The notes below the pieces were generated by a model. It was not told where the DNA came from, searched no databases, and saw only the letters and a list, made by a program, of their open reading frames with translations. Below, in pieces: positions 1 to 32,070 of a stretch of 32,070 bases of DNA. The position numbers and the translations under genes were made by a program. How positions within the stretch are numbered: the stretch's first letter is position 1; every line of letters starts with the position of its first letter. Source of the DNA: Bigelowiella natans CCMP2755 (taxonomy: Eukaryota > Protista > Cercozoa); the NCBI GenBank assembly GCA_000320545.1, contig ADNK01003347.1, positions 1 through 32,070 on the forward strand, given 5' to 3'.

Positions 1-31
<31 letters not shown>

Positions 32-133
32 ATAAGCCAACCGAATAATCGTACTTTAGTGTTGCGGATAAGGCAAAGATGAATATTATATGGGCGACAA
101 CCCAGGTGACGTAAGATAACACACAAACACACA

Positions 134-203
<70 letters not shown>

Positions 204-885
204 ATAATGCACAAAAAATACAATATGTACATGTATAATAAATACATAGAAAGAACTGTTCGAAAATCTTGGGAAGTACGGCTCGAAAAAAAACATCTTA
301 CACACCAAGCTCGCAGGAAGCAAGGATGTCTGCAATAAGGTACGAGGCAAACCGACGCCAACAAAAGAAGCGGAAAATTGACCGTAAGTATGGTGTGAGG
401 CAAGATAGAACAATAGCATCGGGGATATGTTGTCGTTTGTTGGTTTGGTTTGTCCATATCACCTAATCCTCCCAATCCCCCCCTCCCACCCTTCACTCTG
501 TCTCCGCTGTGCTTCAATGGGCTTCTAGGTTGCCTTTGCTAGGCAGATGAACCGAGCGAAACGGTTATGCGACACAGACAGTCGATGCCTGTATGACTTT
601 TGGCCCAGAACATTCATTCTTCCAGACGAATGGGACGAAATGCAAGCGTTCGAGGAACAGAGGGAGAAGAAGAAGAAGAAGAAGAAGAAGAAGAATAGAC
701 AACAGGAGCGGCAAACACACAGGGGGGAAGGAGATGGACGCGGCGATCCAGATGAGGATGGGGGAAAAGAAGACGAGGAGGTCCTTCAACTCTACGTCTT
801 TGTCTGAACATAAACATAAGAACTTACAACACACAAATACACACACACACACACACAAATACACACACACACACACACACATACA

Positions 886-945
<60 letters not shown>
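1..945. repeat. Intronic compound microsatellites (AG)n, (AC)n, (AT)n and a coding (AAG)n poly-Lys tract at ~667-693
   Basis: Directly visible at 1-28, 120-197 and 838-945. Similar tracts at 4707-4740, 5013-5080, 13443-13476, 14760-14900, 27645-27726, 29836-30052 and 30785-30862. Confidence 0.95.
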
Positions 946-950
<5 letters not shown>

Positions 951-3556
951 TAAACTATAGAATTGTTGTTATTACATCTTCTATGGCATGCATTTCTTTC
1001 AACGAAACTACAACCCTAATTCTCCCATCAACACCATCATCACCGTCACGACCACCTTCAGACGCCTGACAAGTCAGAGAGGGAGGGGAAGCGCTCTAAC
1101 GATGCTGCTGCTGCCGCCATCCCTCGGAAAGAGAAGACGAAGGCGAAGAGGATAGAAAAAACGGACAAGAAGAAACCGCACTTTCCAGCGCCCTCCGCAT
1201 CTTCATTTTCTTCATGTTGGATTGTCAAACCGGATTGCGGCGCGCAGGGGGATGGCATATACCTGGCCGAATCTATCGAAGATATTGAGCGACGCCGCCC
1301 CTCGGGCTCGACGTGCTACGTGGCGCAAGAGTATCTTTCCGACCCCCTTCTGATAAGCGGGTGCGTGCGTGAGGAAGAGGCGTTTGAGACGCGGTCGTGA
1401 GGGGAGGGTATCTTCTATGCTTGTTTGGTTTTTCCCAGCAGCGGCAGATACCTACTTCTGGATGGTGTTTGCTTTTCACTACTTATAGCAGCTTTTTCAG
1501 TCGTAAAGATGTTGTCTTCTGTAGCTTCTGACTATCGATCAGCCCTTGAAACTCTGAACCCCTCACCGCTCACTCCCCCCTCCTCCATCCCTTTTTCCTT
1601 CTGTTCCCCTCTCTCTCTCTCTCACGCTCTCTCTCTCTCTCTTTCGCTGCGGGATGTGTTGTGATAAATTGGGCAATTAGCTACAAGTTTGACCTACGTG
1701 TCTACGTGCTGGTGGCGTCCTTGAATCCCCTCGAGGCATATGTGCGTAAGGAGTGACAGTGATATATCCACCCCCCCCCCCCTCTCTATCTTCAATCTCT
1801 CCCTGAGTGCGTATGGGGGTGTGCGATAAACAATACCATGCTGAAAGCGGACTCGACAGATGACGACTAACACGCGCAGTGCTCGCAGGTATGCAAAGAA
1901 GGCCTTGGCCGCTTGAGCACCAAACAGTATCAGCCCCCAAACAAAGGTACGGTTGTTGCGCAAATAGTAGAGGTCATGCACGGAGGAGTCTTTCTGAGAG
2001 TCTGTGTAACACGTGCCTTCAGGAAACGTCGGTGTCAGCACCATGCACCTCACCAACTATAGTCTCAACAAGAGAAGCGAAGACTTCGTCCACGGGGAGG
2101 AGGGGAACAAACGGCTGCTCAGCGCTGTGCTGGACACGATAGCTGAAAAGGAGGCCAGCAATGGAGGATCTTTCAATGCTGAGTCAGGTTGTTTGCGCCC
2201 GCACCATCTGGCCGATTTCTCCGTGTGAGTCTATGCACGTTGCTAGAGGATCTCGAGCGCAGCTTTAGGAAAAAGCGCACCCATGCATCCACTCTGTTGT
2301 CATCGCTATCACCATCACCATCACCACCATCATCATCATCACCACCACCACCATTTTCATGTTTACTTATTTATCCTCCGGTGTTAGTATGGGCTGGGAT
2401 CTTATCGCTCGTTGGCGAGACATTGCGCGCAATCCGCCCTGTCCTGCTCGACGCCGCCGAAGACGCCGCGATGATCATCGAAGGAGACAGCTTGAAAGGG
2501 CGGCGAAGCCTGGCTGAAGGCATGGGCAGCGGCCGGTGCTTCCAGATTCTCGGATTCGACATCATGCTCGACCGACAGGGCAGGCCCCACTTAATAGAAG
2601 TCAACAACTCCCCGTCCATGAATGCTGAGGAGGTCTTGCCGCTAGCATCGCTGAAGACGAAGGAGAAAACGGAGATAAAAGCCGAGGGAGCAAAGCCGGC
2701 GTCGTCATCGACCTCCTTGCCGGCACCTTTGCACCCCAAGAAAAGCAGCGAGAACCCGCCTGCTTCTTCTCCTGATTTGGCGTCTTCGCGACCGTGGTAC
2801 ATGGAAGATCACGGCGTAGGCCCTCGCTGTGAGTGCAAAGAGTGTCTGGGTTGGCATGTTCACCGCATCTGCCCGGTTGACGTCACTGCTAAGAGGCGTG
2901 CGATGACTGGGGCGCTCGGATGTGTACTCAACCGCTGCCGGGCCATTTCTAACAAATCTGGGAAGAAGGCGAATGGCAGCCGCATTCTTGGAGAGGCGGT
3001 GGAAAAGTACTACTATCGAGTGGACGAGGACAGACGTGCAGAAGCGCTGTCTATTACACCAGGAAGCATCGATGGAGGGTGCGCCTATTCAGCCTCCTCA
3101 GCGCTCGAGCTAGTGCGCCAGCTGTTCGAGCATGTCGCTGGACGGCATCGTGCCCTCAATGCCTTCAAGTTTCGAAAAGCGCTGCAACTTGCTGGTATCC
3201 TTGCGAGCAGGCGAACTTCGACGAGGGGGGGGCGGAAGGAGGGGAAGGTGGCTGGGAATGACCACGTAGGACGAAATGAAACAGCACGAAACCAGCCCGA
3301 GAAGGCACCGGAGCCGGCGCCGAACGACGCAGATATGATTTCTTCAAAGCTGGTGCTGTTGCATCCGGACGATGTCGATGCGATGTTCAAGCGGGCACGG
3401 ATGAAGTCGGCCAGTGGATATGTGCAGTTTCCGGAGTTCACCGACCTCATCATCACAGCCATTGAGCAGGCTTGCAGAGATTTCAAAAAGGCTAGTGAGA
3501 GAGATGCGGCACGGAGAGCCTGCTTTGATGGCATTAAGGCGGCGATCCATCTCTAA
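60..3556 (+). CDS. Tubulin-tyrosine-ligase-like polyglutamylase, TTLL11-like (5' part outside window)
   Basis: Exons ~60-105, 250-339, 529-~780/795, 1062-1360, 1681-1741, 1889-1946, 2023-2187 and 2388-3556 join in phase at GT-AG. They give the TTL motifs FWPRTFILPDE, WIVKPDCGAQGDGIYL, VAQEYLSDPLLISGYKFDLRVYVLV, KEGLGR, MHLTNYSLNK and CFQILGFDIMLD..GRPHLIEVNNSPSM. The C-terminal CxC..HxH..VD and 'DVDAMF..F.EF' helical region resemble TTLL11. Confidence 0.9.
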
Positions 3557-4205
3557 GAATCGTCGCTAAAAACTCAGTAAGGTTTGCATGGAATAGGCGA
3601 GATCTCATTGCTCTAAATTTGTACTACGATGCAATGTGCGAAGCAGCTTCATTAGTGCATAAGTGCGGTCGCTGTGCGGTACGCTCGAGGGTGTAATTTC
3701 CATTACACGCACGTGCCTTGCACGATCGCGGTGACAATGATGATGCGAATGCTTGAAACAAGTTTTCATGCTGCAGCCACAGCTAGGACCCAACTAGCCA
3801 ATGCAAGCGCAGGCATCGTGGCAGCGCCATTGCCATGATTGTGATTCACATTGCCCATCAAGCATGCTAGCATGACAACATCTGCCAGACATGAACATGC
3901 CATCGCAAGTGGCAGCAACAGCTGCGTGCAATCTTCGCGTGAAGCATGCACGTGCTGGGCGATGCCAGGAAACGTCACACAAGTAATGACGTCAAGCAAT
4001 AATGCTAGAATGATTAATGCCGTCGAGATCAGGAATTCAACAGAGATGGTGATTGAAAAGTTATGTGCAGAAATTTGTTACGTTCTAGACGTTTATAATC
4101 GTATGTGGTGCGTTGCTATTTCTTGCCATCCTCTGCTATATCATCTTGAACAAATATGTCTGCTGTGATGCGGTGTACTAGGCACGATACGCACGCGCCA
4201 ACATG

Positions 4206-4699
4206 CTACTTCAGCGCCGAGCGTATGAGCTCGAGGTGGCGAGGAAGCAGCTCCTTGACTTGTACACGGAAGGTACCCCGAGGCGTCTTTGCGCCTGGCG
4301 CGCCAAAGTAGCACGGCGTAAAATAGATCGGCGCGTTCGGATACGTTTCACAGCGCACCCGCTCAGGCCGTCCATTGCTATACATGCGTCCTGTGGGAAC
4401 CTCCAGCCACCAGTGGGAGAAATTGCAGGCCACGCCAGGCTTTCCACGCATGCCGACCACGATTGATGACGGGGATGGTGTTGAGCTTGACGAAGGGGAT
4501 GATGATGATGATGAAGCAGAATAATCTCCTGCCTGCGTATCGTTGGTGATGGGGACCATGCCAGCCATCTTCACCGCGAGGCGCATCACGTCCTCGGCCA
4601 CGAGCAGCTCAAGATCCTGTTCGATCGTGGAATGGAAAGGCCACAAAGCGCTCTCTCTCAGCATCATCGACACTCATATCGTAGACACGTAGGCACTCC

Positions 4700-4742
<43 letters not shown>

Positions 4743-6067
4743 AGGAAGAGAGAATCAAGTATGTTTATGTATAACATTCCACTCCTCGGCCTGTGCGGCG
4801 GCGCTATTACCTTGCCCTTCCTCTCCCAGTCCTCCTTCTTTAGCTTACCAACGCGCTTTAGGTGTCGTGCGGTGATGGCATCTATCTCCTTCACCACTTG
4901 AGGCCCAAATGACTTTAGAACCTTCGCACATCGTCTCTGAACGGCAATGTACGATACCGTTTTCCAAGGCTACATATGGGAGGTAGAAGATTGCGAGTGT
5001 GCGTCATTTCATGTAGTAGTAGTAGTAGTAGTAGTAGCAGCAGCAGTAGTGGTAGTAGAAGTAGCAGTATTAGTTGTAGTAGACAATGGTTTGTGATGCT
5101 TCGTACTTGTATATCTACGATATACACCTCCGAAATTCTCCCCCCACCCCCACTCTTCACTTCGTCCACCGCATATTTTTTATACGGGGGTCCACCTTTC
5201 CCTCACTCCTCCAGGGATGCTTGCTGCGCTCTGCTACCGAAATCCAGTCAAACAATGCAGGCGGCCAGGAGCTAAAGTCGTCATCATATCCTAAGTCACC
5301 AGCACATAGCGCCCAATTGAAGCACGACGCCGAGGAAGCGAGGTTCTCCGGGCCTGATTCATGCATAGTAGCAATATATGTTCGGCGTTGCACTGCGATT
5401 CGTGAGGCTTGATGCGACAGCTGCACGTACCCCATACAATGTCCCGGGTCCTCTCGATCCTATGAAGCGCATGTAGAGCTAGCTTTTTCAGCGCTTGGTT
5501 ATCGGCCATCGTTACGTTCAGTAGCTTTTTGGTTTCGGATGGGGGTTTCTTCGTTGCTACATGTGGAGTTCCCCCCTCATCACCCCCGGCATCCTCGGCC
5601 CGTTTAGTGTCGCTCTTCCACGAGTCAGTATCAGATATCACACTCATTAGCGTCTCCCATGGCTCCGTGCGCTCCCCCAACGCTCCACCTACCAAAGCCG
5701 TGAAGCAGGGGGAGGGCACTGATGACATTCAATCTCCGACAGAGATGACAAACAAAGCTGCAGCAGCCCTGACTTTTGCGTGGGAGACAAGTATAGAATG
5801 GCAACAAAATCTACCTGAGAGCGTTGCTGGCTCGGACGAGGAGGAATGGCGGGCCGAGGCAGCCGCTTTGTCAACCATTTCATCCGACTTTTCGGATAGC
5901 GTTCGAGCGAGTGAGGGAAGAGACTTTGGAACGGGTTCCTCAGGGCCAAGGTCAGATTCCTCGTCAATGACTACATTACTAATATTTCTAGCTCCCTTGC
6001 TGTTGCTGTCCGTTGGCGCTTCCTCGTTATCTCCGACCGCCGACCTGCTGTTGGCGCTGCTCTCCAT
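4206..6067 (-). CDS. Hypothetical protein, ~412 aa, 5 exons, disordered N-terminus
   Basis: ATG at 6067. Phase-consistent exons 6067-5815, 5688-5431, 5353-5196, 4969-4811 and 4616-4206 (1239 nt). Two introns hold (TAG)n and (AG)n microsatellites. No family recognised. Confidence 0.65.
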
Positions 6068-6632
6068 TGTCACTCGTCGTCCGGATTGTGAGTTACTACT
6101 CTCGTCGTCAGCGGTTTGAAAAAAATGAGATGATTTTTAAAACAAATTGTGATGATTTCGATGCTGCGTCACATCCATAAGCTTGTCGCAGTCTAAATAA
6201 TGCCGAGCATTTTCAGGAAAAATCGAAGAAAAATCGACACATACACCCCTCAAGTTGTGTGTGCTTTGGTGATAAAAATCAATTCAATTTTTTTCAAGAA
6301 TCGTTGTTATGATCGATGTTCAATACAAATCTAAGAGGAAAAGCCACCCTCGTGACTCAAAACCCCCCCGCCCACCACCGCATCGCGAGCCAATGGGGTG
6401 CAACTCGAGAGGGTCACTCGAGTTTTTCACTAGAGCAAGTGAAAGAAACGAAGGACTGACTCACCCGTCTCTCAGGGGCTCCAAGTCCAACCTTTGGTGG
6501 GCCAAAGAAATCTTTCGACGGAAAAGCGCTCTCTTCTTGGTGCCCTTCCTGCGCAAAGGAGTTTCGCAAAATGATGAACAACTGATGAGCACAGAATGTT
6601 CCAACCCGACGTTTATTCGCGATAAACGTACA

Positions 6633-7092
6633 ATTGGATTGGTCCTAGATGTTTTTCCCCTGCATATTGATGATCTGTGACAAGACGTTTTATGAAGGAG
6701 GGTACCCGTAGCAACTTGTCATTGAAACGAATTTTGTTAGGAGCTAAAACTTTTCTTCAGTTATGAAACTGCGGGATTTATAGACAGTTTTTCGAGGATG
6801 AGGGTGGGTATTGTAGGGTTCATGGCTGAAATCGCATGAATTCCAGTTTTGCGTCAATGTCTCGACAAAACGGACAACGTTATGTTTCTCCAGACAAAAA
6901 GCTCCCCAAAACCCAAATGTGCACATGCATCTGGAACGTTCTAGCTTCGTACGAGTAGTGCACGATGAACGCAAGATTGGATTGGTTTTGGATGTATTCC
7001 CCCTGCATATTAATGATCTGTGACAAAAGACGTTTCGTCAAGGAGAGTGCTCGTAGCAACTTATAGAAACGAATTTTGTAAGGGGCTGAGCT
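6633..7092. repeat. Diverged ~115-bp direct repeat (6633-~6746 and 6976-~7092) in a divergent intergenic region
   Basis: attggattggtcctagatgtttttcccctgcatattgatgatctgtgacaagacgttt...cgtagcaactt...gaattttgt versus attggattggttttggatgtattccccctgcatattaatgatctgtgacaaaagacgttt...cgtagcaactt...gaattttgt. Confidence 0.85.
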
Positions 7093-7253
7093 AGACACCA
7101 TAACTCAAAACTACTCAAGTTCGCAGACAGCTCGCCAAGGTACGGCTTCGGCTTCGGCTCCCTAGCGTCCAGACTGCTATTCGTCGTGAGAAGATATAAT
7201 ATTGCTCACATTCCCCTTTGCGGAAGTAACGTTTTCATTTTTTGTCTCAGATC

Positions 7254-9585
7254 ATGGATTCACTCAAGCCAACTCAGCAGCAAATGACAATCGCTCGCAA
7301 GCGCCTTCCAATTTTCGAATTTCTGTCTGATGCCGATCTCAAGCAAGTCCTTTGCTTCTCGAGCCCATCTGAGGCTAATTCGTTTGGGCTCTTCCCCAAG
7401 ATCGCAACTTTTTCAACCGTGGTCGTCGATCCTGAGACTGAATCGATCATCGGGGTTAAGAACTGTGCTGGCAAAGCTGGTGAAGAGATGATATTTTTGA
7501 AGCCTATAAATACGAAAGGACGTCACCCACTTGATTGGATTTGTGACGTAATTGCCACGGTTCCCGTGGAGATGCGAGCCCAGTTTTTAGCTGCCTGGGA
7601 GGGTATGCAGAACCTGAAAGGTGAAAGGAACAAAAGCAGGGGATACAATTCGCAAGAGCTGTCCGAGTTTCCCGAACCAATTGTTCTATTGCTCCTACGA
7701 GTTAAGTTCACGCAGGATGTCGACGCAGCACTCCGCAGCGGCAAGCTCCAGTCTCTTCAGAGCTTGGATAAGTGCCTAATGCAGAGGATATTTCAGATCT
7801 CCATGACTGTGAGAGATCAAGCGAAGAAGATATCTCGAAAAGGATCGAGCATAATTACCTTGTTGTTTGGACAAGTACGGCAACTCAGAAAGCTAATCAA
7901 GTATGCTAAGATTTCCACTTACGTCGCGACTTGGGAATTTTGGAGGTCTCAGCTGCGTTATTATGTCAAAGCCAGTGGCAATGCCGCTAATATCGAGGAA
8001 AAGTACAACTCAAAGGAGAATTCGATCACGAAAACTATTCTAAGCGTTCGCTGCGGTGAATCTGTCGAAATTCCTTATGGCTTCCAATATGGCAGTCACA
8101 GAATGCTTGTGCAGACTGATCTTACCCATGAAGCTTACGCCACGGCGATGAGCGCTTTTGAGGCCGGAAAGAATAGACTGGTGGTAGTCAACGGGCCAGT
8201 GGGAACAGGGAAAATTGAGGTCTTGAAAGATCTGGCAAATGCGCTTGGCATCAACTGCTATCTGTACAAGCATTGTAGCAGCAGGAAAAGTGACCATTCG
8301 GCTTTAATTTTGGCTGTGAGTCGAAACCCGAACATGATGTTCTTGTTCGAAGGATTGGATAAAGAAGGTGCCGAGGTGATCCAGGCAATTACTTCTGCCA
8401 ACGATGAGAAAGATATTGCTACTCGTACTGGTCTTATTTGTGTTGTTGGAAACCTTGATAAAAAGGAAGTAAAAGAGTCGCTCGGAAGTCTCCCAGCTTG
8501 TGCAACTCAGATGATGACGACACCAGACCTTGTTCGTATATACGAGGTAATTGCCTCACAGTATAATCATTGATGTGTGGAATTGCTACAACACAAGCAT
8601 CAGCACTTAAATTTTACTTCTTTTTCAGTTTGAATTATGGCATTGATTTGTTGTTGTTTGTCATTTTGGCCAGGTGATGCTTGCTATCGAAGGATTCACC
8701 ACTCCCGAAACGGTTGCGGTTGAATTGAATAATTTCTTAGTAAAGGCCCGAGAAACTTTCTCCGAGAAATCTTGGTACGATTACGGTCTCCGCACTGCCA
8801 AGGTTCTCATTAAGACTGCTGGTGCATTTCTTCGATCTTCTAGATCAATTAAGGATGAAGCAGAGGCGAAAAAAGAACGGAAAGGTCTCCATGATGCCTT
8901 GTGCGCCTCAATCCTACCGTCCTTGGTTCCTGCGGATCTTACTTTGGCGTCTGGCCAGCTTCATGCACAATTCCCTACATTTCCACCATTTCCTTCGAAT
9001 AAAAACGACACGAGAGGCGTCGAAGAGCTGATGTCTATGCTATCAAAGTCGGATGCCAAGAAAATGACAAAGCTGAAAGGTGATGTAGGAACGAAGTTCA
9101 GTATGATCCAATTTTCAGTCATGTCCAAGATCCGTCACGGATTGCTTGCACTAAGCGATTCACCGAAGTACTTGCTACATGCACTCTCGACACTCGCATC
9201 ACTGGTTGGTGTCAATTTCTCACTGATCAACCACGACAATCTGACTACTGCTGAGCTCTACGGCGCCATGACGGAGGATGGGGAGTGGCAACGTGGAGTT
9301 CTTGCAGAACGCATGATGTCTGCTGCGAATAAAGACGGAGCTCCTACCTGGATCGTGTTGGAAGGTAAAATGGATCAAGTGAAGCTGCAACCACTCTATT
9401 CTATTCTTGACGACAACAGAAAGTTGTTCCAGGAAAATGGAAGTGTCGTTTCTTTGCCAAAAAACGCCAATGTGGTCCTGATCAGTACGCCTGATGAAGT
9501 TGCCAAGTGGAAACCTGCAGCTATATCGCGTGTGGGAGTCGTTCACTTTATCGATAATGAATCAGGCCGCTGTTCCGTGATGTGA
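7254..9585 (+). CDS. Truncated dynein heavy chain-like protein (linker C-terminal part + AAA1 + lid + AAA2), 734 aa, C-terminal CaaX (CSVM)
   Basis: Exons 7254-8546 and 8674-9585. The intron gtaatt...ggccag joins YE|VMLAIEGF. Dynein-like motifs: RKRLPIFEFLSDADL (cf. R..FPRFYFLSD.DL), FWRSQLRYY, YGFQYG..LVQTDLT, GPVGTGKIEVLKDLANALG, PDLVRIYEVML..EGF, YDYGLR, RHGL, ELYG...GEWQRGVL, WIVLEG.MD, ILDDNRKL..ENG, PAAISRVGVV. Probable 5'UTR intron at 7140-7250. Confidence 0.88.
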
Positions 9586-10027
9586 GCAAACGACAAATTA
9601 TCCAAAGAATGAAAACAGCAGTTACGACAAAAATGCTGTGTCGTTCGAGCATTCCATCGTTTGTTGTTGTGATGTCAAAATTGTAATCATGGAAATCAAT
9701 TTAAATAATAGACATAGTAATATCATATATAATATATATGGTTGTGCTAAACTGTGTACGCGAATAGATAAAGCCTTAATGGCAATATTAAAGTACAAAA
9801 ACGCGTAAATCTTAAGCATTAGCTTTATAATGAGAACTAGTTGGTGAAGCTGGCATGGTTTAAATCTGGTAGCATGGCTCAGATCCAGGCATATAGATTG
9901 TTATATAGCAACATCATCTTAGCCTCACAATATACCACATACATGTATATATACATACATATATGATGCAATCAATCATACGACTTCATCATCGCACCCT
10001 CTGCTTAATGATCGCTTTTCAAGAAAA

Positions 10028-10414
10028 ATGTCCTTTCCTTCAAAGAAGCGTCGAATGGAGCTTTCCTGTGACAACAAAGATTCACAGGACGTAAAAAAGC
10101 TTGAGCAGACAATTCTAGATCTTCAGGTGGAAAACAAAGACATGGAGAGAAGGATTGTGGATCTTGAGTTGGAAAACAAAGACATGGAGAAAAGGATCAT
10201 GGATTGTGAGTCCGAACAAAAACGTTTAGAGGAAGATTTGGAGAACAATGAGGCTCACATCAAACATCTTGAGAAACAAATCAATCCCAACAAACACAAA
10301 GAGACCGACGAAAAATCGGTGCAGGACAGCGACGAAAGCATTTGCTCTTTTCATTCATGGCGTCATGAAGACCTGTCCAGTGTCTTCTCTGATCAAATCA
10401 CAGACGGGAGTTGA
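10028..10414 (+). CDS. Small intronless coiled-coil protein with basic NLS-like N-terminus (possibly mutated relic)
   Basis: 128-aa ORF, PSKKRR at the N-terminus, duplicated heptad unit DLQVENKDMERRIV / DLELENKDMEKRIM, zero Tyr, TGA stop. Confidence 0.5.
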   Translation: MSFPSKKRRMELSCDNKDSQDVKKLEQTILDLQVENKDMERRIVDLELENKDMEKRIMDCESEQKRLEEDLENNEAHIKHLEKQINPNKHKETDEKSVQDSDESICSFHSWRHEDLSSVFSDQITDGS

Positions 10415-10655
10415 AAGTGACCCAAATGGACTGTCAAATGCATGAAGGTTGTCATCACGCTCATTTTCTTTCACACTTCATGCCCACAGCAAGCATGTGC
10501 CAGATTGAAGCGCAGCGCTGCGCAGCACAGCTTCAAATGACGCTTCATTGTCTTGGCGCAATGTTCAATGGTTTGGCATCAATCGCGCGTCGCTGCGTCA
10601 CTCAGTGCAGTCAAGAAATTGTCAGCGTGCTTCTGTCCAATGTCGCTCCTAATGC

Positions 10656-10871
10656 AAGCCACGTGGCTTTGCATTGGGATCATTTTTGACGTGTCTGCAT
10701 GGCTTTTCCTGGGTCAGCCACGTGGCTTGCAGAGAAGTTGAAGTGAGTGCACCACATGGTGTTTCCTGGGTCAGCCACGTGGCTCATTGAGAAGTCCAGG
10801 TGAGTGCATCACATGGCTTTGCCGGGGTCCACCACGTGGCTCATTGAGAACACTGGTCAAAAGCCACGTGG
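10656..10871. repeat. Tandem ~57-bp repeats carrying five palindromic CCACGTGG (G-box/E-box) cores
   Basis: Cores near 10659, 10718, 10775, 10832 and 10864. Unit approximately catggcttttcctgggtcagccacgtggct..gagaagt...gtgagtgca.ca. Perfect 14-bp palindrome AAGCCACGTGGCTT at 10656-10669. Confidence 0.85.
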
Positions 10872-10969
10872 TTCATTCTGTTGAAATCCAAGGTGCGGCC
10901 CCTCACTTCCTCTTCAACCAAAGTCCTCACAACTCAAACCCCTCACCTACCTACCCAACCCAAAACATC

Positions 10970-11530
10970 ATGGTGATGTCCAGGAAAAGAAAAGCCGACC
11001 GAGTTCCCGACCGAGTTCCAAACGTTTTCCCGCCGTGGATGGTGATTGATCTCACGAACAGTGACAGTGAGGACGAGGAGGAAAACAAAACCATTGACCA
11101 ATTTGCAGAAGAGGTCCGTCGTGAAAGGCTTCGTGCAAAAGCGCCGGTGAGGCCTGCACTGAAAGGATCCGGATCAACTGAAAATGCAGCTGAAGAGGAG
11201 AAGATCAAGTGTGTGCTGCCTGATGAACTCAAGAAGTGTTTGCATCATGCCCAGACTTGCAAATCTTCATCCAAAGCTCAATTGCGGAGATTCAAAGAAG
11301 AGACATTCGAACCACATTTTGAATGCAATGACGAGGACAATGGACATGAGACCATGGTCCATCTCTACAAGACAAGAGAAAAAATGACAAAAGAGGATGC
11401 CATGGATCTTGGGAGAGTTTTTGATGACAGACATGAAACTGAAAGTGACACAGATGCAAATTCTGAACAATTTGTCCTCATCACGCTTGACATCAACCTC
11501 TGTGTGTGTTGCATCATGAAATTCAAATGA
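10970..11530 (+). CDS. Intronless nuclear-type hypothetical protein (NLS + SUMO-interacting-motif-like), possibly hypermutated relic
   Basis: 186 aa from ATG 10970. SRKRK followed by VIDLTNSDSEDEEE. Composition is 1 Tyr versus 7 Cys and 6 His. Confidence 0.5.
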   Translation: MVMSRKRKADRVPDRVPNVFPPWMVIDLTNSDSEDEEENKTIDQFAEEVRRERLRAKAPVRPALKGSGSTENAAEEEKIKCVLPDELKKCLHHAQTCKSSSKAQLRRFKEETFEPHFECNDEDNGHETMVHLYKTREKMTKEDAMDLGRVFDDRHETESDTDANSEQFVLITLDINLCVCCIMKFK

Positions 11531-12050
11531 CGCGAAACACGGTGTGCATGAAACAAGTGTCCCTTTTGGAATGCGCACATGTCGTGGGCTTGCAATCTAC
11601 ATGCACAATGCCAAAATGAAAAGCTACATCTTTTACAAGGTGTTCAAAATGAAGCGCTTCATCAAGTTTGCATTGTGTTTGCGCATCGCTGCCAGTCACT
11701 GCATGCACAGCAAAAGACACAGAAATGACAACTTGTGACATGGAGAAGGCACATTTGGGGCTTGTGAGGTGAAGAAGGACTATTGCTCGGGGGCCCAAAA
11801 AAGGGCTTGTACTTATAATAGACATAGTAATAGCATGTATAATGTATATATGATCTTAGAGATACGCATATACCGGGCGCGCCTGCGCAACAAGAGCGCG
11901 CATGCCCAATTCGCTGGCATAGCTCATCGATCTGCTGTGACACGCTCTCGCACACGCACATCATCATTTGAGCGATGTACGATATGGACTTGCATGGCAT
12001 GTACGACGCTGAATTGTGCTGAATGTGATACTTTCGCAAATACAACGTAT

Positions 12051-13438
12051 TTAATCCATGAGCAAGCCAGCTTCCTCTAAACTCTTTGTGATGATGATAT
12101 CCTGGCAGGTGTTGAAGACTACCGTCACATTTCCTGTGTCGGTGGCGTTTGTGATGTGGGTGTAGATCTGCTTGCGATTATTTTTGTTTTTATCGGTAAA
12201 CTTCTGCCGTATAAAGGCAGAAGCACTATCAAAGTCGTTGTCCCCGTCATAATCATCGAAACAGACGCTTAAATGCACGTGGGGTAGCTTCTCCAAGAAG
12301 AGGTCACTCTTGTTAAGGAACAAGATCATGTTTGTCCTGGTAAACCATTTTAAGTTGCAAATTTCCTGGAACAATCGCAGGGATTCATGCATCCTGTTCA
12401 CGCTTTTGTCTTCGTACAATATCTGGTCATACCCACTGATGCATGCATAGAGCAGAGGCCAAGCAAAACAGCAATTTCGTAAAGTTAGCACTCAGTACGA
12501 TTTGTTGACCAACGCATAGCAAACTAGTATGAAGTCTCCCTTCGGGCTCACTTCACTCCCGCCCGCCCCCTTTCTCTTTTATAAAATGGAGCTGACTAGT
12601 TCAAGTTTGCCTTACCTCAACGATATGACGAATATCACCGCAGTTACATTCTGGAAGAGATGTATCCATTTCTCTCGCTCTAAAACCAATAAATAATATC
12701 CGTTATGACAGATACAGGTCACTCCCCCATCAGGGAGAGCCCCACCCTTTGCCACCCCAATCTCCGCATGAATTTGAAACAACATTTGGAAATTATCGTA
12801 GCTAAATGTATTGGAAGATAGCGCGCCCACCGTTTCGTTGACCCCCGACGTCGAAGAGCCTAAATTGATACTTCTTGTGCACGTACGTATGCTCTAATAT
12901 CCCGGTGGTTCTCACACGAGACCTGAAAACGTCCTGCAGACTTGGGATGTAGTCGGGCTTCCAAGTCTGATCTAGCCTCCCGAAGAAGTACTCCGCCGAA
13001 TCCGCCAGGGAAAAGCGGCCGCGGAACTTGAGCGTGTGCCTTATATTCTTATCTGCCCAAATTATCTTCATTTTTCTGCAGATGTCCTCGGTCAGTACGT
13101 CGTCAAGGGGCCGCAGCTTGAGGATGTCCTCTTTGCACTGGATGGCCTTCTTGTCCGTCATTTTACATTTCGCAAGCTCGTTAATTTTATCTGCACCTTG
13201 ATTTCCTGTATTTTCTCCATAGAAATCGGATGCACGGCACAAGTCTTGCATGGCTAATATAGTGTTGGAATGGATAATCGCTTTGTACAACTTCCGCTCC
13301 TCTGGAGGGAAGCCCTTGCCGTGCATGGAAACCATCTGCTTGTAAAGGGTGCTCTTTCCGCTCTCCCCAGCTCCGAGAAGTAGTAGTGTGTGTACATTAG
13401 ACTTCTTTTTACTTTCCCTGTGAGAATATTTTCATTAG

Positions 13439-13479
<41 letters not shown>

Positions 13480-13638
13480 CACCGCACAATACATTATTTG
13501 AAGGGGAAAAGTGAAACCGTTCATGGTTGATGGCTGGTCAAGGATGTAAACAAACCCCTTCAACTGTTCGTCGAGAATTTTGTCCTGCTGTTTCTGCTCT
13601 CGGCTGGCTTGGACTTCATTTGAAGAGCACACTCCCAT
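12051..13638 (-). CDS. Heterotrimeric G-protein alpha subunit, 372 aa
   Basis: Exons 13638-13556, 13417-12831, 12679-12616 and 12435-12051. MGVCSS (myristoylation/palmitoylation-type N-terminus), LLLLGAGESGKST, RSRVRTTGI, FDVGGQRNEREKWIH, ILFLNKSD, HITNATDT. Confidence 0.97.
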
Positions 13639-14128
13639 GGAGGTGTGTGCTGCTAAGTCTAGCCTAGACTCCCTCCGACCTTTTCATTGAAAAGTGGAAA
13701 TTATTCGCCCCCAATCAAAGAACGTGTGAAAACTAGGATGGAATATGAATCCAGACACTGATTCCCCCACCAACCCCCTGACCCCAGCCACCAACCTCTG
13801 CCAGCTGTAAGCAGTGGAACCTATATTCCAAACACGGTGCCTGAGTATCTGAGATTTTCCCAAGACAGTCATTAGGAAACGCCCTACATTAAGGGGATTT
13901 TGCAATCAGTTTACGGGAAAATTCACCCTACGTACTACGATTGGAAAACCTCAATTAGTAGAGAAAACACAGTCCAGCGCTAAGTCGTCCTTCAGAAACG
14001 GGGGAGGCAAAAAGCGTAAAAAGCTGCTGCATTTACGTTACGAATCGAAGGGAAAAAAAACGATATTTTATTTTCTACAGGATCTCCAAAATAAAACCTC
14101 GGCATATTTGAAAATTCGAAAATAAGCG

Positions 14129-14785
14129 ATGATGGCCAAGGTGGGTCCGCCCCCCCCGCAGACGTTTGTTACGTGGAGAAATGGCGCTGCGACCGATTGG
14201 TGTGAGAGATGACATATATACGATAACCCCCCCTTCAGAATTCTCGGATCGTGGGATTTGCTATCGCATGCTTGGCTTCCTTTTGCGCCGCTGAAGAGCA
14301 ACAATCGCTCGAGCCTTCGGCCGTTGTTGACCAATGCTCATCCGCCTGCGCCACGCTCTCCCAGCTCAAAGAACAGCAGGGGTAGTGCCCCCGGATCTGT
14401 TGGAATGATATGATTTTACGTTCCACTTTTTTATGCGCGCCCTGACTGTCCCGCAACACGCAGGTACGTGAATAAATTCTTCGCGAAGGCCAAATCGTGG
14501 GGCGCTAAGGAGTTTGGAGAAGACCTAGCGAAAGTGCACTTCATTGGTAAGTATAATGAAATGTGTAATTATAAATAGAAGTACAAATATGAATTTACGA
14601 ACATAAATATGCAAAGCATACTGTTATTATTTTGGGAAATATCAATACGCGTAAAGTATCTACATCAGCTTACATGTGGGTTGCGTTTGTGGTTGTTTGT
14701 GCGTACGTATGTGAGTGCTTACAACATGTTGCGTGAGTGTTTGATAATTTTTTGACTTTATATATGTGTATATATATACATATAC

Positions 14786-14824
<39 letters not shown>

Positions 14825-14858
14825 TATATAAATGTATTATTTCTTTTGGAGTGTGTAT

Positions 14859-14904
<46 letters not shown>

Positions 14905-15191
14905 TGCCTGAGGTCGTAACAGTTGCTACCCCCCCCTGCCATGAGTTCTCTCATGAAATTGTTTTTTTGTTTTGAAAAATGTATTATGGTTTATTAGGCT
15001 TTGACAAGCTAAAGAGCCGCTTCTCAGAACAGCTTTCACGCGTTGGGGAGACATTCCCCGCACTTGTGAAGAAAAATATAAACAGCACCACAAGATTCCG
15101 ATCAAGCACGGCTAACTCGGATACACGTAATAATTTTCCCATGCCGCTTCAATTCGCTACTTTCTATTGCAAAATATACGCATAAGATGTT

Positions 15192-15230
<39 letters not shown>

Positions 15231-15539
15231 TGCCATTTTGATTTAATGGGTTAAATTAAAAAATGCATTGATACCTTTCTCCAGTTTTTACAAACTCACA
15301 CGCGATTCCTCTCTTTGCAGCGCCAGGGCCTACATCCGGCCCATACGACGACTTAGATGACTACGACTTCCCAGAAAATGTTGGAGGAGATTACCCTGAT
15401 GCATACACGGAAGAAGGGGGGGATGTTTTTGGAAATTACGTAGTCCAATCATGGTGAGAAACAACACTGAAAGCCACCAGTTCCCGAGATTTTGCATTAT
15501 ATTAATTAATATAAATGTAGATATGAGTAGGAAATATAT

Positions 15540-15577
<38 letters not shown>

Positions 15578-15960
15578 GTGTGTGTGTTTGATCCCTGGCA
15601 ATTTTTGCATAGGTATGCGGATGATGAAACTATCCAGCCTTTCATTCGTTTCAAGCAGCAGAGCCAGAAGGTCGCACTCCCAGTGGTTTGTACGCGCTAC
15701 TGGCCGTACTTCAAGAGAGTGAACCAAGAGATCGAGCACAAAATGGTACGTAACTATCAGCTCTGAAATCCTTAAATATCTCTTTTCCTCCCCCCTGTCC
15801 GTGTGTAATCTGCGTCCTCTATTTCCCGCACAAAGCGTGTCGTGTCAGCACTTATCTAATCTCTCATAAAATCGGTCTATTCTGATGGAGGACTAAAAGC
15901 AAGCAAATTTTTCAGGAGGCAAATAGTGGGAAACTCACTGGCTGCAACAAGTGTGAATGA
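14129..15960 (+). CDS. Hypothetical protein with N-terminal signal peptide, ~225 aa, 7 exons (not visible as one ORF in the track)
   Basis: Exons 14129-14140, 14239-14381, 14464-14546, 14998-15126, 15321-15453, 15613-15745 and 15916-15960 are phase-consistent (678 nt). Starts MMAKNSRIVGFAIACLASFCAA|EEQQ. Acidic Tyr/Asp-rich middle. Could alternatively end at 15766 if the last intron is retained. Confidence 0.7.
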
Positions 15961-16649
15961 GATGCGCCTCATTTTATGCTGTCAACAATAAATGAACGGC
16001 CAAAATTACAATGACGCCAGAACATTCCTTATATGTTCAATGTCTACCCATTTTAAGTTTGATGTTTGCACGCACAAGTGTAAAAATTTCATGTAGCATT
16101 GTTATGACATTAATATTCTCTGAGAGCGCGCATGTGCACCAGCCTGCAATCTGTGAAGACCAGTAAATAATTATTCATCAAGGCTGCTTAGTCTAGCAGG
16201 CTAGCAGGGCCAACACGCGCAAATGGACGCCACAATGCGGCCTTGAAGCGAAACCGAAGGCGCGACGACATACTGAACATGCAGCCGCCGCCTAGCCGCC
16301 GCACAGTCCAAGAATATACGCATCCAATGCCACCATGGCCATGCTAGCATGTGCGAGATAGCGCAGCACGCAGCTTTACAGCGCCGTGCGTCTACTGAGC
16401 TAAGCGAAGCTGGCACACGCCACGGCGCATGCTTACGATACGCATGGTATTTACCACCGCGCCGAGGCTACATTAGGCGAGCTGGACTGCATCGCAAACT
16501 TTTCGCACATAAACACTCTCCATCTGACACCGCACACTGCGCATAGGAGAATAATTTTATTTTGTGCATCCATACAATGCGTCGTCTAGCATGGCATCTA
16601 ATCTCATTTTCGTTTTGTTCATTTAGCGTTTCATATCCATCACTACCGC

Positions 16650-19226
16650 TCACCATCCGTCTGCATTGCCGCTGTGTCGGAGAGCCCCCGACAGAGCCGT
16701 CGCGCCTCCACCAACGCCCTCTTGTTTGGCAACGCAATCGTCGCAAACACGCTCTAGCTTCCCCTTGGACCATGGCGTTTTCTGTCGATTTTTAGAACAC
16801 AGCCCGCAGACGACTTTCCCGCAGAGTCGGCAATGATGTCGTCTGCTGCGGAAAGGGAAAAATCCCTCAAATGAGATCGGGCTTCCATACCGCCTCTTGC
16901 ACTCTGACCCCACCATGCAGTGTATCACTTCGTGGTCTGGCACCCACCTCGGTTTGGCCATCGCTTGTGGGGGGGGAGTCCACACCTTCCCGTCTGCATT
17001 GTTCGGTACAAGCCGTTCGATTGGATATGCGGGTACAGTTTGCGGGCCAACTACGACGCCCACTCCCTCGCTGAGTTTTTTTGCAGCTTCATGATCGAGT
17101 TCTCCGGGAAGATGGAGCTTTAAGAGCTTGCATAGTCTCCCACACTCATGACCAGCGAAGAAAGCCGCCATTCCAGCTCCTCCCAGATTGCCTCTCCCGT
17201 ACTGCGTGCGATCAGGGTGCATGACTTGAAGGTCTGTGAGAACTACCTCTTCGCTTGTCATGACCCCTTGGAGATCAAGCACCATGTGCTCCCCTGCGCT
17301 TTTGCACCACGTCCAATGTGAGAAGGTGTTCATGGCTTCCGCATCCTCGTTCCGATCGCACATCCCGCCGTTGTTGTTGAACTTGCGGAATTTCGCTTCC
17401 TTGGGCAGGAAGCTCTCAGCCATGACCCACTTGGCATTCACATCTTGCCGGTCTGCCAAGTGCAGCACCACAGGCTCGAGCACCCGGACTGGACGCAGCT
17501 CCGCATCTTGAAAGGCTACATTCTGGTTCCATTCGTCTGCCAGCGCGCGCGCCCGATGATGGCAGTTCAAATCGCCGAACATGGCTTCCCTGCTGTTGTA
17601 CCCCACACCATTGGAGAGCCCTTCCTTGCATACCAAGAATTTTTCGCTCAGGCAACTAGGCACCGCACAACCCTTTTGGTTGGCCGAATACTGAACGCCA
17701 TGATTCTGGATCCGATACGCTGCCCGCATCGCACCCACCGCAAATGGCTCCTTTGGAAATGTGACACGCATCACTCCGATCGACCTCCCCTCGGAACTCG
17801 TAGTGAACACCTCCGCGCGCTCAGCTTTGCTTTCATTGCTGCTGCTGATTACGATCTGCTCGTAACGAGGCGCGCTAGGCGCAAAGATGTCCTCAACCGC
17901 AGCATTAGCTTCACCTTCCTCGATCTTTTTCATGATGCTGGTAAACTTCTTTTTCCGCCGTCGGAACGCCACCCTCCCAACCCCCTGGCTCCCGAGCCTC
18001 CGTACCGAATCCGCCGATATGCTGCGCGTAATGGAATCGATGCACAACTTCGCAAAGAGGGTGGTGTCGTCGCCGATTTGATGCTGGTGAAAGACCCAGT
18101 CCTTGTCGTTGTATGCTTTTTGAAGGAGCCCAACCATTTTGTCCGTCTCATGTGAGATGCGAAAGAAGTGGAGATTCACTTGTTTTTTCTTAAGGCTATT
18201 GACTAATTGGCGTGGATCGCGGCCCCGTGGGTCACCTTCTGGATGATTTTCATCCTCACCATAGTTGTGGTACATAGTCCCGTGGCAAGGTTGGTCGGCG
18301 ATTATTATGGCGACACGTGTCACCTCCACGCCTTTTCGTCTGGATTGCCAGCCAATGTTACACGCGTCGTGAAGTGCACCGGTCAGGTCTTCGGGATCGT
18401 CGAGTGAATACTTCTCCACCTCGCCGTTTTCCTTCTTCTTCTCCCTCATGTTCGCCTCGGCTCTAAGAGAGTTGAGGAACACATGGAGAACTTTCTGGTC
18501 GTCGGTGAAGCGTAGTATCTCCCTCGGTTTCTGATCCTCAATATCTCGGTAGCCAATCACCGCGATGCGGAGGTTAGCACGAGTAAATTTTTTCCTAAGT
18601 CCGGATATTACACTTGAAACCTGCGTTTTCGCAGCCTGAATGTGCGGCTTCATAGATTGCGTGCAGTCTATAACGAAGACAACATCGAGAGGGATAGATC
18701 CAACCCCCCTATCTTTTGCCCGCTGAACTTCGTTATTCAGTTTTCGGTCTCGCTCCATTAGTCGTTTCTGACTCTTCTGCTTAAATACATGTTTAGAATC
18801 CAACCGACTTGGGGTTGCAAGCAAACTCGTCGCAGCCCTGTTGTCTCTATCACTCGCAGCAGCAGATATGTGCCGAGCCTTGGGTTCTGTGGCATTGTTG
18901 GAAGCACGAGCTCTGGTCAATTGACTCTGCAGAGTTCTCACGCGTTTTTCGCTCACGGCTAGCTTCTCTTGCAGCTTTTCTTGCAGCTTTTTATGCTCGT
19001 TATACATATCTCGCCATTCCCTGATCACTGCCTTCAGAGCGTGGTTAGGGATGAGTGATGAGGAGGAGACAGTCTGGTTCGTGTTTGGATCTGTTAGTCT
19101 CTGCTTGTACCACAGTTCTATTTCCTTTTTCTCATATGTTTGCCCCACCACGTTTATGTGAGGATCAACCATGAGAGTTGATGATATCGGACAGCAGAAA
19201 CTCGGTAGAGCACCATCTTCATCCAT
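16650..19226 (-). CDS. Intronless U-box + coiled-coil + VWA + alpha-kinase + FYVE protein, 858 aa
   Basis: U-box: FCCPISSTLMVDP...GQTYEK..I..W...DPNT...LIPNHALK. VWA: DVVFVIDCTQSM, AVIGYRD, DDPEDLTGAL, IIIADQPCHG. Alpha-kinase: PFAVGAMRAAY, VCKE, KFNNNGG, FSHWTW..S..HMVLDLQGV, LTD, GNLG..GM..FF..HEC..LC. FYVE: WVPD, RRHHCRLCGKVVCGLCS, RVCDDC. Confidence 0.93.
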   Translation of the reverse strand: MDEDGALPSFCCPISSTLMVDPHINVVGQTYEKKEIELWYKQRLTDPNTNQTVSSSSLIPNHALKAVIREWRDMYNEHKKLQEKLQEKLAVSEKRVRTLQSQLTRARASNNATEPKARHISAAASDRDNRAATSLLATPSRLDSKHVFKQKSQKRLMERDRKLNNEVQRAKDRGVGSIPLDVVFVIDCTQSMKPHIQAAKTQVSSVISGLRKKFTRANLRIAVIGYRDIEDQKPREILRFTDDQKVLHVFLNSLRAEANMREKKKENGEVEKYSLDDPEDLTGALHDACNIGWQSRRKGVEVTRVAIIIADQPCHGTMYHNYGEDENHPEGDPRGRDPRQLVNSLKKKQVNLHFFRISHETDKMVGLLQKAYNDKDWVFHQHQIGDDTTLFAKLCIDSITRSISADSVRRLGSQGVGRVAFRRRKKKFTSIMKKIEEGEANAAVEDIFAPSAPRYEQIVISSSNESKAERAEVFTTSSEGRSIGVMRVTFPKEPFAVGAMRAAYRIQNHGVQYSANQKGCAVPSCLSEKFLVCKEGLSNGVGYNSREAMFGDLNCHHRARALADEWNQNVAFQDAELRPVRVLEPVVLHLADRQDVNAKWVMAESFLPKEAKFRKFNNNGGMCDRNEDAEAMNTFSHWTWCKSAGEHMVLDLQGVMTSEEVVLTDLQVMHPDRTQYGRGNLGGAGMAAFFAGHECGRLCKLLKLHLPGELDHEAAKKLSEGVGVVVGPQTVPAYPIERLVPNNADGKVWTPPPQAMAKPRWVPDHEVIHCMVGSECKRRYGSPISFEGFFPFRSRRHHCRLCGKVVCGLCSKNRQKTPWSKGKLERVCDDCVAKQEGVGGGATALSGALRHSGNADGW

Positions 19227-19440
19227 GCCTTCCTAAATTGATCCACATTTAGTCTCTTCAAAATGGTTGAATAAACGAATGAATGAACCAACAGCACTGA
19301 CGCAGTTACTACATGCGCCTTTGCAAGCAGTCGCGCCTCAACTAAAAACACCTTTGCGGTGGTGGCTTCGTCCAGCGTAGCTAACCTGCACGAATAGCTG
19401 GGAATCCTCAGAAGGACTGCTTGAGCTCAGGGTCGATCGG

Positions 19441-21360
19441 GTGTCATGTCACGACAAACACACGCAATTCTACGTCAAATTCGGCGTCGAATTTGTCCGA
19501 ATTGGGAAAAAGGGAATCCTTCTCACCAAAACACCGCATGATGCCATCCTTCTCACCCGCTTGTGGTTGAAACGGAGGCCAAAGCAGGGAAGCGGCAAGG
19601 CCGGCCAGAAAATTCTTGTCCAGCAACATTTTGGTCGACATTTCGACGAAAAACCACCCTCCGTTTTGTTTTCCACGAAACAACGGCATGGAAAATGAAG
19701 AACAGGATGCAGAGGTCTTCACACTGTCAAAGAGCCCCAACAGCAAAAAACACGGAACAACAGCATTTTCCCTGGCTAGCTAGCCAGCGGGGGGTGGAAG
19801 TGCGAGGTGTTCGCTGTTGTGTTTCTGCAGGCGCCAGGGTTTCAGCTGCTTCACTGCGCCCTGCTGCACGCACCCCGCCTGCTAGAAGCTCCACGTTCAC
19901 TCTGCATCGACCTGTTTCGCTGAAAGTGAGGAATTTTCCTCGTTGCCCACTGCAAAGCTCAACATATCAAACCAGTGCTCAAACCGTGTTCAAGTGTCAC
20001 CAACTGCAACCAAGAGGTGTTTCAACTTTCCAAGCTTGGTCTGCGTCACGTGCTAGCTAGCGTGGCTGCCTGGGGGGTGCAAAGTGACAAAGTGTGACGA
20101 TCATGGGCCAAGTTGGTGCAGTTGAGGAACGACGCACTTCTGTGTTGTCAACTTTTTGCCAAAAAACCAATGCTCCAATGCACACGAAGCTTCGGTGCAA
20201 CGTTTCTAACTGTCATCTGATGGTGTGACTTGTTTCCCATCAAAACTTCGATGGCCAACTCTCAAGAACAAAAGTTTCGATTTTTTGGGTGCTTCAGCCT
20301 AGCAGCGTGCAGCAAACGAACGTGGGTGGGGCTGGCTCGTTTTGGTGACTTTCTCCAGTTCTTGAGAAAATCATTGTTTTTCACTTCGACGTGGGAACTA
20401 GCTGGGCCCGTGCAGACTGCCATGCTGAAGACCTCATCGATCGCCAAAAAAATCAAAATTGCAAAAGTTCACAAAGGTCCTCATCAGGTTTCAAGCGCAG
20501 CCGGCAGCGCTGGAGCGCTTGAGCGACCGACTGCGACACGTCTGGCCACTCCAGCATTGCTGCCATGGCACGAGTGAGCATTCGACAGCCACCGCTAGCT
20601 AGCTGATCAGGCGTTTGTGCCGTTTGCATGAGTCAGGGCAGGAGGTGATCACTCGCCCTTGCCTCCACAACGTTGCGCGTTTGTGCGTGCTCTGCTTGTC
20701 ACTACTTGCTAGCTTGCTGCACGCACGATGACACCTTGCATGTCCATCATCACGCACACACACCCCGTGCTCGGAAAAAGCAAATTGCATCACTTTGGAC
20801 GGGTCAGGGGTCAAAGAAACGCACGCCCATGGCCTTACAGTCTGTGGGCCAAGGCGACGCAGGGGAGACGGACGAGGAACAGGTGAGGGTCTCGCGCAGG
20901 GAGACGGGAGTTGATCTCAATGAACTTGGAACGTGAGTCCTTGTTCATCCTTTCTAGCTTTGTTGGGGAAGTGGCTCTGCATGTTGATGCAGTCGGGCGG
21001 GAGCAAGCAATTGCAAGACACGTGTGTGGCCCAAAGGGATGTGCTTGGTTGCAATTCGCTCTAGCAGTCGGCGGCGACGGCTGATGCGATGCAGCGCGAG
21101 CTGCAGGTAGATCTGCTGGAGGAAGGCTAGAAGGGCACATCAAACACTTTCCTGCTAGTCTGTCCACTGGCGCACACAAACGCACATGAACGCACAGACA
21201 GGCATCCCTCCCACCACACACGGTCACTGCATGGTCATCTGCATGACATCACACACATCGTCTAGTCTAGCTTTGCAGGCTGCGAAAACTAGCTTGCAAA
21301 AAAACGTGATCCCCATTGCTCAATTTGTAGCTAGCTATCGTGATAAGGATGGCTGCACAG
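19441..21360. other. TpA-depleted, CTAG-rich non-coding island, probably degenerate repeat/transposon DNA
   Basis: Hand count of about 23 TA in 19441-21300, about 17 of them in CTAG. No credible protein. Near-palindrome caaattcggcgtcgaatttg at ~19476-19495. Confidence 0.7.
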
Positions 21361-21717
21361 ACTAGTGCACAACATTGAATATTGATTTAACATTTTCATC
21401 GAGAAGCTATCATTGGCCTACAATGTTGCAACCATACTTACATTTCTAGTCTCTTGGTGCATCCGGTTATGGAATCGTCAGGATATTTTCATTAAATACG
21501 TTTACATGCATACCCAAGTACACACACGAAATATTTGACTTTTTCACGACAAGATAGTATAGGACGCAATGAGAACTGCACATCTTCGACGAAATCTGCA
21601 AACGTTCGATCCAAGTAGGCCTTCCCGAGAACATGAAGCATAAGTAATTACAGAACGGATTGACGAAGTGCCACTTCGAAATATAAGATGACCGAAGTTG
21701 ATGACGATCGATCTCTA

Positions 21718-22136
21718 TTATTGCGTTTTCACATAGGGCTTCAACTGAAGAGACACAAAAACGTATTCACAGACCATTCTTCAAATTCAATAATGATACC
21801 CACCTCAAAATCTGTTAAATCCGGAGCTTCGAAAGTGTATTGTTCCACTTTCTCTGGATCAAGCTTAAAACCTAAATGACAATAACATATGTACTTATTC
21901 TACGTAGTAAACATGTGGATACTCCACATTCCGGTTAAAAACAGAATCTTGCGCATTCTAAAAACCGCAGAATGTAATGGGTCTGAAGCTGCACAACCTG
22001 TAGCGGTCCACCTTCCCATCTTCCTTGCTGGAGCACCATAACCCTTGTAAAAATTCTTGTTTCCCCTTTTGGCAGTGAGAACAATCCTCTTTCCTTTCCG
22101 CGCGAAAGTGCTGAGCCTTTGGGCGACGGACGCCAT
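21718..22136 (-). CDS. MRPL41: Mitochondrial large-subunit ribosomal protein mL41, 77 aa
   Basis: Exons 22136-21998, 21871-21804 and 21744-21718: ...LTAKRGNKNFYKGYGA..MGRWTATG|FKLDPEKVEQYTFEAPDLTDFE|LKPYVKTQ, matching the mL41 KRG...YKG.G and PDL..F.LKPYV signatures. Confidence 0.9.
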
Positions 22137-22990
22137 GAGGAGCTTTTGCAGGCGTAGGTAAGGTGCCGGAGATATATGGAGATGAGCTTGGTCTGTTATC
22201 ATCTCTGATGAACCTCTCAATTTACTAGTTTTACTTAGGAATAAACCAAAGCACAACTGTATACTGCGACAATACTATTTGGACGTTATTATTAGAATTA
22301 TAGCAATATGTGCTGATCGGGGATAAAAATATGAAGTTCGTGGGAATTTTAGAAATACGACAAGAAAGAGAGTATGTCGCTCATTTTGAGGAATAATAAG
22401 TTGACCCTTCTCACGGTTTCCTCCAACTGCAACGTCCCCACTGAACTAGTTCTAAGGCGAACGCACAATCCAGAAGAGGCATAACGTAACACCTTCAGGA
22501 AATTTGTGGGTATCTATAGTGCCTGTATGCGAGGACGGAGCATAAGACGGCGAGAAAACAAGAGGACAGGTAATTGTGCTCGACAACATGCATCGTGTAT
22601 TCTATCCGTTAAGTATACGTGTTCTAAATTGCTGTAGGAGATTCTTCTTCTTCCACGAACAAGGTCAGTGCAATTTGTTGTATACGTACGATACCATCCT
22701 GCCTTGACAGACTCAAACAATATAGGTTAGCGTAGATTTGACTATGACTGGAAGAGGGTTTGGGAATAGAACACCCCGTGGAAGCCAAAAAAACGAAAGG
22801 CGTACATCGCGCCTTCATTCGAAAACGTCAACAGAGGAGGACGGAATGACAGAACGACCCAATCTGAGGCAGCAGGTCGGAAATGATAATTTAAATATGC
22901 ATTCCACTACTTCTGCTGGGCCTGCAACAATCCGTGTTTGGATGATGTGGCGACGATCAGATCGAAAAACTAAAGGCGGACAATAAACAA

Positions 22991-25249
22991 ATGCAACAAA
23001 TGTCCATGCTTCCGTCTAACCCTGCTCTGGCTGCAAGTAAATAAATTTTGATATTTTTTTGGGAGATTTGATTTTAAAGGTTTGATGTAACACTCAAACT
23101 CGTCGTGCTTTTGTTTGAATAAAAAATGACATAAGGTATGCCGGCAGCATGGGGACAGACAATGGGGAGGGGAGCCACGATGGGAGGTACGATGCCTCCT
23201 CCATGGGCGATGACTGCTGCTATGCCAAATCAATCCTCACCATGGGGTGCGCTTGGAAATGGCGATCAAGACCCCGATGAGGTTCTGAGGGGGTTCTCTA
23301 AGAAGTTTCGGGAGAAAGAGGACAAGTATAAGGCAGTTATAGAGAAGCTGTCGCGCTTGAACCAGGAACTCGCTCTCACAAAGAGCAAAAACATGATGCA
23401 AATAGATACCTTGTCGAAGGAGATAAGGCGTATACAGGTACCAATCGCCCGTGCACGAAGGAGAGAATATAGATTCCATAAATCTGTGACGCAATATCCA
23501 GAAGCCAAAAGAGCTGCTTCTTAGCTACCCCCTGCACGACACCTGTAGATATCTAGTGGTGTATTTATCGTGAGTGTCCACTCGTTCGATCTCCTTTTTT
23601 GTTGGCTTTCTCCTGTTTCCGTCTGGATGTGACCCCCCCCCCCCCCCTTTAACGTCTTGATTGAAGCCTAAAAATAATCCGTCTCACAGCAAGCGGTGGA
23701 GTCGAAGTCCAAAGAGCTCGAGAAGGCCAAGATCCTTAATCACGAGCACGTAGCAAGGCAAAAGCAAATGGCCAAGCGCCACTCAGAGCAGGTCGCGCAC
23801 CGGGAGAAGCAGGCCGCCGCGCAAATGGAACGCAACGAGAAGGAAAGGGCCAACCGAAGGCTGCAGATCACAAAGCTGATGGAGGACATCAACATCAAGT
23901 CGTCGTCCATTACAGAGCTCGAGGGAAAGCTCCAGGGACTTGTTGCGACGGAGAAGGAAGCTGTTGCTGCGAAGGAGGAGATGCAGAAGGAAATGGGGGC
24001 ACCCAACCTCAAGGAGCTTCAAAAGAAGGTGCGCGACTTAGAAGAGGCGGAGCTGCGAACGCGAGTCGAGAACGAGAAGCTGAAGACAACCAACGAAGCC
24101 CTCAACCAGGCCCTCAACCGCGCGATGCATGAGAAAGTAGAGCTCGATAACGAGATTAAGAGCCTCACGGAAAAGGTGTGTTCTCCTCTTAGATGGGTCA
24201 TTCGTTGAGCAAGGAGACAGAAGAAAATCGTGAGTTCGTCCCTCGTATCCCGTCATTAGATACCGGAATGTTCATTTGCTGAGTTCAAATGATAAGATTT
24301 TAGGATTTACTCAAGCAATGCTGTGCTTTTAACCAACCTTCTGTGAACATGGCGGATTACGTTAATACTTAGACGACTAGCCAGAAGGAGGAGGTGAAGA
24401 AACTAAGGCAGGAGGCAAAAGGGCTTCAAACTGAAAACGAGACGCTGACGGAGAAGGTCGGCGCACTGGAGGAGGAGAAGAGGCGAATGCAAAAAATCAC
24501 GCGAGATCTGCGGGAGAAGGTGATGAACACGGAGGAGAAGCTAGACGATGCCAAAGCACAGATTGCTCACTATGATGGAGCATTGCAGGAGCTCAAAGAA
24601 CGGTGGATTTAGTAGTCGTCGTCGTCGTCGCCGTCGTCGTCGTTGTAGCAGGAGTATAGAGTAGCACATCAACAAATTATGTTATATTAGATGTCCGCCA
24701 CCAGATTTACGAATAAATCGCAGGCTGGTGCTGGTGGCTCTTGTTCTGATATTAAACCAAGTTTCCCCCCCGAAAAACTGTGCACGATTACACTGCAGCA
24801 GTGCTCTCTGTTGTTTCCTCACCCGGCCTTTCAACCCGTTCCATGACTGCGTTGGTAGGTATACAACGTTGGATGAAGCCAACGTCAAGGAGCAGGGGAG
24901 CTCAGCATACTTCCGGCAGGAGCTCGAGGATACGCGCTCTGAGAAGAAGCGCCTGGAAAAGGAGGTCGTTGCACTCAAGACCGGCCTCAACGCCCTCACG
25001 GCAGAGAACAAGCAACTGGAGGAAAAACTGAAGCTTTCGACTGACCTTGACAAGCTAGATTTCGAGAAATTAAACGAGATAATGACTTCAAGCAAACGGA
25101 TGGCAGGAGCTTTGGAGGTGATTCGGAATCACGTGAGGAGAGGAGATGAGGTTAGTAGTAGCCGTCTTGGTGAGTCCGCACTCATGGCGACGGCGGCAGC
25201 GCCAGTAGCAGCGCCAGTAGCAGAGAGCGACGACGCCAAATCATCGTGA
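22991..25249 (+). CDS. Long coiled-coil protein, ~484 aa, with Met/Gly/Pro/Trp-rich N-terminus
   Basis: Phase-consistent exons 22991-23036, 23136-23437, 23690-24175, 24373-24602 and 24859-25249 (1455 nt). E/K/L heptad pattern throughout. Confidence 0.8.
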
Positions 25250-26256
25250 CAGCGCGGCAGTCGTACTTGGATTGGAATAGAATGCTAAATGCAATGGCTG
25301 AACGCAGGGCGTTGATTCGCGTTTAAGCCTGTTGTGATGAAATGCTCATTATGATACAATAGATGTAAAAAAATATTGACTGAATAACAACGTCATCTAA
25401 CACGTAAAATGGCTCTTAGAAACATCGATCTAGATATGCTTCTCTGCAAAACAAAGAGCTCCCTTGCTAAAAAAAACAGCTAGCTTTATCTTGTTTTTGT
25501 GGCACATTGATCCAGAAACGGCTAATACGCGCGATGATGGTTGAATTTGATTTAATTGCCTCTATGCTAGCGCACGCATGAATGAATGGAACAGCAGCAG
25601 TTAAAAAATTCACCACAAGTAAGCTATCAGTGCCACAGTGAATGATTGCGTTTTCATGTGCTGTTATTGGCTGTAGCGTGTGACGATATGGAAAGTGAGC
25701 ACGATCTAATTGACATCTGATCCATCTAGCCATTAGTACCAAAGGTGTTTATGTAGATCTATGGAGATATATGCGACGGTAATAAGCGTTTGCAAGTAGC
25801 GATGCGCGCATGCCCGACGAGGCGGCGGTCATGAGAAGGCGGATTGCACTCGCTATGTATCGTACGCTCTTAGGTGATGGACAAATGTGCGTCGTCAGTG
25901 GCAGCACTAACGCATTGCATTGTAAGACTACATATATTAGCTACATATGATCCAGGAAATCAAACAAGACAGAGTAGATCGACCAAGTGCCCACGGACAC
26001 GAAGACGCTATTACGATTGCCCTTTTTATTATTCCCCATTGACACTTACGCTTCCTTCCTCCACCGAACGATGTTTCTGATCACGCTGCTGAACATATAC
26101 GGTTCAGATGTCGGCTGAAAACGCACTGCCTTGCTTCTTTCTTTCTTGGCGATCTAGAGCAGCGCCGGGAGACTAGCCATCATTCTACTTTAGATTCCGC
26201 AATAAAAAGCATGCCACGTCTTGATATATATATTGTTGCATTTATCGAAGTCATCA

Positions 26257-26771
26257 TCAATAATTCGCTGCTGCCGTGCCCATTAAGTCTTCGAATTTTA
26301 TCCCGTGGACTTCGTAAAGATAATCAACAGCAGTCTTTCCCTAGGTAACAGAACACAATGAAGAAGACACTCACAATGGTGGATGCATGCACATTGTATC
26401 TACATTTGCATGCTGATGTATTTTCGTAAACCCAAGACGTCTATCACCTTTTCATCCTTTAAGTAAGGATCCGCCCCTTTCTTGATGAGATAACTACCAT
26501 ACGCAACGACGCAAAAACGAGGGGGAAAGGAAAAAGTCATTGACACCTGAAAGGGCCCCTCTAGCCAGGCCATATAACAAAATTGAGAACTAAAACTCAA
26601 ATAGAGAGATACGCCCCTTCTCTCTTTTTTTTAAATAAAATCGCCGAAAATTCCGATTAAACTCCGTTGTCGATCAACACACACGCCTTGCACACCCCAT
26701 GGCAACGGCACGGACAATATCGCTATTGACCACTTTCTACTACAGAGCACACCCTCTGTCATTCCCATCGT

Positions 26772-26805
<34 letters not shown>

Positions 26806-27642
26806 GCTACTATTCCTCGAAACCGTATGATGTCTTTATTGCCCTGCACCACCGCATAGAGTAAAGGCGTCATCCTGCAAGAAATTGGAAGGAACGTGTT
26901 TGACCAAAAATGATCGCACAATCACCATATCTGCAATCTTTCTCTCTCTCTCTCTCTCTTGCCCTCCCCCCCTCTCTCTCTCTTGCCCTCCCCCTCTCCT
27001 CCTTCCTTCCACCATCCTCCTAAATTTCAGGCCGTCCTGCACCTATTCGAATCGATTTGGCTGAGGCTAGCGCCTTCTTCTACGAGGCGAGACACCATCG
27101 GATACGATGCAATGTCGATCTGCAGAGAAACACACACGCCATATTCTCAATACTCTCGCTAAATCGCACCAGGGGTTTCACCGCATAGAATGAAAATATG
27201 ATGACTGCTGCCGTCCTGCAACGTGCTTGGCTGAGCTAAATGCGTTGTTTTGAATCAATGATAAGCATGAAAACTCTCGATGTAAAAGCAGGCTATACAC
27301 AGTATCTGCTAAGCCCCCCGTAAGCGCGTAAGGAGACATGGTGCCGCAAAAAACGCGCCGCGGAAAGAAGGTTTTGACTCTGATCTCAAACGATTCTCTC
27401 TTTTCTGCGGCAAATATTTTTCGCAAAAAAATGCGGCTTTTGGATGATAGCAGCAACGATGAAAATCCCTCTGACCGCTCGGTAAATCGCGGTTTTCCCT
27501 CGAGAATCAGGCGTGTTGATTTGCAAACGTGGTCGCCGCCGCGACAATAGTGCCTACGATCAAAACAGGCCAACTCTCAGTTTGGATCAGTGAATCCGTT
27601 TTCCTTCCAAGACAAACACACAATGTATATAATCTAAATGTA

Positions 27643-27728
<86 letters not shown>

Positions 27729-29830
27729 TATGAAGAAAGGATTCCAACCCGAATGAAAGGTATTACACTGTATTACTCATCGCTGAATTTTGTTTCGCTA
27801 AACAATCCCCCACCCCACCGAGACTAGCAATTACTGAACATCACCTCGAAGCACTCCGTAAAATTACGCTCTACGGCCAACATCAATGGCGTTTCACCCC
27901 GCCGCGCCCCTAAGTTGGGATTAGCATTTGCGTCGAGGAGGAGCTGTAGCATGGGGGCAGACCTCCGGATGACCTGCAAAAAAGCATAGAGCGAGAGGCG
28001 GAAGGAAGGGAGAAGACGGTTATTCGGTTCCAAAAGCGACCTCTCACACGCAACACCGTACCCCCTTACGAGTGCCCCATGATAAACAATTTGCGTGTCG
28101 CTTTACTTCCTCACATGCTTAGGATAGAGAAAGGAAGGAAATCTGATGTGTCAATGTGTCTCAGCATAGTATCCGCGCGTGTTTGTAGAGGCACCGCGAT
28201 GTGGAGAGCGGAAAGGTGCTGCTCGAACGTCTGTGCGTCGACGTCGGCCTTCATCGCTAGAAGCCTTGCAACACACCAATCGTCGTTTTTATTAACTGTG
28301 CGGGGACACATTTAAGTGTTTGTTTTTTATAGAAAGAGAGAAATGATCAACAATGCCTGAAGCGAGCAGTGCGCGTTTGGCAACGCTTATAATGAAGGAG
28401 GAAACACTACAATAGAATTAGATAAAACCCTTACAGAAGTTTCAACGACGACCGACAGAGCAGCAGCAGAATAATAATAATAATAATGACAGCAAACAAC
28501 ACCACAGTCGGTGACACGGGTTTCAGAGAAAGAAAGTGCTCGGTTTTGAGCGGAAAAAGCCTTACGCTTTGACTATTTCCGTGCTGTTGTTCTTCACCGC
28601 CTCGATCAGCGCGCTGCCATATCTGCCCGCGCAAGCAGAGGTTTCATACGAAGTTACACATCACATAAAAGCAGATCATTGTGTCAGCTCCAAAGTCACT
28701 CGCCCAACTCGAAGCTAACCGCAAACGGCTATCTGTCGCCCTTGGCCTTAGCAAGGTTTTGACCGGGAAATATGAAAACCATCGCTTGTCGTGAACACAC
28801 ACTCACACTATAAGTTACCCTGGTAATAGCACGTTTGGATTCGCCCCTATTGATGATAAAATGCCGTCGTAAGGCGATAACATATCATGCCATTTGCAAC
28901 TGCGTGCCCCATACCCGTCCCCCCTTTTCCCAATCTCCTCCCCCTTTCGATGAATCAATTTCGCCTTTTTAAATCTTCTTCTTCTTCTTCTTCTTCTTCT
29001 TCTTCTACTGCTGTTGCTGCTACTCGGCATCAATCTACACAAGGCAGCAGATCTTGCAAATATGAGTCACCAGAGAGAAGAAGCATATCCATCATCCTTA
29101 TATCGTTTCGGCGCACAGCTAGCAGAAGGGGCGTCTCACAAACTTGGCCTACGATTAATACATACACACATACCCAAATAAAGAAGAAGTCAGTCTTGAC
29201 GTTTGAACGACGCGCGCGCAAGCCCTCTCCTAATCCGTCGTATTTATTTATCGATCTTACAATTCCTGTAACATACGCTTCCCCCCCCTCCCCCCCCTTT
29301 CCCCGTTTGGAGGAGCCAGTCGATGATACCGCTTCTTCCATCGTTCTCTCCTTTCTTGTTGATCATGCCTTTGTTGACATCGCACCCTAAAATGTATAGA
29401 ATACCAAAATAAGAAAATACGAAAAAACAACGGCGTGCGTAATGCTGAGGAGGCAGCGAGAAATCATAACATTGAAACTATCGACAAGTCCCGGAAACAC
29501 GCACTATACGCAACGAGCAGCCAATGTAGTGCATGAATCAAAATTCCAAGAAAAATGCGGCGAACATCAAATATTGGACTCTGCCCACTATTCGGGACTC
29601 GCGACTTTGTTCCACGTTTGATAGTGTCGCAGGGCGAGAGTGGCCAGCACTTTATTTTATGCCTATTGCGACTTTTTTTTGAAAATGTAGAGTTTGGCAA
29701 AAACTTGTGCACCAGCATTCAGAAGCAGCCGCGCGCATTCACGATAGCCCCGCAACACACTCAAAAACAACGGGGACACCTGAGAAAGAGAAAAGAAAGA
29801 GCGATACGAATGTTTCCTATCAAATTCACA

Positions 29831-29874
<44 letters not shown>

Positions 29875-29915
29875 GTGATGAGGCAAACCTGTGCGTGCGC
29901 ACACACACAGATATA

Positions 29916-29957
<42 letters not shown>

Positions 29958-29958
29958 G

Positions 29959-30007
<49 letters not shown>

Positions 30008-30019
30008 GAGTAAGAGATC

Positions 30020-30055
<36 letters not shown>

Positions 30056-30808
30056 GATCATGCCTACACCTAGTTCTCCCTCAGATCATAACCTCGGATA
30101 TCTGCCATCTCCATTACTATATTTACAATAGGGACCGCATTATCATTATTACTATTATTATTATTATTATAATTGCTAATATTATTACATTGTCAACAGG
30201 TGCGAAATCCACGTCAGGCTTTCCGTTTTCCAGCATCATCGCAAGAGCCCTCGAGTCATTGTGCTGCACGGCCAGCAACAGCGGCGTGACTCCATTCTCG
30301 TTGGGACTGCCCAAGAGGGAGGGGGGGGGGGAGGGAGGGTGAAACTATATTGCGGGGACGACTTGGAAGTATTTAGTTTGAGAATATGGCGCATATCAAG
30401 ATGATGCGAATCGAAGAACAAAGCAAGAAGCTACTCGACTCCCTCCACCCCCCACCCCCTCGCTCTCTATAATAACACACCGGTCGCAGTCGGCCCCAAG
30501 AGAAATCGCTCGCTGTAGTTACAAGAAAGATGGGCAGAGGGAGAAGAATCAAAAGCGATATTCTGTTTGTCTGCATGCCTTCACGTGTTGATATGATTCG
30601 TGGCATCGCCTCCCCTTCTCATTCCCTCTCACCGTCCAAAACCACCATTTCTCTCTTGTTTTCTTTCAATGTTTTGTATGAGCATGAGAGAGTGTGCGTG
30701 CGTATTCTTTCAACGGCAAAGTAACCTCAATAGCCCCATAGCTTCTCTCCGCGACAGCCATAAACAATACGCCTACATTGTATACACACACAAACACACA
30801 CAGACACA

Positions 30809-30867
<59 letters not shown>

Positions 30868-31710
30868 CACAGAAAGGCAGCACACAAGAGCGGACGCAAC
30901 AGCGGTGGTGGCGATGATGATATCCATGACGGGACTGACTGATTACCGGGAGAGCTCATGACGCCCTCGTTGATATCGACGCCACACCTACATGCATGCA
31001 GCAGGGGTCATGATGGCTGACGATGATGACGACGATGAGCATCATTGGAAAAGGAAGATGAACATCAGGACGGCTGTAGAGCGCATCGTCGTGTTATACG
31101 CATACGCATCGTGCTCCTCCAGGAGCTCTTTCGAAACATGACTTCATTTAACTACGCATCGGGTTGCTAGTTTCCTACTCTTCCACGAGGAAGCTCATTG
31201 CCCAGGCATTGTCGTGCATGGCGCTCACTCCAAGACAGCTCACCTGAGATGGCAGCGAAGATAAGATGAAGCGAAAGGTGTCTCATGTTCCCGCGAATTG
31301 GTTATGTCAACTAGATGCGTCGATGCATCAATAGTAAAGGAATGGGGTGTTCCCGGCTCTCATCGAGCTGAAAGCACAGATGTGATTCTCTCCTCGACGG
31401 AAGGAGAAAATAAAGGACAGCAGAAATCGGAATATTCGTCATTCAACCCCCCCCCCCCCCTCCCCCCTCCCTCCTTTACAAGCCTTTCCAAGTGGGTAGT
31501 TAGGTTTGTATGTGACATCGGAGCCATCATGAAAAGGACCACGAAGCATGATGCAACCTACTGCAGCAATCAATGTTGCTGCGAGATCACCGCCCCTCCC
31601 CTCCCCTCTCCCCCAACACTTTCCACCTCGTCCTTTCTCAGAGCAGAGGGGTCTGCCTGGTGGCGCTCTACCAGCATCCTCGCGCATTCATTGTGCCCGC
31701 ACGCTATGTA
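26257..31710 (-). CDS. Multi-exon ankyrin-repeat protein (5' end probably beyond window; 3' end uncertain)
   Basis: Small exons encode ACGHNECARMLVERHQADP, NENGVTPLLLAVQHND, VSPLFLSVLRGYRECARLLLNAGA, ETPLLLAVRRND, GSALIEAVKNN, LSALHIA, LLLDANANPN..RRGETPLMLAVERN, MTPLLYAVVQGNKDIIR, YLIKKGADPYLKDEK and GKTAVDY. The full splice path was not resolved. Confidence 0.85.
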
Positions 31711-31834
31711 TGGTGGGAGGGAGAGGCATGGAAATCACAACGCATTCTCGCATACATGCATGGAAACACCGTTGTCGAGGAAGGAGGGAGAGCTTTCGTG
31801 CAGACGCAGGGATTGTTTATAGAGAAAGGAGAGC

Positions 31835-31865
<31 letters not shown>

Positions 31866-32070
31866 AAAAACCCTTTTAAATTTTTCCAAATTGGGGGCCA
31901 CCCCAACCCCGCCCAAAGGGGGGGTTGACCCGCACTCTCCCCCCCGTCTTTTTTAATGTAAGACCCCCCCCCCCCCCCCTTCTAGAAAGATGTTTATTTT
32001 GATGTCCCGCGCAAAAAAAAGGCCCCGCCCCAAAAGAAGGCCAGGGGCCCCAGTGTTCCCCCCCGAAAAT

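What the first reader, a model, noticed from the sequence alone, without database searches (positions are those of the whole stretch)
7254..9585. 'Mini-dynein': linker-AAA1-AAA2 only, degenerate ATPase motifs, ending in a CaaX prenylation signal
Seen: an intact spliced 734-aa frame covering only the distal linker, AAA1 and AAA2, stopping right after the AAA2 arginine-finger strand with ..ESGRCSVM*. There is no room for a tail upstream (opposite-strand gene ~1.2 kb away, in-frame stop at 7101) and no AAA3-6 or stalk downstream. AAA1 Walker A is GPVGTGKI (canonical GKT), Walker B FDEFNR has become FEGLDK and the AAA2 P-loop is gone. Sensor II (DYGLR) and the Arg finger (SR) persist. Known: dynein heavy chains are >4000 aa with six AAA domains, AAA1/AAA2 form the main ATP site, and CaaX ending in Met is a typical farnesyltransferase substrate. 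Inference: a repurposed membrane-anchored nucleotide-binding pseudo-ATPase or scaffold rather than a pseudogene, since it is highly diverged yet has no stops or frameshifts.
Basis: partly seen in the sequence, partly recalled or inferred. Interest (0 to 1): 0.82.

Follow-up and report, generated by a model that had tools for sequence, protein, structure and literature searches.

The report
Conserved mini-dynein, catalytically dead here
This alga (Bigelowiella natans) expresses a real 734-residue protein made of only the first third of a dynein motor, and it belongs to a previously unnoticed family of such "mini-dyneins" found in several groups of marine protists. So a piece of the dynein engine appears to have a working life outside the six-part ring.

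Summary
The window is Bigelowiella natans contig C390. The gene is exon 7254-8546, a 127-nt GT..AG intron, then exon 8674-9585. It encodes the 734-aa public protein P0001 (JGI Bigna1 91721).

Transcript assemblies of three studies laid on the window, plus four held public transcript contigs (these sets may overlap), give one mRNA. It starts at about 6918 and has a further 111-nt intron in the 5'UTR. In-frame stops precede the ATG, and poly(A) is added at about 9705-9746. Nothing splices onward.

The predicted structure (pLDDT 86) superposes on yeast dynein residues 1517-2230 (Z 40). That span is the C-terminal part of the linker, AAA1, and the AAA2 large lobe up to its arginine-finger strand.

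The gene is not an orphan or a pseudogene. At least 15 short homologues share the same C-terminal end, and those complete at the N-terminus mostly share the same start. They come from Noctiluca, Chattonella, Scyphosphaera and uncultured protists. All lack the AAA2 P-loop, and the 15 that cover AAA1 lack its pre-sensor-I hairpin. The 14 with complete cores form one clade (100/96) apart from all full heavy chains.

Most members keep canonical AAA1 motifs. B. natans has lost four catalytic residues and is probably a pseudo-ATPase. Its CSVM ending is specific to this species, so farnesylation is plausible but untested. This scan had not noted the family on other DNA.

The parts
6918..7139 (+). First, non-coding exon (5'UTR). 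The mRNA 5' ends cluster at 6918-6928.
   Evidence: Transcript contigs start at 6918, 6923, 6924, 6926 and 6928. Several in-frame stops are present, including TAA at 7101.
7140..7250 (+). 5'UTR intron, 111 nt, GT..AG. It is retained in one transcript assembly (L011).
   Evidence: Spliced out in L012, L013, L014 and in contigs of runs X1, X3, X6. Retained in L011.
7254..8039 (+). Residues 1-262: the C-terminal part of the dynein linker. The conserved 'LPIFEFLSDADL' motif begins 17 residues after Met1.
   Evidence: phmmer aligns residues 14-336 to human DYNC1H1 1622-1928. VIA aligns model 1-734 to yeast Dyn1 1517-2230. Pfam DHC_N2 does not detect this region in this protein but does in 3 of 17 family members.
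8040..8513 (+). Residues 263-420: AAA1 large lobe. It is degenerate and lacks the pre-sensor-I hairpin.
   Evidence: Pfam AAA_6. AF2 strands and helices. The spacer from Walker B to sensor I is 23 aa, against 43 aa in full heavy chains.
8193..8216 (+). AAA1 Walker A, GPVGTGKI (canonical GPAGTGKT).
   Evidence: Alignments.
8337..8363 (+). AAA1 Walker B position, MFLFEGLDK (canonical CFDEFNR). Asp is replaced by Glu and the catalytic Glu by Gly.
   Evidence: Alignments.
8433..8453 (+). AAA1 sensor I strand, LICVVGN (canonical TMNPGY). The sensor Asn is lost.
   Evidence: Alignments.
8547..8673 (+). Coding intron, 127 nt, GT..AG, phase 0.
   Evidence: joint 8544/8672 in contigs of three studies.
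8776..8793 (+). AAA1 lid sensor II motif, YDYGLR. The D, G and R are invariant across the family.
9076..9561 (+). Residues 566-727: AAA2 large lobe only, with no lid. It keeps its H2 and pre-sensor-I hairpins.
   Evidence: phmmer aligns residues 419-725 to human 2039-2366. Pfam AAA_5 is weak. AF2 strands 628-630/636-638 and 681-683/689-691.
9136..9180 (+). Position of the AAA2 P-loop, replaced by HGLLALSDSPKYLLH (canonical HG..VG..G.GK[ST]).
   Evidence: The P-loop is lost in all 15 family members covering this position.
9514..9537 (+). AAA2 arginine-finger motif, PAAISRVG, followed by the last core strand.
9571..9585 (+). C-terminal CSVM (CaaX-type ending) plus the TGA stop. It sits on a disordered tail.
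   Evidence: pLDDT is below 50 for residues 728-734. The ending is absent from all homologues.
9586..9746 (+). 3'UTR, with poly(A) addition at about 9705-9710 and about 9734-9746.
   Evidence: Poly(A) loose ends at 9705 in raw RNA reads of X23. Contig ends fall at 9701, 9710, 9734 and 9746.

Best explanation
What is shown. Window 6918-9746 (+) is a single-copy, expressed B. natans gene. Its 734-aa product is a stand-alone fragment of a dynein motor. It consists of the C-terminal part of the linker, the whole AAA1 module (large lobe and lid), and the AAA2 large lobe, ending a few residues after the AAA2 arginine-finger strand. It belongs to an old, conserved 'mini-dynein' family of about 500-820 aa. 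Family members occur in a chlorarachniophyte, a dinoflagellate, a raphidophyte, a haptophyte and uncultured marine protists. They share the C-terminal end and, where the N-terminus is complete, mostly the same start. All that cover the relevant position lack the AAA2 P-loop and the AAA1 pre-sensor-I hairpin.

What is inferred for the family. These proteins contain exactly the parts that build dynein's main ATP site: the AAA1 pocket, the AAA1 lid sensor II, and the AAA2 arginine finger in trans. The typical member is therefore most likely a one-site, two-lobed AAA+ 'clamshell'. Its AAA1/AAA2 gap would open and close with ATP, without any ring, stalk or tail.

What is inferred for B. natans. Four catalytic positions are lost: Walker A Thr to Ile, Walker B Asp to Glu and Glu to Gly, and sensor I Asn to Val. 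The P-loop lysine, sensor II and the arginine finger remain. This copy most likely cannot hydrolyse ATP. It probably acts as a fixed-state scaffold or adaptor that binds whatever the family normally binds.

What is speculative. The flexible tail ends in CSVM. This is a plausible farnesyltransferase substrate that could tether the protein to a membrane or a partner. The motif is specific to this species and is unproven.
For: Gene model. Identical public transcripts carry both introns spliced, upstream in-frame stops and poly(A) tails.

Identity. P0001 is JGI Bigna1 91721 / EukProt B. natans.

Homology and fold. AAA_6 scores 100.7 bits. phmmer against solved dyneins gives E 1e-29 and is collinear from linker to AAA2. 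The AF2 model has pLDDT 86.4 and pTM 0.88. Foldseek gives TM 0.82 and VIA gives Z 40.1.

Family. Seven short homologues score 134-248 bits, above every full heavy chain (at most 133 bits). In a careful maximum-likelihood tree, the 14 mini-dyneins fall on one side of a branch with support 100/96, and in 100% of bootstrap trees (quick tree). A genomic contig of another organism (L023) ends the gene at ...SRLGIVRLPK followed by a stop, with opposite-strand ORFs next to it.

Constraint. The coding sequence is less diverged than the UTRs among strains (7/2205 against 5/323, p=0.012). dN/dS is about 0.29.

Copy number and partners. The gene is single copy, and no orphan C-terminal dynein half exists. 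The 12 loci with AAA_6 are the same 12 contigs that carry AAA_8.
Against: No biochemical data exist for any family member, so the clamshell mechanism is inferred from dynein structures.

Walker A Lys and the Gly pattern survive, so nucleotide binding by the B. natans protein cannot be excluded.

The strain comparison has only 8 coding differences. dN/dS alone is not significant (p=0.085).

The mini-dynein branches are 3-7 times longer than those of full heavy chains. Their position outside all classes could therefore be long-branch attraction.

CaaX is absent from all homologues, and no close orthologue from another chlorarachniophyte was found. Prenyltransferase beta-repeat hits in the genome do not distinguish farnesyltransferase from the geranylgeranyltransferases.
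Confidence: 0.65

Rival explanations
1. The protein is a soluble decoy or regulator. It is not lipidated, and the CSVM ending is fortuitous. It works in the cytosol or flagellum by mimicking the linker/AAA1/AAA2 surface of full dyneins, for example by binding a dynein assembly or regulatory factor.
For: CaaX is absent from all homologues. Two subfamily members end immediately after the last strand (..NFMM..NFAA). By composition alone, a CaaX-like ending has a chance of about 1e-3 per protein, which is not negligible across a proteome. Every named organism with the family is one I recall as having a flagellate stage (my knowledge).
Against: The tail is disordered and exposed. CSVM matches the classical farnesyl pattern closely. 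Other members also carry hydrophobic or targeting additions at the same spot: a ..SWFW ending and a PB1 domain.
Confidence: 0.25
2. The B. natans protein is still an active ATPase. It would use Glu at the Walker B Asp position and compensating residues.
For: Walker A Lys, the glycine pattern, sensor II Arg and the AAA2 Arg finger are all kept. The family's ancestral state is catalytically intact.
Against: Four catalytic positions changed at once: the Mg-binding Thr, both Walker B acids and the sensor I Asn. Similar parallel decay in Noctiluca and P0153 suggests that hydrolysis is dispensable.
Confidence: 0.07
3. The locus is a pseudogene or decaying relic of a partial heavy-chain duplication, transcribed but functionless.
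For: The protein is only 21-24% identical to the full heavy-chain segments aligned here, and its catalytic motifs are degenerate.
Against: The 734-codon frame is intact (chance about 1e-18). Splicing and polyadenylation are correct in transcript assemblies of at least three separate studies. The coding sequence is more conserved than the UTRs. Homologues at 23-35% identity share its C-terminal end, and most complete ones its start, across several eukaryote groups.
Confidence: 0.02
4. It is the first piece of a split or trans-spliced dynein gene, or an assembly artefact. The rest of the motor would be encoded elsewhere.
For: Split, trans-spliced dynein heavy-chain genes are known in Giardia (my knowledge, not checked here).
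Against: The mRNA has a stop codon, a 3'UTR and poly(A). It has no tail-coding exon. Every AAA_8-bearing locus sits on a contig that also has its own AAA_6, 12 of 12. A genomic copy in another organism ends at the same place.
Confidence: 0.01

Closest known systems
Canonical dynein heavy chains (cytoplasmic, IFT and axonemal)
   Same: The linker C-terminal part, AAA1 and the AAA2 large lobe are homologous and collinear. The fold superposes at Z 40. Sensor II, the AAA2 Arg finger and the AAA2 hairpin inserts are kept.
   Different: There is no tail and no first part of the linker (about 150 residues on yeast numbering). The AAA2 lid, AAA3-6, stalk/microtubule-binding domain and C-terminal domain are all missing. 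The AAA2 P-loop and the AAA1 pre-sensor-I hairpin are lost. Length is about 700 aa instead of more than 4000. In B. natans the AAA1 catalytic residues are also lost.
'Orphan' and new dynein classes of Kollmar 2016 (PMC5100056)
   Same: They are divergent, taxonomically patchy dynein relatives that fall outside the nine classical classes.
   Different: According to that paper, those orphans keep full motor domains and tails alignable to known classes. No class of short linker-AAA1-AAA2 proteins is described there.
Other dynein-like AAA+ giants (midasin/Rea1, RNF213)
   Same: They have concatenated AAA+ modules on one chain, with some degenerate sites.
   Different: Those have six-module rings. 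The protein here matches dynein AAA1 and AAA2 specifically (Pfam AAA_6) and carries a dynein linker.
Farnesylated CaaX proteins such as prelamin A (CSIM), Ras and the dynein adaptor Spindly (PMC4436830, PMC4384735)
   Same: The C-terminal Cys-x-aliphatic-Met lies on a flexible tail. For Spindly, farnesyl serves as a handle for binding a protein partner, not only a membrane.
   Different: Only the motif is seen here. It is not conserved in homologues, and no modification has been shown.

Membership tests
Dynein heavy chain (canonical) | AAA1 module homologous to Pfam AAA_6 above the curated cut-off | tested here: met
   100.7 bits against a cut-off of 25.2. All 17 family members match.
Dynein heavy chain (canonical) | Six AAA+ modules on one chain forming a ring (AAA3-6 present) | tested here: not met
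   The protein ends after the last core strand of AAA2. The mRNA ends at about 9705-9746. The contig has no AAA_8 hit.
Dynein heavy chain (canonical) | N-terminal tail and complete linker | tested here: not met
   The protein starts at the equivalent of yeast residue 1517 or human residue 1613. The TSS is at about 6918, with in-frame stops before the ATG. There is no DHC_N2 hit on the contig.
Dynein heavy chain (canonical) | Coiled-coil stalk with a microtubule-binding domain | tested here: not met
   No sequence exists beyond the AAA2 large lobe.
Dynein heavy chain (canonical) | Catalytic AAA1 site (GPAGTGKT, DE of Walker B, sensor I Asn) | tested here: not met
   B. natans has GKI, FEGLDK and CVVGN. 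Eleven of the other 15 members tabulated keep the Walker A Thr, both Walker B acids and the sensor I Asn.
Mini-dynein family (defined here) | Starts 6-20 residues before the linker motif 'P.F.F.SD.DL' and ends 2-19 residues after the AAA2 'SRxG' motif | tested here: met
   B. natans starts 17 residues before the motif and ends 15 after. Exceptions are the Noctiluca N-terminal extension, the C-terminal PB1 domain of P0051, and P0108, P0051 and P0143, which begin later in the linker or, in P0143, with other sequence.
Mini-dynein family (defined here) | AAA2 P-loop lost | tested here: met
   Lost in all 15 members covering the position. Present in the four full heavy chains aligned.
Mini-dynein family (defined here) | AAA1 spacer from Walker B to sensor I shortened (pre-sensor-I hairpin lost) | tested here: met
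   23 aa in B. natans and 19-36 aa in the family, against 43 aa in full heavy chains.
Mini-dynein family (defined here) | Groups with the other members in a tree that includes full heavy chains | tested here: met
   Support is 100/96, and the clade appears in 100% of bootstrap trees and at 98 in the quick tree. Long branches are a caveat.
CaaX farnesylated proteins | C-terminal Cys, then a1, an aliphatic a2, and X = Met, Ser, Gln, Ala or Cys, on an accessible tail | tested here: met
   CSVM. The tail pLDDT is below 50.
CaaX farnesylated proteins | Motif conserved in orthologues | tested here: not met
   None of 15 homologues has a Cys at position -4. Only near-identical B. natans strains share it.
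CaaX farnesylated proteins | Farnesyltransferase present in the organism | tested here: inconclusive
   Prenyltransferase beta repeats (PF00432) occur at 4 loci, but the type cannot be told from exon fragments.
CaaX farnesylated proteins | Covalent farnesylation of the protein | not testable with these tools
   Needs labelling or mass spectrometry.

The most novel reading that the evidence does not exclude
Mini-dyneins are an ancient, widespread class of ring-less dynein-derived AAA+ proteins. They would be a self-contained AAA1/AAA2 nucleotide switch with a linker stub. Lineage-specific C-terminal tags (farnesyl in B. natans, a ..SWFW ending, a PB1 domain) would send it to different sites. 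This would be the first natural case of a dynein ATP site working outside a six-module ring, and a ready-made minimal system for studying dynein's main catalytic site.
Probability: 0.45. Interest if true: 0.88.

Novelty: new variant of a known kind. Interest (0 to 1): 0.78.

Why it matters
Dynein motors are always described as six AAA+ modules on one giant chain. The AAA1/AAA2 interface is treated as a site that has meaning only inside that ring.

Here a conserved, expressed family keeps just that interface plus the adjoining linker part, in several distant protist groups. This suggests the module has an independent cellular function.

It offers a natural protein of about 70 kDa for biochemical and structural work on dynein's main ATP site.

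It gives a clean evolutionary series from motif-intact members to pseudo-enzymes: B. natans, Noctiluca and one uncultured lineage.

It also warns annotators that short 'dynein fragments' in protist transcriptomes are not all assembly debris.

Tried and rejected
Searches that gave nothing useful:
- NCBIfam gave nothing.
- Pfam DHC_N2 does not see the linker part of this protein. Homology there rests on phmmer and structure.
- The word-index search with exon 1 found only the gene's own cluster.
- The word-index search with the family alignment was saturated by ordinary dynein fragments and was wasted.
- The word-index search with P0153 added one member, P0169.
- The ESM Atlas searches by features and by shape returned only clusters of animal heavy-chain fragments, which says nothing about the family.
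- Earlier scan notes held nothing on this locus.
- Four paper searches and a reading of Kollmar 2016 found no description of such a family. This is not proof that none exists.

Candidates set aside:
- P0147 was considered as a member and rejected. It has a second P-loop, so it is an ordinary heavy-chain fragment.
- P0015 and P0040 are divergent but continue past AAA2, so they were not counted.

Handling of the spliced model. Searches with window sequence were made exon by exon. I submitted no joined model to any search. All later full-length searches used the public record P0001 that one search returned. In local scripts the two exons were concatenated only to compare them with the public transcripts and to count sites.

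Full report
**Where we are**

The window is the whole of contig C390 of a 91-Mb assembly. The protein encoded at the finding is letter-for-letter the public protein P0001. This record is listed as JGI Bigna1 model 91721 and as EukProt Bigelowiella natans P007497, and it also occurs in MMETSP transcriptomes. The organism is therefore the chlorarachniophyte alga B. natans (Rhizaria).

**Gene model**

Two ORFs, 7242-8573 and 8674-9585, lie in different frames. The sequence shows GAG|GTAATT at 8546/8547 and CCAG|GTGATG at 8673/8674.

A 2685-nt public transcript (L011) maps at 100% identity to 6926-8546 and 8674-9734, then ends in A's. Three further transcripts (L012-L014) show the same coding intron. 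They come from other strains or samples and differ from the window at 3-7 of 2205 coding bases. They also splice out a 111-nt GT..AG intron at 7140-7250 in the 5'UTR, which L011 retains.

Laying public runs on 6300-10400 gave the same picture. Contigs from three separate studies carry both joints and run from 6918-6976 to 9701-9746. Raw RNA reads show poly(A) tails starting at 9705. No read or contig joins to anything downstream.

The spliced and the unspliced 5'UTR both carry in-frame stops before the ATG at 7254.

The final model has these parts:
- a non-coding first exon at about 6918-7139;
- an intron at 7140-7250;
- coding sequence at 7254-8546 and 8674-9585;
- a 3'UTR running to about 9705-9746.

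The product is 734 aa.

**What the protein is**

Pfam finds the dynein AAA1 family AAA_6 at 100.7 bits (cut-off 25.2), a weak AAA_5 match in the last 120 residues, and nothing in residues 1-290.

phmmer against solved structures gives E about 1e-29 to many dynein heavy chains. The match is collinear. Residues 14-336 align with human cytoplasmic dynein 1622-1928, running from the linker motif FPRFYFVGDEDL to the AAA1 P-loop. Residues 419-725 align with 2039-2366, running from the AAA1 lid to the AAA2 'SRCG' strand.

An AlphaFold2 model was built on an alignment of 17 family members and 16 heavy-chain segments. It has mean pLDDT 86.4 and pTM 0.88. Only loops and the last seven residues are of low confidence. 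Foldseek matches it over its full length to dynein motor domains, with TM 0.82 to 9bma. The second aligner gives Z 40.1 and rmsd 3.1 A over 660 residues. Model residues 1-734 correspond to yeast Dyn1 1517-2230, human 1613-2378 and Dictyostelium 1680-2430.

From my knowledge of the yeast motor (linker roughly 1364-1770), this span is:
- the C-terminal part of the linker (about 250 residues);
- all of AAA1 (large lobe and lid);
- the AAA2 large lobe, up to and including its last core strand.

The AAA2 lid and everything after it are absent.

**Motifs in the B. natans protein**

| Position | B. natans | Canonical |
|---|---|---|
| AAA1 Walker A | GPVGTGKI | GPAGTGKT |
| AAA1 Walker B | MFLFEGLDK | CFDEFNR |
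| AAA1 sensor I strand | LICVVGN | TMNPGY |
| AAA1 sensor II | YDYGLR (kept) | YDFGLR |
| AAA2 P-loop | HGLLALSDSPKYLLH (lost) | HG..VG..G.GK[ST] |
| AAA2 arginine finger | PAAISRVG (kept) | PATVSRCG |

**It is not an orphan**

The exhaustive profile-free search of 1.84 billion representatives returned seven short proteins above every full-length heavy chain. They score 134-248 bits, against at most 133 bits for full chains. Further short ones appear lower in the list.

I inspected the sequences and their sources. Members include:
- Noctiluca scintillans, a dinoflagellate (823 aa);
- Chattonella subsalsa, a raphidophyte (619-653 aa);
- Scyphosphaera apsteinii, a haptophyte (510 aa);
- about a dozen sequences from marine metatranscriptomes and metagenomes (504-711 aa).

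Shared features:
1. Seven of the members complete at the N-terminus begin 6-20 residues before the linker motif. Noctiluca has an extra N-terminal region of about 150 aa. P0108 and P0051 begin later in the linker, and P0143 opens with unrelated sequence.
2. They stop 2-19 residues after the AAA2 SRxG motif. One member, P0051, instead continues into a PB1 domain (Pfam E 1e-9).
3. All 15 covering the position lack the AAA2 P-loop.
4. In all 15 homologues covering AAA1, the spacer from Walker B to sensor I is 19-36 aa, against 43 aa in full heavy chains. This removes the AAA1 pre-sensor-I hairpin. The AF2 model shows that the corresponding hairpins of AAA2 are kept.

Two trees were built on the AAA1-AAA2 core. 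The first had 83 rows. The second was a careful run of 49 rows under LG+C20 PMSF. In both, the 14 mini-dyneins with a complete core fall on one side of a branch. Support is SH-aLRT 98 in the first, and ultrafast bootstrap 100 with SH-aLRT 96 in the second, where the clade appears in 100% of bootstrap trees. B. natans lies in a seven-member subclade (100/96) with Chattonella, Noctiluca and a group ending in ..SWFW.

The mini-dynein branches are very long, 1-3.8 changes per site against a median of 0.5-0.6. Their position outside all classical classes therefore cannot be trusted. The shared indels and shared ends are independent support for a single origin.

The two AAA modules match dynein AAA1 and AAA2 specifically. 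The family is therefore a truncated derivative of a full heavy chain, not a precursor of one.

A genomic metagenome contig from a GC-rich organism (L023) carries a multi-exon member. Its last exon ends ...SRLGIVRLPK followed by a stop, and opposite-strand ORFs follow. The short architecture is thus confirmed on DNA in a second organism.

**Functional state**

Eleven of the other 15 members tabulated keep the Walker A Thr, both Walker B acids and the sensor I Asn, and all 15 keep the sensor II Arg. Together with the AAA2 arginine finger, these are all the elements of dynein's main ATP site. That site lies between AAA1 and AAA2 (established structural knowledge).

The family's ancestral state is therefore most simply a one-site ATPase. 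Its two lobes would close on ATP, with a linker stub and the AAA2 hairpins that talk to the linker in full dyneins. This mechanism is an inference. Nothing was measured.

B. natans has lost four catalytic residues. Two other lineages show parallel decay:
- Noctiluca has GKV and VMDNFQL.
- The uncultured P0153 has GKA and FEYSNH.

Hydrolysis seems dispensable for at least part of the family's role, which points to a scaffold or adaptor activity in those lineages.

**Is the B. natans copy under selection?**

- It is single copy.
- The frame is intact, with a probability of about 1e-18 by composition.
- Among strains the coding sequence differs less than the UTRs (7/2205 against 5/323, Fisher p=0.012).
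- There are four synonymous and four non-synonymous sites in all. This gives dN/dS of about 0.29, which is not significant alone (p=0.085).
- The strongest evidence is conservation of architecture at 23-35% identity across several eukaryote groups.

**Split-gene rival**

The genome has 12 loci with full AAA_6 matches. The same 12 contigs carry AAA_8 (the AAA4 module). Contig C390 has neither AAA_8 nor DHC_N2. No orphan C-terminal half exists to pair with this gene.

**The CaaX ending**

CSVM fits the classical farnesyl pattern and sits on a disordered tail. It is kept in three near-identical B. natans sequences, which carries no weight. No homologue has a Cys at position -4. By composition, such an ending has a chance of about 1e-3. 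The genome has prenyltransferase beta repeats, but I could not tell which enzyme they belong to.

The C-terminus is where family members differ:
- nothing added in some;
- ..SWFW in six sequences;
- a PB1 domain in one;
- possibly a C2-domain ORF 440 nt downstream in L025.

A lineage-specific targeting tag at this position is plausible. Farnesyl could also serve as a handle for binding a protein partner, as in the dynein adaptor Spindly (PMC4436830, PMC4384735). I put prenylation at roughly one in three to one in two.

**Novelty**

Kollmar's 2016 survey of 3,272 dyneins reports that its orphans keep full motors and tails alignable to known classes. It excluded fragments from its trees, and no short class is described. 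Full-text searches for truncated, short or mini dyneins found nothing relevant. Within the limits of that library, the family appears undescribed. I rate it a new variant of a known kind: a new, conserved architecture within the dynein heavy-chain superfamily.

**Verdict**

'Not a pseudogene' and 'pseudo-ATPase' hold up. 'Membrane-anchored' is unproven and not conserved.
- The larger result is the family itself.

Window sequence was searched exon by exon, and I submitted no joined model to any search. Full-length searches used the public record P0001.

Noticed in passing
window 7140-7250: The 111-nt 5'UTR intron is retained in one MMETSP assembly (L011). It is spliced out in three other transcripts and in contigs of three studies. 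Its length is a multiple of three, so the frame of the upstream stops is unchanged.
   Followed up: yes
window 9705-9746: Short separate RNA contigs and minus-strand reads cover only 9709-9739, carry G instead of T at 9723, and run on into unrelated AT-rich sequence. This may be the end of a convergent transcript, a second locus or a hairpin artefact.
   Followed up: no
window 2189-3553 (+) and 12802-13332 (-): Neighbouring ORFs match a tubulin-tyrosine-ligase-like ATP-grasp fragment (Pfam TTL, E 6e-8) and a G-protein alpha subunit (E 7e-35). The TTL-like gene is another microtubule-related gene on the same 32-kb contig, but no link was tested.
   Followed up: no
L025 562-2076 and 2517-2870: This metagenomic family member (P0059/P0165) has seven in-frame TAG codons read as sense and ends at TAA. 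That suggests an organism with a reassigned TAG. A C2-domain ORF lies 440 nt downstream on the same strand in another frame, so it is either a separate gene or a further exon.
   Followed up: partly
P0051 residues ~560-657; P0154 residues 1-150: One family member carries a C-terminal PB1 domain (Pfam E 1e-9). The Noctiluca member has an N-terminal extension of about 150 aa. Six members (P0004/P0153, P0005, P0006, P0008, P0010, P0169) end in a conserved ..(S/G)W(F/W)W motif.
   Followed up: partly
G000 contigs C1777, C1365, C1203, C2723, C3471, C558, C3677, C1146, C3611, C3288, C3117, C3324: B. natans has 12 loci with full dynein AAA1 modules, each on a contig that also carries AAA4. Several have open frames of 3000-4500 codons around the match, so they have few introns there. 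C3324 is broken into many small exons.
   Followed up: partly
P0040 (2894 aa) and P0015 (1009 aa): These two divergent long-branch dynein relatives sit between the mini-dynein clade and the classical heavy chains in both trees. P0040 has only about 420 residues before AAA1, so it may be a tail-less dynein.
   Followed up: no

Follow-up and report, generated by a model that had tools for sequence, protein, structure and literature searches.

The DNA analysed here, henceforth referred to as the window, is a stretch of 32,070 nucleotides from Bigelowiella natans CCMP2755. Its features are listed in Table 1. A 125-bp duplication (6620-6745 and 6963-7087, 81% alike) was also observed upstream of the dynein-motor-like gene (7230-9585).

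Table 1 Features of the window, with the basis of each assignment.
Feature	Position	Strand	Basis
Left host gene, dynein-motor-like, partial AAA_6 matches, divergent, normal TA	7230/8647..9585	+	Pfam, TA content
Left copy of a TA-rich repeat, short, high-copy, truncated, TA intact	9705..9740	+	contig depth
Island 1, relic of an element, TpA-depleted, intergenic, flanked by convergent host genes	10021..11780	.	TA count, RNA depth
ORF1, 128 aa, coiled coil, internal 14-aa repeat, Tyr absent, in the single-copy part	10028..10414	+	
Multi-copy part, further copies in the genome diverged and rearranged	10370..11860	.	contig depth
Three tandem 57-bp units	10698..10868	+	100, 82, 61% identity
ORF2, 186 aa, no known family, Cys/His opposite Tyr of a paralog	10970..11530	+	matches to B. 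natans models
Right copy of the same TA-rich repeat, truncated	11814..11858	+	contig depth
Right host gene, G-protein alpha subunit, normal TA	12051..13431	-	Pfam, TA content
Island 2, single-copy, near-silent, TpA-depleted intergenic, no recognisable gene	19400..21300	.	TA count, contigs

Both open reading frames of island 1 are present letter for letter as entries in EukProt. Pfam gave weak coiled-coil matches to ORF1, all below cut-off, and a homologue search returned none but ORF1 itself. ORF2 matched solely B. natans gene models (Bigna1 names), here called P0001 (93%), P0002 (72%) and P0005 (64%, at its C-terminus). These matches make the window almost certainly nuclear DNA of this species. 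Relatives of ORF2 outside B. natans numbered 0 among 1.84 billion representatives and 0 in the ESM Atlas, and none was confirmed among 243 pattern matches in viral contigs and 588 in metagenome contigs. The part of island 1 that holds most of ORF1 (10021-10370) is single-copy, yet it contains 3 TA in 350 bp. Over 10370-11860, summed contig depth, which does not equal copy number, was ~1.3-20x that of the flank, with 101-125 contigs per DNA run. Differing places among the copies were transitions in 139 of 183 cases (DNA run X9).

Island 1 contains exactly 10 TA dinucleotides compared to 123 expected from composition (observed/expected, O/E, 0.081; 0.66 for the whole window), giving a Poisson p of ~2e-23 even under the window-wide rate. 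TG (n = 164, O/E 1.69) and CA (n = 179, O/E 1.49) are raised, together to 1.58, and their counts are strand-symmetric. The edges of the island are sharp and its flanks TA-rich, with 13-20 TA per 100 bp at 9651-9950 and 11751-11900. Eight of the ten surviving TA stand in CTA or TAG, as do 487 of 1334 in the remaining window (p 0.006). At the protein level, ORF1 and ORF2 together hold 1 Tyr in 314 aa, whereas four host ORFs have 42 in 1828 aa (p 0.006), and the stop codon of each is TGA. The initial annotation had reported about 10 TA in 1760 bp, a local loss between TA-rich flanks, abundant TG and CA, eight of ten survivors in CTA or TAG, a single Tyr and two TGA stops, all of which were reproduced. 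It had also described CpG as not lost, which required correction, as a mild deficit was found (O/E 0.63 vs. 0.91 for the window).

Contigs of a public run (X1) showed 0 differences from the window over 9400-10481, 10604-10791, 10919-11113 and 11770-12300, so the TA loss is not an assembly artefact. None of the pieces listed covers island 1 end to end, and the public runs are possibly from the window's own strain. The presence of the sequence in public runs, a check proposed in the initial annotation, was observed in contigs (not raw DNA reads). RNA depth was 0-2.4 over island 1 and 72-76 over the left gene (~6/100 of a single RNA run, X24).

Simulating a TA mutator gave a dinucleotide profile that agrees in most respects with that of island 1, including the mild CpG deficit. 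Simulated values were 0.10 for TA, 0.65 ± 0.07 for CG, 1.67 for TG, 1.17 ± 0.04 for AA, 0.81 for CC and 1.16 for GA; the corresponding values of the island are 0.08, 0.63, 1.57, 1.25, 0.80 and 1.21. Misfits were seen for AG (0.81 simulated vs. 0.92 observed) and AT (1.01 vs. 0.88). As the simulation demonstrated, conversion of TA to TG or CA adds C and G, and CpG O/E therefore drops by arithmetic alone.

The direction of change in natural copies is fixed by a TA-intact paralog. The C-terminus of P0005 (Bigna1/70730, named for scaffold 13) is a copy of ORF2, 102 residues long, with Tyr at 9 of 102 aligned positions; P0005 is known here as a protein model rather than as DNA, and its TA-intact state is read from the Tyr codons. 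Opposite these nine Tyr, ORF2 of the window carries 1 Tyr (in CTAC context), 4 Cys (TGY), 3 His (CAY) and 1 Phe. Across the three other copies, 20 of the 24 non-Tyr residues at these positions are Cys or His (p 7e-7 against a null share of 2 in 6, taken from single changes of a Tyr codon), and 4 are Phe or Trp. Cys in one copy is matched by His in another at 5 of the 9 columns, indicating independent changes on opposite strands of a TA, and wherever a mutated copy has Tyr, P0005 has it too. The initial annotation had read the Cys/His runs of ORF2 as former Tyr, and P0005 indeed has Tyr at the motifs it named. The unmutated copy is also not equally TA-poor, an outcome that had been put forward as contrary to the proposal, since P0005 is Tyr-rich and TA-intact at those codons. 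In the gene model, this TA-intact copy is fused to residues 1-900 of P0005, which are Tyr-rich and fall in no known family. P0005 gave 0 Pfam matches above cut-off and 0 matches in viral contigs, and its atlas matches were all <0.8, so that a viral label for residues 1-900 gained no support. Its first 100 residues contain 0 Tyr and 5 Cys/His and are perhaps a partly mutated edge.

Differences among copies point the same way, as had been predicted for a TA-directed mutator. Exchange among TA, TG and CA can reach 10 of the 12 residue differences between the window and P0001 and 18 of the 31 between the window and P0002, where rough nulls are 0.10 for all single changes and 0.31 for transitions. 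At the DNA level, the best-supported 40 of 207 difference rows, with 4 rows in the flank repeats set aside, gave 36 differing places inside island 1. Transitions account for 31 of these, and 28 of the 31 fall on TG, CA or TA (0.41 expected, p 2e-8). The 28 comprise 6 adjacent TG<->CA doublets, 12 singles for which the other copy has TA, 3 for which it has CG, and 1 TA->TG; the remaining differences are 1 CG->TG, 2 further transitions and 5 transversions. Some apparent single differences are halves of doublets (11360, judged by P0001). TA pairs have been lost to TG or CA on both strands.

The signature has been reported before in this species, contrary to the initial annotation, which knew of no described system with it. 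Of 302 nuclear SNMs in B. natans mutation-accumulation lines, 231 fell in two viral inserts (Mettrop et al., bioRxiv 10.64898/2026.01.13.699255, henceforth the preprint). These changes, confined to a subset of the lines, had a rate of ~6e-7 per site per generation and were essentially all TpA->TpG or TpA->CpA; GC-biased changes were all on TpA, and the rate of TpA hypermutation was ~1000-fold above background. The changes originate in situ in chromosomal DNA, including in a single-copy silent insert (10.64898/2026.01.13.699255). The preprint lists 324 TpA-poor CDS and 124 TpA-poor clusters, finds transposon Pfams and RT domains enriched in TpA-poor genes, extends the target range to transposons and unannotated genes, and proposes an adenosine deaminase as the agent, with the ADAT2-like Bn78255 as candidate. 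No other report of the TpA->TpG/CpA signature in a protist was found in a literature search mostly outside subscription journals.

Island 1 is almost certainly a scar of this already reported process, and the phenomenon is not new here. The islands resemble the viral inserts in species, in TpA->TpG/CpA change on both strands, in the silence of the target and in having no need of repeats. They differ in being <2 kb, near saturation and without a recognisable viral gene, with TpA O/E of 0.08 and 0.22 compared to 0.45 for the NCLDV insert (10.64898/2026.01.13.699255). Clusters in the preprint are defined by rho <= 0.43 for TpA and >= 1.52 for CpA+TpG in three consecutive 1-kb windows. Island 1 as a whole passes both cut-offs (0.081 and 1.58); only 1 of the 32 1-kb windows here passes both, and by this rule neither island would be scored as a cluster. 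Two short islands occupy ~11% of the 32-kb window, suggesting that small targets are missing from the published count of clusters. New relative to the main text of the preprint are the silent single-copy island 2, the flank-graded survival of TA, near-saturated islands of <2 kb and the polarising TA-intact paralog; the words CTAG, trinucleotide, context, flanking and Helitron each occur 0 times in that text. Gene models in TA-poor islands are stripped of Tyr and may be relics.

Island 2, which is unrelated to island 1 in sequence, retains 23 TA (O/E 0.22), and its CpA+TpG value of 1.45 is below the second cut-off of the preprint. It was covered by one contig with 0 differences in both of two DNA runs, and its relatives were limited to three of 49-65 bp. 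RNA depth was 0-3.4, compared to 24-76 for the neighbours (one RNA run, ~6/100 read), and the right edge falls just short of the poly(A) site of a minus-strand transcript at 21344. Pfam gave 0 matches in 6 frames. The AT value (O/E 0.68) is off the TA-mutator simulation. Of the surviving TA, 17 of 23 are in CTAG, compared to 59 of 1334 in the remaining window (p 7e-19). The island is rich in GCTAGCTAGC motifs, with 32 C-YR-G sites in 1.9 kb, and selection on the GCTAGC motif may account for the survival of CTAG there.

With the two islands pooled, the share of TA among TA/TG/CA sites rose stepwise from 4/440 with no C/G flank to 11/237 with one and 18/42 with C..G (Fisher p 0.004 and 5e-10), compared to flat shares of 0.26, 0.25 and 0.28 in the remaining window. 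In island 1 alone, TA survived at 8 of 118 sites with at least one such flank and at 2 of 235 without (p 0.003). Only 1 of its 10 C-YR-G sites keeps TA, and the strong CTAG figure therefore rests mostly on island 2. As to which flank protects, the products are symmetric (113 CTGH vs. 113 DTGG; background 657 vs. 641). Flank-dependent survival is a pattern that candidate enzymes must reproduce.

Contig depth over the repeat that flanks island 1 reached 7978, compared to 61 for the flank (run X9), or ~130x. The right copy has TG at 11836-7 and 11843-4, where A makes up 3466 of 3873 (89%) and 1889 of 2297 (82%) depth units, respectively (X9). Since the left copy and most others have TA, these two sites are polarised as TA->TG. 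This very high-copy TA-rich repeat has otherwise largely escaped TA loss. Its pattern gave 0 matches in metagenome contigs, and no published description was found in the same literature search. A role of the two copies as a target-site duplication was set aside, as they are members of a very high-copy family. Loose ends show that other copies are extended by the start in inverted orientation, as in a hairpin or MITE-like unit; the repeat is also present in RNA reads derived from other copies.

No transposase, RT, Rep or viral match for the element was found in Pfam, viral and metagenome contigs or the ESM Atlas. When 12 read-through frames were compared with Pfam, coiled coil was the only result, with no Helitron, Replitron, MITE or retroelement enzyme. 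An RT or a poly(A) end was not found in the element, and Rfam gave 0 matches over 9500-21600. A short GC hairpin at 11792-11805 (fold z -1.2), ~10 bp to the left of the right flank repeat and within the most highly repeated stretch of the element, resembles a rolling-circle transposon end. The hairpin and the flanking direct repeats are at most suggestive of element termini. From dispersal, position and silence, we infer a foreign origin of the element.

The initial annotation likened the process to fungal RIP, and the likeness stands for the effect on both strands and its saturation: in each case dinucleotide-specific transitions on both strands saturate silent DNA and spare genes. RIP, however, is C->T and lowers GC, whereas the islands here reflect A->G, and the TpA gain of RIP is replaced by TpA loss. 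Fungal RIP requires duplicated DNA. This part of the comparison fails, as the ORF1 part of island 1 (10021-10370) and island 2 are depleted and single-copy at 80% likeness, with lost or more diverged copies being possible. Deamination of A to I by ADAR and TadA/ADAT enzymes gives A->G and favours T/U before A (PMC10661471). According to the same source, ADAR acts on dsRNA with UAG as a hot spot, whereas TAG is a spared context here.

Taken together, island 1 is probably a silent repeated element in which TA was changed on both strands by the reported B. natans process, likely through a host adenosine deaminase. That a host process converting TA to TG/CA lies behind island 1 is nearly certain; given such a process, the deaminase step is somewhat favoured. 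The candidate enzyme would be directed to silent inserted DNA and would deaminate the A of TpA to inosine, to be read as G at the next replication. With either strand open to attack, TA would become TG or CA, and because neither would still be a target, the process would run to saturation and strip the sequence of its Tyr, TAA and TAG codons. The process would be slowed by a 5' C or by a 3' G, most strongly by both together (CTAG), and targeting would follow silencing rather than copy number. The targeted both-strand TA->TG/CA mutator of silent, repeat or foreign DNA proposed in the initial annotation fits all tests run. Its putative role in genome defence is drawn from these patterns, and the process likely disables foreign DNA. 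Among eukaryotes, a genome-defence mutator that makes A->G changes in chromosomal DNA is unusual.

The same target could have been altered by other chemistry, namely an error-prone (pol-eta-like) polymerase, or a mispairing modified thymine (T->C at TpA), acting during repair of silenced DNA. By sequence, A->G on one strand is indistinguishable from T->C on the other, and patch-like, both-strand action fits repair synthesis. Pol eta prefers WA. AA is not consumed in island 1 (O/E 1.25 vs. 1.17 ± 0.04 simulated), and AA->AG makes up only 1 of 31 transitions in the best-supported 40 of 207 rows. Moreover, all GC-biased changes in the preprint are on TpA (10.64898/2026.01.13.699255). These observations weigh against pol eta and not against a thymine-modification route, and other chemistry as a whole is considered unlikely. 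Far less probable is that an RNA intermediate underwent ADAR-type editing and was fixed by retroelement reverse transcription. The preference for U before the edited A and the RT domains among TpA-poor genes would suit such a route (10.64898/2026.01.13.699255). The strand symmetry of TG (164) and CA (179), the silence of the element and the lack of a detected RT or poly(A) end in it are at odds with the proposal, as are a 5'UAG hot spot (PMC10661471) that is spared rather than preferred here and the changes arising in a single-copy silent insert (10.64898/2026.01.13.699255).

Two further explanations dispense with a TA-directed process. If CpG methylation and deamination had made the TG/CA excess, with TA scarcity secondary, the CpG O/E of 0.63 would be accounted for, the TG<->CA doublets could derive from ancestral CG, and the 4 singles with CG in one copy, among the best-supported 40 of 207 rows, would be expected. 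Simulated CpG mutators, however, left TA at 0.72-0.87, and in 13 singles of the same rows one of the copies carries TA. Where other copies have Cys/His, the paralog has Tyr rather than Arg, which refutes this explanation for ORF2; its overall probability is almost nil. A source intrinsically poor in TA, or selection against UpA, draws on the fact that no free-living source was found for comparison among viral and metagenome contigs and representatives. It is contradicted by the Tyr-rich paralog in the same species, which refutes it for island 1, by the same loss in the unrelated island 2 and by conserved Tyr whose replacement, Cys or His, varies from copy to copy; it is accordingly very unlikely.

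Beyond island 1, the host TA->TG/CA process may sweep any silent intergenic insert (<2 kb, viral or not, of any copy number) to saturation, stopping near transcribed gene ends and following a four-base code that spares CTAG. This wider reading is held tentatively, at somewhat below even chances. If true, the CTAG-sparing code would be a fingerprint identifying the enzyme and excluding ADAR-type and pol-eta-type agents.

A third candidate island at 17000-17750 was rejected (O/E 0.38, GC 0.55, coding, 1 of 14 TA in CTAG). Directly left of island 2, at 16650-19232 on the minus strand and with 0 RNA reads on its first 130 bp, lies an intron-free frame of 860 codons with U-box, vWA, alpha-kinase and FYVE domains.
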